64,000 nt of DNA from NCBI GenBank assembly GCA_035266085.1, contig DATFNZ010000118.1:692-64691 (forward strand), written 5' to 3'. This document shows, in pieces, positions 1 through 64,000 of this stretch (position 1 is the first letter of the stretch; each line of letters starts with the position of its first letter). Under the pieces are notes generated by a model. The model saw only the letters and a program-made list of their open reading frames with translations. It was not told the DNA's origin and searched no databases. Source of the stretch: Thermoanaerobaculia bacterium. Its GTDB lineage: Bacteria > Acidobacteriota > Thermoanaerobaculia > Multivoradales > UBA5704. The position numbers were made by a program, and so were the translations under genes.

Positions 1-194
1 AACGCAGGCCCACCTCCGTCCCGAGCCCCGAAGGGCCGGCAGAAGCGCCCCGGCGAGATCTCCCTACCGATAGGATTCGTCCGCCGCCTCTTCAAACTCG
101 CCTTCGGGCCGCTCGCCTTCCCGCAGACGATAACGACGCCGGTCAGGTTCTGCCGGCCCTCTGGGGCTTGGGAGGTCGGGGAGCCGCTGTTCCC

Positions 195-340
195 GGGGTT
201 GACACCCCGGGCTGGTCAAATTTCGCCCTCCCAGGGCGGGCCTCCAACCGTCCGAATTGCCGCGTTGGCAGTGAGATGTGTATAAGAGGCTGGGGTTGCC
301 ACCCCGGGCTGTTCAGATCCCGCCCCTTTCAGTGCGACGC
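195..340. repeat. Pair of ~48-bp GC-rich REP-like direct repeats
   Basis: 195-242 and 292-340 share ggggttg[a/c]caccccgggctg..tca.at..cgccc. Region 1-734 has no convincing ORF; the track ORFs there are Arg/Pro/Gly-rich shadow frames. Confidence 0.5.
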
Positions 341-734
341 ACTCCAAAGGTACAAGACAGGCGGGGCCAGCCGCTCCTGGCGCCCGCCTGATCGGATTCA
401 GTTTTCAAAGAGCCAGTACGCGGCAGCTCCAAACGAGCGCCCGCGCAAGTTCCTTCCTTACCGCGATCAGGGGGACGTTCCAGATCGGCCGGATTGCGCC
501 GGCCCCGGGGCTCCTTCCCTAGGCGGAGCTCTCGTCCCCTTCGCTACGAGAGGGCGGATGCCCCTCCGTTGCTCCGGATATGCGTTAGCTTGCCGGGTCT
601 GGCAGAAGATGTCAAGTGAGACCCCTTGACAAGAGGATGCACTTCGTGGATTCTATGCACACTTCAGCCCGCACCAATTCCGGTGCTTGCCTGGGGTCGG
701 GGCCGGGAAAAGCCCCTGAACAAGGAGAAAGACC

Positions 735-1127
735 ATGCAGAGCGAGACCACGTATTCCGGAATCCTGGGAGAGCTTCAGCGCTTCCAGGCGTCGATGGAG
801 GCCAAGATCGGCGAGATCCCCCACCTGGAGCCGAGCCGGGCTCACTTCGGCCAGATCCTGAGCCGGGCTCAGGATCTGGTCCGGCAGCAGGCGGCCGTGA
901 CGGCCGAGAAGCAGACCCTGACGCAGCAGCTCAAGGCTGCCCTCGTCGACGGCCAGCGTCTGGCGACCCTGTTGCGCAAGGGCCTCCAGCAGCACTACGG
1001 CATCCGCTCCGAGCGGCTGACCGAATTCGGGCTGCAGCCGTTCCGCGGCCGGAAGGTCAAGAGCAAGACGAAGCCGGAGACGCCCACCCCCGCGCCCAAG
1101 CCCGAGCCGGTCCCCACGGCCGGCTAG
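735..1127 (+). CDS. Hypothetical protein (130 aa), coiled-coil-like body with a Lys/Pro-rich basic tail
   Basis: ATG preceded by an AAGGAGA RBS. Normal amino-acid composition. Followed by a canonical terminator. No family recognised. Confidence 0.7.
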   Translation: MQSETTYSGILGELQRFQASMEAKIGEIPHLEPSRAHFGQILSRAQDLVRQQAAVTAEKQTLTQQLKAALVDGQRLATLLRKGLQQHYGIRSERLTEFGLQPFRGRKVKSKTKPETPTPAPKPEPVPTAG

Positions 1128-1160
1128 CGGCGACACCTAGAACCCTGCCTCGATGTTCAA

Positions 1161-1190
1161 GGGGGCGTGCCCGGCACGCCCCCTTTTCTT
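1161..1190 (+). terminator. Rho-independent terminator
   Basis: Stem gggggcgtgcc / ggcacgccccc with a 1-nt loop, followed by ttttctt, 34 nt after the stop of the 735-1127 CDS. Confidence 0.8.
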
Positions 1191-1220
1191 GTCTCCGCCT
1201 CCCGGAATGATTCCACGAGC

Positions 1221-1760
1221 GGCGCACAATTTAACGACGGAGCGTCACAAGATTAGGCGGCGCGCCGTAAGATTATGCGCCGCGTACAATTTTGCGACGG
1301 AGCGTCAGAAGATTAGGCAGGGCGTCGTAATTTTATCCGCCCCGTCGTAAGCTTCGGCGGAGCGCCGTAAGATTAGGCGGCACGCCATAAGCTTAGGACG
1401 CCGCGCACAATTTACGGCAGAGTGTCAGAAGATTAGGCAGAGCGTCATAATTTTATCCGCCGCGTCGTAAGCTTCGGCAGGGCGCCGTAAAATTAGGCGT
1501 CGCGTCGTAAGCTTATGACGCCGCGCACAATTTACGGCGGAGCGTCGGTAAATTGCACGGCGCGTCGTAAGCTTCGGCGGAGTGTCATAAAATTAGACGG
1601 CACGTCGTAAGCTTATGACGCCGCGTACAATTTACGGCGGAGCGTCGCTAAATTGGACGGCGCGTCACAATTTTATGCGCCGCGCCGTAAGCTTCGGCGG
1701 CGCTTCATAAGATTAGGCACGCCGCCGTAAGCTTATGACGCCGCGTCGTACTCTTAATCC
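1221..1760. repeat. Non-coding array of ~27 contiguous 20-bp units, consensus MGCGYCRTAA-GMTTAKGMSG, with 60- and 120-bp super-periods
   Basis: Every 20-nt register from 1221 to 1760 carries a GC-rich half and an A/T core (TAAGCTTA, TAAGATTA, CAATTTTA, TAAAATTA). No indels occur across 540 bp. Many units are 18-bp palindromes centred on AAGCTT (cgtcgtaagcttatgacg). Stops occur in all frames. Confidence 0.9.
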
Positions 1761-1866
1761 GCCCTTCCTCAGAGCTTCCACCCGGAAACTCTTCGGCAGT
1801 TGACACGCGCGGCTTCTTGGGCCAGAATCGGTTTGTGGGGCAAACCGGTCGTCAACGGAGGCCGAG

Positions 1867-2709
1867 ATGGAAACTCGAGAGCTGGAGCGCATCCGCTTCG
1901 TCACGCGGCACTTCAACGATCTTCAGGGGCTGCGGTACGAGGTTCCCCTGGGGCTGATCGCCCTGGGCTTGGGAGGTGCGACGCTCCTCAGGGCCGCTCT
2001 GTTCCTGGGAGCATTTCTCCTGCTGCTGGGAGCGCGGCGGCATTACAGGAATAGCTTCGGCGAGGTGGAGGAAGGGCCGGCCGGTTCCGCCGCCGAGCTC
2101 TATCCCGTATCCGTCTTCGGTCCGGCCGGACCGATCCCCCGGCTCGAGGGTTTTCAGCAGGTGACGCCGTTCGTCCGGCACTTCCTGACCACCCTGGCGT
2201 TGGCCGCGGTTCTCTTCTCGTACTTCCAGGCGCTCACACCCAACTTCGTGGTCCTGGGAGACGAATCGGCGGGTCAGCATCCTCAGATCGTCACCGAAAC
2301 GTCTCCCCTGTTCAGACAAACCCCCGTCGGGCCTTTTTTCATGGGCGGGGCCGTGAGGCCGCCATCCATGCTCAGGGCCGTGCTTGCTCAGTCCCTGTAT
2401 GTCCTCTGCGGCGCGTTCTTCCTGGGGCTCTGGCTCTGGAGAGGACGCCGCGGATCCCAGGGGCATCATCTGGCGCTCTCGCTGCTGATGTTTGGGCTTG
2501 CGGCCTTCGGCACTTCCCTGGGGTTCCTCGCCTGGCGGGATGGGGAGATCCCTCGGGCCCTCGCGCCCTTCCTGCCGGCGCTCGTCTATCCCGGGGTGGC
2601 CCTGCTCCTCTGCGGCTCCTCGATGATGCTGGCGGGTCTTCTCGATCACTGGCAAATCGTCCGGGCGCTGGGATGGTCCGTGGCGGCGGAAGGGGAGGAG
2701 TCACGATGA
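1867..2709 (+). CDS. Multi-pass integral membrane protein, function unknown
   Basis: 280-aa ORF with at least 6 hydrophobic segments. Its stop overlaps the start of the downstream wHTH gene (ATGA at 2706-2709). Confidence 0.75.
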   Translation: METRELERIRFVTRHFNDLQGLRYEVPLGLIALGLGGATLLRAALFLGAFLLLLGARRHYRNSFGEVEEGPAGSAAELYPVSVFGPAGPIPRLEGFQQVTPFVRHFLTTLALAAVLFSYFQALTPNFVVLGDESAGQHPQIVTETSPLFRQTPVGPFFMGGAVRPPSMLRAVLAQSLYVLCGAFFLGLWLWRGRRGSQGHHLALSLLMFGLAAFGTSLGFLAWRDGEIPRALAPFLPALVYPGVALLLCGSSMMLAGLLDHWQIVRALGWSVAAEGEESR

Positions 2710-3053
2710 ATGCCACACCGTTCGAGCAGCTCGCGAACCTGGACCGCCGGGTCCACGACCCCGCCCGTCTGGCCATTCTGACGGCGCTCTCGGCTTGCGA
2801 GCGGGCCGACTTCCTGTTCCTGCAGCGGATCACCGGCCTCACCAAGGGCAACCTCTCCTCCCATCTCTCGAAGCTCGAGGAGGCCGGGCTGGTCGAGATC
2901 GAGAAGCGGTTCGTGGCGAAGAAGACCCAGACTCTCGTCCGCCTGAGCGGCGCCGGCCGGCGGACGGTCGAGAGCTACTGGAAGGAGATGGAGGAGCTCC
3001 GCGAGAGCGCCGCCCGATGGCGGCCGCAGAACGCCGTGCCGGTGCCGGGCTGA
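2706..3053 (+). CDS. Winged-helix (ArsR/MarR-like) transcriptional regulator
   Basis: VHDPARLAILTAL...FLFLQRITGLTKGNLSSHLSKLEEAGLVEIEK is a typical wHTH recognition-helix and wing pattern. Translationally coupled to the upstream membrane protein. Confidence 0.8.
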   Translation: MNATPFEQLANLDRRVHDPARLAILTALSACERADFLFLQRITGLTKGNLSSHLSKLEEAGLVEIEKRFVAKKTQTLVRLSGAGRRTVESYWKEMEELRESAARWRPQNAVPVPG

Positions 3054-3163
3054 TACGTAGTCAAGCCTGAAAGAACGAATTTGTGGAAGTGGCCCCCTGA
3101 GGCCGCCTGGGTGGGGTGTGTCCGGGGCGCCCCGATGGCGCCCCTTTTCGAAAGGAGACTGTC

Positions 3164-3571
3164 ATGAGAGATCAGCGATCGAATTTCCTGGTCATCGTGG
3201 GCGTTGCCGTCGTTGCCATCCTCGTCGTCGCCGGCCACCTCTGGGCGGCGGCGCCCGGAACCGCGGCGGAGCCCGAGGTGGCGGTCGCCAAGGCCGACCT
3301 CGAGCGGCTCCCCGGCTCCTATGCGAACGGGGAGATGGGCTTTGCGTTCAAGGTGGATCTCCAGGAAGGCCGCGTGCGCCTCACCATCACGCAAGGCCCT
3401 CCGTTTCCTCCCGCCTTGCTGATCCCGACCTCGCCGACCCACTTCCGGTGGGAGGGGGAGGGGCTGGCGCCCGGGCTTGCCGTGTCCTTCCAGGTGACCG
3501 GAAGCAAGGCCACCTCTCTCACCGTGATCCAGCCCGGCAAGCCGGAGGTGGTGATGAAGCGCGTGGGATGA
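3164..3571 (+). CDS. Small signal-anchored / secreted hypothetical protein
   Basis: AGGAG RBS 7 nt upstream of the ATG at 3164. N-terminal hydrophobic segment FLVIVGVAVVAILVVAG. Confidence 0.65.
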   Translation: MRDQRSNFLVIVGVAVVAILVVAGHLWAAAPGTAAEPEVAVAKADLERLPGSYANGEMGFAFKVDLQEGRVRLTITQGPPFPPALLIPTSPTHFRWEGEGLAPGLAVSFQVTGSKATSLTVIQPGKPEVVMKRVG

Positions 3572-3573
3572 TT

Positions 3574-3612
3574 GATTGGAACGATCGATTGGAACGATGA
3601 ATTGGAACGAAG
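3574..3612. repeat. 3 x 13-bp tandem repeat (gattggaacgatc)
   Basis: gattggaacgatc / gattggaacgatg / aattggaacgaag lie immediately after the stop at 3571. Confidence 0.8.
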
Positions 3613-3687
3613 CCGGCGCCTCGCCCGCCTGGGCATCGATGCCTGGGCGGGCTTCAAACTCTCGAAAGGGTAGACGTGCCGGAGGCG

Positions 3688-4344
3688 CTACCGCCGCTGA
3701 ACGATGATGCTGCCTTCCCCCTGTGTCACGTCGACGAAGGAGTAGAAAGAGAGCGAATAAATCGTACAGCCTCTCTCTTCACTGGAAATGAGATTGACGG
3801 AAGGAATTCCCACATCGTCGTCCCGCTCCGCATCCGTTGCCCACCACCTCAGATACGCTCCGTCATCATCCCTTCGCTCGGAGTCGGAGGGTACCCATCC
3901 CCCTGGCCTTGGCTTGCAGAAACTCCAGGTCAGCTTATCCGGGACTCTCGGGTTGTCCCCGTTGTCTTCGACCACCAGTTGCACCCACCTCCCGATGTAG
4001 CTCCTGTGGGTGGAGTCCGTGACCGTCGCGCTCATCACCGCCCTGTTCTCCTCGACCCGCATGCCGTCGACGACCGCCGTCATGTGAAATTCCGGAGGTG
4101 TGTCGCCTGAACGGGGGTCTTCAGGGTCGTCGACGTCTGAAATCCTTGCCCGGTCGATGAAAGAGATCTGGCCGGTGGTGACGCCTCGCTCGTCCGTCCT
4201 GGCATCGAACTCCACGTACTTCAACACGTCGTCATCCAAGAAAAACCGGTAGGTACCGCTGGCGGCCTGGGCAGTGGCCAGCCGCGGGGTCGTGAGGCTC
4301 AGCAGAAACAATGCTGAGATCGACATCAATGTTCTGTGCTTCAT
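3688..4344 (-). CDS. Secreted hypothetical protein
   Basis: Start taken at MKHRTLMSISALFLLSLTTPRLATAQA (signal peptide). Asp-rich mature protein. No family recognised. Confidence 0.7.
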   Translation of the reverse strand: MKHRTLMSISALFLLSLTTPRLATAQAASGTYRFFLDDDVLKYVEFDARTDERGVTTGQISFIDRARISDVDDPEDPRSGDTPPEFHMTAVVDGMRVEENRAVMSATVTDSTHRSYIGRWVQLVVEDNGDNPRVPDKLTWSFCKPRPGGWVPSDSERRDDDGAYLRWWATDAERDDDVGIPSVNLISSEERGCTIYSLSFYSFVDVTQGEGSIIVQRR

Positions 4345-4440
4345 CGAGGGTACTCCTTGCACAAAGTCAAGAGTCTGACGGCCAGGAGGGATTCTACAGG
4401 CTCTCAAGGAAGTGCGAAAGGGGCGTTCTGGCCGCTTGGG

Positions 4441-6081
4441 CTAGCCGGCGTTTTTCTCCGCGGGTTTGCGCCGGCGCAGGAAGCTCAGGCCCGCGAGACC
4501 GAAGAGGCCCGCGAAGAGGAGCTTGCCCATCTCCCCCAGGGTCGGGACTTCCGCCGGCGGCGCCGGCGGCGGGATCGGCTGATCGTCGTCCACGATGGTG
4601 AGGACGGCGGTCTGGCCATTGCTCAGGAGCAGGATCACGGTCTCGTTCCCTTCCTCCAGAAGGTCGTCCACGATGGGGACCTGGAAGGTCTTGGGCACTG
4701 TATCCCCGTCCGCCCAGTTGAGCGTTCCGGAGGCCGGCAGATAGTCGGCCGGCTGGGTGGCGGTGCCGTCGGCCGTCTGGTACATGACCGAGGCAGGGCC
4801 TTCGCTGCCGCCCGTGCGGGTGACGGTGATCGTGGCGGTCACGCCGTCCTCGTTGACCGAGTAGGCGCTCAGGCTGAACTGGAGGGTGCCTGCCGCGAGC
4901 TCGACGGCGCCGATGTCGAGGCGCCCGCCGGAGAGACGGGGGAAGCCCGGGCCCCGCTGATCGGTGCTCGGCGGCGGCGTGAACGATGAGTCGCCGGCGT
5001 TCACGGCCGGGCTGGTGAGAGCCGGCTTCTGCGTCTGGGTGGGGCCGCCGTTGTCGGCCAGGGGACCGAGTTGGGGATCCTGGTTGAGGATGGTCCCGCC
5101 GCCGTCGTTGACGGTGGCCGTGCCCGGGCTCTCGATCAGGCTGAACAGGGAGTTGAGGGTGCCGCTGCCGTCGACGTCGTTCGGGGAGCCGTCGGCCGTA
5201 TTGTCCGCGAGGATCGTGTTGTCCACACTGAGGCTGCCGTTGGAGATGAAGACGCCGCCGCCGCTGTCGGCCGAGTTCCCGGCCACCGTGGTGTGGCGGA
5301 GGGCCGGGCTGTAGGCGTAGAGGAGGAGGAGGCCGCCGCCCTGGTTGCTCGCGGTATTGCCGGAGACCGTGCTGTTGGTGAGGGTGAGCTGGCCGCTCGC
5401 GAGGGCGATGCCGGCGCCGTCGGCAGCCGAGTTGCCGGCGACCGTGCTGCCGGTGATCGCCACCGTGGCCCCGTCCGCGTTGATGCCGCCGCCGGCCTCG
5501 ACCGCCGAGTTGCCGGAGATCGTGGTGCCGGTGATCGTGACCTGGGCGCTGGCGTTGGCGGCGATGCCGCCGCCGTTGCCGGCCGCCGTGTTGCCGGTGA
5601 TCACGCAATCGGCGAGAGTCAGGTGCTCGTCCTGGTTGAAGACGCCGGCGCCGTTCATGGCGCTGCCCGCCGTCAGGGTGAGGCCCGAGATGGAGACGTC
5701 GATGAAGTCGACCCCGCCGTCGTCGACGTTGACGACCCGCGAGGCGCCGTTGCCGCTGACGGTGATCACGGCGGCTCCCGGTCCCTGGACGTCCAGGAAG
5801 TCGGTAACGGCGAGCTCGCCGGTCGTCAGGGTGATCGTGCCGGTCAGCCCGGCCTGGAAGTCGATGACGTCCGCGCCCGCGGCGGCGTTGGCGTCGAGCA
5901 CGGCCTGGCGCAGGCTGTCGGCGCCCGAATCGTTCAGGTTCCTGACCGTGAAGGTCGCGGCCTGGGCCGGCGACGCGGCCATGACGACGCCGAGCGTCAG
6001 GGCTGCCCCCGAGGCCAGGGTGGCTTGGCGGACCGCCTTCCGGCGGGCAGGGCGGTCCTGTTGCGTGTCGATGCCGGACAT
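4441..6081 (-). CDS. Secreted right-handed beta-helix repeat protein with a Calx-beta domain and an IPTL-CTERM-type sorting signal
   Basis: Twin-Arg/Ala-rich signal (RRKAV...SPAQA). Repeated GNxAxxGGGI/TxSGN beta-helix units. DNGGPTQT motif. Calx-beta-like segment (TATQPADY...VPIVDD). C-terminal VPTLGEMGKLLFAGLFGLAGLSFLRRRK. Confidence 0.85.
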   Translation of the reverse strand: MSGIDTQQDRPARRKAVRQATLASGAALTLGVVMAASPAQAATFTVRNLNDSGADSLRQAVLDANAAAGADVIDFQAGLTGTITLTTGELAVTDFLDVQGPGAAVITVSGNGASRVVNVDDGGVDFIDVSISGLTLTAGSAMNGAGVFNQDEHLTLADCVITGNTAAGNGGGIAANASAQVTITGTTISGNSAVEAGGGINADGATVAITGSTVAGNSAADGAGIALASGQLTLTNSTVSGNTASNQGGGLLLLYAYSPALRHTTVAGNSADSGGGVFISNGSLSVDNTILADNTADGSPNDVDGSGTLNSLFSLIESPGTATVNDGGGTILNQDPQLGPLADNGGPTQTQKPALTSPAVNAGDSSFTPPPSTDQRGPGFPRLSGGRLDIGAVELAAGTLQFSLSAYSVNEDGVTATITVTRTGGSEGPASVMYQTADGTATQPADYLPASGTLNWADGDTVPKTFQVPIVDDLLEEGNETVILLLSNGQTAVLTIVDDDQPIPPPAPPAEVPTLGEMGKLLFAGLFGLAGLSFLRRRKPAEKNAG

Positions 6082-6185
6082 CCATTTCTCCTCGGGCCGA
6101 AGGCAGCCGGTCCTGGTCGCGTACGTACTGAGTGGAGGAGCCGAGTATAGTGCCGCCCGGTGGGTTCCGCTATCCTGGCATCGCC

Positions 6186-6443
6186 ATGGACTGCCGCGCC
6201 GGCTGCGGGGCGTGCTGCATCGCCCTCTCGATCTCCTCTCCCATCCCGGGCATGCCGGACGGCAAGCCGGCTGGGGTCCGCTGCGTCCAGCTCTCGGACG
6301 ACAACCGCTGCCGGGTGTTCGGCCTGCCCGAGCGGCCCGAGGTCTGCGTCCGCCTCCGGCCGTCCGAGGAGATGTGCGGCGAAACCACGGAGCACGCCCT
6401 GGTGTACCTGGCCGAGCTTGAACGGGTGACGGCGCCTACTTAA
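6186..6443 (+). CDS. YkgJ-family Cys-cluster (zinc/iron-chelating) protein
   Basis: MDCRAGCGACCI... CxxCxxCC N-terminal cluster plus downstream Cys residues. Start at 6186 or 6132 is uncertain. Confidence 0.7.
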   Translation: MDCRAGCGACCIALSISSPIPGMPDGKPAGVRCVQLSDDNRCRVFGLPERPEVCVRLRPSEEMCGETTEHALVYLAELERVTAPT

Positions 6444-6605
6444 ATCCACGTTCCCTTCCCTTACGCCTTCTTGTATGATTCGAAGATCTTCTGTCGTACA
6501 AGAAGGTAACTCGCCATCTCGACCAGATTCCAGATCCGCCGGCTTCGGGAAGACATCGTCTTCCCGTGATTCCTCACGTCTGTACTTCAGCAAAGGAGAA
6601 TCGCC

Positions 6606-8369
6606 ATGTCGGACGAGAACGAGAAACATGATGCTGACGAGCTGAGCCGCAGGACCTTCCTCCGGCTGGGCGCTCTCGCGGGCGCCGGAGCTCCCCTGGC
6701 GGGGATGCTCGGGGGCTCCGAGGCCGGCGCGCAGGTGCCGCTGACCGACGCCGCGGTGGCCCTCGAAGAGGCGACCATCGCTCAATTGCAGGGGTCGATG
6801 ACCCGCGGCGGGCTCACCTCCCTGATCCTCGTGAACATGTACCTGGAGCGCATCGCGGCCATCGACCAGGACGGCCCGTGCATCAATTCCGTCCTGGAGG
6901 TCAATCCCGACGCCCGCCGCACCGCCAGGGTCCTCGACCGCGAGCGCCGGGAAGGCCGGGTCCGCGGCCCGCTGCACGGCATTCCCGTCATGCTCAAGGG
7001 CAACATCGACACCGGCGACCGCATGACCACCACGGCCGGCTCGCTCGCCCTGGTGGGCGATCCGCCGCACCAGGACGCCACGGTGGCCGCCCGGCTGCGG
7101 GCCGCGGGCGCCGTCATCCTGGGTAAGACGAACCTCTCCGAGTGGGCCAACTTCCGCGGCTTCAACTCCACCAGCGGCTGGAGCGGCCAGGGCGGGCAGA
7201 CCCGCAACCCCTATGTGCTCGACCGCAATCCCTGCGGCTCGAGCTCGGGCTCGGCCGCGTCCGTGGCGGCCAACCTCACCGCCGCCGGCCTCGGCACCGA
7301 GACCGATGGCTCCATCGTCTGCCCCGCGACGCTCAACGGCGTCGTCGGCATCAAGCCTACCGTGGGCCTGACCAGCCGCGCCGGCGTCATTCCCATCTCC
7401 CACACCCAGGACACGGTCGGCCCGCACGCCCGCACGGTAGCGGACGCGGCGGCGGTGCTGAGCGCTCTGGTGGGCGTCGATCCCCGCGACCCCGCCACGG
7501 CGGCGAGCGCCGGCAGGCTCTCCACCAACTACACCCAGTTCCTCAACCCCGACGGCCTGCGCGGCGCGCGCATCGGCGTCATGCGGGGCGGCGGCTTCAC
7601 CGGCTACAGCCGCGAGACGGACCGGGTTTACGAGGAATCGATCGCGACGATGAGAGCGGCGGGCGCCGTCCTCGTCGACGCGGAGATCCCCACGATCGAC
7701 GAGCTCAACTCCGACGACGCCGAGATCATCGTGCTGATCTACGAGTTCAAGCGGGACCTCAACGCCTATCTCGCCACCCGCACGGGCGTGCCGATCCACA
7801 GCCTCGCCGAGGCCATCGACTTCAACCTCGCCCACGCCAACCAGGAGCTGAGGTGGTTCGGCCAGGAGTTCTTCGAGCTGGCCGAGCAGGAGATCTTCAC
7901 CGAGCAGGAGTACCTGGCCGCCCTCGAGCGGGGCCACCGGCTGGCGGGCCCGGAGGGTATCGACGCCGCGCTGACCGCGAACAACCTGGACGCCCTGGTG
8001 GCTCCCACGGGCTCGCCGGCCTGGCCGACCGACCTCGTCAACGGCGACCACTTCCTGGGCGCGAGCTCCGGACCCGCGGCCATCGCCGGGTATCCCATCA
8101 TCAACGTCCCGGCCGGCTTCGCCTTCGGGCTGCCGCTGGGGATCAGCTTCTTCGGCACGGCGTTCAGCGAGGCGAAGCTCATCAAGCTCGCCTCCGGCTT
8201 CGAGGCGGTGAGGAAGGCCCGGCGCCCGCCGACCTTCATCCCGACCCTGCCGCTGCCCAAGGGGATCGATCCGTTCACCGGTAAGTCGGCCGCCGCGGCC
8301 CGCCTGGAGAGGATCCTGGACAAGGCCGCCACCAACCCGAAGGTCCGTTCCCTGCTTCGTAACCTGTAG
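6606..8369 (+). CDS. Amidase-signature family amidase with a Tat signal
   Basis: SRRTFLRLGALAGAGA twin-arginine signal. GGSSSGSAASVAA amidase signature with the Ser-cisSer-Lys context. AGGAGA RBS. Confidence 0.9.
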   Translation: MSDENEKHDADELSRRTFLRLGALAGAGAPLAGMLGGSEAGAQVPLTDAAVALEEATIAQLQGSMTRGGLTSLILVNMYLERIAAIDQDGPCINSVLEVNPDARRTARVLDRERREGRVRGPLHGIPVMLKGNIDTGDRMTTTAGSLALVGDPPHQDATVAARLRAAGAVILGKTNLSEWANFRGFNSTSGWSGQGGQTRNPYVLDRNPCGSSSGSAASVAANLTAAGLGTETDGSIVCPATLNGVVGIKPTVGLTSRAGVIPISHTQDTVGPHARTVADAAAVLSALVGVDPRDPATAASAGRLSTNYTQFLNPDGLRGARIGVMRGGGFTGYSRETDRVYEESIATMRAAGAVLVDAEIPTIDELNSDDAEIIVLIYEFKRDLNAYLATRTGVPIHSLAEAIDFNLAHANQELRWFGQEFFELAEQEIFTEQEYLAALERGHRLAGPEGIDAALTANNLDALVAPTGSPAWPTDLVNGDHFLGASSGPAAIAGYPIINVPAGFAFGLPLGISFFGTAFSEAKLIKLASGFEAVRKARRPPTFIPTLPLPKGIDPFTGKSAAAARLERILDKAATNPKVRSLLRNL

Positions 8370-8371
8370 AT

Positions 8372-8452
8372 CAGGGACTGCAAAGACAACAAGGACTGCA
8401 AGGAGCGGAAACTCCTTGCAGTCCTGGCAGTCCCTGTCGCTTTTGTGGTTTT
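8372..8452 (+). terminator. Long palindromic CAAGGAC-heptad element acting as a probable terminator of the amidase gene
   Basis: cagggactgc..caaggactgcaaggag cggaaa ctccttgcagtcctg gcagtccctg, followed by tcgcttttgtggtttt. Confidence 0.6.
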
Positions 8453-9082
8453 CTAGTGCGCGCTCTTGCCCCAGAGCTCCTCGAGGCGCGCGTCGCGCCC
8501 GCAGCGCGTGCGGTAGAAGTTGTAGCGGAGGGGGTTCTTCTTGTAGTAATCCTGGTGGTACTCCTCGGCGGGGTAATACGTCGAGGCGGCCACGATCTCG
8601 GTCACGATCGGCTGCTTGAAGCGCTTCTGGACCTCGGCCTTGGAGGCCTCGGCGAGCCGCTTCTGCGTTTCGTCGTGGTAGAAGATCGCCGAGCGGTACT
8701 GCTCTCCGACGTCACAGAACTGGCGGTTCCTGGCGAACGGGTCGATGTTGTGCCAGAAGACCTCCAGCAGCTTCTCGTAGCTGACCTTCGCGGGGTCGTA
8801 GACGACCTGGACGGACTCCGCGTGGCCCGTGCCGCCCGAGGAGACCTCCTCGTAGGTGGGGTTCTTGCGGGTGCCGCCGGTATATCCCGAGGTGGTCGAG
8901 ACCACCCCGTCGAGGTTGTCGAACGGCCCTTCCATGCACCAGAAGCAGCCGCCCGCGAACGTGGCCTTGGCGAGTTGGCGTCCCTGGGCCGGGGGCGCCG
9001 CTTTGGCATCTCCGGTGCCAGCCGCGGCGGTCATCAGCAGGGCTGAGAGCGCCAGGAAGCCCGGGTTGAAGAGTCTTTTCAT
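8453..9082 (-). CDS. msrA: Peptide-methionine (S)-S-oxide reductase, secreted form
   Basis: GGCFWC active-site motif and a GYTGG...PTYEEV core. Signal peptide MKRLFNPGFLALSALLMTAAAG. The longer track ORF upstream is non-protein-like. Confidence 0.9.
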   Translation of the reverse strand: MKRLFNPGFLALSALLMTAAAGTGDAKAAPPAQGRQLAKATFAGGCFWCMEGPFDNLDGVVSTTSGYTGGTRKNPTYEEVSSGGTGHAESVQVVYDPAKVSYEKLLEVFWHNIDPFARNRQFCDVGEQYRSAIFYHDETQKRLAEASKAEVQKRFKQPIVTEIVAASTYYPAEEYHQDYYKKNPLRYNFYRTRCGRDARLEELWGKSAH

Positions 9083-9257
9083 TCGTCGTTTCCTCCGGTC
9101 GTTTCCTCCGATAATCCTTCCACTGCATCCTACGTGCCCGTCGGCAGGTCCGGATTCCCAGGTGGGCCCCTCCTGGCTCACCTCGGCAGGGGACGGGCAC
9201 TCTCTCTTGTCAGGGAACCGCTGAATTCTCCTTCCGTTCCCCTTATGGAGGAATTCG

Positions 9258-11993
9258 ATGTCTCGATCGTGGAAGGTCTGTAGTCTGTTTCTGCTGCTGC
9301 TCGCCGCTCTCTGCCCCCGCCTGCCGGCGCAGGAGGCCCTGGGCCAGGAAGCGCGGCCGGCCACCGTCATCTCGCTCAACTCGGGAGTCATCGACACCAG
9401 CCGGCCGCAGCCCGCGATTGCCGAGGCTCTGCGCGTCCGCCCCGAGGACTCGATCGAGGACGAGATCGTGCTGGTGAAGTTCCCGGGCCCCGTGACGGCC
9501 CGGCAGATCAGGGCTCTGCGCGCCGAGAGCCTGCAGGTCTACACCTACCTGCCCTACTACGCCTATCTCGTGAGGATGCCGGCCAACCGCGCCAAGGCGA
9601 GCCTGTCGAAGATGGGCGCGAGCTGGTCCGGCCCCTACCACCCCGCCTACAAGATCTCACCCGCCATCGCCGCGGTCGAGGCCGGCGAGGCCAAGGCCGG
9701 CCGGGAAGAGCACCGGCCGGTGCTGCTGCAGGTCTTTCCCGACGCGAACGTCCGCGAGGTGACTCAGAAGCTCCGCGACCTCGGGGTGAAGGGGATCGTC
9801 GGCAGCGGACGGGGAACGTTCTTCTCCAAGGTCCGCCTCCTGCTGACCCCCTCCGAGATCGCCGCGTTCCGGGAGTCGATGGCCGGGCTGCGCGAGGTCT
9901 TCTGGATCGAGCTCGAAGGGCGCCGCACCTTGTTGAACGACACCACCGTCTGGGTGGGGCAGTCGGGCCTCTCGGGCGGCCAGACCACGCCGATCTTCGG
10001 CCAGGGGATCTTCGGCGAGGGTCAGATCGTGGGCATCGTCGACACAGGTATCGATCCCGACATGTGCTATTTCCGCGACACGTCTCTCGGTCTTCTGCCG
10101 CCCACCAATGTCTGCAATGGCGGCACGGTGGTGAACAACAGCCAGCGCAAGGTGATCGCGGTCGACTTCCTGGCCGCCGGCGAGTGCAGCGGCGGCATCA
10201 GCAGCACCGAGTGGGACACCCAGGACCACGGCAGTCACGTGGCCGGCACGGTGGCGGGGGACAACTTCGCCAACCTCCTCACTCACAACGCGGGGGACGG
10301 CATGGCCCCAGGGGCCAAGCTGGTCATCCAGGACGCCGGCTACCAGGTCGACAACTGCGGTGACCTGCCCGGCATCGGCTGCCCGGTGGTGGACCTGAAC
10401 CCGATCTTCCAGCAGGCCTACAACCAGGGGGCGCGGCTCCACACCAACTCCTGGGGCGACAACGAGAACGCCGCCGTGCAGAACAACTACTCGGCCGGCA
10501 GCCAGGACGTCGACGAGTTCATGTGGAACCACAAGGACTTCCTGATCTTCTTCGCCGCCGGCAACTCCGGACCCGGCACCAGCTCGATCACGAGCCCCTC
10601 GACGGCCAAGAGCGGCGTCTCCGTGGGCGCCACCCTGCGCAGCACGAGCGCCAACTCGATGGCCTCGTTCAGCAGTTGCGGCCCGACCGCCGACGGCCGC
10701 ATCAAGCCCGACGTGACGGTGCCCGGTTCGAGCATCATCTCGGCCAACAGCGACAACAATACCGGCACCAACAACTGCGGCACCCAGTCCAGCTCCGGCA
10801 CCAGCATGGCCACCCCCGGCGCCGCCGGCTTGACGGCCCTGATCCGCCAGTACTACACGGACGGCTGGTATCCCACGGGCAGCAAGAACTCCGCGAACGC
10901 CCTCACCCCCTCGGCCGCCCTGCTCAAGGCGACCCTGGTGAGCTCGGCCCTGAACATGACGGGCGCCACGGCCATCCCCGGCAACTGCCAGGGCTGGGGC
11001 CGCGTGCTGCTCGAGGACTCCCTGTTCTTCACCGGCCAGGCCCGCAAGCTGTGGGTCAAGGACAATGCCACGGCCTTCGCCACCGGCTCGACCAACGAGG
11101 ACCGCACCTTCACCTTCTCGGTGACGGCGGGCGAGCCCTTCAAGGCCACCCTGGCTTGGACCGATTTCCCCTCGACCCCGGCGGCGAGCGTCAACATCAA
11201 CAACGACGTCGACCTGATCGTCACCGGCCCGACCGGCACTGTCTGGCGGGGCAACGTCTTCTCCGGCGGCGTCTCGGCCGCGGGCGGCGCGGCGGATCGG
11301 CGCAATACTCTGGAGCAGGTGCTGCTGGCGGCCCCGGCCGCGGGCGTCTACACCGTGACGGTGCGCTCCTTCAACGTGCCCAGCGGTCCGCAGCCCTTCG
11401 CGCTGGTGGTCACCGGCAACGCCGTCGAGGGAGGCACGCCGCCGGACCCGCCGGTCACCGTCTACTTCGACAACTTCGAGACCGCCACCGGGTGGGCGGT
11501 CAACCCGAGCGCCACCGATACGGCGACCACGGGCGCGTGGCAGCGGGCCGATCCGGCGGCCACCACCTCCAGCGGCACCAAGCAGCTCGGCACCACGGTC
11601 TCCGGGGTCAACGATCTGGTGACCGGAGCCTCGGCCGGCACGGCCGCGGGCGATTTCGACCTCGACGGTGGCACGACCTCCATCCAGTCGCCGGCCATCA
11701 CGCTGCCCTCGACGGGCGTGCTGACGCTGTCGTTCTCCTACTACTTCGCCCACGGCACCAACTCCTCGACGGCCGACTTCTTCCGCGTCAAGGTGGTGGG
11801 CGCGACGACCACGACCGTGCTCCAGGAGCTGGGCTCGACCGCCAACGACGACGCGGCCTGGCTCACCGGCTCGGCCAACATCAGCGCCTTCGCGGGACAG
11901 ACCGTGAGGATCCTGATCGAAGCCGCCGACGCCTCGACCGCCAGCCTGGTGGAGGCGGCGGTGGACGACGTGAAGATCGTTCAGCAGCCGTAG
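9258..11993 (+). CDS. Secreted subtilisin-like (S8) serine protease with a large C-terminal extension
   Basis: Catalytic triad contexts GIVDTGID, HGSHVAGT and SGTSMATPGAAG. N-terminal signal peptide and a propeptide-like region. Confidence 0.92.
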   Translation: MSRSWKVCSLFLLLLAALCPRLPAQEALGQEARPATVISLNSGVIDTSRPQPAIAEALRVRPEDSIEDEIVLVKFPGPVTARQIRALRAESLQVYTYLPYYAYLVRMPANRAKASLSKMGASWSGPYHPAYKISPAIAAVEAGEAKAGREEHRPVLLQVFPDANVREVTQKLRDLGVKGIVGSGRGTFFSKVRLLLTPSEIAAFRESMAGLREVFWIELEGRRTLLNDTTVWVGQSGLSGGQTTPIFGQGIFGEGQIVGIVDTGIDPDMCYFRDTSLGLLPPTNVCNGGTVVNNSQRKVIAVDFLAAGECSGGISSTEWDTQDHGSHVAGTVAGDNFANLLTHNAGDGMAPGAKLVIQDAGYQVDNCGDLPGIGCPVVDLNPIFQQAYNQGARLHTNSWGDNENAAVQNNYSAGSQDVDEFMWNHKDFLIFFAAGNSGPGTSSITSPSTAKSGVSVGATLRSTSANSMASFSSCGPTADGRIKPDVTVPGSSIISANSDNNTGTNNCGTQSSSGTSMATPGAAGLTALIRQYYTDGWYPTGSKNSANALTPSAALLKATLVSSALNMTGATAIPGNCQGWGRVLLEDSLFFTGQARKLWVKDNATAFATGSTNEDRTFTFSVTAGEPFKATLAWTDFPSTPAASVNINNDVDLIVTGPTGTVWRGNVFSGGVSAAGGAADRRNTLEQVLLAAPAAGVYTVTVRSFNVPSGPQPFALVVTGNAVEGGTPPDPPVTVYFDNFETATGWAVNPSATDTATTGAWQRADPAATTSSGTKQLGTTVSGVNDLVTGASAGTAAGDFDLDGGTTSIQSPAITLPSTGVLTLSFSYYFAHGTNSSTADFFRVKVVGATTTTVLQELGSTANDDAAWLTGSANISAFAGQTVRILIEAADASTASLVEAAVDDVKIVQQP

Positions 11994-12041
11994 GCTGGAG
12001 ACCTGTCTGCAGGGCGGCCCTCCGGGGCCGCCCTGTTCGAC

Positions 12042-13019
12042 TCACTTGTCGAACAGGGATTCGTCGTCTCGGCGATCCGTGAGCCTGAAGTCTCCCTCGT
12101 AGTCCGGATCGGACGGCGCCGAGTTCTCGGCCACCCTCGTGTCCGAAGCTTCCACGGGGCCCAGGGCGCTAATTCCGCCGGCCCGGCCTTCGGAACGGTT
12201 GCGCAAGACCCGGCAGCGGATGAGGCTCATCGAGCCGGTGTTGCGAATGGCGCCCCCTCCGACCCTCGCGGTATTGCCTTCGAGCGTCGAGCCCTCCAGG
12301 CGGACCGTGCCGCTGTTCCAGAGGGCTCCGCCCCGGTCGCCGGCCTCGTTGTCGCGCAGAACCGTGTCGAGGAGGATGGCTTCTCCCACGCCTGCGACCG
12401 GCAGGTTGTACAGCCCCCCACCGGTCCCTCCCGGGCCGCCGGCCCGGTTGGCGATGACGAAGCTGCCGACCATCCGCAGGACGCCGTCGTTGCGGATGCC
12501 GCCGCCGTCATCCCCGGCGGCATTGCCCGTCACCGTGACCCGCTCGAGCACGAGCGTCCCCGTGTTCCACAGCCCCCCGCCATCGGTGTGCCCCTCGGTG
12601 AGGCCGCGGCGGACCGTGAGGTCGCGCAACGTCAAGCGGCCTCGGGGGGAGACGTGGAAGATCCGGAATGGGGGCGTGCCGGGCGCCGGGCTGCGTTCCA
12701 CGATGGCTCCGTTGCCTTCGATCGTCACCTCCGTGGTCACGCTCGGCAGGCCGCTCCCACCCTCAAGGCCGTTGACCGCTGCGATACCGGCGAGCGAGTG
12801 GATGCTCCCTCGGGCCAGCCGGATCACGCCGCCGCCGGCCGCATTGACGGCCTCGAGCGCCGCCCGCAGGCTGCAGGGGGGGATGGCGCCGCCGGTGACG
12901 CACTGCGGATCGCCGGGGTCGACCTCGACGGCTCCAGGAGGGAGCGCCGGCTCGGAGGCGCCGCTCGCCGCGGCCGCAAGCATCACCACGGCCCCCCAGA
13001 TCCCGAGGCGGTGCCTCAC
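12042..13019 (-). CDS. Secreted beta-helix (Pmp-like GGxI/L-xN repeat) protein
   Basis: GTG start overlaps the upstream stop (GTGA at 13016-13019). Signal VRHRLGIWGAVVMLAAAASGA. Repeats GGGLWNTG, GGGIRNDG, GGGLYN, GGALWNSG, GGAIRNTG. Confidence 0.75.
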   Translation of the reverse strand: MRHRLGIWGAVVMLAAAASGASEPALPPGAVEVDPGDPQCVTGGAIPPCSLRAALEAVNAAGGGVIRLARGSIHSLAGIAAVNGLEGGSGLPSVTTEVTIEGNGAIVERSPAPGTPPFRIFHVSPRGRLTLRDLTVRRGLTEGHTDGGGLWNTGTLVLERVTVTGNAAGDDGGGIRNDGVLRMVGSFVIANRAGGPGGTGGGLYNLPVAGVGEAILLDTVLRDNEAGDRGGALWNSGTVRLEGSTLEGNTARVGGGAIRNTGSMSLIRCRVLRNRSEGRAGGISALGPVEASDTRVAENSAPSDPDYEGDFRLTDRRDDESLFDK

Positions 13020-14425
13020 CGCGACCTCGACGCGTAGAGGCGGGCCACCTGCGGGTTTTCCCGGAAGACCTGGATCCTGCCGTTCTCCGAGTCGGTGATG
13101 AAGAGGCGGCCTTTGTCGTCGACGGCCACGCCGAAGGGGAACCACAGCTCTCCGTCCTCCATGCCGTTGCGCCCGAACGAGCCCAGCAAAACCCCCTCGG
13201 ACGTGTACTTCTTCACCCGGTGATTGTTGGAATCCACCACGAAGAGATCGCCTTGCGGGTCCACGGCGAGCCCCTTGGGGCGGTAGAGCTGGCCCGTCCT
13301 CGTCCCCGGCTCCCCCCAGGCGAGCAGGAACCGCCCGTCGAGGTCGAGCTTCTGGATGCGGCCGTTGTCCGTATCGGTGACGTAGATCCACTTTCGGGCG
13401 CGGTCGATCGCCAGCCCCATGGGCCGGTCGAACCGGCCGGTTTCGCGGCCCGGCCCGCCCCAGGCGGCGAGGAACCGTCCCTGGGCGTCGAACTTCTGGA
13501 TCCGGTGATTGCCGGCATCGGCGACGTAGATGTTGTCGTCCTGGTCGACCGCCACCCCGGCCGGCTCCTCGAGCTCGCCCGGCCCGGCGCCCCGGCGCCC
13601 GAAGGTGAACCGGAACTGGCCGGGCAGCTCGCGCAGGTTGTCCGCGGACCCCGCCGTCACCTGGATGCGATGGTTGCCGGAATCCGCGATGATCACCTCG
13701 CCCCGGCTGTTGACCGCGATCCCCTGGGGATAACGGAACTGGCCGGGCCCGTCGCCCTCCTCGCCCCACTTGTCGACGAACATGCCGTTCCAGGTGTAGG
13801 AGCGGATCCGGTGGTTGTTGGTGTCCGCGAAGAGCAGTGTGGCCACCCCGAAGGGGTCGTTGAACAGTGCGATGGCCGTGGGGTTCTGGTATTGACCGAC
13901 GCCCTGGCCCGGATCACCCCACTTCAACCAGAAGTTGGCGAGACTGGCGGCGCCGCAGGGGATCGGCGCCATCACGAACTCTTCGCTCTGTTCCGGCTTG
14001 TCGCCTTCGATCCGGGCCACGAGCGAGCCGTTGTCACGCAACTGATAGATGATCCGTTTCGGGAAGTCGTGCTCCAGGTTTTCGAAGACCGCCTTCTTGC
14101 CGGCGAGGATGACCATCTTGAATGGCACCGAAAGCTTGCCTTTCGGGGCCGGGGTCATGAAGATGCCGCCTTCCACCTGCTCGATCTTGATGAACTCGAA
14201 AAACCCCGTGCGCCCGTCGACGACCGTCTGGGAGGTCCCCAGCATCAGCCCCCCGGCCGCCGGGTTGTAGCGCTCTTCAATGGTGCCGTTCTGCCCGGCG
14301 AGCTTCCCTCTCCAGCAGCCGGACATGAACGCCAGATCCGACAGGGACCTCTCCTGCGCCCAGGCCTCGCTGCCAATTCCCAGCGACGCGCAGCAGAGCA
14401 CCAGCAAGCACCTCTTCCATGCCAT
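13016..14425 (-). CDS. Secreted NHL-repeat beta-propeller protein with a ~150-aa N-terminal domain
   Basis: Signal MAWKRCLLVLCCASLGIGSEAWA. Six repeats of the type GxFxxPxGxAVD..G.xxVxDxxNHRIQ.F. Confidence 0.85.
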   Translation of the reverse strand: MAWKRCLLVLCCASLGIGSEAWAQERSLSDLAFMSGCWRGKLAGQNGTIEERYNPAAGGLMLGTSQTVVDGRTGFFEFIKIEQVEGGIFMTPAPKGKLSVPFKMVILAGKKAVFENLEHDFPKRIIYQLRDNGSLVARIEGDKPEQSEEFVMAPIPCGAASLANFWLKWGDPGQGVGQYQNPTAIALFNDPFGVATLLFADTNNHRIRSYTWNGMFVDKWGEEGDGPGQFRYPQGIAVNSRGEVIIADSGNHRIQVTAGSADNLRELPGQFRFTFGRRGAGPGELEEPAGVAVDQDDNIYVADAGNHRIQKFDAQGRFLAAWGGPGRETGRFDRPMGLAIDRARKWIYVTDTDNGRIQKLDLDGRFLLAWGEPGTRTGQLYRPKGLAVDPQGDLFVVDSNNHRVKKYTSEGVLLGSFGRNGMEDGELWFPFGVAVDDKGRLFITDSENGRIQVFRENPQVARLYASRSR

Positions 14426-14451
14426 GGGCTTTCTCCTCCGGTTCCAACGGG

Positions 14452-15276
14452 CTAGTTTGGCTTCTTCTTGGGTGCCGAGGGCGCGCCCGGCGAGGCCGCG
14501 CCGCCAAGCCTGGGCCGCTCCTGCCTCTTGACCCGATAGCCCTTGGCCTTGGTGGCGCCGGCCTCAAACGCCTTCGCCGAGATCGACTCCATGTCCTCGC
14601 AACTGCCGGGGCCCGCGCACCACTCCCAAGTGCATGGGCAAGGTTGCCCGGAACAGCTCGGGTCGTGGAACTTGGTAGAGCTGGTTTTTTTCCCGTCCTT
14701 GGTACGGCCGAAGCCGAAAGGCTTGTGGAAGGCTACGGTGATGTTGCGCGGCGGAATTTCCATGACACCTGTTGCGAAGGCGACGCCTGCCAGGTTCTCT
14801 CCTACCTTGACGTCGTCAAGATAGATGTCATAGATGGCGTTGTAGACGATCATCGCCGGGTAGTCCTTGTTCTTCTGCAAGGCGACGCCCAGGCTCTTCG
14901 GCTTCACGGTATCGGACAACTTGAAGGTGATGTAGGCATCCAGCACCTTGCTGTAGCCGTGGAGCTCCCAGGCATCGATGATGAACTCGAACTGGCGGTA
15001 CCCGAGCCCATTGCGGACCGGCTCCTCGCGATTCAACCTCATGTAAGCGTCGAGCTTCAGCACCTCCGAGGGTTCCGTGTCACCGTTCAGGATGACAGGG
15101 ATGGTGATGATGGAGTGCTCGTGCTCCACTTCTGCGTGGTCCGGAAAACCTCCCTGAACTCTATGGGCCGCATGGGCCGCCCCCTGGGACCTATCGCCTT
15201 GGGCCGCCAACAAGCTCCCAGACAGCGCACACACCACCAGCACTCCGACGATTCGTCGAGACATGCGCCAGTTCAT
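14452..15276 (-). CDS. Secreted hypothetical protein with a Cys-rich, Lys-rich C-terminus
   Basis: GGAGA RBS before the ATG at 15276. Signal-like RIVGVLVVCALSGSLLAAQG. C-terminal DPSCSGQPCPCTWEWCAGPGSC. Confidence 0.65.
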   Translation of the reverse strand: MNWRMSRRIVGVLVVCALSGSLLAAQGDRSQGAAHAAHRVQGGFPDHAEVEHEHSIITIPVILNGDTEPSEVLKLDAYMRLNREEPVRNGLGYRQFEFIIDAWELHGYSKVLDAYITFKLSDTVKPKSLGVALQKNKDYPAMIVYNAIYDIYLDDVKVGENLAGVAFATGVMEIPPRNITVAFHKPFGFGRTKDGKKTSSTKFHDPSCSGQPCPCTWEWCAGPGSCEDMESISAKAFEAGATKAKGYRVKRQERPRLGGAASPGAPSAPKKKPN

Positions 15277-15387
15277 CGGTGTCTCCTTTCCTGGAACCCC
15301 GGCCGTGCGACGGCCAGGCTCGGACATGTATCACAGACCATCCGTGACACACCGCTGCACGACAACCCTCACTAGTACCGGTGCGAG

Positions 15388-17712
15388 TCACCCGCCGGAG
15401 CGCGTCGCCCGCAGGAGCCGGGGGAGCAGCAGCACGGTCATCAGATAGGCCGCGAGCATCGCCGCGGCGAGCAGTAGCCCGAGGACGCGGTTCGGCGGCA
15501 GGGAGGAGAGCGTGAGGACCAGGAACCCGAGCCCGAGAACCACGGCGTTCCAGCGTACCGCCCGACCCGCCGTGGCGAGGCTACGCCCAACGGCGACAGT
15601 ATGGTCCGCTCCGGCGGCTCGCGCCTCCCGGTAAGCGTGGAAGAGGTGCAGCGAGAAGTCCGTGCCCGACCCGACGGCCAGCGCCAGGAACATGCTGCTC
15701 GCGATTCCCAATGGCAACCCGAGATAGCCAAGGGCGCCGAGCACCAGACCGGCAGCGGCCAGAACGGGAGCCAGAAGGATCGCTACATGGGCGGGCCGGC
15801 GCAGGGCCAGGAACAGGATGAGGCTTATTGCTGCAAGGCTCCAGGCGATCGAGCCGAGCTGATTGGTGAGGATGGTCCGGACGACCTCGAGAGCGACCGG
15901 GAGATCGCCGCTCAAGTGGAACCTGACGCCGCGTCCCCGCAACAAGGGGGCGAGACGCCGCCGCAGGTGCTCCCGCAACTCCGTGCCGCGCCGGTAGTCG
16001 GCGCTCTTGACCAGGATCCGGATGCGGACAGCCTTGGCGTCCCGGCTGAGGAAATGGTCCAGGTTCAGGCTGCTTCGAAGCAGTGTGGACAGTGCCATCA
16101 GGGTCCGCAGATCCTCGGGCGTCAACCGCGAGACGTCGCGCGGCCGCCCCGTCATCTCCGCCAATACCTGAAGCGACGTCAGAGGACTGATGACGCCTGC
16201 GGCGTGCGGTGAGGCCGAGGCGGCGCCGGAGACTTCCTCGATGAGGCGTACACCCTTGGCCCCGCGGAAAAAGCGCGGCTCCTCGCTCTCGAGAACGATG
16301 TCGAAACGGTATGTCCCCCAGAGCTTCTCGTTGTACAGGCGGTCCGCGGCGGCGATGGAAGAGGCACGGCCGAAGTTGTCGATCCAGGAATCCTGGACAG
16401 ACAGGAAGAGGCTGCCGGGGAGCAGCGCCGCGAGCAGGCTTAGGCCAAGCGCGAACGCCGCCGTTTCATGGCGCCAGACCCAGGCGTAGAACGGCGACAG
16501 CAAGGAGCCCTCCTGATCCGAGGGCCGCTGACGAGCGGACCGCCACCAGGAAACCGGCAGGGACACGATCAGCGCCGGGATCAGGGTAAAGCTCGAGAGC
16601 ATCGCCAGGAGGATGCCCCCCGCCGCAAAGACCCCGAAGTCGCGCAGGGGCAAGAGGTTCGAAGCCGGGAAGGCCAGGAACCCGGCCGCGGTGGTCAGCG
16701 ACGTGAGCACCATCGGCCGCCCCATCTCGCGCAGCGCCGCCTTCGCTGCGGCACGGCGGCCGGCGCGCGAGATCTCCGCGGTCTCTCCTTGGGACGCCTG
16801 CAGCCGCTCGATGAAGTGGACCTCGTCGGCGACCGCCAGCACCATCAGGACCACGGGCAGGATTGTGGTCACCAGAGTCACCGGCACCCCGGCGTATCCC
16901 ATGGCGCCGAGCACGCAGACCAGAACGACAAGGACCTCCGTCATCACGGCAGCTACGGCACCCGGTGTCCGCAGACAGCCGTAGAGCAAAAGGGCCATGG
17001 CGAGGACCATGAAGGGAATGATCGAAGCCAAGTCGTCGAGGACCATGCGGCCGAGCACGACCTCCGCCACCACCGGTCCGGTCAGCCGTAGATCGAACGC
17101 CGAGCCGGCCTGCCGGAAGATCCAAGCCTCCAGGGCTTCGATAGCCTCCCGGCGCGACACCCTCTCGGCAAGGGGCGCGTAGACGGCCGCGGTAGACCCA
17201 TCCGAAGAGAGAAACAGGCCTTCGCCCAGGGGATGGCGCCGGACGCGTGCCCGCAAGGCCGCGACCTCCGCCGGATTTCTCGGCACCTCCTCCAGGTACT
17301 CCCGCACGAGTTGAAGGGACGACAGGCCGGGCTTGGGCTCGAGCAGGCTCGCCAGCGAACGGACGTTGCCGCCGTCCACGACCGGCAAGGCCCGGAGGTG
17401 ACGATCGATCCCTTTGAGGAAATTGAGCCCCGCGACGCTGGCGACCGGTGGCCCCCCAGGCCTTGCGCTGATCAGCAAGATGACCTGATCGGGATCCCGG
17501 AATCTCTCCGCATCGGCCTCGGACTGCTTGACCACTCCGTTCCCCGCCGGATAGATGGCCCGGCCTTCGGTGCGCAGCTCGAGCCGTGGCAACCCGCTCG
17601 CGAACAGCAGGGCGACCAGCAGACCGGCGAGCAGAGTGGTCCGAGGCCGAGCCAGACAGACATCCGTCAGCCTGGACATCGTCCGTCGATGCGCACGCCA
17701 AGCTTCATCCAC
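15388..17712 (-). CDS. MMPL/RND-superfamily membrane exporter
   Basis: 774 aa with two blocks of ~6 TM helices separated by soluble loops, the typical MMPL layout. The start could be the internal MSRLTD at 17679. Confidence 0.8.
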   Translation of the reverse strand: MDEAWRAHRRTMSRLTDVCLARPRTTLLAGLLVALLFASGLPRLELRTEGRAIYPAGNGVVKQSEADAERFRDPDQVILLISARPGGPPVASVAGLNFLKGIDRHLRALPVVDGGNVRSLASLLEPKPGLSSLQLVREYLEEVPRNPAEVAALRARVRRHPLGEGLFLSSDGSTAAVYAPLAERVSRREAIEALEAWIFRQAGSAFDLRLTGPVVAEVVLGRMVLDDLASIIPFMVLAMALLLYGCLRTPGAVAAVMTEVLVVLVCVLGAMGYAGVPVTLVTTILPVVLMVLAVADEVHFIERLQASQGETAEISRAGRRAAAKAALREMGRPMVLTSLTTAAGFLAFPASNLLPLRDFGVFAAGGILLAMLSSFTLIPALIVSLPVSWWRSARQRPSDQEGSLLSPFYAWVWRHETAAFALGLSLLAALLPGSLFLSVQDSWIDNFGRASSIAAADRLYNEKLWGTYRFDIVLESEEPRFFRGAKGVRLIEEVSGAASASPHAAGVISPLTSLQVLAEMTGRPRDVSRLTPEDLRTLMALSTLLRSSLNLDHFLSRDAKAVRIRILVKSADYRRGTELREHLRRRLAPLLRGRGVRFHLSGDLPVALEVVRTILTNQLGSIAWSLAAISLILFLALRRPAHVAILLAPVLAAAGLVLGALGYLGLPLGIASSMFLALAVGSGTDFSLHLFHAYREARAAGADHTVAVGRSLATAGRAVRWNAVVLGLGFLVLTLSSLPPNRVLGLLLAAAMLAAYLMTVLLLPRLLRATRSGG

Positions 17713-17738
17713 AGAGATCCTTTCGCACCGTCAGAGCC

Positions 17739-18791
17739 TTACTGCGCCTTCACCTCCGTCCACAGCTCGTCGATCAACTGCGTCGTTTCCCCGAGGTCCT
17801 CGATCAGCTCGCAGCGGTCGAGGACCTCCTTCGGGGGATAGATCGAGGGGTTCTGGCGGATCTTCTCGTCGATCAGGGTCAGGGCGGCCTGGTTGGCGCC
17901 CGCGTAGTGGACGCCGTTGACGATCTTCGCGGCAATCTCGGGCTCCAGGATGTAGTCGAGGAAGGCGTAGACGGCGTCCAGGTTGCGGGCGCCTTTGGGG
18001 ATGGCGGCGTTGTCGATCCACAGGGTGCCGCCCTCTTTGGGGATCACATAGGCGAGGCGATCCTGGGCGTTGGCCACGGCCTCGGCCATCTCGCCGTTGA
18101 ACCCCTGGGCCACGTCCACGTCGCCCGCCGCCAGGAGGTTGGCGAAGTCCGAGCTGTTGTAGGTCCGCACCAGCCGCTTCTGGGCTTTGAGCATTTCCGC
18201 GGCCTTGCGCAGCGTCGCCGGGTCCCGCTCGTTGATCGATCTCCCCATCAGCCTCAGGGCCGCGCCGAAGGCCTCCCGCGCGTCGTCCAGCATCAGGATG
18301 CGCCCGGCGTAGCGCTCGTCGAACAGGGCGCTCCAACTATCGATCGGCTCCTTCACCTTCTGCTTGTCGTAGCCGATTCCCGTGGTGCCCCACAGGTAGG
18401 GGAAGGAATGGGCGTTGTCCGGATCGTATTTTTGATTGAGGAACCGTGGATCGAGGTTCTTGAAGTGGGGGAGCCGGGCGTGGTCGAGCGTCTGGACGAG
18501 GCCCTCCGGGATCAGCACCTTCATCATGTAGTCGGACGGCACCACGAGATCGTAGTCGGCGACACCCGACTGAAGCTTTTCGAGGATCGCCTCGTTCGAA
18601 TCGTAGGTGTCGATGTTGACCTTGATGCCCGTCCGCTGCTCGAAATCGGCGACGACCTCCGGCGGCAGGTAGTTCGTCCAGATGTAGATGTTCACCTCGC
18701 CGGGAGCCGCGTTGACCGTTCCGGCCTCCTCCTTCGCGCCTCCGCAGGAGACCAGCGCCGCCGCCAGAGCGGCTATCAGAAACCTTTTCAT
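17739..18791 (-). CDS. potD: Spermidine/putrescine ABC transporter substrate-binding lipoprotein
   Basis: Lipobox LVSCGG. PotD/PotF-like motifs IYIWTNY, YDLVVPSDY, PYLWGTTGI. Its start overlaps the potC stop. Confidence 0.88.
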   Translation of the reverse strand: MKRFLIAALAAALVSCGGAKEEAGTVNAAPGEVNIYIWTNYLPPEVVADFEQRTGIKVNIDTYDSNEAILEKLQSGVADYDLVVPSDYMMKVLIPEGLVQTLDHARLPHFKNLDPRFLNQKYDPDNAHSFPYLWGTTGIGYDKQKVKEPIDSWSALFDERYAGRILMLDDAREAFGAALRLMGRSINERDPATLRKAAEMLKAQKRLVRTYNSSDFANLLAAGDVDVAQGFNGEMAEAVANAQDRLAYVIPKEGGTLWIDNAAIPKGARNLDAVYAFLDYILEPEIAAKIVNGVHYAGANQAALTLIDEKIRQNPSIYPPKEVLDRCELIEDLGETTQLIDELWTEVKAQ

Positions 18792-19603
18792 TTCAAGTCT
18801 CCCGTATCGTCAATATCAGTAGACAGCAGCCAGTGAGCGAGGACGATCAGCACGATCGTCCCCGCGAGCAGCAGCGTCGAGACCGCGTTCACCTCGGGGG
18901 TGACGCCGACCTTGAGCATCGAGTAGATGTGGAGCGGCAGCGTGGTGGCGCCCACCCCGGCGACGAACGAGGTGATCACGTAGTCGTCGATCGAGAGGGT
19001 GAAGACGAGCAGGGCGCTCGCCGCGATGCCTGGAGCGGCCAGCGGCAGCGTCACCCGCCGGAAGGTCTCGAAGGGCCCCGCGCCGAGGTCGCGGGCCGCC
19101 TCCTCCAGCGACGGATCGAGCCCCGCGAGCCGTGCCCGCACCACGATGGCCACGTAGGAAACGCTGAAGACGACGTGGGCGATCACCACCGTCCACAGCG
19201 AGAGGCGCAGCTCGACGGCCCCGAAGAAGGTGACGAGGGCCGCGCCCAAGACGACCTCGGGGATGATCACCGGCAGGTAGAGTAGGGCCTGGGTAGCCCG
19301 TTTGGCCCTGAATTGGAGCCGGGCGAGCGCCAGGGCGGCCGGGGTGCCGAGGAGGACGGCCACGGCGGTCGTGATCCCCGCCACCACCAGGCTGTTGCGG
19401 ACGGACCGGAAGAGCAGGCCGTTGTCCAGGAGCCGCCGGTACCAGTCCAAAGTGAACCCCTCCCAGAACGCCGTCTGCCGCGCCGCGTTGAAGGAGAAGA
19501 CCACCAGGATGACGATGGGCGCGTAGAGGAAGAGGTAGACGAGCGCCGTGTGCGCCGCCAGCAGCCGCCGGCGGTAACCTCCGCTCAAACGACCGCCGCT
19601 CAC
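18788..19603 (-). CDS. potC: Spermidine/putrescine ABC transporter permease
   Basis: 271 aa counted from the GTG that overlaps the potB stop (GTGA). EAA-loop LEEAARDLGAGPFETFRRVTLPL. Confidence 0.88.
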   Translation of the reverse strand: MSGGRLSGGYRRRLLAAHTALVYLFLYAPIVILVVFSFNAARQTAFWEGFTLDWYRRLLDNGLLFRSVRNSLVVAGITTAVAVLLGTPAALALARLQFRAKRATQALLYLPVIIPEVVLGAALVTFFGAVELRLSLWTVVIAHVVFSVSYVAIVVRARLAGLDPSLEEAARDLGAGPFETFRRVTLPLAAPGIAASALLVFTLSIDDYVITSFVAGVGATTLPLHIYSMLKVGVTPEVNAVSTLLLAGTIVLIVLAHWLLSTDIDDTGDLK

Positions 19604-20490
19604 AGCAGCTCCTCTCCGCCCCGGCGTCTGGCGTAGACGGCGTAGGCGACGAGCAGGAGCAGCACGGCCGCCGTCATCTCGAAGGCGAGGGCCGAGCCGA
19701 AGGGCTTGTTGCGGGCGACGGCGAACTGGTTCTGGATCAGGTTGCCGAGCAGCATGCTGCGGGCGCCGCCCAGGAGGTCCGAGACCACGAACTGCCCGAG
19801 GCTGGGGATGAAGACGAGCACGATCCCCGCCACGATTCCCGGCAGGCTCAGGGGGACCGTCACCCGCCAGAACGACTGCCGGCTCCCTGCCCCGAGGTCC
19901 GAGGCCGCCTCGAGCAGCGACCGGTCGAGCTTCTCCAGCGAGGCGTAGAGGGGCAGGATCATGAACGGCAGCTCGCCATAGACCAGCCCGATCATCACCG
20001 CCGTCTGGGTGTAGAGCATCTCCAAGGGATGATCGAGGAGCCCCGTTCCCATCAGGACCAAGTTGATCAGCCCCTCCGTGCGCAGGATGAACATCCAGGC
20101 ATAGGTGCGGACCAGGAAGCTGGTCCAGAACGGCACCACGACCAGCCCGAGCAGCAATCCCTTCCACCGCCGGGGAGCCAGGATCGCCAGGTAGTAGGCG
20201 ATGGGGAAGCTGACGACGAGGCAGAAGACGGTCGTGAGCACGGCCATCCACAGCGACCGCCAGCCGATCTTGAGGTAGATCGCCCCGAGCGACCGGGCGT
20301 AGTTGCCGAGGAACGCTCCCGAGCGGACGTACTCGCCGAGGTCCGCGATCGGCCTGATGCCGCCATAGGTGCCCCGCTCGGCGAAGCTGACGGCGAGCAT
20401 GAGGGCGAGGGGGACGAGGAAGAAGATGCCCAGAACCAGCCAGGTCGGCAGGAGGAGGGGGTAGGCGGTGCGGTCTTTCCGGCGGCTCAC
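19600..20490 (-). CDS. potB: Spermidine/putrescine ABC transporter permease
   Basis: EAA-loop LLEAASDLGAGSRQSFWRVTVPL. Six TM segments. GTG start. Confidence 0.88.
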   Translation of the reverse strand: MSRRKDRTAYPLLLPTWLVLGIFFLVPLALMLAVSFAERGTYGGIRPIADLGEYVRSGAFLGNYARSLGAIYLKIGWRSLWMAVLTTVFCLVVSFPIAYYLAILAPRRWKGLLLGLVVVPFWTSFLVRTYAWMFILRTEGLINLVLMGTGLLDHPLEMLYTQTAVMIGLVYGELPFMILPLYASLEKLDRSLLEAASDLGAGSRQSFWRVTVPLSLPGIVAGIVLVFIPSLGQFVVSDLLGGARSMLLGNLIQNQFAVARNKPFGSALAFEMTAAVLLLLVAYAVYARRRGGEELL

Positions 20491-20577
20491 GAGGGCGGAT
20501 GATGACGGGACCCTCGATGAGGATCAAGGGGTACGGTAGACTCGGAAGAAATTGGCATACCCTGGAGAATGAACGTA

Positions 20578-20991
20578 ATGATTACTGTTCTCGATCGGAT
20601 GGACGCGTTACGGCAGCAGCTTGACCATCTCCGATACCTCCGCCCCCAAGTGACGGATCCGGAGATCCTGCGTGGCAACCTGTCGTTGAGTAACAACGTT
20701 CTGCGTTCTCTCCAGGTCATCTGCCAAGCGGTTATCGACATCGCTGGTGACCTTTCTGCTCGTCGCCGGCTTCGTTTTGAGGACTACTCCACAGCTATCC
20801 GGAATCTATCTGTTTTCCCTGAATTTCCAGCTTCCCTGATCCAAGATCTGGGAACATTACCTGAATTACGCGACATCATTGTCCACAAATCCTCAGACTT
20901 AGACTATGCATGTATCATCGAGGTCTTGGATCATCTTGGGTCCGTTGAACAGTTTATGGAGACGGTCTGCCGGATGGAGACTACCGCGTAA
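20578..20991 (+). CDS. Orphan HEPN-domain (DUF86/HepT-like) protein
   Basis: Rx4H motif in LRDIIVHKS and a DUF86-like helix QAVIDIAGDL. Visibly lower GC. The start is 20578 (GGAGA 9 nt upstream) or 20569. No cognate MNT gene lies in the same orientation. Confidence 0.7.
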   Translation: MITVLDRMDALRQQLDHLRYLRPQVTDPEILRGNLSLSNNVLRSLQVICQAVIDIAGDLSARRRLRFEDYSTAIRNLSVFPEFPASLIQDLGTLPELRDIIVHKSSDLDYACIIEVLDHLGSVEQFMETVCRMETTA

Positions 20992-21015
20992 GCCCCACTA
21001 TTGCAGCTATGCAGG

Positions 21016-21372
21016 TCAGATCTCCTGCGGAGGGGGCGGAACCAGCTTTTCGAGTTGCTGGACGAGCTTCGGGAGATATTCCTGAACGAGGTCCCAGATA
21101 AGCGCGTGCTCCACGTCGCCATACTCGTGCACCAGCACGTTGCGCTGGGCCACGATCTTGCGCCAGGGGATCTCGGGATGTGCCTGCTGGAAACCGACGC
21201 TCACCCGGTTCGCGGCCTCACCGATAATCTGGATCGCGCGTTCAACGGCAAGGTAAAGCATGGGTTTCTCTGAGTACTCGCCGAGGGGCACGCCGCGAGT
21301 AAAGGCAACCGCTTGGCGGGCGGCCTCCAGCATGTCCCAGAGATAGGAGGCGTCGCGTTGGTCAGGCTGCAT
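21016..21372 (-). CDS. hepT: HepT-type HEPN ribonuclease toxin (DUF86)
   Basis: RNVLVHEY (Rx4HxY) motif. Overlaps the upstream MNT gene by 11 nt. Confidence 0.85.
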   Translation of the reverse strand: MQPDQRDASYLWDMLEAARQAVAFTRGVPLGEYSEKPMLYLAVERAIQIIGEAANRVSVGFQQAHPEIPWRKIVAQRNVLVHEYGDVEHALIWDLVQEYLPKLVQQLEKLVPPPPQEI

Positions 21373-21682
21373 AGACGAGTTGGCGCGTGTTCAAGATCTC
21401 GTGCCGTCGGAAGGGATTGCGCAGCCCGCCCTTGCTCACCAGGTCCACCTTGCGCTGGAAGATTCTCTCGAGCTCCTCTTGCATTTCCACGAAATCGAAG
21501 AGACTGACCCGGGCACCTGGGATGAAGGCGACGAGGACGTCCACGTCACTCTCCGGCAAGAAGTCATCCCGCAACACGGAGCCGAAGAGAGACAACTCCT
21601 CTACCTGCCATTTCCGGCAGAAGGCAGAGATTGCCTCTAACGGCAGCGGCACGTGAACGTGAGGCGGCGACTGTAGGGTCAT
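21362..21682 (-). CDS. mntA: MntA-type minimal nucleotidyltransferase antitoxin
   Basis: LFGSVLRDDFLPESDVDVLV (GSx10-11 DxD NTase motif). Starts 31 nt after the potA stop. Confidence 0.85.
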   Translation of the reverse strand: MTLQSPPHVHVPLPLEAISAFCRKWQVEELSLFGSVLRDDFLPESDVDVLVAFIPGARVSLFDFVEMQEELERIFQRKVDLVSKGGLRNPFRRHEILNTRQLVYAA

Positions 21683-21713
21683 GGGAGAAACGTAGCCTTC
21701 GGTCCCCGGACTG

Positions 21714-22820
21714 TCAAGCGCGCCCGGTTTCCCGCAGCACCACGCTGTGCCGTGCGTCCCACCCCAGGAAAGCAGGATTGCCCGGCGAAAACGGCAGCGC
21801 CTCCCCGGCCAGCCCAGCGTTCTGGGCGAAGACGGCGTAGCGCTCTCCCCGGGCATCGCGGACGATCCATTCCGTGCTCGCCCCGTGGTAGACGCGGTCC
21901 TCGACCGTCACCGCCAGCGAGATCTCCGAGGGGAGGGGGACGGCCCGCAGGGCGAGCTTCTCCGGGCGGACCACGAAGCGCACCGGCTCGCGCCGCAGCC
22001 GGGGCGGGCCGGCCGAGGGAACGGAGAATTCGGTGCCATCCGGTAGCTGTAGCGAGAGAATGCCGTCCTCCTGACGGCGCACCTCGGCGGTGAAGACGTT
22101 CGTGGCGCCCAGGAAGCGGGCCACGAACTCCGTCTCCGGCGTCTCGAAGATCCCGGCGGGGCTGCCGATTTGCTCGACCCGGCCGCCGTTCATCACCGCG
22201 ATCCGGTCGCTCATGGCCAGGGCTTCCTGCTGGTCGTGGGTGACGAAGACGAAGGTGATGCCGAGGGCGCGCTGGAGAGTCTTGAGCTCCACCTGCACTT
22301 CCTTGCGCAGGTTGGGGTCGAGGGCGGCGAGCGGCTCGTCGAGCAGCAGCACCTGCGGGCCCAGCACCAGGGCCCGGGCCAAGGCCACCCGCTGGCGTTG
22401 GCCGCCGCTCAACTGGTCCGGACGGCGCTTCTCATACCCCGTGAGGCGGACGAGCGCCAGCGTTTCGGCGACCCGGGCGGCGTGGTCGGCCCGCGGCAGC
22501 GGCTTGTAGCGCAGCCCAAAGCCGACGTTCTCCTCGACCGTGAGGTGGGGGAATAGCGCGTAGTGCTGGAAGACCATGTTGACCGGCCGCCGGTGGGGAG
22601 GCACCCGGGTGACGTCGCTTCCCTGAATACGGATCGTCCCCGCGCCCGGCTCCTCGAACCCGGCGATCAGCCGCAGCAGGGTCGTCTTGCCGCAGCCGCT
22701 GGGGCCCAGCAGGGCGAAGAACTCGCCGCGGGCGATCTCCAGCGAGACGCCGTCCACGGCCGTCACGCTGTCGAAGCGCTTGGTGACGTTCTCGATCTGG
22801 ACGCTGGGATCGTTCGCCAT
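21714..22820 (-). CDS. potA: Spermidine/putrescine ABC transporter ATP-binding protein
   Basis: Walker A GPSGCGKTT, signature LSGGQRQRVALAR, Walker B LLLDEPL, and a C-terminal TOBE-like domain. Confidence 0.92.
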   Translation of the reverse strand: MANDPSVQIENVTKRFDSVTAVDGVSLEIARGEFFALLGPSGCGKTTLLRLIAGFEEPGAGTIRIQGSDVTRVPPHRRPVNMVFQHYALFPHLTVEENVGFGLRYKPLPRADHAARVAETLALVRLTGYEKRRPDQLSGGQRQRVALARALVLGPQVLLLDEPLAALDPNLRKEVQVELKTLQRALGITFVFVTHDQQEALAMSDRIAVMNGGRVEQIGSPAGIFETPETEFVARFLGATNVFTAEVRRQEDGILSLQLPDGTEFSVPSAGPPRLRREPVRFVVRPEKLALRAVPLPSEISLAVTVEDRVYHGASTEWIVRDARGERYAVFAQNAGLAGEALPFSPGNPAFLGWDARHSVVLRETGRA

Positions 22821-22850
22821 GGCCGGATGGGGTCAGGCGGCGCTTGTACC

Positions 22851-22955
22851 ACAAGGACAACAAGGACGCCAAGGACCTCAAAGACAATTCAAAAGACCGA
22901 GGGTTGCTGAGCCTCGCCGTCCTTGTTGTCCTTGAGGTCCTTGCAGTCCTTGTTT
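22851..22955. repeat. CAAGGAC-heptad palindromic element (3 forward and 4 reverse heptads on a 9-bp register)
   Basis: caaggacaacaaggacgccaaggacc ... cgtccttgttgtccttgaggtccttgcagtccttg. Lies in the divergent intergenic region between potA and the 23043 gene. Related to the element at 8372-8436. Confidence 0.75.
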
Positions 22956-23042
22956 GGCCTTGGGCCTCTCTCTTAAGGCTCGCCCAGTCGCCCAGTCTGC
23001 ACCCTCCTCTTATAGACCCTTACGACAGGAGGAGGAGCTTCA

Positions 23043-24053
23043 ATGCAGCTTCGACGTCTGACCATCCCCATCCTCGCGGCCCTGGCGTTCCTGGCCGTCG
23101 CGAGTCAGGCCGGCGCCCAGCCTTGCCTGATCTTCGTCCACGGCAAGCAGACCGACACCAACACCTTCACCAGCTACACCTCGGCCCGGAACTACTGGGT
23201 GAAAGGCTCGACCGACTTCGTCCGCACGGCCACCAAGAGCTTCGCCACGTCCTACTACGTGGTCGGCTACAACGGCACGCGGCCCTACTGGGAGCCGCAG
23301 TCGGCCGGCGAGACGGCCAACGAGATCGTCAACGCCACCAACGGCGGGGCGGACGGCGGGGGCAACCGTTGCCGGCTCACCTACGCCCAGGGCGGCACGT
23401 TCTGGGTGGTCGCCCACAGCATGGGCGGGACGGTGATGGACTACATCCTCGGCAACAACGACGCCTCGGACCCCAACTTCAACGCCAACGGGCCCTACGA
23501 TCAGGTGGCGCAACGGCTCAGCCTGGTGATCACCACCGGCGGCGCCCACCGCGGCTCCCAGGGCGCGGACGCCGTCTGCCTGCAGTCGAACCCGTTCTGC
23601 AGCTTCATCGCCATCTTCATCCAGAGCTGCGACGATGCCACCTTCTGGCTGCGCAGCTCGGACGACGTGCAAGTGCGGACCTACGCCAACGCGCCGGCCA
23701 AGACGGTCCACCTGACGGGCGGCTATGAAGCCATCTTCGGTGCCAGCGCCTGCATCAACGGCGAGGACGATGGCGTCGTTCAGTACGCCTCCATTTTCGC
23801 CTGCAACGGCAGCGCGACGGCGAGCTACGACAACTCGAACGTCTGCGGCAACACGAGCAAGCAGGAGGCCTCGGGCTTCCGCAACCTCGATGGCACCCAC
23901 GAGAACCACGACGACGAGCGCAACGCCAGCGACACCGACGTCCGCAAGGCCATCCCCGGCGGCATCTGGACCTGCGGCGGCGTGCCCTGCGCCCCAAACA
24001 CCACCGTCAACAGCGCCATGAACACCGCGCAATTCATCGCGACCCTCTACTAG
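23043..24053 (+). CDS. Secreted alpha/beta-hydrolase (lipase/esterase-like), Cys-rich
   Basis: Signal peptide ending SQAGAQP. VHG oxyanion region and the nucleophile elbow AHSMGG. Confidence 0.8.
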   Translation: MQLRRLTIPILAALAFLAVASQAGAQPCLIFVHGKQTDTNTFTSYTSARNYWVKGSTDFVRTATKSFATSYYVVGYNGTRPYWEPQSAGETANEIVNATNGGADGGGNRCRLTYAQGGTFWVVAHSMGGTVMDYILGNNDASDPNFNANGPYDQVAQRLSLVITTGGAHRGSQGADAVCLQSNPFCSFIAIFIQSCDDATFWLRSSDDVQVRTYANAPAKTVHLTGGYEAIFGASACINGEDDGVVQYASIFACNGSATASYDNSNVCGNTSKQEASGFRNLDGTHENHDDERNASDTDVRKAIPGGIWTCGGVPCAPNTTVNSAMNTAQFIATLY

Positions 24054-24064
24054 GAGATCCAGCC

Positions 24065-25069
24065 ATGAGCATGAAGAAGACGATTGGAATCGCGATGGCG
24101 GCGCTGGCGGTCCCGGCGCTGGGCCTGGCGCAGGTGGAAGCAGGCAAGCTGGCCCGCGAGACGGCCAAGGAGTACCGGGAGATGGCGCGTTATCCGGAGA
24201 GCTCCCGCGCCCTGAAGAAGGGCGAGGCGGACCCCGTCCGGGAGAAGCGCCAGCCGACCCGCCAGTCGCGGCGCGGCACGGACGTGAACGATCCCACGCT
24301 CTCCGTGTGGGCTTCCAAGGTGAGCTATGAGAAGGGCCAGCCGGTGGACCTCTACGCCTCGCTCGAGAACCGCGGCAAGGCCGTGGCCGCGGCGGATGCG
24401 CTCACCGGCGAGATCGTGGACGCCTACGGCCGGGTGCTCGCCCAGGCTGTCTACCTTGACGACGGCAAGGGCGCCGACCTGCGGGCCGGCGACGGCGTGT
24501 ACTCGGCCCGGCTCGACCCCGCGGCGCTGGCGGCGACGGCGGCCTACATGGTGCGCGTCAGCACGCGGCTGGCCGACGGCGATCCCCTGGAGGCGGCCGG
24601 CGGCTTCCTCCTGAGCGATCCGGCAGCCCGTCTGACCGGCCGGTACCGCGACGTGGTGCGCGAGGGCAACCTCGTCATCGCCGCCGAGGTCGAGGTGGCC
24701 GAGCGCGGCCGTTTCCACCTTGCCGGCACCCTCTACTCGAAGGCGGGAGAGCCGGTCGGCTATGCCCAGGCGGCGGCCAACCTGGAGCCCGGCCGGCAGT
24801 GGATCGAGCTCTCCTATTACGGCCTGATGTTCCACGACCGTCAGGTCGCCGGCCCCTACCGGCTCGGCAGCCTGGCCTTCTCGACCACGACCCAGATGCC
24901 GAACGCCCTCAACGACTTGGTGGAGAACGCCTACGTCACCCGTCCCTATCGGCTCCGGCAGATGCGGGAGGTCGCCTTCGAGCGTCCGCAGCTCCTGGAG
25001 ACGGCCAAGCGTTTGGAGATCGACGCCGAACGGGCGGAGCGGGAGGCTTGGGAGAGGGAGCGGCAGTAG
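24065..25069 (+). CDS. Secreted hypothetical protein
   Basis: Signal MSMKKTIGIAMAALAVPALGLAQ. DDGKGADLRAGDGVYS motif. Starts 12 nt after the previous stop. Its 3' third is duplicated at 26791-27163. Confidence 0.75.
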   Translation: MSMKKTIGIAMAALAVPALGLAQVEAGKLARETAKEYREMARYPESSRALKKGEADPVREKRQPTRQSRRGTDVNDPTLSVWASKVSYEKGQPVDLYASLENRGKAVAAADALTGEIVDAYGRVLAQAVYLDDGKGADLRAGDGVYSARLDPAALAATAAYMVRVSTRLADGDPLEAAGGFLLSDPAARLTGRYRDVVREGNLVIAAEVEVAERGRFHLAGTLYSKAGEPVGYAQAAANLEPGRQWIELSYYGLMFHDRQVAGPYRLGSLAFSTTTQMPNALNDLVENAYVTRPYRLRQMREVAFERPQLLETAKRLEIDAERAEREAWERERQ

Positions 25070-25145
25070 GTCTCGCTCCCCGAATTGTCCCCTTCTTACT
25101 CCCTCTCCCGACCGGGGAGAGGGAGAGCTCCTGGCCGGCCCTTGT
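24697..25145 (+). repeat. Direct repeat copy 1 (~450 bp): 3' end of the 24065 gene plus a downstream hairpin
   Basis: Near-identical to 26791-27242, with roughly 15 mismatches seen by eye. Confidence 0.9.
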
Positions 25146-25258
25146 CGGGAAATCGAGAATCCTGAAACGATTTTTGCCGGCCCGTCACTACCTGCCGAGG
25201 GCAACCCCTCTTCCATCGCGGGAAAGGTTGTAGAACCCCCACAGGAGAACGAAAAACT

Positions 25259-26356
25259 ATGCGCAGACGAATTCTATTCTTGTTGATCTCTGCCTTGGCC
25301 GGCCACCTCCATCCACTCTCCGCTATCCAGTACGGCTTTGCCGATTCCGGATTCCAGATCGCCTCGATTCGTACCGTCTATGACGACGGCTACGAGGGGA
25401 CCTCTCTCAATCCCCTGACTCTGACGTCGCCCTGCCTTTGGGGTACCTCCATTGGCGGCTGCCCCACGGGCCCGGTGATCTACTCGGCATCCAACTGGTG
25501 GCGCCAGAACTGGGTTGACATTTGTGGGCCTCTCTTCCCCTGCACCTTCTGGCTTCTGCAGATGAACAATGAACCGGCCTTCAACAACTGCAATCCGGGT
25601 CCCCCTGACGCTTCGCTTCCTCGCTCGGAACCTGGCCATGGCATCATGGGCTTCACGGCGATCAAGGGCTCGCTGGTCGGCGAAGCTTTCTACCGTGCCC
25701 ATCTCGTGTTGAACCTGACCTACCCAAACCCCTGTGATGGTGGTTACGGTATACCTTTTCTTTCCATTGCCGCCGACCGCGATCGGGGCAACGGGGGGCG
25801 TACACCTGGAGCTCTCAACCGTTCTTCCACGACGATTCCCAATCGAGTCCGCTTCACCGCCCGGCTTTGGGATCTGGGCCTACCGAGCTGTCCGAGCTGC
25901 GTTAACGGGTTCGTACAGCCTGGCAAAGGCTACCTCGACTTCGCCCTGTGGGCCGTGGCGGAGTGGGGAGGAAAGCAGCGCATGCTTTTCGTCAACCTCC
26001 TGCATCGGAACAAGGAATACGCGGGGGGCGTAGCCGGACAGACCTATGAATTCAACTGGCCGGTTCAGGAGGATACCCTCTACCCCGGAGCCGACCTCGC
26101 CTTCTTCGAGGCGGAGGCTCTTCCGGCTCTGTGCAATTACACAGTCCCGGTGATGAGCGGAGCCATCGGACAGGAGATCAACTACACGGTCGACTTGCAG
26201 AAGCTTTTCCGCTGCGCGAGTGATCAGGGCCTCTTTCGCGACCCGATGCCGACGACCGCCAACCTGCCGATCAAGACGGTCGGATGGAAGAATGAAGGTT
26301 TAGGGCTGAGTGGAGGGATCTGGACCTCCGTTCACGGTATGAGTATGGTCCCGTAG
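25259..26356 (+). CDS. Secreted Cys-rich hypothetical protein (orphan)
   Basis: Signal MRRRILFLLISALAGHLHPLSA. Many Cys residues and aromatic-rich. Clearly lower GC than its neighbours. No family recognised. Confidence 0.7.
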   Translation: MRRRILFLLISALAGHLHPLSAIQYGFADSGFQIASIRTVYDDGYEGTSLNPLTLTSPCLWGTSIGGCPTGPVIYSASNWWRQNWVDICGPLFPCTFWLLQMNNEPAFNNCNPGPPDASLPRSEPGHGIMGFTAIKGSLVGEAFYRAHLVLNLTYPNPCDGGYGIPFLSIAADRDRGNGGRTPGALNRSSTTIPNRVRFTARLWDLGLPSCPSCVNGFVQPGKGYLDFALWAVAEWGGKQRMLFVNLLHRNKEYAGGVAGQTYEFNWPVQEDTLYPGADLAFFEAEALPALCNYTVPVMSGAIGQEINYTVDLQKLFRCASDQGLFRDPMPTTANLPIKTVGWKNEGLGLSGGIWTSVHGMSMVP

Positions 26357-26790
26357 TACATCGGGAAGGGTGGGCCGTACGCTCGATGGGCGGAGGCCGG
26401 GAGAATCACAGCGTCTTCAGCTCCGCCCATTCGAGCGCGTACCCGAGCGCCCGCTTCACTTCTCGTTCTCGCGCGACTGCCAGCGCACCCACCCGGGAGT
26501 GATCACCCGTCGCGGCAAACCCGTGGCTCTCCTGTCGCCGTTTCCGCGACGGCCTCCCTGCCGGCCTGACGAGTTCCCTTCGTCGGGCTTTGCCGGCTTG
26601 CGGCCTTCCGGCTTGCGGTCTTTGCGACCCCTTGGGCCGCAAAGACCGAAAGCCGGCAAAAGTCCGTCCAAGAAAAGTTCGTCAGGCCGGCAGGGATGCC
26701 GACGCTCCCAGGGAGGCGCTACGCAGCAGCTCAACCCTGCCTTGACAGACCACTAGTTGCCGACTCGTCGGAGGAGCCATGCGAACCGTC

Positions 26791-27163
26791 GGCCGAGCGC
26801 GGCCGTTTCCACCTTGCCGGCACCCTCTACTCGAAGGCGGGAGAGCCGGTCGGCTATGCCCAGGCGGCGGCCAACCTGGAGCCCGGCCGGCAGTGGATCG
26901 AGCTCTCCTACTACGGCCTGATGTTCCACGATCGTCAGGTCGCCGGCCCCTACCGGCTCGGCAGCCTGGCCTTCTCGACCACGACCCAAATGCCGAACGC
27001 CCTCAACGACCTGGTGGAGAACGCCTACGTCACCCGTCCCTACCGCCTCCGGCAGATGCGGGAGGCCGCCTTCGAGCGTCCGCAGCTCCTGGAGACGGCG
27101 AAGCGTTTGGAGATCGACGCCGAACGGGCGGAGAGGGAGGCGCGGGAGAGGACGCGGCAGTAG
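26791..27163 (+). pseudogene. Truncated 3' copy of the 24065-25069 gene
   Basis: Encodes AERGRFHLAGTLYSKAGEPVGY...ERAEREARERTRQ, matching the C-terminal ~123 aa of the full gene. It is preceded by a 41-bp copy of the phd 5' region joined out of frame. Confidence 0.8.
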
Positions 27164-27242
27164 GTCTCGCTCCCCCGAATTGTCCTCTTCTTACTCCCTC
27201 TCCCGACCCAGGGAGAGGGAGAGCTCCTGGCCGGCCCCTTGC
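26791..27242 (+). repeat. Direct repeat copy 2 (~450 bp)
   Basis: See copy 1 at 24697-25145. Confidence 0.9.
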
Positions 27243-27278
27243 CTGCGTTCGCGGGCTGGCCCGGTCCGTCACTCAGCG

Positions 27279-27887
27279 TCAGGTCAGGAGGGGCAGGCCA
27301 TCGGCCACGCGCTTGCGCAGCTCGGCGAGCATCTCTTTTTCGGTCATGTCCTTCGCCCAGGTGGGACGTAACTGATAATGGGGCTGATCGACGATCGAGG
27401 TCCAGTTGCCACCCCATTCGAGGCCGAGATCCACGCCGAGCACGCCGACAGCCTTGTACTTTGGAGACTCGGAGAAATACTTGGTACCAGTGAAGACCCC
27501 GATGTCAAAGGCGATGCCAAAGTTGTGGTTGGAGAAGCCGCCGCGTGCATTGGTGACCTTGGGGCCGGGCGCCGTGCGGCCCTTCGCGAACAGCGCTTCC
27601 TGTTCCGCGAACGTACGCGAGCCGCTGATGATTTTGATCTGGATGCCCGTCGACGCGGCCTTCTGGACCAGGGCTCTCGCGATCGGTTGCACCTCCGGGA
27701 GCAGAGTGGCGATGTTCGTCTCACTCCGGTCATCGACCTTCGAGATGGAAAGCTCGGGAGGCTTGCCCGAGATGGTCGGCTTGACGACGGCAGCATAGAT
27801 CGCGCCCCAGGTGTCCGGACCCGGATGCCCGTCAACCCGGACTCCGAGTTGCTTTTGCACGGCCTCAATCATCTTGTCAATCTGCAT
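27279..27887 (-). CDS. Peptidoglycan-binding domain plus M15 (VanY / L-Ala-D-Glu peptidase-like) cell-wall hydrolase, phage-endolysin type
   Basis: GGAGG RBS. PG_binding-like LGVRVDGHPGPDTWGAI. M15 zinc ligand contexts SNHNFGIAFD and DQPHYQL. No signal peptide. Confidence 0.8.
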   Translation of the reverse strand: MQIDKMIEAVQKQLGVRVDGHPGPDTWGAIYAAVVKPTISGKPPELSISKVDDRSETNIATLLPEVQPIARALVQKAASTGIQIKIISGSRTFAEQEALFAKGRTAPGPKVTNARGGFSNHNFGIAFDIGVFTGTKYFSESPKYKAVGVLGVDLGLEWGGNWTSIVDQPHYQLRPTWAKDMTEKEMLAELRKRVADGLPLLT

Positions 27888-28333
27888 GGGGCTCCTCCGA
27901 TGCCAGGCGCGTGAAAATAGGTGAGAGAAACGGCGCGCCTGAGGCCCTATTATCCCCCAATCTCCGCCATCGCCGCCACGTCCGCGGGCGATTCCGGGGT
28001 CACGGGCCGGCTGCCCTTGCGGCCGCCGCGGGCGACCTTCTCGTCTTCCACCTGGGTGGTGAGCAGGACCTTGGCCATGGTCACGGCGCGGGCGGCCAGC
28101 TCCCTCGCGCCCTTGGGGGAAGAGACAGCCGATCTCGGCGAAGAAGGCGAGCATCTGGCCGGCCGCGGCCTGCACGTGTCCTGGCCGCCAAGCACGAGGT
28201 GCCAGGGGGATTCGCGGTAAGGCGGCCACCGACGGATCTGGTCGTTCGGTGACGCCTCGGCGGGGCTCATCTGGCAAACCGGGCGATTCCTCCTCTAAGA
28301 TAGTAGACTAGTTGCCGACTCGTCGGAGGAACC

Positions 28334-28576
28334 ATGCGAACCGTCGGTGCCTACGAAGCCAAAACTCACCTGTCCCAACTGATCGAAGAGGTTACTCGTG
28401 GACAGCGAGTCGCCATCACCAAGAACGGGATGCCGGTTGCTCTGCTTGTCCCTGTGCCGTCCACGCAGAAGCCGGATGCCCGGGAAGTCATACGCCAGTT
28501 GCGAGAGCTCCGCCGCGGGATCACTCTTGGCGGCCTCTCCCTCCGGGAGATGATCGAGGAGGGGCGCAGCGGGTGA
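28334..28576 (+). CDS. Phd/YefM-family antitoxin
   Basis: MRTVGAYEAKTHLSQLIEEVTRGQRVAITKNGMPVALLVP. GGAGGA RBS. Its stop overlaps the toxin GTG (GTGA). Confidence 0.85.
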   Translation: MRTVGAYEAKTHLSQLIEEVTRGQRVAITKNGMPVALLVPVPSTQKPDAREVIRQLRELRRGITLGGLSLREMIEEGRSG

Positions 28577-28983
28577 AGAGGTTCGCCTTGGATTGCTCCC
28601 TGACGATGGCATGGTGCTTCGAAGACGAAGCGACCCCTTATTCCGAGAGCGTCCTTGAGGCTCTGGCTGAGGGAGAAGCGTTCGTGCCTCCCATCTGGTC
28701 TTTGGAGGTTGCCAACGTTCTGATGGTTGGGGAGAGGAAGAAGCGTCTGGTTCCGGCGCAGTCTCTCCGCTTCGTAGAGTTGCTCCAGAACCTTCCGATT
28801 ACGCTCGACGCAGACGTTCGCCCACTCGGCGAGCTCCTCGGGCTGGCTCGCGAGCAGGGGTTATCCTCGTACGATGCCAGCTACCTCGACTTAGCTGCTC
28901 GCGCCGGCCTGCCTCTGGCGAGCCTCGATGGCGATCTGTTGAAGGCAGCGGACCGCTATGGGGTAGCACGGTTCAAGTCATAG
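28573..28983 (+). CDS. vapC: PIN-domain (VapC-type) toxin
   Basis: Acidic PIN residues in FALDCS, SLEVANV and SYDASYLDLA. Translationally coupled to the antitoxin. Confidence 0.85.
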   Translation: MKRFALDCSLTMAWCFEDEATPYSESVLEALAEGEAFVPPIWSLEVANVLMVGERKKRLVPAQSLRFVELLQNLPITLDADVRPLGELLGLAREQGLSSYDASYLDLAARAGLPLASLDGDLLKAADRYGVARFKS

Positions 28984-29062
28984 CGGTCTCATCCTTCTGA
29001 GCCTGCAATTGGCTCATGTCGATCCTCCCGCCCCCTCGGACACCACGGGTGCCCGCTTAGCC

Positions 29063-29362
29063 TCAGTTCCCCCCTTCGGCGGAGCCACCTTCGGCCGTCT
29101 CGTTCATCTGCTGCCTCTCCTGCTCCAGCTTGTTGACGGCATCGATCTTGTCCTGATCGCTGCCTTCCGAGCTCTGGATCGCGTCGGCCTGGCTCTGGAT
29201 GTCCGCGGCCTTTTCTTCCACCTCACGGGTGCGCTCGGCCTCGGCCGAGCCGGCGCCCTCCGACCTCACCGGCGGACCGCCGCCGGGGTGGTCGCAGGCC
29301 GTGGCTCCGGCGAGGAGGGTCAGGGAAAGGAGCAGAAACGGAAGGGGACGCCGTAGGGTCAT
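29063..29362 (-). CDS. Small lipoprotein, Glu/Gln-rich
   Basis: Lipobox LLAGATAC after MTLRRPLPFLLLSLT. Confidence 0.65.
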   Translation of the reverse strand: MTLRRPLPFLLLSLTLLAGATACDHPGGGPPVRSEGAGSAEAERTREVEEKAADIQSQADAIQSSEGSDQDKIDAVNKLEQERQQMNETAEGGSAEGGN

Positions 29363-29456
29363 CACAACCTCCTTCGGAACGAATCGTAAACTGTTGGGCG
29401 AAAGCCGTTGCCAGGAGGGTAGCACAGGCTAACGTTTTGCAGACCTCACCTGTCCT

Positions 29457-30008
29457 ATGAATGTGGCCGACACCGACTCCCGCCTGGTGGCGCGTGCGCT
29501 GGGGGGGGATGCCAGGGCGTTCGAGGAGCTGGTTCGGCGGCATTTGAAAAGCGCTCACGCTGTGGCCCTGGGGGTGCTGGGCAACCCGGCCGACGCCGAG
29601 GACGTCTGTCAGGACGCATTCTTGACCGCCCTCCAGAAGCTCGAGGAGTGCCGGGACCCGAAGCGGTTCGCCGCCTGGCTGATGCGGATCGTCCGCAACC
29701 AGGCCCTCAACTTCCGGGAGCGGCGGAGCCTGCGGCAGGGCGAGCCGCTCGAGCGGGTAGCGGAGGCTGCGGGCGGCGACGATCCGGGACGGGAAGCCGA
29801 GCGGTCCGAGCTGCGGGACCGGCTGCTCACGGCCCTCGCCGTCCTGCCGGAAACTCAGCGCGAGGTGGTGCTGCTCCACGACCTCGAGGGCTGGCGCCAC
29901 CGGGAGATCGCCGATCTCCTGGGCACTTCGGAAGGGGCCGTCCGGGTACGGCTTCTCGAGGCCCGGCGGCGGCTGCGGACGGAGCTGGAAGGAAAAGAAG
30001 GAGGATGA
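29457..30008 (+). CDS. ECF (sigma-70 family group 4) sigma factor
   Basis: Region 2 DAEDVCQDAFLTA..AWLMRIVRN and region 4 REVVLLHDLEGWRHREIADLLGTSEGAVRVRL. Confidence 0.9.
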   Translation: MNVADTDSRLVARALGGDARAFEELVRRHLKSAHAVALGVLGNPADAEDVCQDAFLTALQKLEECRDPKRFAAWLMRIVRNQALNFRERRSLRQGEPLERVAEAAGGDDPGREAERSELRDRLLTALAVLPETQREVVLLHDLEGWRHREIADLLGTSEGAVRVRLLEARRRLRTELEGKEGG

Positions 30009-30379
30009 AGAGGATGGATGAGGCACCGATCGACCTGAAGGCTCTGGACCCCACGCTCGACGGCGAGCGGTGGGAGCGCCGGATCGCCACGATCGCGGCT
30101 CTCGCGCGGCCCGAGCTGGCCCGCCGCGCCGCCGCCGCGGAGAGCCCGTGGCTGGTGCTGCTGGGCTGGTTCCGGCCCGCCTTCTCGGCGGCCGCCGCGC
30201 TGGCCCTGTGCGCCGCCGCCGCCTTGGGCTTGCTCCTACAGGGATCGGCGGGCACGCCGGAGCCGGCGGTCGCCGTCGAGGCGTTGCGGCTGCCGGCCCA
30301 GGTCGCCTTCATGCTGGGGGACGATCAGCCGCCCTCGGTGGCGGACCTGGCCCTCGCCGTGCAAGGAGAACAGCCGTGA
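30005..30379 (+). CDS. Putative anti-sigma factor (single TM)
   Basis: ATGA overlap with the sigma factor stop. One TM segment, AFSAAAALALCAAAALGLLL. Confidence 0.6.
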   Translation: MKRMDEAPIDLKALDPTLDGERWERRIATIAALARPELARRAAAAESPWLVLLGWFRPAFSAAAALALCAAAALGLLLQGSAGTPEPAVAVEALRLPAQVAFMLGDDQPPSVADLALAVQGEQP

Positions 30380-30801
30380 GCGAGACCGGCCGTCCCCTGC
30401 GGCGGGCCCGCGCCCTGAGCGCCGCCCTGCTGGTCGCGGTCTTCGTGGCCGGCGGCCTGGTCGGCGCCGCGGCGGACCGGGCTCTCGGCCCCCGATCGCA
30501 TCACAGGGGTGGGAGGCGTGGCGTGGAAGCGGAGATCGTGAACCGCTTGCACCTCGACGCCCGCCGTCAGGCCGAGGTCGAGAAGATCCTCGAGCGCCGG
30601 CGGACCGAAGCGGCGGCGGCGTGGAGAGAGGTCAGGCCGCGATTGAACAGAGTCGTCGCCGGCACGCGGGAGGACCTCTCCCGGGTCCTGACTCCCGAGC
30701 AGCTCGAAGAGTACGACCGCCTGATGGCGGAGCGCTGGCGAAGAATGGAAAACCGGTTCGAATCCGATTCGGCTACCAATAAAAATAAGGGAGGGGCGTG
30801 A
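30376..30801 (+). CDS. Periplasmic Spy/CpxP-like (LTxxQ) stress protein
   Basis: GTGA overlap with the upstream gene. TM/signal ALSAALLVAVFVAGGLVGAAA. LTPEQLEEY motif. Confidence 0.6.
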   Translation: MSETGRPLRRARALSAALLVAVFVAGGLVGAAADRALGPRSHHRGGRRGVEAEIVNRLHLDARRQAEVEKILERRRTEAAAAWREVRPRLNRVVAGTREDLSRVLTPEQLEEYDRLMAERWRRMENRFESDSATNKNKGGA

Positions 30802-30820
30802 GGTGGAAGGAGGTTTTGCC

Positions 30821-32386
30821 ATGAACATGAAGATGAAAGCCTGGATGAATACGTCATTGGCCCTGGTGCTGGCCGTGGGACTCGGCGCCTGCACGCGGGG
30901 TGAGACCCAGGAGAAGCAATCCTCGGTCGATACGGCGCCGGTCGAACGCCGGAGCCTGGTCATATCCGCCGACGCCTCGGGCCAGATCGAGCCCTTGCGG
31001 GTGGTCGAGGTCAAGTCGAGGGTCGGCGGCGAGGTCCAGCAGATGCCGGTGGAGACCGGCCAGGAGCTCCAGCAGGGGGCCCTGATCGCCCTGGTGGACC
31101 CGCGCGACGTGCGCAACGCCTACTCCCAGGCCGAGGCCGATCTGGCGCTGGCGACGGCGCGGGTGGCGAACACCTCGTCTCAGCGCCGCCGGGCCGACAA
31201 CCTGGCCAAGGAGGGCGTCATCAGCGCCCAGGACCGGGAGGCCGCCCAGCTCCAGGAGACCGACGCCAAGGCCCAGCTCGTCAAGGCCAGGACGAATCTC
31301 CAACTGGCCCAGGAGAAGCTGGGCGACGTCGACATCCGCGCCCCCATCTCCGGCATGGTGATCGAGAAGACCGTCGAGCAGGGGCAGATCATCGCCTCGG
31401 CGAGCGGCAACGTCTCGGGCGGCACCACGCTGATAAAGATGGCCGACCTGTCCACCGTCCAGGCCCGCGCCCTGGTGGACGAGACGGACATCGGCCGCGT
31501 CCAGCCCGGGCAGCCGGCCCAGGTGACGGTCGAGGCCTACCCCGGCCGCACTTTCCGCGGCACCGTCTCGAAGATCGAGCCGCAGGCCGTGGTCGACCAG
31601 AACGTCACCATGTTTCCCGTGCTGGTCGAGCTGGCCAACCCCGACCGTCTGCTCAAGCCGGGCATGAACGCCGAGGTCTCCGTCTCCATCGCCCGCCGCG
31701 AGGACGTGGTGGCGGTGCCCAACGAAGCCGTGGCGAACCCGCGCGAGGCGGCTACCGCCGGGGCGGCGCTCGGGCTCGACGAGCAGGAGCTCCGCGACAA
31801 GCTCGCCTCGATGCGGCCGGGCCGCGGCGGGCAATCCCGAGGAACTGAGAATGCCGGGAATGCCGGGAATGCCGGGACCGCCGGGGATCGGGCGGGTGGC
31901 GGCTCCACGGGAGCGAGAGGTGGCGAACGCGCCGCCGGCGGCTCTGATCAATCGGGTGGAAGCAGGAGATCGGGTGGCGGCGAGGGTGGCTGGCGCAGCC
32001 GGTCCGGCGGCGAAGCCGGTGGCACGGGCGGTGGGGCCATGGGCGCCAGCTCCGGGGGACGCTCCTCCGGCGATACGCGGCCGGGTGTCGTCTTCGTCAA
32101 GGGACCCAACGGCCCCGAGCCGAAGTTCGTGACCCTGGGACTCTCCGACTGGGATTTCAGCGAGGTGATCCGCGGGCTGGAGCCCGGCACGGAGGTCTAC
32201 CTCATCTCCGTCGCGCAGTTGAAGCAGCAGCAGACCCAGTTCGCCGACCGCATGCGCCAGCGCGCGGGCGGCGGCATGCTCGGCGGCGGCGGCACCGGCG
32301 GCACCGGTGGTGGCGGTGGCCAGCGCGGCGGCTCGAGCGGTGGGGGAGGATCGGCGGGTGGCGGTGGGGGTCCCCGGGGCCAGTAG
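30821..32386 (+). CDS. MacA/HlyD-family periplasmic adaptor lipoprotein with a Gly-rich insertion and tail
   Basis: Lipobox AVGLGAC. Lipoyl/hairpin region GGEVQQMPVETGQEL...LVDPRD..AEADLA. Contains a ~100-aa G/S/R low-complexity insert, including 3 x aatgccggg at 31850-31876. Confidence 0.85.
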   Translation: MNMKMKAWMNTSLALVLAVGLGACTRGETQEKQSSVDTAPVERRSLVISADASGQIEPLRVVEVKSRVGGEVQQMPVETGQELQQGALIALVDPRDVRNAYSQAEADLALATARVANTSSQRRRADNLAKEGVISAQDREAAQLQETDAKAQLVKARTNLQLAQEKLGDVDIRAPISGMVIEKTVEQGQIIASASGNVSGGTTLIKMADLSTVQARALVDETDIGRVQPGQPAQVTVEAYPGRTFRGTVSKIEPQAVVDQNVTMFPVLVELANPDRLLKPGMNAEVSVSIARREDVVAVPNEAVANPREAATAGAALGLDEQELRDKLASMRPGRGGQSRGTENAGNAGNAGTAGDRAGGGSTGARGGERAAGGSDQSGGSRRSGGGEGGWRSRSGGEAGGTGGGAMGASSGGRSSGDTRPGVVFVKGPNGPEPKFVTLGLSDWDFSEVIRGLEPGTEVYLISVAQLKQQQTQFADRMRQRAGGGMLGGGGTGGTGGGGGQRGGSSGGGGSAGGGGGPRGQ

Positions 32387-32397
32387 TCCTCCATCCC

Positions 32398-32503
32398 GGC
32401 GACCTCACCCTCGGTCCCTCTCCTAAAGGAGAGGGAGGGCTATCCCGAAACGTCATGCCATGAGATCCCTCTCCTCTAGGAGAGGGGCAGGGGTGAGGTC
32501 GCC
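32398..32503. repeat. 106-bp MITE/REP-like element with terminal inverted repeats GGCGACCTCACCC and two internal CCCTCTCC..GGAGAGGG hairpins
   Basis: Its reverse complement aligns almost base for base with 57378-57485. Confidence 0.85.
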
Positions 32504-32556
32504 GAAGGGCAGGTCGCCATGGAAGACACCATGTTCGGAATTGAGAGGAAACATCC

Positions 32557-33765
32557 ATGCTAGTCACCGAGATCTTCCGCGTCGCGCTCGAAGCCATCCG
32601 GGCCAACAAGCTGCGCTCCTTCCTGACGGCCCTGGGGATCATCATCGGCATCTCCGCCGTGATCGCCATGGTCGCCCTGGGCGAGGGGGCGCAGCGCACC
32701 GTACAGGCCCGGCTGGCGTCGCTGGGCGTCAACACCCTCACCGTCCGCCCCGGCCAGGAGTTCTCCGGCGGCGTCGACCGGGGCGACGCCAGGCTTACCG
32801 CCAAGGACGCCGAGGCCCTGATGCGCGAGCCCGAAGCCATCCTCAATGTCTCTCCCGTCATGCAGCGCCGGATCCAGGTCGAATACGGCACCGGCAACGG
32901 CAACCTCAACGTCACCGGCGCCTGGCCCAGCTATTTCTCGATCAGCAACTCGCCGCTCGCCGCCGGCCGCATTTTCAATCAGAACGAGGAGCGCGGCCGC
33001 CGCCGGGTCGCCGTGCTGGGAGCCACGGCTGGCGATACCCTGAAAGCGTCCTCGATGGCCTTGATCGGCCAGTCGATCCGCATCCAGGGAGTCCCCTTCG
33101 AAGTCGTCGGCGTCCTGGCGCCGAAGGGCTCCTCCGGCTTCCAGAACCCGGACGACGGCATCTACATCCCGCTCTCGACGGCCCAGTTCCGCGTCTTCGG
33201 CACCGACCGGGTGCAGTCGATCGACGTTCAGGCCGTGAGTGAATCGCAGATGGACGCCGCCCTGGGGGAAATCGATCACGTCCTGCGCCGCGAGCACCGC
33301 CGGCGCCCGACGCAGCCCAGCGACTTCTCCGTCCGCAACCAGACGACCCTGGTGCAGACCTTTCAGGAGACCGCCCGCACGTTCTCCTTCCTGCTCGCCG
33401 GCATCGCCCTGGTGTCGCTGCTGGTGGGCGGCATCGGCATCATGAACATCATGCTGGTCTCGGTGACCGAGCGCACCCGGGAGATCGGCGTCCGCAAGGC
33501 CCTGGGGGCCCGCCGGCGCGACATCCTCCTGCAGTTCCTCATCGAGGCCCTGGTGCTCTGTCTCGCGGGCGGCCTGATCGGGGTCGGCCTGGGCGTAGGC
33601 AGCGCCGCGGCCCTGCAGCGCCTGGCCGGCTGGAACACCGCCGTCTCCATCGAGGCGATCGTCATCGCCTTCCTGTTCTCCGGCGCCGTTGGGGTCTTCT
33701 TCGGCCTCTGGCCCGCCCGCCGCGCCGCCGGGCTCGACCCGATCGAGGCGCTGCGGTACGAGTAG
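32557..33765 (+). CDS. MacB/FtsX-type ABC transporter permease (no fused ATPase)
   Basis: N-terminal ALEAIRANKLRSFLTALGIIIGISAVIAMV, a periplasmic domain, and the C-terminal FtsX motif TREIGVRKALGARRRDIL. Confidence 0.9.
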   Translation: MLVTEIFRVALEAIRANKLRSFLTALGIIIGISAVIAMVALGEGAQRTVQARLASLGVNTLTVRPGQEFSGGVDRGDARLTAKDAEALMREPEAILNVSPVMQRRIQVEYGTGNGNLNVTGAWPSYFSISNSPLAAGRIFNQNEERGRRRVAVLGATAGDTLKASSMALIGQSIRIQGVPFEVVGVLAPKGSSGFQNPDDGIYIPLSTAQFRVFGTDRVQSIDVQAVSESQMDAALGEIDHVLRREHRRRPTQPSDFSVRNQTTLVQTFQETARTFSFLLAGIALVSLLVGGIGIMNIMLVSVTERTREIGVRKALGARRRDILLQFLIEALVLCLAGGLIGVGLGVGSAAALQRLAGWNTAVSIEAIVIAFLFSGAVGVFFGLWPARRAAGLDPIEALRYE

Positions 33766-33795
33766 GGGATCCTTCGGGCCCAAGCGAATCTGCCG

Positions 33796-33883
33796 TGTAG
33801 GGGCGGCCCTGTGTGGCCGCCCTGGCGCTCTGCGGAGCACCGATTCCCCCCGCCCAGGGCGGCCACATAGGGCCGCCCCTACA
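33796..33883. repeat. REP element: inverted pair of GTAGGGGCGGCC..GGCCGCCC units
   Basis: tgtaggggcggccctgtgtggccgccctgg ... ccagggcggccacatagggccgcccctaca. The same core occurs at 53199-53228. Confidence 0.8.
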
Positions 33884-34014
33884 GACATCTTCTCTTTTCC
33901 CTGACAGCAGTTGGGATCGCCTGGTCTAGACAAGCATGCTTGACAAGGAGGAAAGCGTCCTGTACTCTCCCTGGTGTCAAGCAAGCTTGGCATTACGACA
34001 AGGAGACAAGACCC

Positions 34015-34440
34015 GTGAAATCAACTGACGACTCTCTGGGTGGCTACTGCTCCGGCCCGCAGCGTGACCGGCGCAACCAGATGCGTATCCTGCTTTGGTC
34101 CATCTTCTGGGCGCTCTCTTTCCTCGCCGTCTCGTTGCAGATCAAAAAGGAGTGGTTTCCTTTCGCGGTGACTCTCGCGGGGGTGATCGGCAACTCGCTC
34201 TTCGGCATCGCGACCATTCTGGCGTATCGCCGGTTCCTGCAGGAAACCGACGAGCTGCGGCGCAAGATCGAGGTGGAGTCGCTCGCCCCCGCCTTTGGGG
34301 TCGGCATGGTCGGAGGCCTGGCCTACTGGCTCCTCGTGGTGAGCGGCGCCGCACCCGCGATCGGCTTCGCCTTCGTCTTCGCCCTGATGCTCATCAGCCA
34401 TTCCGTGGGTGTCCTGATCGGCCGCCGGAGGTACTCGTGA
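34015..34440 (+). CDS. Small membrane protein (4 TM)
   Basis: AAGGAGA RBS before the GTG at 34015 (alternative ATG at 34081). Its stop overlaps the downstream HTH gene (GTGA). Confidence 0.65.
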   Translation: MKSTDDSLGGYCSGPQRDRRNQMRILLWSIFWALSFLAVSLQIKKEWFPFAVTLAGVIGNSLFGIATILAYRRFLQETDELRRKIEVESLAPAFGVGMVGGLAYWLLVVSGAAPAIGFAFVFALMLISHSVGVLIGRRRYS

Positions 34441-34649
34441 AGAACCTGTTGAAGGTGCTGCGGGCCGCTCGGGACTGGACGCAGGCCGATCTGGCCCAGC
34501 GGCTGGAGGTCTCGCGTCAGACGGTCAACGCCATCGAGAAGGGGAAGTACGACCCCAGCCTGCCCCTCGCCTTTCGCATCTCGCGACTTTTCGGGATGTC
34601 GATCGAGGAGGTTTTCAGTCCCGAGGAACACGACGGTCAATCGATCTAA
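34437..34649 (+). CDS. XRE-family helix-turn-helix transcriptional regulator
   Basis: WTQADLAQRLEVSRQTVNAIEKGKYDPSL is the classic Cro/C1 HTH. Confidence 0.88.
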   Translation: MKNLLKVLRAARDWTQADLAQRLEVSRQTVNAIEKGKYDPSLPLAFRISRLFGMSIEEVFSPEEHDGQSI

Positions 34650-34654
34650 AGGAG

Positions 34655-36160
34655 ATGAAGATGAACCGATATCGGATGAACCTATATCTGTCAAAGCTCT
34701 TGCTGCTCGCGATGATCTTGCTGCTCGCGACGACTCCCCTGGCCGCTCAGGTGGCGGAATCCAAGCCCGTGCCCGGCGAGGGGGCGGCGGGCCAGTGGCT
34801 CGGGGCTCTCGACGTGGGCCCGACGAAGCTTCGCCTGGGCCTGAACGTCGAGAAGACAAGCGACGGCGGTCTCAGCGCGATTCTCGACAGTATCGATCAG
34901 GGAGCGAAGATCCCGGTCGACACGGTCGTCTTCGAGCGCGGCATTCTACGACTGGGCCTCAAGGCGATCGGCGCCGCCTACGAAGGCACCATGAACGCCG
35001 ACGGCAGCGCCCTGCAGGGCGAGTGGTCGCAGGGGGGACGGAAGCTGCCCCTCACCTTCCAGCGGCAGGAGAAAGCCTTCGCGCTGAACCGCCCTCAACT
35101 GCCAAAGGGGCCGTTCCCGTACGAGAGCCGAGAGGTCACGTTCACCAGCGGGGCGGGGAACGTCCGGCTGGCGGGGACTCTGCTCCTGCCGGAGGGCAAG
35201 GGTCCGTTCCCGGCGGTGGCCCTGGTCACCGGTTCCGGGCCGCAGGACCGGGATGAGACGCTGATGAGCCACAAGCCGTTCCTGGTGATCGCGGACGCCC
35301 TGGCCCGCCGCGGCATCGCCTCTCTCCGCTGGGACGATCGGGGCACCGGCAAATCGACGGGCGACCACATGGGCTCCACGATGGACGACTTCGCGGCCGA
35401 CGCCCGGGCCGCCGTGGCCTTTCTCCGATCCAACCCCGCAGTGGACGGGAGCGCGGTCGGCATCGTCGGACACAGCGAGGGCGGTCTCATTGCCCCGATG
35501 GTCGCGTCGGCGGACAAGTCCGTGGCCTTCCTCGTCCTCCTGGCGCCGCCGGGGGAGCCGTTGCGGTCTCTGCTGATCCGCCAGCCCCGGGCTCTCTACC
35601 GCCTCCAGGGGCTCGACGAGAAGCTGATCGATCGGGCGATGGCGGCTCAGGCCGAGGATCTCGAGCTCATCGCGGACCCCTCGATACCGGTCGACCGGCT
35701 CCAGGAGAAGCTGCGGGCGCTCGCCGAGAGCCACAGGAAGCAGTTCACCGCCGAGGAGCGCGCCCAACTCCAAATCGACGCCAACGCGATCGAGCAGGCG
35801 ATCCGGGTGTCGACGACCGTCTGGTTCCGCTCGCTGATCCGGCAGGATCCGGCGGTGTACCTGCGAAACGTGAAGATTCAGGTCCTCGCCCTGTTCGGAG
35901 AGAAGGACTTCCAGGTGGATCCCCAAGTGAACGCGGAAGCCGTACGCGCCGCCCTCGCCGCCGCTGGGAATCCGGACCACGAGGTGCGGAGCCTGACCGG
36001 CCTCAATCATCTTTTCCAGCACGCCGGGACCGGCAGCATCGAGGAGTACGCCACGATCGAGGAGACGTTCGCCCCCGAAGCCCTGGTTGCGATCGGCGAC
36101 TGGATCGTGGCACGGTTCCCCAAGCGTGCTGACACACCCGCCAGCAAAGCTCAGCTCTGA
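34655..36160 (+). CDS. Secreted alpha/beta-hydrolase
   Basis: Signal LLLLAMILLLATTPLAAQ. Nucleophile elbow GHSEGG. Confidence 0.8.
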   Translation: MKMNRYRMNLYLSKLLLLAMILLLATTPLAAQVAESKPVPGEGAAGQWLGALDVGPTKLRLGLNVEKTSDGGLSAILDSIDQGAKIPVDTVVFERGILRLGLKAIGAAYEGTMNADGSALQGEWSQGGRKLPLTFQRQEKAFALNRPQLPKGPFPYESREVTFTSGAGNVRLAGTLLLPEGKGPFPAVALVTGSGPQDRDETLMSHKPFLVIADALARRGIASLRWDDRGTGKSTGDHMGSTMDDFAADARAAVAFLRSNPAVDGSAVGIVGHSEGGLIAPMVASADKSVAFLVLLAPPGEPLRSLLIRQPRALYRLQGLDEKLIDRAMAAQAEDLELIADPSIPVDRLQEKLRALAESHRKQFTAEERAQLQIDANAIEQAIRVSTTVWFRSLIRQDPAVYLRNVKIQVLALFGEKDFQVDPQVNAEAVRAALAAAGNPDHEVRSLTGLNHLFQHAGTGSIEEYATIEETFAPEALVAIGDWIVARFPKRADTPASKAQL

Positions 36161-36699
36161 GCGGCCCGGACGGCGCGAGGCTTGGCGCGCCGGTCCTGGT
36201 CCCTCTGGGCCGCCTCGCCGCCTCGCCCTTGCAGGTGGGCTTCGACGAACCAGAGCCACTTGTCGATGTCGCGCGAGACCTGGGTAAAGAGGTCGGTCGT
36301 GTCGGCGTCATCGAAACCCTCGGCCTGGTCGATGGCTGCCCGCGCGGCCTTGCCGAACGTGGCGAGCGCGTTGGAGACGGCCTCGACGTGGTCCTCGCCG
36401 GCGGTGATGTCGTGCGGGTACTCCTCGAGGCTTGAGCGCGCCGCGACCAGACGAGCCGTGCCGAGGGCGAAGCCGCCCAGTTGCACGGCGCGCTCCGCGA
36501 TCTCGTCGATGTACCCCTCGACCGCTTCGTTGATCTGATCGAACAGCTCGTGCAAGGCGATGAAGTGCGGGCCCTTGACGTTCCAGTGGGCCTGCTTCAT
36601 CTGGGTCTGGAGATCGATGACGTCGGCGAGCCGAGCGTTGAGCAGCTCGACCGCTTGCCGGCGTGTCTCTTCCGAAAGATCGTTCTTGGTAGGATTCAT
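36151..36699 (-). CDS. dps: Dps-family DNA-protection/ferritin-like protein
   Basis: QMKQAHWNVKGPHFIALHELFD and DEIAERAVQLGG ferroxidase-site contexts. The longer track ORF upstream is not protein-like. Confidence 0.9.
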   Translation of the reverse strand: MNPTKNDLSEETRRQAVELLNARLADVIDLQTQMKQAHWNVKGPHFIALHELFDQINEAVEGYIDEIAERAVQLGGFALGTARLVAARSSLEEYPHDITAGEDHVEAVSNALATFGKAARAAIDQAEGFDDADTTDLFTQVSRDIDKWLWFVEAHLQGRGGEAAQRDQDRRAKPRAVRAAQS

Positions 36700-36804
36700 G
36701 GTGCTGCGTTCCTCTGGGTTGGTGGGGTACACACCGGTCGGTCGGCGCCCCTCCCAAGGAGCATGCGAGCATCGCGCCAGCCGCTCCCTGCTATCATCCC
36801 CACC

Positions 36805-37404
36805 ATGCCCTGGATCCGCACCGTCGCCCCCGGCGAGGCCACCGGCCTCTTGAAACGCATCTACGACGAGGCGATCGCCCGCGCCGGCAAGGTGTTCAAC
36901 GTCTTGAGCATCCAGAGCCTCCGTCCGGAGGTGCTCCAGGCGGGGATCGACCTCTACCAGGAGTTGATGTTCTCGCCGCGAAGCCCCCTCAGCCGCGCCC
37001 AGCGGGAGATGATCGCCGTCGCCGTCTCCCGCGCCAACGAGTGCCACTACTGAACGAACGCCCACGCGGACGACCTCCGGGGCGAGGTCGCGGACCAGGG
37101 AGAGAGGGGAGAGGCGCTCGTCGCCGCTGTCAAGAGCGATTACCGCCAGGCGCCGCCGGCCGCCGATCTCACCGAGGCCGACCGCAAGATGCTCGACTTC
37201 GCCGTCAAGCTCACCCGCGACTCCCGCGCCACCACCCGGGAGGATCTCGATACCCTCCGCGCCGCCGGCTTCAGCGACACGGCGATCCACGACATCGTCC
37301 AGATCACGGGCTTCTTCGCCTACTACAACCGGCTCGCCGACGGGCTGGGGATCGACCCTGAGCCGCCGCGGGTTGATGCCGACGCGAACGCGCCGGTGCC
37401 TTGA
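36805..37404 (+). CDS. CMD/AhpD-like peroxidase-related protein with an in-frame TGA at 37051-37053 (candidate Sec codon, otherwise a nonsense pseudogene)
   Basis: The ORFs ending at 37053 and starting at 37189 are in the same frame. Read-through gives SRANECHY[TGA]TNAHADDL. The paralog at 50008 has NECFFCTQTH at the same place. Confidence 0.6.
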
Positions 37405-37437
37405 CAGGCTGCTGAAGGGACAACCATACTCATCCCC

Positions 37438-37689
37438 ATGAGTATGACCAAGCGCCTTCAGATACCCGTCAGTGAGCAGGAGTGTTCGCATTTGCAGGCG
37501 GCCGCACGCCGAGCGGGTCTGCCCCTCGCCGAGTGGGCTCGGCGCCAGCTCCGGGACAAAGCCAGGGAGACTCTCGGAGGGGCCGCGCTCGACCCTCGTC
37601 AGGCCTTGGCTTTGATCAAGACGCTGGAAGCGCCTATCGCTCCAGTGGAGACGATGATCGAGGAATCTGTCGCCGGGCGCTATTCGTGA
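37438..37689 (+). CDS. Ribbon-helix-helix type antitoxin (VapB-like)
   Basis: Small acidic/basic protein, KRLQIPVSEQE...LAEWARRQL. Its stop overlaps the PIN gene GTG (GTGA). Confidence 0.75.
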   Translation: MSMTKRLQIPVSEQECSHLQAAARRAGLPLAEWARRQLRDKARETLGGAALDPRQALALIKTLEAPIAPVETMIEESVAGRYS

Positions 37690-38087
37690 TTCTGATCGAC
37701 GCCAACATTTTCATGTACGCGGCAGGACGGGAGAGCCCCCAGCGGCTGCCTTGCCAGCGTTTCCTCGAACGAGTCGTCGCCGGAGAAGCCCTCGAAGTCT
37801 GCACCGACGCCGAGGTGCTGCAGGAGATTTTGCATCGCTACCGATCACTCAAGGTCCCAGAGGTTGGCTTCAAACTCTTTGACGCCATAACCCACCTGGG
37901 CATCCCGATCCTCGCCGTCACGGATCGCGCGATGGCGGAGGCCCGACGGCTCCTGGAGGATTATCCGAGCCTCTCCACTCGGGACGGAGTACATCTTGGC
38001 GTCATGTGGGAGCACGGAATCGAGGAGGTGCTCTCGTATGACCGTAACTTCTCGGACGTCCCCTGGGTCAAGCGGACCGAAGCCTGA
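37686..38087 (+). CDS. vapC: PIN-domain VapC toxin
   Basis: ILIDANIFMY, TDAEVLQEIL and STRDGVHLGVM carry the PIN acidic residues. Confidence 0.85.
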   Translation: MILIDANIFMYAAGRESPQRLPCQRFLERVVAGEALEVCTDAEVLQEILHRYRSLKVPEVGFKLFDAITHLGIPILAVTDRAMAEARRLLEDYPSLSTRDGVHLGVMWEHGIEEVLSYDRNFSDVPWVKRTEA

Positions 38088-38154
38088 AGGCACCTCCCGG
38101 TGCCAACGCCTTTGAAGCCAACCGATCGCCGACTTGTGACAGACTATCGGCACC

Positions 38155-38418
38155 ATGAAAACAAGCGGCGATGAGGCTCCCGTGCGGCGCCCTGAGAAGC
38201 AGAGGTGGGGAGTCTTCCTGAAGGGCGCCGCAATATCCGTCATTCTGGCGCTGATCTTCCTGGCCGGAGGGGTGACCATTACGGTCCTTCAGGCGCGTTA
38301 CAATATGGATCTGCCTTGGTTCGATCCCGTGGAAAGAGCCTGCCGGATCTTATGTCAGCTTTTTCTGGCGTTCGCTCTTCTGTGCAAGATCGCCACGCAG
38401 ATATTTGAACAGGATTAG
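38155..38418 (+). CDS. Small 2-TM membrane protein, low GC
   Basis: 87-aa ORF with two hydrophobic helices. Ends 18 nt before the SNF2 gene. Confidence 0.5.
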   Translation: MKTSGDEAPVRRPEKQRWGVFLKGAAISVILALIFLAGGVTITVLQARYNMDLPWFDPVERACRILCQLFLAFALLCKIATQIFEQD

Positions 38419-38436
38419 CCAGGCTCGTTCCATCCC

Positions 38437-41361
38437 GTGAGCCTCCACCCTTTCAATCGGCGTCTCCTCGCCGAGGATCTCGTCCGGGTCCGCCGCGCGG
38501 ACGACCGGGAGCGTTATGCGGCGTCGCAGCGCCAGGCGCGCATCGACCCCAACCCGCACCAGATCGACGCGGTGATCTTCGCCCTCCGGCGGCTGCGGGA
38601 AGGCGGCTGCATCCTCGCGGACGAGGTCGGCCTCGGAAAGACGATCGAGGCGGGGCTGGTCATCGCCCAGAGCCGCGCCGAAGGTGCGCAGCGCATCCTG
38701 CTGATCGTGCCGAAGTCGCTCATCGGTCAGTGGCAGAGCGAGCTGTTCAACCTGTTCGGCATTCAGGCACTGGAGGCCCCGGCGAGCTTCCTCGGGCCGG
38801 GCGTGTATCTGGTGGGCCGCGAGCTCGCGGGCAGCGAGCGCGGCGCGGAGCCGCTCGGCGCCGCGCCGCCGTTCGACCTGGTGGTCATCGACGAGGCCCA
38901 CGAGATCTTCGCCGGGCTGCACAAGCGGTTCGGGCGTGATGGCATCTACGACGAGGACTCGGACGAGGCCATGATGGCCCACCGCGTCCGCGCCTTCCTG
39001 CGCTCGGCGCCCGTCCTGCTGCTCACGGCGACGCCGATCCAGAACTCCCTGGCAGAGATCTGGGGACTGGTGCAGTACGTCGAGCCGACCGGCACTCTGC
39101 TCGGAGACCTCACGACGTTCCGCCGCGTGTTCTGTGACGAGGACGACCGGACGCTGGTCCCCGGCCAGGAGCACGAGCTCCAGCGGCGCCTTGCCACCGT
39201 CCTCCAGCGGACGCTGCGCCGGCAGGCCCAGGAGTTCCTGGAACGGCCGTTCACGCAGAGGCGGTGCCGTCTCTACGAGTACGCGATGAGCGAGGACGAG
39301 CGGTCGCTCTACGACGACGTGACCGAGTACCTGCTCCAGCCCTCTCTGTTCGCGTTCTCCGGCCGGCAGCGACGGCTCCTGCTGATCGGATTCCACCGGC
39401 GCATGGCCTCGTCGATCCCGGCCCTGGCCGCGAGCCTGGAGAACGTCGCCGCCCGGCTCCGCCGTCTCGCCGCCGGCCAGGGCGGCGTGAGCGGGCTGGA
39501 TGGAGAGATTCTGCGAGATCTGGAAGACGAAGAGATTCCTGAGATCTTCGGTACCCCCGAGGTTCGTGATCCCGGCGACGGGACGGGTCTCGCCGCCGAG
39601 CTGGCTCTCGTCGAGGGCTTCGTGGCCCGCGCGCGGTCCCTTCCTCACGATGCCAAGGCGCGCTCCTTTACGGAAGCGATCCGGGTTCTCCTCGAGCGCG
39701 GCCGCGACGGCCATGGCAGCGGCAAGGCCGTGGTCTTCACCGAATCGATCACGACCCAGGAGTACCTGCGCAGGCTGCTCCTCGACATGGGCCTGCAGGA
39801 AGGCGACATCACGCTGTTCCGCGGCGACAACGACCACGCCAGGGCCCACGAGGCCCACGCCCGCTGGCAGGAGGAAGAGGGAGCCCGCCTTTCCCCCGGG
39901 TCCAGGCCCAGCCGCGAGGTCGCCCTGCGGCTGGCCCTCGTCCACGAGTTCCGGACGCGGTCGAAGGTCCTGATCTGCACGGAGGCGGGCGCCAAGGGGC
40001 TGAACCTCCAGTTTTGCGAGACGGTCATCAACTACGACCTGCCGTGGAATCCCCAGCGCATCGAGCAGCGCATCGGACGCTGCCACCGCTACAGCCAGCA
40101 GCACGACGTCACCGTGGTCAACTTCATCAACCGCGACAACGAGGCGCAGCAACTGACGTTCGAGATCCTGAGCCAGAAACTCGATCTGTTCGGCAAGGTG
40201 CTCGACGCGTCGGACACCGTGCTGCACGAGCCGCGCACCGAAACGCCCGAGATCGCCGTGTCCGCACTGTCGGTCGAGCTCGAGAGCGACCTGCGCAGCA
40301 TCTACAGCCGGTCGCGCACGGTGGAGGAGATGACGCGCGAGATCGCGGCGCTGCGGGACAAGATCGCGGATCGGCGGGAAGCCTACGAAAAGGAATATGA
40401 GCGGACGTCGCAGATCATCCAGTCCCGGTTCGACGACGACGTGCGAAAGGTTTTCAAGAGTCTGCGTCAGGAGATGCCCGCCGCTCTCGCCCAGCTCGAC
40501 CGGGACCTCGCCGGCCTGGTGAACGGCTATTTGTCGGCTCGCGGGGTCGAGTACCGGCGGAGCGACGAAGCGGGGCGGGTTGTTTTCGATCTTGTTGAAG
40601 GCGGCCGGTTCGCCACCGGCGATGCGCGGGGCTTGAAGGACGCCGAAGCGTTGAACCTCTCCCATCCCCTGGTGCAGGCCGCCATCGCGGACGCCCTCGC
40701 GTGGCCGGGTGGGTCCGTTGCGCTGCCGCTGCCGTCCGATGCCCCTGCCGAGCTTGCCGCCCTCCTAGGCAAGACCGGCGTGCTTGCAGTGGCGCTCGCG
40801 GACTATGGCGGGTTCGAGCCCGTGCAGCGAGTGGTCGTGACGGCCGTGGTGGAGGGAGATCCCCTCGATCCGTCGCTGGCGGCCTGGCTCTCCCGACTGC
40901 CCGCCGCCGAGGGTCCTCTCTGCGAGGTCCTCGTGGACCCGCCAGGTCTCGACGACGCCCTGGAGGAGGGGCTGTTCGTCGATCAGCGGGAGGTGGAGAA
41001 GGGCGAGCAGAAGCACTTCGAGCAGGCCCTCGGCCAGCTCGAGCGGTTCGTCGAAGACAAGATCCTCGTCTGCCGCCGGGAGCGGGCGAGCCTCGCCGAG
41101 AAGCTGCGCTCCGCGCGGGACCGCCGCGACCAGGTGGTGGGATCGAGCGCCCGCGAACGGATCGAGGAGGAGATCGCCCGCCTGGCCACCCGGGACGAAA
41201 CCCTCGAACGGCGCATCGACGACTTGGATTCCAGACAGGATGAGGTCTACCGAAAATGGCGCGACCAATACTACGAGCAGCGCTACCAGGCGCCGACAGT
41301 GACCCGGCTGTTCCGGGCGGCGTTCCGGATCGATCCCCCAAGCCCGAAGACGTCATGCTGA
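38437..41361 (+). CDS. SNF2/Swi2-superfamily helicase-ATPase with an uncharacterised ~400-aa C-terminal extension
   Basis: ILADEVGLGKTIEAG (motif I), VVIDEAHEIF (DEAH), LLLTATPIQNSLAEIWGL (III), VVFTES, TEAGAKGLNLQ, NPQRIEQRIGRCHRYSQ (VI). GTG start. Confidence 0.9.
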   Translation: MSLHPFNRRLLAEDLVRVRRADDRERYAASQRQARIDPNPHQIDAVIFALRRLREGGCILADEVGLGKTIEAGLVIAQSRAEGAQRILLIVPKSLIGQWQSELFNLFGIQALEAPASFLGPGVYLVGRELAGSERGAEPLGAAPPFDLVVIDEAHEIFAGLHKRFGRDGIYDEDSDEAMMAHRVRAFLRSAPVLLLTATPIQNSLAEIWGLVQYVEPTGTLLGDLTTFRRVFCDEDDRTLVPGQEHELQRRLATVLQRTLRRQAQEFLERPFTQRRCRLYEYAMSEDERSLYDDVTEYLLQPSLFAFSGRQRRLLLIGFHRRMASSIPALAASLENVAARLRRLAAGQGGVSGLDGEILRDLEDEEIPEIFGTPEVRDPGDGTGLAAELALVEGFVARARSLPHDAKARSFTEAIRVLLERGRDGHGSGKAVVFTESITTQEYLRRLLLDMGLQEGDITLFRGDNDHARAHEAHARWQEEEGARLSPGSRPSREVALRLALVHEFRTRSKVLICTEAGAKGLNLQFCETVINYDLPWNPQRIEQRIGRCHRYSQQHDVTVVNFINRDNEAQQLTFEILSQKLDLFGKVLDASDTVLHEPRTETPEIAVSALSVELESDLRSIYSRSRTVEEMTREIAALRDKIADRREAYEKEYERTSQIIQSRFDDDVRKVFKSLRQEMPAALAQLDRDLAGLVNGYLSARGVEYRRSDEAGRVVFDLVEGGRFATGDARGLKDAEALNLSHPLVQAAIADALAWPGGSVALPLPSDAPAELAALLGKTGVLAVALADYGGFEPVQRVVVTAVVEGDPLDPSLAAWLSRLPAAEGPLCEVLVDPPGLDDALEEGLFVDQREVEKGEQKHFEQALGQLERFVEDKILVCRRERASLAEKLRSARDRRDQVVGSSARERIEEEIARLATRDETLERRIDDLDSRQDEVYRKWRDQYYEQRYQAPTVTRLFRAAFRIDPPSPKTSC

Positions 41362-42515
41362 AGCTGCTGCACACGGCGGACTGGCACCTGGGGAAAAGGT
41401 TTCCATCCTTCCCCGAGGAGGCGCAGAAGAAGCTGTCCCGGGCACGGATGGAGGTGGTCGAAAGGATCCTCGAGCTCGCGCGGCGGAACCAGGTGAACGC
41501 CGTGCTCTGCGCGGGCGACCTGTTCGACGATCCGTCGCCGGACGCGGTCTTCTGGGAAGAGCTGGCGAGGATCTTTCGCGGTCACATCTCGGACATCCCC
41601 GTTTTCCTCGTGCCGGGCAACCACGACCCGCTCACCCCGGAATCCGTCTGGGCCCCCGGACACCCGTTCCGCGCCCGGCTGCCTTCCTGGGTCCACGTGG
41701 TGGACCGGGACGACTTCGTCCACGAGATCACGCCGGACGCCGTCCTCTATGCCCGGCCCTGCCGGTCCAAGGCCGGCGAGAACGACCTGGCGCTGGCCCT
41801 GCCCGCCCGCGAGCCCGGCGACACGCGGCTCCGCATCGGCTGCGTCCATGGCAGCACCTTCGACGTCGAGGGCTACCAGACGAACTTCCCGATCAGCCGG
41901 GACGCCGGGGCTCAGCGCGGGCTCGACTATCTCGCCATCGGCGATACCCACTCGTTTCGCGACGTCACGGCGAACCTGCCGGTCCCGACCGTCTACCCGG
42001 GGACTCCGGAGCCGGCGAGCTTCGGCGAGACGGACGCCGGCAAGGTGGCTATCGTGGCGTTGCTCCGGCACGGCTCGCGTCCGCGCATCGCGCCGGAGAC
42101 GGTGGGGCGCTGGCGCTGGATCGACGAGCGGTGCCGCGACCTGAACGATCTGCGCAGGCTGCTGACCCTTCAGGACCTCGAACGCCACGTCGTGAGGCTC
42201 CACCTCGACATGACGGTCTCGCTGGCGGAAGAGAGCGAGCTCGAGCGGATCCTGCGCGACCTCCAGGGGACCGACGCCACCCATGGCCGCGCGGGCGTCC
42301 TGATCGTCGACCGCACGAACCTGCGGCTGCAGGCCGGCTCCGCCGACACCTTTCCCGACGACCTGCCGCCGGTGCTCGGGGACACCGTCGCCCGGCTCTA
42401 CCGGATCGCCGCCGACGCGCTGGACGAGGCCGAGAGATCGAGAGCGAACCGGGCGCTGGCCCATCTCTACAAGCTGATGCAGCGTCAGAACGAGACGACC
42501 GGACGTGCGCGATGA
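41355..42515 (+). CDS. Mre11/SbcD/YhaO-like calcineurin-fold DNA exonuclease
   Basis: HTADWHLG, CAGDLFD, VPGNHD, GCVHGS, AIGDTHS. Its start overlaps the SNF2 stop by 7 nt (ATGCTGA). Confidence 0.88.
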   Translation: MLKLLHTADWHLGKRFPSFPEEAQKKLSRARMEVVERILELARRNQVNAVLCAGDLFDDPSPDAVFWEELARIFRGHISDIPVFLVPGNHDPLTPESVWAPGHPFRARLPSWVHVVDRDDFVHEITPDAVLYARPCRSKAGENDLALALPAREPGDTRLRIGCVHGSTFDVEGYQTNFPISRDAGAQRGLDYLAIGDTHSFRDVTANLPVPTVYPGTPEPASFGETDAGKVAIVALLRHGSRPRIAPETVGRWRWIDERCRDLNDLRRLLTLQDLERHVVRLHLDMTVSLAEESELERILRDLQGTDATHGRAGVLIVDRTNLRLQAGSADTFPDDLPPVLGDTVARLYRIAADALDEAERSRANRALAHLYKLMQRQNETTGRAR

Positions 42516-45500
42516 AGATCCATAGATTACGGGTTGAGAGCTTCGCCGCGATCCGCGAGGTCGACGTCGCCTTCGGCCCGGGGCTGAACGTCCTCTACGG
42601 CCCCAACGACCTCGGCAAATCGACGCTGTCCGACGCCATCCGTCTGGCGCTCCTCCTGCCTCACACCTCGTCGCACTGCGATCCGTACATCCCCTGGTCC
42701 GGCGGCCAGGATCCGGTCGTGGACCTGACGTTCCAGACCGGGGAGCAGCGCTTCTGGCGGGTCCGGAAACAGTTCGGCAAAGGCGGCTCGTCGACCCTTC
42801 AGGAATCCAGGAACGGTCAGGATTTCGAAGAGGTGATGCGTGCGAGGCTGGTCGACGCGAAGCTCCGGGAGCTTCTGGGCTGGGGGATTCCCGAGCCCGG
42901 GGGCTCCGGTACCGGCAGGAGCTTTCCGTCGAGCTTCCTGGCGACCGCGCTTCTCTCCACGCAGGCGGACGTGACGGCCGTGCTCGACAGCAGCTTGCAG
43001 GACGATCCCGCCGCCAGCGGCAAAGAACGGATCGCGGCGGCCCTGCAAGCGGCGGCACAGGATCCGCTGTTCGTCGCGCTCCTCCGGGAAACCCAGGGCC
43101 GCAGGGACGAAGCGTTCACGGAAAAGGGCATGAAGAAGACGGCGAGAGGGAGCGTGTTCAAGGCCGCCGCCGACCGCGTGAGGGAAGCCCGGGAGGAGAA
43201 AGATCAGCTTCAGAAGATCGTCGACGATTCCGAAGGCGTGGAGCGGACCCTCCGGGATCTGTCCGCCAGGCGGGACCGGCAAGAGCAGGAATGCGCGGCC
43301 GCCGCCGATCATCTGGAAACCATCGAAAGGCTGGCAGGGCAGGCCGCGGACCGTGACGCCGCCGGGACTTGCGCCGGCGCCGCGCGCGACGCGGTGCTGC
43401 GCATCCGGAAAATGGATCAGGACGTGGCGGATGCCGAAACGAGGGTCGCGGAGCTCGCCGCGGCCCGGGAGCGCGCGCAACGGGCGCTGGCGGACGCCCA
43501 GGCCGCCGGGATCGCGGCCGAAGAGGCTCTGAAAACCGCCGAGGGCGCGGCACGGTCGGCCGAGCTGGAATCGAAGATGGCCGACACGGTGGCCCGCCAG
43601 GCGCTGGAGCTGCGCAAGGGGGCCGCCGAGCAGAGCGTCCAGGAAGCCCGGAGGGACATTGCGGCCGCGGCCCACGCCCGGAGGCTCGTCGATGCCGCCG
43701 CACGGGCCGAGGCCGAGCACCGGAAGCAGGAGGCCGAGTCCCTCCGAGCGCGGGAAAACTGTTCCGAAGCCGCCAGGAGAGAGCAGGCCGCGAACGACGA
43801 GCTTCGCCGCTGCGACCTGCTCGATCGCGCCTGGCAGGCGCGTGCCGCCGAGAAACAGGCTGCGAGCGCCCGGGCGGAGGTTCAGAAAGAAGCGGCTTTC
43901 CAGGCGGATTGGACCCGGCTGTCGGCCGAGCGGGCCACCGCGGCGGAGCGCCGGGCAGATCTTCTCGTGCCGCCGGCGGGAAGCCTCGCGGCCCTGCGGA
44001 AGCTCGCGACCGAGCTCGCGGGCGCTCGCGGGGCTCTGGACGTGGGCCTCGTGATGACGGTGACGCCCGTCGCGCCCCTCGCTCTGCAGGTCCGAAAGGA
44101 CGGGATCGCGGCCGACCCGGGCGTCTTCGCTCAACCGCTCATGATCGAAGCGGACGCCGAGGTCGAGATCGGCATCGTCAACATCGCGACCATTCGCGTC
44201 CAAGGCGGGCGGCGGGAAGCGCAGGAGAGGGTCCGGGCGCTGGAGAGCCGCTGGAACGGCGAGGTCCTGCCGCACCTCACGGCGGCCGGCGTCGCGGACC
44301 TCGACGCTCTCGATATAAAGGTTTCCGAGGCCAGGGATCTGGATGCCCACGTCAAGTCTCTGGACGGAGAGCTCGAGTCCCTGTCGCGCCAGATTTCAGC
44401 GCTCGCCGGCGCGGCCGAAACGCTGCGTGAAGCCTCGGCCCGCGCGGAGGCCTGCCGTCTCGCCCTGGGAGACGTGGCCCTGGAGGCACTGGCCGCCGAC
44501 CTCGACGCCCTGGGGCCGGACCCCGAGGCGAGGCTACGGACTCGCCGGCAGAAAGCGTCGAACGGCGCGGATGAGGCCAGGATTGCAGCCGGCGAGGCGG
44601 CCACCGCGCAGGCGCTCGCGGAAGATCGGGCACGGAATCTGTCGGTCGTTTTGGAAGAGGCGGTTGCGGCGCGTGAGAGCGTCCTTTCGGAGTTTCCATC
44701 GGGAGTAACAGATGGAGCGGAAGCCGCCGAGGAACGCCTGCGGACCTCCCTCGCCGAGCAGGAGGCGGTTACGGACGAGCTCTCATCCTTGCAAAGCACG
44801 ATCGACGCACGGAGCGAGCAACTCGCGGAGGCTCTCCACGGCGCCCGGGAAACGGCGGAGAAGGCGCGTGCGGCCACCGAGGCAGCGCAGGACGCCCGCA
44901 CGAAGGCCATCGCCGATCATGCCTTGGAAGAGGGGCGTCTCGCCGAGCTGCGGAAGCTCCGCGCGGCCGAGGATTTCGCCGCGGCCGAGAGCGAGCTTCG
45001 GGAAGCGACGGAACGCCACGCCGCCCTGCCCGTGCCGGAGCGGCCGGTCACCCCTGACGAGGTCGCCGAGGCAAAGGACGCCCTGGCGAGGGTGAAACTG
45101 GACCTCGAAGCCCTCGACCGGGAGATCCAGCGCGCCCAGGGCGCCCTCCAGCAAGTCGGCGGCGCCGTCGCCCGCGACCGGCGCGACGAGGCCGTCGAAG
45201 CCTTCAACCTGGCGGCGGACTACGAGCGCGAGATCGAGGAGGATTACGAGGCCTGGAAGCTGCTCCTGGAGCAGATGAAGGAGGCTGACGCGGCGCAGGC
45301 CAGCAACCTGGGCCGTTCGCTCGCCCCCGCCATCGAAAGCCGCTTTCAGGCCCTGACCGGCCAGCGCTACCAGAGCATCCAGCTCACCCCTCACCTGGTC
45401 ACCGAGGGCGTGATCGTCGCCGGCGAGCTGAGAAAGCGGGACCGGATCTCCGTCGGCACGCGGGAACAGCTCTCGACCTTGTACCGTCTCTGCCTCGGCG

Positions 45501-45745
45501 AGTACCTCCAGACCACCATCGTCCTCGACGACCAGCTCGTCCAGAGCGATCACGACCGCATGGACTGGTTCCGAGCCCTGCTCGCCGAGAAGGCCCGCGG
45601 CTTCCAGATCGTCGTGTTCACCTGCCGGCCCGGCGATTATCTGAGTGCGGCGGCGATGGTGGGGGAGGATGGACCGATTCACGCCGATAGCGACGAAGGG
45701 TTCGTGCGTGCGATTGATCTTGGGCGGGCGGTTCGGCGGCGGTAG
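42512..45745 (+). CDS. Rad50/SbcC/YhaN-like coiled-coil ATPase (1077 aa)
   Basis: Walker A GPNDLGKST. More than 800 aa of Ala/Glu/Arg coiled coil with no CxxC hook. REQLSTLYRLCLG signature-like motif. Walker B TTIVLDDQLVQSD. ATGA overlap with the upstream gene. Confidence 0.88.
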   Translation: MKIHRLRVESFAAIREVDVAFGPGLNVLYGPNDLGKSTLSDAIRLALLLPHTSSHCDPYIPWSGGQDPVVDLTFQTGEQRFWRVRKQFGKGGSSTLQESRNGQDFEEVMRARLVDAKLRELLGWGIPEPGGSGTGRSFPSSFLATALLSTQADVTAVLDSSLQDDPAASGKERIAAALQAAAQDPLFVALLRETQGRRDEAFTEKGMKKTARGSVFKAAADRVREAREEKDQLQKIVDDSEGVERTLRDLSARRDRQEQECAAAADHLETIERLAGQAADRDAAGTCAGAARDAVLRIRKMDQDVADAETRVAELAAARERAQRALADAQAAGIAAEEALKTAEGAARSAELESKMADTVARQALELRKGAAEQSVQEARRDIAAAAHARRLVDAAARAEAEHRKQEAESLRARENCSEAARREQAANDELRRCDLLDRAWQARAAEKQAASARAEVQKEAAFQADWTRLSAERATAAERRADLLVPPAGSLAALRKLATELAGARGALDVGLVMTVTPVAPLALQVRKDGIAADPGVFAQPLMIEADAEVEIGIVNIATIRVQGGRREAQERVRALESRWNGEVLPHLTAAGVADLDALDIKVSEARDLDAHVKSLDGELESLSRQISALAGAAETLREASARAEACRLALGDVALEALAADLDALGPDPEARLRTRRQKASNGADEARIAAGEAATAQALAEDRARNLSVVLEEAVAARESVLSEFPSGVTDGAEAAEERLRTSLAEQEAVTDELSSLQSTIDARSEQLAEALHGARETAEKARAATEAAQDARTKAIADHALEEGRLAELRKLRAAEDFAAAESELREATERHAALPVPERPVTPDEVAEAKDALARVKLDLEALDREIQRAQGALQQVGGAVARDRRDEAVEAFNLAADYEREIEEDYEAWKLLLEQMKEADAAQASNLGRSLAPAIESRFQALTGQRYQSIQLTPHLVTEGVIVAGELRKRDRISVGTREQLSTLYRLCLGEYLQTTIVLDDQLVQSDHDRMDWFRALLAEKARGFQIVVFTCRPGDYLSAAAMVGEDGPIHADSDEGFVRAIDLGRAVRRR

Positions 45746-45834
45746 GTTGGCTGTTCGATTTTTCTATTTCTTCGTGTCTCTGTACATATGTTCCCCACAA
45801 TCTATTTGACCTGCTCCTCGCAGGAGGAGTAGCC

Positions 45835-47412
45835 TTGGATTTTCGGATTATTTACCGAAGACGGGCTCTGTGGGGCCAAAGGAGAATTGTGCAAATTCGT
45901 CAAGTCAGCGTCATTGCAATTTTGGTGCTCCTTGCAGCCGGGTGCACGTCCAATTCGCAGTACCGCAAGACTAGCGGCATGATCCCGCCTGTTCTCGTCT
46001 CTCAGCTTGAAAAGCGAGAGGACATTGACGATGGCGCCGGCTCTAAGCAGTGCGCCGAGCTTCTTTTTCGGAATCGCTCGATCGAGAAGTTCCGCAGCTC
46101 GGATGGGGAAATCTTCACGATCGGCGTTATTGAGTTGAGCGACGACGGTCACATCAAAGACATTCGCCAGCGCGACGAAGTCTTTCGCGAGCTAAAACGT
46201 GTAGCCCGCGGCGGCGACGTTGCCTCGCCTTCAAGCCCTGGTGCGGTCGTCGTAACTTTCGTGCACGGATGGCATCATCGGGCGAAGGTTTGCGACGAGA
46301 ACCTCTCCTGCTATCGGCGGGTCATGGAGGGACTCGTCGTGCGCAAGCGCGACCGAGAAAACAAGGGGCCGGTGTTCGGAATCTACATCGGGTGGCGCGG
46401 TGAGTCCGCGCGTCATCTCTCCCCCTTAACGTTCTACGGCCGCAAAGCGGCGGCACATCGCGTCGGCGGCCTCGGTGGCAGAGATCTACTCCTTCAGCTT
46501 GGCCAAATGCAGCGTGATCTCGACCGCGATATCCGCGACGTTTCCAAGGGCGAACGTTACGTGAATATGGTAACGGTCGGACATAGCTTCGGTGGAGCGC
46601 TCGTCTACTCGGCGATGGAGAGTCTCAATGTGTCAGAATATGCCGGCATCCACGGAGTTGGCTATACGGCATGCAAGGATAGTCCGAAGCCGATCCGTAG
46701 CGGCGTTGGCGACATCGTCATCCTCGTCAACCCAGCGTTCGAGGCGAAGCGATACCGGTATTTTGCCGACGAGGTCAACTCCCCGGGGGACTACTCACCC
46801 GGCCAGCGTCCCGTATTACTCACGGTAGCATCGACTGCCGACCAGGCGGTGGGCACGGCCTTCCCAGTCGGCCGTGCACTCTGGCTAGCCTGGCATCCCA
46901 GAGCATGGCAGAACGGACGCGCCCAAATTACCGGGCTTGGTCACTACGATCCATATACCACGCACCGTCTGATCTTTAGCGGTCCGGCGGCAATACCCAA
47001 CGAGGCGAAGCCACTCACCGATGAGCAGGCATTAACTCATTGCGATCTCCAGGAGGAGCGGAAGAAAGGGTTGGTACGCGCCACCTGCGACTGCTCCTAT
47101 CCAGTCTACAAAGAAACGCCTGCCCGTGACGTCAGTGCCCTCCGGCCCGGTGCCAGCCAGACTCCAGATCTGCTAAAGGAAGGCGAGGGAAGCGTGCACG
47201 CCCTGAACGCAGACGTGATCTTGCAGCCGATCAAAGCAGCTAACAAGAACGTTCCGTACATCGTGGCCAGCGCCCCTCCAAACCTTATCAGTGGACACAA
47301 CGACATCTACAACCCGAACTTCATTCTCTTCCTCATTGGCTATATCAACAGCACCCTTCCCGGCCCCGGCCCGAGCAAGCCGATCAGCGAGGAGATACCT
47401 GCGTGCCTATAG
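45835..47412 (+). CDS. Lipoprotein alpha/beta-hydrolase, low GC
   Basis: GGAGGAG RBS before the TTG start. Lipobox LLAAGC. VHGW oxyanion region and GHSFGG nucleophile elbow. Confidence 0.75.
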   Translation: MDFRIIYRRRALWGQRRIVQIRQVSVIAILVLLAAGCTSNSQYRKTSGMIPPVLVSQLEKREDIDDGAGSKQCAELLFRNRSIEKFRSSDGEIFTIGVIELSDDGHIKDIRQRDEVFRELKRVARGGDVASPSSPGAVVVTFVHGWHHRAKVCDENLSCYRRVMEGLVVRKRDRENKGPVFGIYIGWRGESARHLSPLTFYGRKAAAHRVGGLGGRDLLLQLGQMQRDLDRDIRDVSKGERYVNMVTVGHSFGGALVYSAMESLNVSEYAGIHGVGYTACKDSPKPIRSGVGDIVILVNPAFEAKRYRYFADEVNSPGDYSPGQRPVLLTVASTADQAVGTAFPVGRALWLAWHPRAWQNGRAQITGLGHYDPYTTHRLIFSGPAAIPNEAKPLTDEQALTHCDLQEERKKGLVRATCDCSYPVYKETPARDVSALRPGASQTPDLLKEGEGSVHALNADVILQPIKAANKNVPYIVASAPPNLISGHNDIYNPNFILFLIGYINSTLPGPGPSKPISEEIPACL

Positions 47413-47803
47413 AGGCCTGGCTTCGCAGGATCAGCTCCGGTCCCGGTACGGGCTGTGACGTCGGGAGCTGTTGATGGCCGACAGCGTTTTCCCCGCCGCG
47501 GAGACGTCCCGACGTTGTCGATTCCGAAGCGGTATGGGTGACTCGTCTGGGATCGTCTCTACGGTGCGATGACGCGTTGGCGGAGGGTGGGGTCAAGGCG
47601 ACGCCGTGCCCTCAACCCCGTTCGTCCGATCTGCCTCCAACGCTCCGTAGAGACGCACCCAGACGGGTCAGGAATGACGTCTCGGAGGCCTCCCGCGTCG
47701 GGGCGTCTCCGAGGCGGAGGAAACGCTCGCCCGTCCACTCCCTCCAGCCGACACGGTTCTGCCGTATAGGCTCCTCGGCCCGGAACTCGATCACCAGGAT
47801 CCA

Positions 47804-48205
47804 CTACGCCAGCTCCGGCACCCTCAACCCAAGATGCTGCTCGAACGGCGCATACCCGGGGCGGGAATGGAGAAGGCCCCAGTTCTTCTCGATGGCGTAG
47901 GTGGCGATGAGGCATTCGAGGGTGCCGGGGGCGGGGAGGCCTTTGGCGCGGAGGATGCGCGAGTTGCGGGCGGCGACTCGGGCGAGGTCGAAGCCGCCCA
48001 GGGTGACGCGGCGGAAACGGCCCAGGGCGTCCTCGGCCAGCTCGCGCTCCCGCTCGTCGAGGTAGCCGCCGAGGACCTCGGCGTGGATAATGTCGCCCAC
48101 GCCGACGAGGCGCCAGCCGAGGGCGCGGTCGAGATAATCGGTCTGCGCCGTGACGGCGCCGTTGAAGTAGTCGATCCAGACGGTGGAGTCGACGAGGATC
48201 CACAT
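47804..48205 (-). CDS. vapC: PIN-domain VapC toxin
   Basis: MWILVDSTVWIDYF N-terminal PIN motif. Lies directly downstream of the VapB gene. Confidence 0.85.
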   Translation of the reverse strand: MWILVDSTVWIDYFNGAVTAQTDYLDRALGWRLVGVGDIIHAEVLGGYLDERERELAEDALGRFRRVTLGGFDLARVAARNSRILRAKGLPAPGTLECLIATYAIEKNWGLLHSRPGYAPFEQHLGLRVPELA

Positions 48206-48207
48206 GG

Positions 48208-48402
48208 TCAGCGCTTCCCACGGCCGCTAGGCGGGTCGGGCTGGCGGTGGAGCTTGCCGCGCAGGCCCCGCACCTCTCCCTGCTCGTAGAGCTGGACCAG
48301 CGCGGTGAGCGCCTCGTTGAGCGTCTTCCGGTACGTGCCGATCCCGGTCAGTTGCATCGCTTTCATGAGGAGATCCTCCTCGACTTCGACGTTGATTCGC
48401 AT
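48208..48402 (-). CDS. vapB: VapB-family antitoxin
   Basis: MRINVEVEEDLLMKAMQLTGIGTYRKTLNEALTALV is typical of the VapB (DUF2191-like) family. Confidence 0.85.
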   Translation of the reverse strand: MRINVEVEEDLLMKAMQLTGIGTYRKTLNEALTALVQLYEQGEVRGLRGKLHRQPDPPSGRGKR

Positions 48403-48821
48403 TCTCGCCCTCCGAAAAGGCTCTCCACCGGCCGCGGCTCGTTGCAGGCGGCGAAGCCGCCCCCATGGAACGCGCAGAGGCCCATTGGCGAGAGAACCGG
48501 GTGTCTGGACGTCAGTTTACACCGAATTCCGTAAAACGGTGTAAAAAAATAGATGCGCTACATAATCCTACCGGAGAAGTCTGTATACCTGTAGCCTATC
48601 CGACAACCCGGCGATGAAAATACATGTTTTGGTTGAAAAGTGTGTAGGTCTTCAAGCGGACTAGGCATGCAAAGGGCCAAATTACACCAATTGAGGATAA
48701 ACAGGTGTAGTAGAAGAAGAATTTTACACAGAATTTTTTCGAATGGTGTATAAAGGCTGTCGAGCCAGGTTCCCGGCGGCGTGGTTTAATCGCCGGAGGA
48801 CGTTCCTGGAGGATTTCGCGG

Positions 48822-49307
48822 ATGGGAGACATCGTACGTTCGCCGGAGATCCGCACCGCCGCGCAGGGCGACGCCCCGACGCTCGCGCGGCTCCGTTTCC
48901 AGTTCCGGAGCGAGCTCGGCGAGCTCGTGGAGACGGAAGAGGAGTTCGTCGCCCGTTGCACGCGCTGGATGGAGGACCGCCTGGGGAGGGACTTTCCTTG
49001 GCGGTGCTGGGTGGCGGAGGGGCCGGACGGGATCGTGGGCAACCTCTGGCTCCAGGTGATGGAGAAGCTGCCCAATCCGGTCGAGGAGCCCGAGCTTCAC
49101 GCGTACATCACCAACGTCTACGTCCTCCCGGATTGCCGGAGCGCGGGCGTGGGGGCACTCCTCCTCGAAGCGGCCCTCGAGTGGTGCCGGAGCTCGAAGA
49201 TCGATGCGGTGTTCCTCTGGCCCAGCGACCGGAGCCGACCGTTCTACATGCGCTACGGCTTCTCCGTGCGCGACGACCTGTTCGCGCTTCGTCCCGTTTC
49301 CCCCTGA
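48822..49307 (+). CDS. GNAT-family N-acetyltransferase
   Basis: Acetyl-CoA binding segment VLPDCRSAGVGALLLEAALEW and the C-terminal FYMRYGF. Confidence 0.85.
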   Translation: MGDIVRSPEIRTAAQGDAPTLARLRFQFRSELGELVETEEEFVARCTRWMEDRLGRDFPWRCWVAEGPDGIVGNLWLQVMEKLPNPVEEPELHAYITNVYVLPDCRSAGVGALLLEAALEWCRSSKIDAVFLWPSDRSRPFYMRYGFSVRDDLFALRPVSP

Positions 49308-49416
49308 TTTGAAGGCGAGGACGAAGGCTTCTTGTGGTACCTTTCCTTCACATAGAAGAAGCTGCATGAGTATGCTCTGAATTTGAAGCTCTTGGTTCAT
49401 CGAGGGGAACTGCGAC

Positions 49417-49992
49417 ATGGCACAGTTCAAGGCGTTTCAACCGGGCGTTGAAGTGTACGGCGCCGTCGTCCTGTCGGTCACCGAGGGGATGGGCGAGTTC
49501 AGGACCATGGCGGAGCGGATCCTCGCCCAGCACGGGATCGTGAAACCGCAGCCGGACACCTGGTATCCCCAGCAGGCGTGGCTCGACTCGTTCAAGACCA
49601 TCTCCGAGCAGATCGGCCCCCGCACGCTGTTCGCGATCGGCAAGAAGATCCTGGACACCGTGGGGTGGCCGGCGTGGATCGACGGCTTGGAGACGGGCAT
49701 GCGGGCCATCGACCTGAACTACCACCTGCGCCACCGGCTCGACGGCGTGCCCATGCTCAACGACCAGACGGGAGAGCTGACGCCGGGGATCGGCCACTAT
49801 GAGCTCAAGGGCCTGACGGCCGATAATTCCGCCGTCATGGTGTGCAACAATCCCTATCCATCGGAGCTCGATCGCGGCATCATCACCGCCATGGGCCGGC
49901 GGTTTGAGAGCAGCCTGGAGGTGCGGCTGGACACCACGCAGCCGACCCGGACCCAGGGGGCGGACTCCTGCACCTACATTATTGAGTGGTAA
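49417..49992 (+). CDS. Hypothetical protein
   Basis: 191-aa ORF with normal composition, in an apparent operon with the CMD and HIT genes. No family recognised. Confidence 0.65.
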   Translation: MAQFKAFQPGVEVYGAVVLSVTEGMGEFRTMAERILAQHGIVKPQPDTWYPQQAWLDSFKTISEQIGPRTLFAIGKKILDTVGWPAWIDGLETGMRAIDLNYHLRHRLDGVPMLNDQTGELTPGIGHYELKGLTADNSAVMVCNNPYPSELDRGIITAMGRRFESSLEVRLDTTQPTRTQGADSCTYIIEW

Positions 49993-50007
49993 AACCTTGG
50001 AGACACC

Positions 50008-50550
50008 ATGGCACACATTCAGCTTCCTGAAGGAGCCCCGGGCATCATCGGGCCGATGATCGCCTATCCGGAAACGGAGAAGCATCTGAATGGACTGGCG
50101 GAAGCGCTTCTGCGCGGGCCGTCGTCGCTGACCCCGGCGGAGCGCGAGACGATCGCCGCCCGCGTGTCGTCCGGCAACGAATGCTTTTTCTGCACGCAGA
50201 CCCATGCCGCCGCCGCGCGGGAGCTCTACGGCAGCGAGTGCGAGGTGGTGGACCAGGTGTTGAAGGATGCCCGCACGGCTCCCGTCAGCGAAAAGATGAA
50301 GGCCCTGCTGGCGATCGCCGACAAGGTCCGGCAGGACGGCCGCCTGGTGAAGGACGAGGACGTCGAGCGGGCCCGCGCGGCGGGAGCGGACGACAAGGCG
50401 ATCCACGACACGGTGCTGATCGCGGCGGCGTTCTGCATGTTCAACCGCTATGTCGACGGGCTTTCCACCTGGGCGCCGCAGGAGGTGGCCGCTTACAAGC
50501 CGATGGGGGAGAAGCTTGCCCAGGGTGGCTACGTCCACAGCATCCGGTAG
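50008..50550 (+). CDS. CMD/AhpD-like peroxidase-related protein (Cys form)
   Basis: NECFFCTQTH CxxC-x3-H AhpD-core motif. Confidence 0.85.
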   Translation: MAHIQLPEGAPGIIGPMIAYPETEKHLNGLAEALLRGPSSLTPAERETIAARVSSGNECFFCTQTHAAAARELYGSECEVVDQVLKDARTAPVSEKMKALLAIADKVRQDGRLVKDEDVERARAAGADDKAIHDTVLIAAAFCMFNRYVDGLSTWAPQEVAAYKPMGEKLAQGGYVHSIR

Positions 50551-50556
50551 GGCACG

Positions 50557-50985
50557 ATGCCTTTCGCACTCCACTCCACGCTCGCCGCCGACACCGCCGA
50601 GGTGGCGCGGCTGCCCCTGTGCCGCGTGCTGCTGATGAAGGACCGGCGGTTTCCCTGGCTGATCCTGGTTCCGGAGCGGGAGTCCATCCGGGAGATCCAC
50701 GAGCTGCCGACTGCTGACCGGGTGGCGCTCGTCGAGGAGATCACGCGGGCGAGCGAGGTGCTGGCGCGGCTCTTCCAACCAGACAAGCTGAACGTCGGCG
50801 CCCTGGGCAACGTCGTGCCGCAACTCCATGTCCACGTGGTCGCCCGCTTCGCTTCCGACGCTGCCTGGCCCGGACCGGTCTGGGGCTCGGGGGCGGCCGA
50901 GCCCTATCCGGAGAGCGAGCTGGTGGAGATCCGGGAAAGCCTGGTCTCGGCGTTCAGGGAGATGGGAGAGGAGCCGCGGGCCTGA
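50557..50985 (+). CDS. HIT-family hydrolase
   Basis: Histidine triad QLHVHVV. Confidence 0.88.
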   Translation: MPFALHSTLAADTAEVARLPLCRVLLMKDRRFPWLILVPERESIREIHELPTADRVALVEEITRASEVLARLFQPDKLNVGALGNVVPQLHVHVVARFASDAAWPGPVWGSGAAEPYPESELVEIRESLVSAFREMGEEPRA

Positions 50986-51673
50986 AACCGTGCAGCCGGT
51001 CGATCGCCTGGCCGGAGAGCACCACGCCGCCCGCCCGTCCGGCGAGGCCGGCGCCTTGGAGGCGCTTGACCGTCCACCAGTTGCAGTCGCCTGCCCAAAG
51101 ATAAGCGCCGTAGGCCGGGTAGAACCGCCCGGCGTATCCGGGAGCCTGGGGAAAAGGCGCCGCGCGCTGTCCGGACGGCAAGTGCACGAACGACCGCGCC
51201 AGCTCCGTGAGCAGGGTGTGGAGCGTCGCCGCGTCGACGTCGCGGACGAAGACGGCGCGCGCTCCGCCGCTCACCTGAGGAGGCGATGTCCGGCCGTCGA
51301 GGTACGCCACGGCCTCCGTTGGCAGGAAGAGCGTGGCGAAGAGGTTGTGGAGCCGGTAGTCGGACTCCATGTAGAAGCGCCGGTCCCCCCAGCCGAGCTC
51401 GAGGAAGGGGGCGGCCTCCTCGCCCGGTGGCCCCATCCGCCATCCCGGCGGCTGCTCGACGACGATCGAGGTGTGGTAGCCCCAGTCGGCCACGTAGACC
51501 CGGTAAGGGCCGGGCCCGGGCACGGGGGGCAGCGTCAGGCCGGGGCGCGCATCGCGGGCCAGGGCGACGTAGAGCGGTGGCCCCAGAACCAGCAGCAGGA
51601 TGACGAGCGCCGCGGCGCGGCCGGCCAGCCGCAGCCAGCGGCGGGACCATGGGAGAGTCGCCGGCGGGAGCAC
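50954..51673 (-). CDS. DUF2459/TIGR02117-like membrane-anchored protein
   Basis: N-terminal TM AAALVILLLVLGPPL. YVADWGYHTSIVV and RRFY motifs are typical of this family. Recognition is from memory. Confidence 0.65.
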   Translation of the reverse strand: MLPPATLPWSRRWLRLAGRAAALVILLLVLGPPLYVALARDARPGLTLPPVPGPGPYRVYVADWGYHTSIVVEQPPGWRMGPPGEEAAPFLELGWGDRRFYMESDYRLHNLFATLFLPTEAVAYLDGRTSPPQVSGGARAVFVRDVDAATLHTLLTELARSFVHLPSGQRAAPFPQAPGYAGRFYPAYGAYLWAGDCNWWTVKRLQGAGLAGRAGGVVLSGQAIDRLHGFRPAAPLPSP

Positions 51674-51679
51674 GGCCGG

Positions 51680-51865
51680 TCAGAGGCCGTCGAGCACCGA
51701 GCCCAGGAGCAGCAGGAGGCCGGCACCTACGAGCGACCAGAATTCGACGTTGTGGGCGACATGGATCACGTCCAGGCCCGCCAGCAGGCCGACCAGCCAG
51801 AGGATCAAGGCAATCATGAACGTCGCCTGCTTCGGAGCCTGCGTGAATCCACCTCTCCTCGCCAT
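51680..51865 (-). CDS. Small 2-TM membrane protein
   Basis: GGAGGA RBS before the ATG at 51865. 61 aa, two hydrophobic helices. Confidence 0.55.
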   Translation of the reverse strand: MARRGGFTQAPKQATFMIALILWLVGLLAGLDVIHVAHNVEFWSLVGAGLLLLLGSVLDGL

Positions 51866-51956
51866 GGGGGAAATCCTCCTGGAACGGCCTGCGGTTTGAT
51901 CTCGAACCCTATCACGGCGAGTCGCCCGGCGGCCTGGAGTAGGATGTGGCCTGCTG

Positions 51957-53165
51957 ATGAACGTGAACATCGCGAGCCCCGAGCACAAGGCGAATCCCTA
52001 TCCTTTCTATGCGCGCCTGCGCGACGAGGCGCCGGTCTGCCGCGTGATCCTGCCCGACAAGCAGGCGGCCTGGCTCATCACGCGCTACGCCGACGTGGTG
52101 GCGGCCTTCAAGGACGACCGCTTCGTCAAGGACAAGCTGAACGCCCTGACCCCCGAGCAGGCGGCGAAGCAGCCCTGGGTGCCCGGCTTTTTCAAGCCGC
52201 TGACGCGCAACATGCTCGACCTCGACACGCCCGACCACACGAGGCTGCGGGCGCTCGTGCACAAGGCGTTCACGCCGCGGCTGATCGAACGGATGCAGGA
52301 GCGCGTGCAGGCGGTTACCGATGGCCTCCTGGATGCCGTGACGAGCGCGGGACGGATGGATCTCATCCGCGATTACGCCTTGCCCCTGCCGACGACGATC
52401 ATCGCCGAGATGCTGGGCGTGCCGGCGGCGGACCGCCACAAGTTCCATCGCTGGTCGAGCGCCATCGTTTCGGCCAACGCCTCCGGCTGGGGCATGCTGA
52501 GGGCCATTCCGGGCGTCATGGCTTTCCTCCGTTACATCCGCAAGCTGGTGCGGGCGCGGCGGGCCGCTCCGCGGGACGACCTGGTGAGCGCGCTGGTGCA
52601 GGCGGAGGAGGCGGGCGAGGCGCTGAGCGAGGACGAGCTGCTTGCCATGATCTTCCTGCTGCTGGTGGCCGGGCATGAGACCACGGTCAACCTGATCGGC
52701 AACGGGACTCTCGCGCTGCTCAGGAATCCCGGCGAGATGGCAAGGCTGCGGCACGATCCCGAGCTCATCAGGCCGGCGGTGGAGGAGCTGTTGCGCTACG
52801 ACAGCCCGTTGGAGACCGCCACCGAACGCTACGCCCGCGAGGACGTGACGATCGAGGGCGCCACGATCCCGCGCGGCGGGCTGGTCTACCTGGTCATCGC
52901 CGCCGCCAACCGGGATGAACGGCAGTTTCCGGAGCCGGACAAGCTCGACCTCACGCGCGAGCCGAACCGCCACCTGTCCTTCGGACAGGGGATTCACTAC
53001 TGCCTGGGAGCGCCGCTCGCCCGCCTGGAAGGGCATATCGCGATCAACACGCTGCTGCGCCGGGCTCCGGGGCTGAGGCTGGCCGTCGAGCCGGGGGCGC
53101 TGCGCTGGCGGCGCGGGTTGGTCCTGCGCGGGGTGGCGTCACTGCCGGTGGAGCTCAGCGGTTAG
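51957..53165 (+). CDS. Cytochrome P450
   Basis: Heme-binding loop FGQGIHYCLGAPLA, the EELLRY (ExxR) motif and AGHETT in the I-helix. Confidence 0.92.
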   Translation: MNVNIASPEHKANPYPFYARLRDEAPVCRVILPDKQAAWLITRYADVVAAFKDDRFVKDKLNALTPEQAAKQPWVPGFFKPLTRNMLDLDTPDHTRLRALVHKAFTPRLIERMQERVQAVTDGLLDAVTSAGRMDLIRDYALPLPTTIIAEMLGVPAADRHKFHRWSSAIVSANASGWGMLRAIPGVMAFLRYIRKLVRARRAAPRDDLVSALVQAEEAGEALSEDELLAMIFLLLVAGHETTVNLIGNGTLALLRNPGEMARLRHDPELIRPAVEELLRYDSPLETATERYAREDVTIEGATIPRGGLVYLVIAAANRDERQFPEPDKLDLTREPNRHLSFGQGIHYCLGAPLARLEGHIAINTLLRRAPGLRLAVEPGALRWRRGLVLRGVASLPVELSG

Positions 53166-53198
53166 AGGTCTGTCAAGTCAGAAATGACGCGTTCTTCC

Positions 53199-53228
53199 GT
53201 AGGGGCGGCCACATAGGGCCGCCCCTAC
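53199..53228. repeat. REP hairpin gtaggggcggcc-acatag-ggccgcccctac
   Basis: Perfect 12-bp stem between the convergent P450 and sulfatase genes. Same family as 33796-33883. Confidence 0.8.
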
Positions 53229-53240
53229 AAGACTAGTGCC

Positions 53241-54764
53241 TCACCGCACGGCCGCCGGCAGCTCCGGCACCGGCCGCGCCTCGAGCTGCCGGCAGGTGGC
53301 GCCGGCGCAGTTGGCCAGGGCCCTGGCCAACCTGAAGAGACGGGTCAGCCAGGCCTCGCCCACCCGGTCCCGCAGGTTCGTCAGCTCGTCCGGATCGCTC
53401 CGCAGATCGTAGACCTCCCGCTCGCCGGTGCCGTAGGCCACGAATTTGAAGCTCGCCGTGCGCAGGCCGGTATGGGGAGGATAGGCGGCGGCCGCCTTCT
53501 CGTCCTGGGGATCCGGAGGCTCCAGGGCTTCGCCCCCACGGGGCGGCGCGGGCGGGAACGGGAACTGCTCGAGGAGGACCATCTGGCGCCAGCCCTCCGG
53601 CGCCTGGCCGCGGAGCAGCGGCACCAGGGAGCGGCCGTCGAAGTCGGCCGGCAACCTCGTGCCCGCCAGCTCGGCGAGGGTGGGGGCCAGGTCGACGCTG
53701 GCGGCCAGCGCGGCGGCGGTGCGGCCTGCCGGCACGCCGGGACCGCGGATGATCAGGGGCACGTGGACGTCCGTTTCATAGGGCGTGTATTTGCCCTGGT
53801 CCAGGCGGTGCTGCCCCATGTGGAAGCCGTTGTCCGAGGTGAACACGATGTAGGTGTTGGCGAGTTGGCCGGTCTCCTGGAGAGTCCGCACCAGTGCCGC
53901 GATGGCCTCGTCCACGGCCTGGAGGGACAGCATCTGCTTGCGGTAGATGGTGTCGATCGCGGCGATCTGGCCGGCGTCGAGACGGGCCAGGGCGCGGATG
54001 CGCTCCGGCTTGTCGCGCACGTCCGCCTCGTTGAACGAGGGGGTGCGGGGCGCCTTGAGGCCGGGGAAGAGGCCGGCGTGGCGTTTGGCGGGAGTGGCGG
54101 GCTTGTGGGGCGCGAAGGTGGCGAGATAGAGGAAGAACGGTTGGGTTTTTCCCGCGGCGCCGCGCACGAAGGCCGTCGCCTTGCCGGCCAGCACGTCCGT
54201 CATGTAGTCCTCGGCCCTGCTGCCGTATTTGACCGTCTTGCCGTTCTCGTTGAGCGTGAAGCGGTAGGCGGCATAAGGGCTGCCCGCCACGGGGCTGTCC
54301 CATTCGTCCCATCCCGGAGGCACATAGGTCGATTTCCTGGTCCCCGGATAACCGTTCAGGTATTTGCCGATCATGGCCGTGTGATAGCCGGCGGCGTGGA
54401 GCGCCGTGGCCAGACTCGCCCGCTCGTGGCGGAGCTCGTCAAACCGTTCGAAGCCGCCGTCGGGCGGGAAGTTCGTGTAGACCTTGTGGTTGTGCGGATA
54501 GAGCCCGGTGAGGATCGTGGCCCGCGACGGGCAGCAGAGCGACAACGGTACGAAATAGTTCGAGAACGTCATGCCCTGGCGACCGATCAACTCGCGCGTC
54601 CGCGGCATGAAATCGAGCGAGCCGAGGGTCAGGTCCTGATCGTCCGTGAGGATGACGACGAAGTTGGGCTTGGGCGATGTCAGCGGAGCCGGGGCCGGCA
54701 TGGCGCCACCGGCAAGGAGACCGAGGAGGAGCAGGGGAGCGAGCGGCAGGCGGTTCGAGAGCAT
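53241..54764 (-). CDS. Secreted sulfatase (formylglycine-dependent)
   Basis: NFVVILTDDQD and the CxPxR motif LCCPSRATILTG. GAGGAG RBS before the ATG at 54764. Confidence 0.9.
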   Translation of the reverse strand: MLSNRLPLAPLLLLGLLAGGAMPAPAPLTSPKPNFVVILTDDQDLTLGSLDFMPRTRELIGRQGMTFSNYFVPLSLCCPSRATILTGLYPHNHKVYTNFPPDGGFERFDELRHERASLATALHAAGYHTAMIGKYLNGYPGTRKSTYVPPGWDEWDSPVAGSPYAAYRFTLNENGKTVKYGSRAEDYMTDVLAGKATAFVRGAAGKTQPFFLYLATFAPHKPATPAKRHAGLFPGLKAPRTPSFNEADVRDKPERIRALARLDAGQIAAIDTIYRKQMLSLQAVDEAIAALVRTLQETGQLANTYIVFTSDNGFHMGQHRLDQGKYTPYETDVHVPLIIRGPGVPAGRTAAALAASVDLAPTLAELAGTRLPADFDGRSLVPLLRGQAPEGWRQMVLLEQFPFPPAPPRGGEALEPPDPQDEKAAAAYPPHTGLRTASFKFVAYGTGEREVYDLRSDPDELTNLRDRVGEAWLTRLFRLARALANCAGATCRQLEARPVPELPAAVR

Positions 54765-54873
54765 CGTGATCTCCTCAGCCACTGGAACGGCGGTAGCGCG
54801 ACTGTACAGCAAACCAGCCGCTCTCTCCACAGGGGGCTTGACAGCCATGGCCGCGTTATATAACCTCTTGGTT

Positions 54874-55266
54874 ATGGAACTTCAAGGTCATGGGCAGATG
54901 GCTCCCGGTCACCTCGACGCGACCTTCGCGGCGCTCGCCGATCCCACGCGGCGGGCGATCCTGGCCCGGCTCGCCTCGGGAGAGGCGTCGGTAATGGAGC
55001 TGGCCGAGCCGTTCGCGATGAGTCAGCCCGCGATCTCCAAGCATCTCAAGGTGCTCGAGCGCGCCGGCCTGATCTCGCGCGGCCGCGACGCGCAGCGGCG
55101 GCCTTGCCGGCTGGAGGCCCAGCCGCTCGCGGAGGCCACCGGATGGCTGGAAGGCTACCGCCAGTTCTGGGAGGCCTCCTTCCAGCGCCTCGACGCCCTG
55201 CTCGACGAGCTGAAGGCCGAAGGTAAGAACGTGGACGAACGAAACCATAAAGGGGATCATCGATGA
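54874..55266 (+). CDS. ArsR/SmtB-family transcriptional regulator
   Basis: FAALADPTRRAILARLASGEASVMELAEPFAMSQPAISKHLKVLERAGLI. The start is uncertain (54847, 54874 or 54898). Confidence 0.85.
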   Translation: MELQGHGQMAPGHLDATFAALADPTRRAILARLASGEASVMELAEPFAMSQPAISKHLKVLERAGLISRGRDAQRRPCRLEAQPLAEATGWLEGYRQFWEASFQRLDALLDELKAEGKNVDERNHKGDHR

Positions 55267-55757
55267 AGACCGCCGAAACTTTGGAAGTCACGACGCCCAC
55301 GGAGCGGGAGATCGTGATGACGCGCTCCTTCGACGCGCCGCGCCGCCTCGTTTTCGACGCCTGGACGAAGCCCGAGCTGGTGAAGCGTTGGCTGCTCGGC
55401 CCCCCCGGGTGGACGATGCCCGTCTGCGAGATCGATTTAAAGGTGGGCGGCCGCTATCGCTACGTATGGCGCAACCAGGAGGGAACGGAAATGGGCCTGG
55501 GTGGCGTCCATCTCGAAATCGAGGCGCCGGAGCGGATCGTCTCCACGCAATTGTTCGACGAGGATTGGACCGGCGGCGAGACCGTGGTGACGCTCGTGCT
55601 CACCGAGCGGGACGGCAAGACGACGGTCACGGAAACGGTGCTCTATTCATCGCGGGAGGTCCGCGACGCCGCGCTCAAGACCGGCATGGCGGACGGCGTG
55701 GGTACGAGCTTCGACCGGCTCGAGGCGCTGCTCGCGGAGCCGTCGGCGTCGGCATAA
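55263..55757 (+). CDS. SRPBCC (AHSA1/START-like) family protein
   Basis: ATGA overlap with the arsR-like gene. The ArsR + SRPBCC pairing is typical. FDAPRRLVFDAWTKPELVKRW. Confidence 0.8.
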   Translation: MKTAETLEVTTPTEREIVMTRSFDAPRRLVFDAWTKPELVKRWLLGPPGWTMPVCEIDLKVGGRYRYVWRNQEGTEMGLGGVHLEIEAPERIVSTQLFDEDWTGGETVVTLVLTERDGKTTVTETVLYSSREVRDAALKTGMADGVGTSFDRLEALLAEPSASA

Positions 55758-56521
55758 TGACAACTCCCATGCCTGCCAAGAGCAGATCGATCAAGTCATC
55801 GATCAAGGCATCTCCTCCTGGAGCGCAGCGGCCGCTCCAGGAGGAGGTGCAGGCGGCCCTCTCGTGGCTCGAGCAGAACAGCACCCTACAGGATCGCGAG
55901 AACCTCGCGCGGTTTGGCATCACCGCGAACAAGGCGTTTGGCGTGTCGGTGGCGAACATCCAGGTTTTGGGCAAGCTTCTCGGGCGCAGCCACGAGCTCG
56001 CCGCCGCCCTCTGGGACACCGGCTGGTACGAGGCCCGGATGCTGACCTCGTTCGTCGACGAGCCGGCGCGCGTCACACCCGAGCAGATGGACCGCTGGTG
56101 CCGGGACTTCGACAACTGGGGCATCTGCGACACCTTGTGCTTTCACCTGTTCGACCGTACGCCGCACGCCTGGGCCAAGGTCGCGCAGTGGAGCGGCGAG
56201 AGCGACGAGTTCGTCAAGCGTGCGGCCTTCGCGCTGCTCGCCAGCCTCGCCGGGCACGACAAGAGGGCCACCGACGAGCCGTTCCTCGAGAGCCTGCCGT
56301 TGATCGAACGTGCCGCCACGGACGAACGGAACTTCGTCAAGAAGGGGGTGAGCTGGGCCCTGCGCCGGGTCGGCAGGCGCAACGCCGCGCTCAACGCCGC
56401 CGCGGTGACGGTGGCCCGGCGCCTTGCGGACTCACCGCAGGCCGCGGCGCGCTGGGTGGGGAAAGACGCGTTCAAGGAGCTCACGAGTCCCGCGGTGCTC
56501 CAGCGGCTCTCGGCGCGCTGA
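55757..56521 (+). CDS. DNA alkylation repair protein (AlkD-like HEAT repeat)
   Basis: WYEARMLTSFVDEP, DNWGICDTLC and FVKKGVSWALR are typical of the family. TAATG overlap with the upstream gene. Confidence 0.8.
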   Translation: MTTPMPAKSRSIKSSIKASPPGAQRPLQEEVQAALSWLEQNSTLQDRENLARFGITANKAFGVSVANIQVLGKLLGRSHELAAALWDTGWYEARMLTSFVDEPARVTPEQMDRWCRDFDNWGICDTLCFHLFDRTPHAWAKVAQWSGESDEFVKRAAFALLASLAGHDKRATDEPFLESLPLIERAATDERNFVKKGVSWALRRVGRRNAALNAAAVTVARRLADSPQAAARWVGKDAFKELTSPAVLQRLSAR

Positions 56522-56590
56522 TCGGGCTTTGACGAGGATCAGGAACCAGCGTAGAGTAGATCGCCCGTCTACCTTTCCCGAAGGAGAGAG

Positions 56591-57307
56591 ATGAAAGTGA
56601 CCATGGAACACCCCCACAGGTCGGTGCGTGCGTTCTTCTTGCTGGCGGGATGCTGGCTTGCTTTTGGGAGCGCTCACCCGGCAAGAGGGGCTGCCGATGA
56701 GCCTTCCGAGACCCTCTCCCTTGCCGCCTGCCAGCGCTACGCCACTCAGCACTATCAGCAGGCCAGTCCAGCGCACTTTGCTTCCATTCAACTGCTGGAA
56801 GAGGATGTAACCAAGGAAAAGTACGAGAAGAAGGTGGGCGGTCAACTGATCGGCACGGTGCTTTCCGGTCATGGCCTTTGGAAGGACAAAGCTGGCGGGT
56901 CATCGAATGTCCGCTTTATCTGTTTGCTGGAAACTCCCGATAAGACCGTCTTTGTTCATGTTATGAAGGATGGGCCCGGGGATCCGGTGGATGTGTGTTG
57001 GGATGGTTTTGAACCCGGCGAATGGGGCAAGATGACCCAATGCCTGCAAGGTTCCCTGAAACGGGAAGAGGCTGCCCTGGCGGCTTTGCTGGCGAAGGCC
57101 ACTCAGCAGGCAGGACAATCCATGGACAAGCTTTCCGCCAAGAAGACCCTGCAAGAGAGCAACGTCCGGTGGATCAAATACCGGGACAGTGAGTGCGATC
57201 GCAGGCAAGCCTTCGTGGCAGGCCGCAACCACCCGGATATTGGTGAGCTCACCTGCAAAATTCGCAAAACGGCTGAGCGAATCACTGATATGAAATTTGA
57301 CGAGTAG
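56591..57307 (+). CDS. Secreted protein with a C-terminal DUF1311 (LprI-like) domain, lower GC
   Basis: Signal FFLLAGCWLAFGSAHPARG. C-terminal QESNVRWIKYRDSECD...ELTCKIRKTAERI. Confidence 0.7.
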   Translation: MKVTMEHPHRSVRAFFLLAGCWLAFGSAHPARGAADEPSETLSLAACQRYATQHYQQASPAHFASIQLLEEDVTKEKYEKKVGGQLIGTVLSGHGLWKDKAGGSSNVRFICLLETPDKTVFVHVMKDGPGDPVDVCWDGFEPGEWGKMTQCLQGSLKREEAALAALLAKATQQAGQSMDKLSAKKTLQESNVRWIKYRDSECDRRQAFVAGRNHPDIGELTCKIRKTAERITDMKFDE

Positions 57308-57558
57308 GATGCCGACACCGCCCGGGCATCAATGCCATGCATTCCACACATCGGGCTTTCGGGCCGTTCTGCCCTCCGGCGACCTCACCCCTGCCCCTCT
57401 CCTAAAGGAGAGGGATCTCATGGCAAAACGTTTCGGGACTAGCCATCCCTCTCCTTTAGGAGAGGGACCGAGGGTGAGGTTTCGGAGGGCATGCCGCCTC
57501 CAAGGGCAAGTAATGTGTGGAATGGCATGGCATTGATGCCCGGGCGGTGTCGGCGTCC
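57307..57558. repeat. Nested palindrome: ~45-bp outer inverted arms enclosing a copy of the 106-bp MITE-like element
   Basis: The outer arms 57307-57351 and 57513-57558 are near-perfect reverse complements. The inner 57378-57485 matches 32398-32503 in inverted orientation. A partial third copy lies at 57598-57636. Confidence 0.85.
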
Positions 57559-57707
57559 TGTTTCTCGTCTCTATGTGCTCGCCCGCCGAGCTGACAGAGC
57601 TAAAGGAGAGGGATCTGGGGCAGGGGTGAGGCCGCCCTGACATGAGCTGGAAGACACGGGTGCGCCGGGCGTAGTATTTTCGTCTTTCCGGTTGATCGAC
57701 GACCCGG

Positions 57708-60700
57708 ATGGAAAGGGTCTCCACGGTGGCGCGCACGACGGTTTTCCTGTTTGCCTTTCTCGTTTCAGGGCTGACGGCCTTCCCGGGCGGAGCCCTGACC
57801 GAGCGCCCCGAGGTGTCCTGGTCGCTCCATCGACGGGAGCTGGGCTTCTTCGACTGGCGCTCGCGGCTGGTGCTGGGGCCGGGCGGCGAAGGATGGATCG
57901 GCGGCGCGGCCATCCCCGGCGCGCCCGGCGGACGGCTCTACCGCTGGCTCGACGGCGAGTGGGTGGACTGGCGGACCGCCCCGGACCACGCCGACCGCAC
58001 GTTCGTGCTCGACGTCGATCCTGCCGGCGTCCTCTGGCTCTGCGCCTACTCGCCCACGGACGAGTCCACCTATGGCGGGCTGCGCGTCCGGCGCTACGAC
58101 GGACGGCGCTGGCGGGAGGACCTGGTGGCGCCGGGAATCTGGCCCCAGGCCATGGACATGGTCTCTCCCGGCGAGGGCTGGATCGGCGGCAATCACGGCA
58201 ACCTGCTGCACTACACCGGCGGGCGGTGGCGGCTGGAGACGCTGGAGTTGGACAAGGCGGCGCGCGAGGGGCTGAACATCCTGGCCCTGAAGATGGCCGG
58301 CTCCGAGGACGGATGGCTGGCGGGGCGGCAGGGCCTGGTGGCCCGCTACCGGCAGGGCCGCTGGCGGGTCATCCCCGTGCCGGCGGCCATGAGGACGGTG
58401 ATCTTCTACGACCTCGACGTGACCGCCGACGGCCACCTCTGGGTCGTGGGAAGCGACGGCTTCATCGGCCGCTACGACGGCGCGCGCTGGCAGCGCTTCG
58501 AGAGCCCCAGGCCGTTCGATCTCAAGGGCGTGGACATCGTCTCGGCCCGCGACGGCTGGGCGGTGGGGGACTCGGGCACGATCCTGCGCTGGGACGGGAA
58601 GGTCTGGCGGCAGCAGGTCTCTCCCACCCTCTCCGACCTCTACAGCGTCGCCATGACGTCCCCGGAGGACGGCTGGATCGTCTCCAACGGCACCATCCTG
58701 CGCGCCTCGGCGCCGAGCCGCCCCCGGCTGCGGGACGCCTCGCCGCAGAGCCGTTACTCCTTCGCCCGGCAGCCCGCCCGCCAGGCCGCGGCCGTCGACG
58801 TGGACGGAGATGGCGACCTCGACCTGTTCTCCATGCACGGCGCGTCGCTGCACCTGTTCGCCAACCGGGGGCCGGAAGGCTTCTACGAGGTGCCCGGGCT
58901 CCGTGAGCCGGGGCAGTCCATCCTCCAGGGCTTCTCCTGGGGGGACGTCGAAGGCGACGGCGACCTCGATCTGCTGGTGCTGGGCCGCAGCCCCGGAGCG
59001 GTGTGGCTCTACCGCAACGAGGGACGGCTGCGGTTCGCCGCTCCCGAGGCGCTCCCCGTGGGGCCGCTCGGCGGCACGGACTCGGCGGTGCTGGTCGACC
59101 TGGACCGCGACGGCCACCTGGACCTCTACCTGGCCCGCAGCGCCAACGCCGCCCGCATGGCCAATCTCGTCTACCGCAACGACGGCACCGGCCGGTTTCA
59201 CCTGGCCGACGCCACCACCGGCGCGGCGGGGCTCGAGATGATCACGCTCTGGGGCGACCTCGACGGCGACCTCGATCTGGACGCCGTCCTGCCGGGCAAC
59301 GGCAACGAGGTGCGGCTGCTGCTTGGCGACGATGGTCGCCTGCGGGACGCCACCGCCGGCTCGGGGCTGGAGGGCGCCTTCGGCGACGGCCAGATGTTCG
59401 AGGGCGGGATCGTCGATCTGGACCTGGACGGCGACCTGGACCTCCTGCTGCTGGGCGACCGGCTCTACGTCTTCCTCAACGACGGCCGGGCCCGCTTCCG
59501 GCCCGCCGGCGGGCTGTTCGAGCCGGTGGCGAACAATCCGGCCATCGCCAGCTTCCTGAGCGGTGCCGGCGACCTCGACCACGACGGCTATCCGGAGATC
59601 CTCCTCCAGTCCGTGACGGCAGGCCGCCGCGTGCTGCACCTGTTCTCGCGCGGTGCGGACGGCCGCTACCACGACATCGCGGCCCGCGCCGGACTGGCGG
59701 ACGTGACGGGGAGCGCCGCCGTTTTCGCCGACTGGGATGGCGACGGCGACCTCGATCTCTACATCGCCGGCGAGGAGGGCGGGTATCTGTTCGAGAACCT
59801 CCAGGACGACTCGGGTTACCTGAAGCTCCGCCTCTACGGCGACCGCAGCAACCGCTCGGCCGTCGGCGCGCGGGTGCGGATCTACGACGCCGGGCACCTC
59901 GGGGAAGCACTCTTCCTGCGCGGCCACCAGCAGCTCGGGTCGGGCTTCAATCCCGCCGGGATGCCGGGCCTGAGCGCCTTGCACTTCGGGCTCGACGCCC
60001 GCCGCCGCTACGATCTGGAGGTCACCTTCCCGAGCGGGCAGCGGGTGGTGGAGCGGCAGGTGCGCCCCGGGCAGGCCCTGGACGTCCACGAGAGCCCGCC
60101 GGGCCTCCGGCACCTGCGGCTCGGCGGGCGTTGGCTGCGTTTCGCCTGGCACACCGCCGATCTCCGCCGGGAAGCCGCCAAGCTCGCTCTGGTCCTCCTC
60201 GCGATCGCGCTGTGGCGCTGGGGGGCGGCCCGCCATCTCGGGGCCTCTCTGCTGGTGCGCCGTTGGAGCCTGACGGCGGGGCTCCTCGGCGTCTACCTGC
60301 TCACCGCCGGTTGCCTGGCGACGGACCACCGCCTGTCGTCCCACGGCTTCCACCTGCTGGGCTTCGCGGGCGCGCTGTCGCTGCTGACCCTGGTGGACCG
60401 CCGGCTCAGCTTCTGGAAGCTCTCCCGCTACCTGGGGCCGTACCGCCTGCTGGAGCCGCTGGGAGAGGGCGGGATGGGGGTGGTCTACCGCGCGCGCCAC
60501 GTGGTGACGGGGCGCGAGGTGGCGCTCAAGGTGCTGCATCCGCGCATGACGGAAGAGGAAGAGCACCGTCTCCGCTTCCTGCGCGAGGCGCGGATCCTGA
60601 CCGGACTGGAGCATCCCAATATCGTGAAAGTGTTCGAGACCGGCGAGGTCGGCGGCCGGGGCTACATCAGCATGGAGCTGCTGGACGGCGAGTCGCTGCG

Positions 60701-61505
60701 CCGGCTGGTGGCGCGGCGCGGGCCGCTGCCGCTCGAAGCCGTGCGGGCGATCCTGGCGGCGGCCTGCGACGCCCTCTCCTACGTCCACCGCGGCGGCATC
60801 GTCCACCGCGACGTGAAGAGCGACAACCTGTTCATCCTGCAATCCGAGGGGGAGACCGCGGGGGATGGCGACGGCTGGCGCCGGCGGGTCCGGCTCACCG
60901 ACTTCGGCCTGGCCCGCTCCAGCGGCATGAACACGCTGACGGTCCCCAGGGGGCTCCTCGGGACTCTGGCCTACATGCCGCCGGAGCAGCTCCGGGGCCA
61001 GACGCTGGACGCCCGCTCTGACCTCTACTCGCTGGGCGCCCTGGCCTTCGAGGCCCTCACCGGCCGGCTCCCCTTCGAGGCGGAGGACGAGGGCTCCCTG
61101 CTGGCCCGCATCCAGACCGGCGAGCCGGCCAGCCTCCGGCGGCTGCGGCCCGAGGTCCCCGAGGACCTGGCGCGTCTGGTGGAGTGGATGCTGGCCCGCG
61201 ACCCGCGCGACCGCCCCGCCTCGGCGGAGGAGCTCGCCGCCGCCCTGTCCGGAGCGCCGCGCGGCACCCCGGCGGAGCCCGGCGGCGCTACCCTCGAGAT
61301 GTCCGCGGAATGGCAGCGGCTTTTTCACGAGGCGCGGCAGTGTCTTGAGGACGGCCGGACCACGGAGGCCCAGGTGCTCCTCGTGAAATCCTTGGCGGAG
61401 CTGAAGCGGATATTGATCCCACTGGATCCCGAGCAGCAGGAGCTTTATTGCCGGCAGCACGGCGTGCCGGCGGTGCTGGAGCTCATGGAGGAGAGAAGAG
61501 CATGA
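57708..61505 (+). CDS. Giant sensor Ser/Thr protein kinase: signal peptide, Ycf48/BNR-like propeller, FG-GAP/VCBS plus ASPIC/UnbV (CRTAC1-like) region, 3 TM, and a C-terminal Hanks kinase
   Basis: Repeats GWIGG..GxLLHYxGGRW. VDVDGDGDLDL-type FG-GAP repeats. UnbV-like NRSAVGARVRIY...LHFGLD...VTFPSG. Kinase motifs GEGGMGVVY, ALK, HRDVKSDN, DFGLAR, GTLAYMPPE. Confidence 0.9.
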   Translation: MERVSTVARTTVFLFAFLVSGLTAFPGGALTERPEVSWSLHRRELGFFDWRSRLVLGPGGEGWIGGAAIPGAPGGRLYRWLDGEWVDWRTAPDHADRTFVLDVDPAGVLWLCAYSPTDESTYGGLRVRRYDGRRWREDLVAPGIWPQAMDMVSPGEGWIGGNHGNLLHYTGGRWRLETLELDKAAREGLNILALKMAGSEDGWLAGRQGLVARYRQGRWRVIPVPAAMRTVIFYDLDVTADGHLWVVGSDGFIGRYDGARWQRFESPRPFDLKGVDIVSARDGWAVGDSGTILRWDGKVWRQQVSPTLSDLYSVAMTSPEDGWIVSNGTILRASAPSRPRLRDASPQSRYSFARQPARQAAAVDVDGDGDLDLFSMHGASLHLFANRGPEGFYEVPGLREPGQSILQGFSWGDVEGDGDLDLLVLGRSPGAVWLYRNEGRLRFAAPEALPVGPLGGTDSAVLVDLDRDGHLDLYLARSANAARMANLVYRNDGTGRFHLADATTGAAGLEMITLWGDLDGDLDLDAVLPGNGNEVRLLLGDDGRLRDATAGSGLEGAFGDGQMFEGGIVDLDLDGDLDLLLLGDRLYVFLNDGRARFRPAGGLFEPVANNPAIASFLSGAGDLDHDGYPEILLQSVTAGRRVLHLFSRGADGRYHDIAARAGLADVTGSAAVFADWDGDGDLDLYIAGEEGGYLFENLQDDSGYLKLRLYGDRSNRSAVGARVRIYDAGHLGEALFLRGHQQLGSGFNPAGMPGLSALHFGLDARRRYDLEVTFPSGQRVVERQVRPGQALDVHESPPGLRHLRLGGRWLRFAWHTADLRREAAKLALVLLAIALWRWGAARHLGASLLVRRWSLTAGLLGVYLLTAGCLATDHRLSSHGFHLLGFAGALSLLTLVDRRLSFWKLSRYLGPYRLLEPLGEGGMGVVYRARHVVTGREVALKVLHPRMTEEEEHRLRFLREARILTGLEHPNIVKVFETGEVGGRGYISMELLDGESLRRLVARRGPLPLEAVRAILAAACDALSYVHRGGIVHRDVKSDNLFILQSEGETAGDGDGWRRRVRLTDFGLARSSGMNTLTVPRGLLGTLAYMPPEQLRGQTLDARSDLYSLGALAFEALTGRLPFEAEDEGSLLARIQTGEPASLRRLRPEVPEDLARLVEWMLARDPRDRPASAEELAAALSGAPRGTPAEPGGATLEMSAEWQRLFHEARQCLEDGRTTEAQVLLVKSLAELKRILIPLDPEQQELYCRQHGVPAVLELMEERRA

Positions 61506-63055
61506 CGAGCCGGCCAGGATCGGGATTCCTGGATTCCCTCGAAGAGGCGCAGAGGAAGGGCGTCGAGAGCCTGGGCCGCAAGGCCCTGGCCCTGGAGCGC
61601 CTGCTGGCGATCAGCCAGGAGATCGCGACCCTCGACCTGCAGACGGCGCTGCGCCGCATCCTGCATCACGTCCTGGAGCTGACCCGCGCCGGCCGTGGCG
61701 CCCTGATGCTGGCCGACGAGGACGGCGGTTTGCGAGTCGAGATGGCGGTGAACCTGGATCAGGAAGAGCTGGCCGGCGAGGGCTTCGCCTTCAGCCGCTC
61801 CGTGGCCGGGCAGGCTCTGGCCACCGGCGAGGTGATCGTCGTCGAGGACGCTCCGGCGTCGCGGCACGGCGACCGCAACAGCATCGTGGCGCTGGGCCTG
61901 AAGGCCCTTCTGGCCATTCCGCTGAAGGCCCGCGAGCGGAACCTGGGGGTGATCTACCTCGACACCGACTCGCCGCGCCACGGCCTGCACGGCCTGGACC
62001 GCTCGGTGCTCTCGGCGTTCGGCTCCCAGGCCGCCATCGCGCTCGAGAACGCCCGGCTCTACGGGCAGCTCCAGGACGACTACTTCCTGCTGCGCCGCTC
62101 CGTCGAGGAGTCGTTCCGGTTCGACAACATCCTTTACCGCAGCCCGTCGATGCACCGGGTCTGCCAGGCGATTCGCCAGGTGGCGGGGAGCGGCGTCACG
62201 GTGCTGATCCAGGGCGAGACCGGCACGGGCAAGGAGCTGGTGGCCCACTCCATCCACTTCAACAGCCTGCGCAAGGGCGGGCGCTTCCTCGGCCAGAACG
62301 CCGGCGCCCTGCCGGACACCCTGCTCGAGAGCGAGCTGTTCGGCCATCGCCGGGGCGCCTTCTCCGGCGCCCTGGAGAACAAGATGGGGCTCTTCGAGGC
62401 AGCCGACGGCGGCACCGTCTTCCTCGACGAGATCGGCGAGGCCTCGCCGGCCTTCCAGGTGCGCCTGCTGCGACTGCTGGAGACCGGCGCCTTCCGGAGG
62501 GTAGGGGAGACGGCCGACCGCCGCGCCGACGTCCGCGTCCTCGCCGCCACCCACCGCGACCTGGAGGAGGAGGTGCGGGCCGGCCGCTTCCGCTCCGACC
62601 TGTTCTACCGGCTGAGCGTTTTCCCCATCCGGCTGCCGCCGCTGCGGGACCGGCGGGAGGACATCGAGCCGCTGGTCCACCACTTCGTCGAGCGCTTCAA
62701 CCGCGAGTTGGGCCGGTCGGTGCGCACCGTGCGCCGAGAGACCCTGACGGCCTTGCTGGCCCGCGACTGGCCCGGCAACGTGCGCGAGTTGCAGAACGTG
62801 GTGCAGCGTCTGGTGCTGCTGTCGCCGGGAGAGGAGCTGGCGGAGTTGGACGAGAGCGCGGCCGGAGGGACTGCCTCGCCGATTACCATGCCGTCAGAGG
62901 GCCTCTCTACACGCACGCTGGAGGCCGTGGAGCGCGACCATATCGTCCGCGTCCTCGCGCAGGTGGGAGGCAACCAGTCCGAGGCCGCCCGTATCCTGGG
63001 CCTCAAGCGCGGCACCCTGCGCTGGCGTTTGAAGAAGCTGGGTGTCCAGCCGTAG
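61502..63055 (+). CDS. GAF-domain sigma-54-dependent (NtrC/Fis-family) transcriptional activator
   Basis: ATGA overlap with the kinase stop. Walker A GETGTGKE, a GAFSGA loop, Walker B FLDEIGE, an R-finger region, and the C-terminal Fis HTH NQSEAARILGLKRGTLRWRLKKLG. Confidence 0.92.
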   Translation: MTSRPGSGFLDSLEEAQRKGVESLGRKALALERLLAISQEIATLDLQTALRRILHHVLELTRAGRGALMLADEDGGLRVEMAVNLDQEELAGEGFAFSRSVAGQALATGEVIVVEDAPASRHGDRNSIVALGLKALLAIPLKARERNLGVIYLDTDSPRHGLHGLDRSVLSAFGSQAAIALENARLYGQLQDDYFLLRRSVEESFRFDNILYRSPSMHRVCQAIRQVAGSGVTVLIQGETGTGKELVAHSIHFNSLRKGGRFLGQNAGALPDTLLESELFGHRRGAFSGALENKMGLFEAADGGTVFLDEIGEASPAFQVRLLRLLETGAFRRVGETADRRADVRVLAATHRDLEEEVRAGRFRSDLFYRLSVFPIRLPPLRDRREDIEPLVHHFVERFNRELGRSVRTVRRETLTALLARDWPGNVRELQNVVQRLVLLSPGEELAELDESAAGGTASPITMPSEGLSTRTLEAVERDHIVRVLAQVGGNQSEAARILGLKRGTLRWRLKKLGVQP

Positions 63056-63079
63056 ACAGCCTTCGGAGATCCTGGAAGC

Positions 63080-64000
63080 TCAGGGCAAGGTCAGCCAGCG
63101 GCCGATGATGTCGCCGGCGTCGACGTTGGTCGGCCCTCTCTGCCAGACCACCAGGAAGTCGCCGGACGGCCCTGCGGCGGCGGCAGGAGCCTGATCCGGC
63201 CCCGGCCCGGTGCTCACCTGGAGCTCGGCGCCACGGGCCGCCCCCGAAGCTTCGAAGAAGCGGCCCCGGATGCTGGGACTCGCGGAGTCCTGGCAACAGC
63301 TCCAGACCACCAGGAAGCGGCCGTCCTCGTCCATGGCCACTGCGGTCCCGAACGCCGGCCGGCCGTTGCTCACGAAGATGGGCCGGCGCAAGGTACCCCC
63401 CTGCGCTCCCGACGGCGAGTAGAGCCGGGCGAAGACTCCCTGATGCGTGGCCCAGGCCACGACGAAGTCGCCCTGATCGTTGCCCGCCAGGACCGCGCCG
63501 CTCGAGCTCCTCGAAATCTTGAACGAGGAGCCCAGCGGCTTCGCAACGGCGTTGAAGCGCCGGCCGTAGATCCCGCTGCCGTCCGACCAGACGACGACGA
63601 AGCTCCCCGTGGCGTCCATCGCCACCCGGATCGAGAAGATGGTGGTGGTGACGGGATTCCCGGTCACCGAGAACGCCCGTCCAACCCTGAGGCCTGCAGC
63701 ATCGAAGCGCTGGCCGCGGATTCCTCCCACGGACCCCACGACGACGGAGTTGCCTCGTTCATTCGAGGCCACGGCCGGCTCCGTCGGGCTGAGCTGGGTC
63801 GGCCCCGCCACCCCCCGGCCCTGGTCGTCGAAGCGCCGCGCCAGCGAAGGTCTGGAATTGCGGGCGTCCTCGTTGCCCCACACCACGGAGAAGCCCCGGC
63901 TGTCCAGCGACGCGGAGACGTTACCGAGGTATTGGCCCGTCCCGGAGCCGACCTGGAAGTCGTTCCCGCGGGGCTGCCCGTTCAGGTCGAAGCGCCTGCC
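63080..64000 (-). CDS. Repeat protein (about 50-aa units: G.FVVVW....G....I.GRRFD..G...G..F.V), 5'-partial at the window edge
   Basis: At least 6 tandem units are visible. The frame stays open to position 64000, with the same repeat (GRRFDLNGQPRGNDFQV). Confidence 0.75.
   Translation of the reverse strand, partial: GRRFDLNGQPRGNDFQVGSGTGQYLGNVSASLDSRGFSVVWGNEDARNSRPSLARRFDDQGRGVAGPTQLSPTEPAVASNERGNSVVVGSVGGIRGQRFDAAGLRVGRAFSVTGNPVTTTIFSIRVAMDATGSFVVVWSDGSGIYGRRFNAVAKPLGSSFKISRSSSGAVLAGNDQGDFVVAWATHQGVFARLYSPSGAQGGTLRRPIFVSNGRPAFGTAVAMDEDGRFLVVWSCCQDSASPSIRGRFFEASGAARGAELQVSTGPGPDQAPAAAAGPSGDFLVVWQRGPTNVDAGDIIGRWLTLP

Follow-up and report, generated by a model that had tools for sequence, protein, structure and literature searches.

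Small centromere-binding proteins with iterated sites, such as ParR of R1 and pSK41 with its parC, each own an array of 10-20-bp direct repeats and assemble along it into an unbroken nucleoprotein filament that is one-sided or helical. The incA locus of P1 holds nine 19-bp RepA sites, and iteron arrays of this kind, with repeats of about 19-22 bp, some two helical turns apart, beside the gene of their binder, serve as sinks or in handcuffing. In type III toxin-antitoxin loci a terminator between the repeat array and the gene sets the stoichiometry. With regard to layout, the closest analogue of the locus described here would seem to be sopC, situated behind sopB in plasmid F, where a 43-bp repeat that contains a 16-bp SopB site is present 12 times (PMC3177203). 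The present locus is a repeat array at positions 1221-1760 (forward strand) of the window, i.e. the whole stretch of 64,000 nucleotides that was analysed (C118:692-64691), which belongs to the 7.8-Mb, 239-contig assembly of a Thermoanaerobaculia bacterium (G000). Like sopC it is a long phased direct-repeat array directly downstream of a protein gene, whose product is the binder there and a putative binder here; like parC it is combined with a small protein as a private array of short repeats; and its 27 direct repeats at exactly 20 bp, a spacing of about two helical turns, lie within the 17-22-bp range of iterons. A full-text search of the literature on repeat arrays in this lineage returned no description of such arrays.

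When the segment 1201-1780 was sliced into steps of 20 nt, all 27 units fell into one head-to-tail register from 1221 onwards, with the consensus CGCGTCGTAAGATTAGGCGG, the skeleton nGCGyCryAAnnTTnnnnGG and no indel over 540 bp. Self-identity of the array amounts to 0.52-0.68 at all multiples of 20, with maxima at lags 220 (0.68) and 120 (0.67) and values of 0.61 at lag 100 and 0.59 at lag 60, compared to 0.13-0.15 at odd multiples of 10 and 0.37 at the best off-register lag. TRF reported a period of 120 (85% matches, score 462), the higher-order repeat of six units, and one of 60 (score 295). A previous reading made from the letters alone (the sequence-only reading) had described a 20-bp phased array without indels and with 60- and 120-bp periods, and this description is confirmed. 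The G+C content of the array is about 0.55, that of the genome 0.68 (68.0% G+C). Open reading frames across the array were found in no frame, and a coding repeat is ruled out by stops in all frames, by the TAA that recurs in the units and by a unit length that is not a multiple of three. The same reading was right to deny a CRISPR, which requires identical repeats of 24-48 bp with unique spacers, whereas the array consists of contiguous 20-mers free of spacers; no cas family was matched among the neighbouring ORFs scanned. It had gone too far in seeing many 18-bp palindromes centred on AAGCTT: such cores exist, but only in eight of the 27 units, the others carrying AAGATT, AATTTT, AAAATT or CAATTT, and the full 18-mer cgtcgtaagcttatgacg occurs twice, its arms with one mismatch.

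The array forms the 3' half of a module of about 1.19 kb (574-1760, forward strand; shared segment by BLAST C118:1264-2448), which comprises a presumed promoter, the gene of a 130-aa protein, a strong terminator and the array itself. To the 5' part (574-734) belong the presumed promoter region, in which TTGACA is conserved at 626-631 and in which the promoter scan made no call, and the leader of the gene. The gene (735-1127, forward strand) encodes a predominantly helical protein by prediction, with a PFRGR motif and, behind it, a tail rich in proline and basic residues, and is separated from the array by an intrinsic terminator at 1159-1192 (forward strand) with a 12-bp G+C-rich stem (1159-1185), a 3-nt loop and a T-run. 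This terminator is conserved in the full copies of the module in the same genome, and an equivalent hairpin with T-run was found in L003, L006, L011, L018, L022, L025 and L038 among the related loci treated below. Beyond the module, on the same strand, follow a promoter-like site TTGACA-17-CAGAAT (1800-1828), which belongs to the downstream operon, and the operon itself at 1867-3053, consisting of a membrane protein (1867-2709) and a winged-helix regulator (2706-3053; PF13601 HTH_34, E 3.6e-20), both of them unrelated neighbours. The terminator ahead of the array, the upstream 130-aa protein with its basic tail and the downstream pair had all been recognised from the letters and were found as described.

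A position matrix made from the 27 units was used to search the genome for further arrays, and four copies of the module in addition to that on C118 were detected, three with full arrays and one reduced to a remnant of four units. Full arrays are located at C42:32016-32575 and C182:11302-11860, both with a broken gene, and on the minus strand at C185:12875-12335 with an intact gene; the remnant on C139 (about 80870-80800) has retained the last ~40 nt of the gene. The intact genes of C118 and C185 encode proteins with 86% amino-acid identity. In C42 and C182 the gene has been disrupted by deletions and insertions, and the arrays have kept unit structure and positional homology; all four arrays are homologous in position, unit by unit, apart from a gap of a single whole unit in C118, another in C185, and differences of 1 bp in one unit type. 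C182 and C185 display a super-period of 121 bp, made of five 20-mers and one 21-mer, and the exact 20-bp register of C118 and C42 was reached via different 1-bp deletions. The perfect register claimed previously thus holds for the indel-free array of C118 but not for its paralogues in C182 and C185. Homology of the four full copies starts at CCGGATATGCGTTAGCTT (574 in the window) and ends at the last array unit, and because it stops there the winged-helix operon is not a conserved neighbour. The operon is not conserved beside the copies; the conserved partner is the upstream 130-aa gene, to which the sequence-only reading had referred only in passing. Outside the arrays about 30 isolated matrix matches were found in the genome, and as these lie within the chance bound they give no evidence for a regulon.

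Among relatives, 14 of the 36 congeneric genomes searched contain a match to the array sequence, whereas 24 genomes belonging to other families of the order gave none. At the loci L003, L007, L006, L011/L019 and L018, which came to light through their arrays, the sequence directly upstream contains, in the same orientation, a gene homologous to that of the 130-aa protein (43-50% identity) and a hairpin terminator, so that the gene precedes similar arrays in five other species and in two further gene lineages; in L007 the homologue is frameshifted and the array retained. Arrays with the motif CGYCGTAANNTT thus stand behind gene homologues in other species of the genus. Related arrays at L002, L008, L009 and L017 have no gene homologue nearby, and some arrays of relatives are almost uniform (L002, 0.96; L009, 0.9), from which recent amplification can be concluded. 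Searching with the protein instead led to metagenome orthologues with 20-bp arrays behind a terminator (L022-L024, 82% identity; L025, 73%). Altogether, 13 of 30 protein-found loci possess an array with a period of 20-22 bp, or a multiple thereof (40-42 or 83 bp), at 95-280 bp downstream of the gene, as do ten of the 12 best protein matches, compared to a chance of ~0.3% per gene by our own estimate from 85 arrays in 7.8 Mb. The unit sequence differs for each paralogue: L038, a paralogue from genome G002, is followed by 23 units of GACTCCTGAACCTTnnGnnnn and its array carries GACTCCTGAAC, and a paralogue on C41 of the present genome keeps PFRGR beside a G+C-rich 20-bp array (72% G+C). Many weaker paralogues are devoid of an array. 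The linkage of gene and array holds across species and across paralogues, and the module fits a pattern of a gene for a small helical protein, an intrinsic terminator and a private 20-21-bp array, present as several diverged modules per genome.

With a profile of 36 homologues, 20-24 copies of the gene were counted in this genome and 25 in a congener; two other genera of the family have 6-7 each. The protein family was present in four of four genomes of this bacterial family (f1) and in none of 147 other genomes of the class, and among the genomes searched it is restricted to that family. All 197 homologues of the 130-aa protein are unnamed and originate from Thermoanaerobaculia/Acidobacteria. 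A protein tree came out as a polytomy, from which no co-evolution of protein and unit can be read. No match in Pfam, PHROG or NCBIfam and no relative by PDB profile or Foldseek was obtained. The AF2 model (pLDDT 82.6) predicts helices at 7-23, 29-88 and 93-98, i.e. a helical hairpin and a long helix, followed by a disordered Pro/Lys tail; no ribbon-helix-helix (RHH) or helix-turn-helix (HTH) family was matched. Ahead of the tail lies the conserved motif HYGIRSEKLTEFGLQPFRGRK, in which P102, F103 and R104 never vary and at least 90% of the homologues have G105 and R106. Matches below threshold were noted to Pfam Histone_HNS_N in five of the 36 members (best E 0.024) and to a WWC1 helical hairpin in seven of the 36. 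The idea that the RGR motif reads the A/T cores of the units was weakened by the C41 paralogue with its 72% G+C array; the RGR segment cannot explain specificity, because it is common to paralogues with differing arrays, this G+C-rich one among them.

The period is not a property of this module only. TRF detected 138 tandem loci of 120 bp or more in the genome, and in 85 of them the period is 20 (15 loci), 21 (56) or 40-42 (14). These ~85 arrays fall into many unrelated unit families, and most of them are without an adjacent gene of the protein family. In samples of 400 kb, arrays of the 20/21/42-bp type numbered five in the congener and three in another genus of family f1, as opposed to one (probably coding) and none in two genomes of other families without the protein; the comparison comprises four such samples, and the p of ~0.02 for eight versus one is our own binomial estimate. 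Phased A/T patches, and with them DNA curvature, were considered as a feature common to all 20-21-bp arrays and rejected: in 73 unit consensuses A/T bases were unclustered (1% at p <= 0.05), and because they are not clustered the common factor of the arrays is not curvature but only the period.

Conservation within the unit is uneven. Stacked units of related arrays have nnCGyCGTAAnnTT in common, and C3, G4, C6, A9, A10, T13 and T14 were kept at 77-100% in arrays beside proteins 43-100% identical as well as in dispersed arrays, a comparison that is biased towards agreement and partly circular, since the matrix was derived from this window and the loci were partly picked by array similarity. 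Among the four copies in this genome identity reaches 0.82-0.94 at unit positions 2-4, 6, 9, 10, 13, 14, 19 and 20, with 0.83-0.94 at the seven bases just named, and 0.55-0.58 at positions 5 and 7. Divergence of the array and of four-fold sites in the adjacent gene was compared five times (0.258/0.283, 0.107/0.104, 0.142/0.132, 0.066/0.029 and 0.150/0.085, respectively), four-fold sites in a genome of 68% G+C not being a clean neutral yardstick. On the whole the array has diverged at about the rate of these sites or faster, so most of each unit is free to drift, and the constrained bases per unit are a few at most. Indels between copies or strains comprise whole 20-bp units or single bases, with 20-bp gaps between C118/C42/C185, L022/L023 and L006/L011/L018. 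This pattern hints at a kept phase, yet slippage gives the same pattern. The sequence-only reading had argued for selection on spacing and against slippage. For the former, the indels of whole units or 1 bp, the separate 1-bp deletions leading to the 20-bp register and the ~85 arrays with a period of 20-21 bp or a multiple are hints; the latter was half right, as whole units have been gained and lost and the arrays of L002 and L009 are freshly amplified.

Against this background the differences from the described systems can be stated. Unlike sopC-SopB, the present locus has neither a ParA/SopA NTPase nor a recognised ParB fold, counts 27 units with a period of 20 instead of 43 bp and is chromosomal, with five copies that represent one of ~20 paralogous modules and with a terminator that splits gene and array. 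ParR is a ribbon-helix-helix protein whose array lies at its own promoter and which works with ParM, whereas here an all-helical coiled coil is predicted, the array stands behind a terminator and a motor gene is missing; the module consists of gene and array only, with no ParA, ParM or TubZ NTPase as a partner. Iteron control arrays differ in that origin, Rep initiator and plasmid are absent here, units are far more numerous and drift at a rate near that of four-fold sites. Membership in the partition and iteron families consequently fails on defining features, since an NTPase partner and a plasmid are lacking and the protein matched none of the RHH, HTH, ParB and Rep folds, and membership in the REP/BIME, CRISPR and ToxI classes fails too. 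REP/BIME elements are likewise abundant, lineage-specific extragenic repeats, often 3' of genes, but REPs are hairpin palindromes whose orientation alternates and which come with a RAYT transposase, whereas the units here are arranged head-to-tail, show no mirror covariation and have a period fixed at 20-21 bp. ToxI loci of type III likewise combine a tandem short-repeat array with a protein gene, the two being split by a terminator; their arrays, however, lie upstream of a ToxN/AbiQ-type endoribonuclease and contain two to six units of 34-36 nt, whereas here 27 units of 20 nt lie downstream of the gene and no ToxN/AbiQ-like protein was found. As for H-NS/Lsr2, a likeness would concern protein architecture only (~130 aa, an N-terminal coiled-coil region for multimerisation and a C-terminal minor-groove motif of the Q/RGR type), to which the A/T cores of this array in a 68% G+C genome may be added. 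A folded C-terminal DNA-binding domain is not predicted here, however, the Pfam matches stay below threshold, G+C-rich arrays occur behind paralogues that share the RGR, and H-NS has no dedicated tandem array.

The array is most likely a row of putative protein docking sites, two DNA turns apart, for the coiled-coil/RGR protein of the module, a reading which is drawn from sequence comparison and which we favour tentatively, at somewhat less than an even chance. The array would act as double-stranded DNA, because a period of 20-21 bp, i.e. two turns of B-DNA, across unrelated units is natural for DNA and meaningless for RNA. Each unit would offer one short site (CGYCGTAANNTT) per two turns on the same face of the helix, and a multimerising protein could load side by side and give rise to a long one-sided nucleoprotein track. 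The protein loaded would most probably be the module's own coiled-coil/RGR product, and the intact genes of C118 and C185 would supply it in trans to the copies C42 and C182, whose own gene is lost. As candidate roles of such a track, a protein sink, a barrier or insulator, and the bridging of dispersed copies may be named. The long helix, which in the model appears suited to multimerisation, the near-invariant RGR beside a basic tail and the weak matches to the N-terminal part of H-NS would favour a docking protein. In favour of the track itself count the arrays kept beside broken genes, the linkage of array and gene, their co-distribution, the common period, the conserved unit positions and the lack of mirror covariation. 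Points against it are that the protein has no recognised DNA-binding fold, that its RGR segment cannot account for specificity, that most of each unit drifts, and that many weaker paralogues and most of the ~85 arrays stand without their counterpart. Of the protein-loading platform for a dimeric HTH protein proposed before, the platform is still the best reading, and the HTH partner is not supported, homology stopping at the array end.

If a docking track is indeed present, small proteins without a recognised DNA-binding fold would assemble on long phased chromosomal arrays without a partition motor, in ~20 diverged versions per cell, which would amount to a new level at which a major soil lineage, as yet uncultured, organises or regulates its chromosome and might supply orthogonal protein-array tags for DNA labelling. 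A still wider proposal would join the ~20 mutually distinct protein-array pairs per genome, an NTPase-independent reading of DNA, the private two-turn tracks and the gene-less copies into one chromosomal addressing or bridging system, comparable, in bacteria, to satellite DNA and proteins dedicated to binding it; we regard this combination as rather unlikely.

Also rather unlikely, and first among the alternatives, is a neutral or selfish minisatellite, which would be functionless and arise by unit-length slippage and unequal exchange, its 20-21-bp period being set by the mutational mechanism. Its location would follow if gene and array had been duplicated together or if the terminator hairpin promoted slippage. 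The array shows what defines minisatellites (VNTRs), namely head-to-tail units and whole-unit change of copy number between copies or strains, and this account stays alive because most positions drift at nearly the rate of four-fold sites and changes of whole units are frequent. The near-uniform arrays of some relatives and the many arrays without a neighbouring family gene also agree with it, as does the long-range self-complementarity of both strands, which favours misalignment. Unconstrained repeats should, however, have decayed or vanished behind paralogues only 30-50% identical, where the array persists, and the account is further opposed by the one period class common to unrelated units, by the ~12-nt motif repeated behind gene lineages only 43% identical, by conservation that depends strongly on the position within the unit and by the co-distribution of the arrays with the protein family. 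It is from this persistence, with period and ~12-nt motif kept, that selection for a phased array is argued. Were the arrays neutral nonetheless, the question would arise of what holds the units of dozens of bacterial minisatellites, unrelated in sequence, to a length of two helical turns.

An element acting at the RNA level is distinctly less probable. Read-through or an unrecognised promoter would have to produce a transcript of 27 units, and these would either capture the Arg-rich protein, in a ribonucleoprotein or as a sponge, or be cut into RNAs of ~20 nt. Order and orientation of gene, terminator and array are fixed as would suit this explanation, the terminator between gene and array parallels type III toxin-antitoxin loci, and an arginine-rich motif for RNA binding might be seen in PFRGRK and the basic tail. 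A 12-bp G+C-rich terminator nevertheless stands ahead of each array, and from the terminator to the array no promoter-like site was found, the only match within the array scoring 9/12. Covariation at mirror positions round the core centre did not exceed column shuffles in 158 units of nine arrays, and Watson-Crick pairing at these positions gave z values from -3.0 to +3.6, near 0 at most positions; neither did covariation round the spacer centre exceed shuffles at 82 junctions between neighbouring units. A hairpin or cruciform element was therefore rejected, mirror covariation lacking at core and spacer centres alike. Compared to shuffles the array folds with z of -7.4 and -9.0 for the two strands by long-range pairing between units, to which both strands are prone because the unit core is partly palindromic. 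Since the two strands fold equally well and no Rfam family was recovered (a single miRNA match at chance level, E 0.59), a strand-specific RNA structure was rejected as well. An asymmetry of G-U versus A-C between strands was not observed in the units, and a period of 20-21 across unrelated units, natural for DNA as it is in the docking-site reading, is not so for RNA.

Very unlikely is an operator or upstream regulatory array of the membrane-protein/winged-helix operon, bound by the winged-helix protein at 2706-3053: this protein does have a confident DNA-binding domain and the array ends ~40 bp before the good promoter-like site at 1800-1828, but the operon is absent downstream of the other four copies and of all related arrays. 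Scarcely credible, finally, is a centromere or iteron set left behind by a plasmid or prophage or still at work in one, the literal form of the layout analogy drawn in the sequence-only reading, for although tandem direct repeats of ~20 bp, two turns apart and beside a small gene, are reminiscent of iterons, parC and sopC, no match was found in 72,556 plasmids, the protein gave a single marginal match in the phage collection (E 7e-4), ParB_N or ParA (AAA_31) genes are absent from the array-bearing contigs C118, C42, C182 and C185 (parAB pairs lie on C126 and C202), no Rep-like match appeared among six neighbouring ORFs scanned, and five dispersed copies per 7.8-Mb genome together with about 20 paralogous modules speak for a multi-copy chromosomal element.

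At the edges of the module neither terminal inverted repeats nor target duplications were seen; its left edge carries a motif resembling an array unit, ATGCGTTAGCTTGCCGG, at 580-596.

Arrays with units of this length form a widespread class in the Thermoanaerobaculia genome: about 85 non-homologous tandem arrays with a period of 20, 21 or 40-42 bp were found genome-wide (with units such as CCGGAACGAGnGGCTCGCCGG, CGCCGGACCTTAAAGTTGGTC, CCCCTCGCGAGGGGAATGACG and CGCGAGGGCGCAACGAAAATT), and among its tandem repeats that reach 120 bp or more, such arrays are the majority.

Orthologues of the 130-aa protein gene on four metagenome contigs (L022-L025) are adjoined divergently by argR (Arg_repressor Pfam), and in two loci of other species of the genus, L003 and L007, the ARG-box-like palindrome TGAATACCGGTATTCA lies ahead of the promoter; these features hint that ArgR controls some members of the gene family. 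At the extreme left edge of the module in the window, about 30 bp upstream of TTGACA, ATGCGTTAGCTTGCCGG (580-596) resembles a single array unit. It was not seen upstream of the gene homologues in other species; as it is conserved in all four module copies of the genome, it is a candidate operator.

Among the relatives, L007 (contig C9 of genome G009, about 1064600-1064930) retains an intact array of 23 units despite a frameshift in its small gene. In L022 a long inverted repeat, CCCTCACCCCCGGCCCCTCTCCC...GGGAGAGGGGCCGGGGGTGAGGG (3905-4038), follows the array of the orthologue, and contigs stop at this repeat, which suggests a further, assembly-breaking repeat.

An element of roughly 100 bp, in which CTCTTTGAAAACTGAATC..GATC precedes a G+C hairpin and a T-run, was also observed, with about 12 copies in the Thermoanaerobaculia genome. 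Copies are located in the window (357-454, minus strand), at C143:18987-19085, C145:36459-36556 and C108:40998-41064, and at the end of the G+C-rich array on C41; the element immediately follows either further paralogues of the small gene or the arrays of these paralogues. In shape, a single-stranded seed plus a terminator, it resembles a small RNA gene.

At the left end of the window (about 1-249; C118:616-940) a pair of inverted repeats of about 90 bp is present, of which the genome holds at least 25 copies; the arm at 192-238 scored 32.1 bits as Acido-Lenti-1 RNA, below the gathering score of 37. Further downstream, a gene on the minus strand (4441-6081), which contains internal DNA repeats of 78 bp at 5357-5597, encodes a secreted-looking protein of 546 aa that combines NosD-like beta-helix repeats with a Calx-beta domain.
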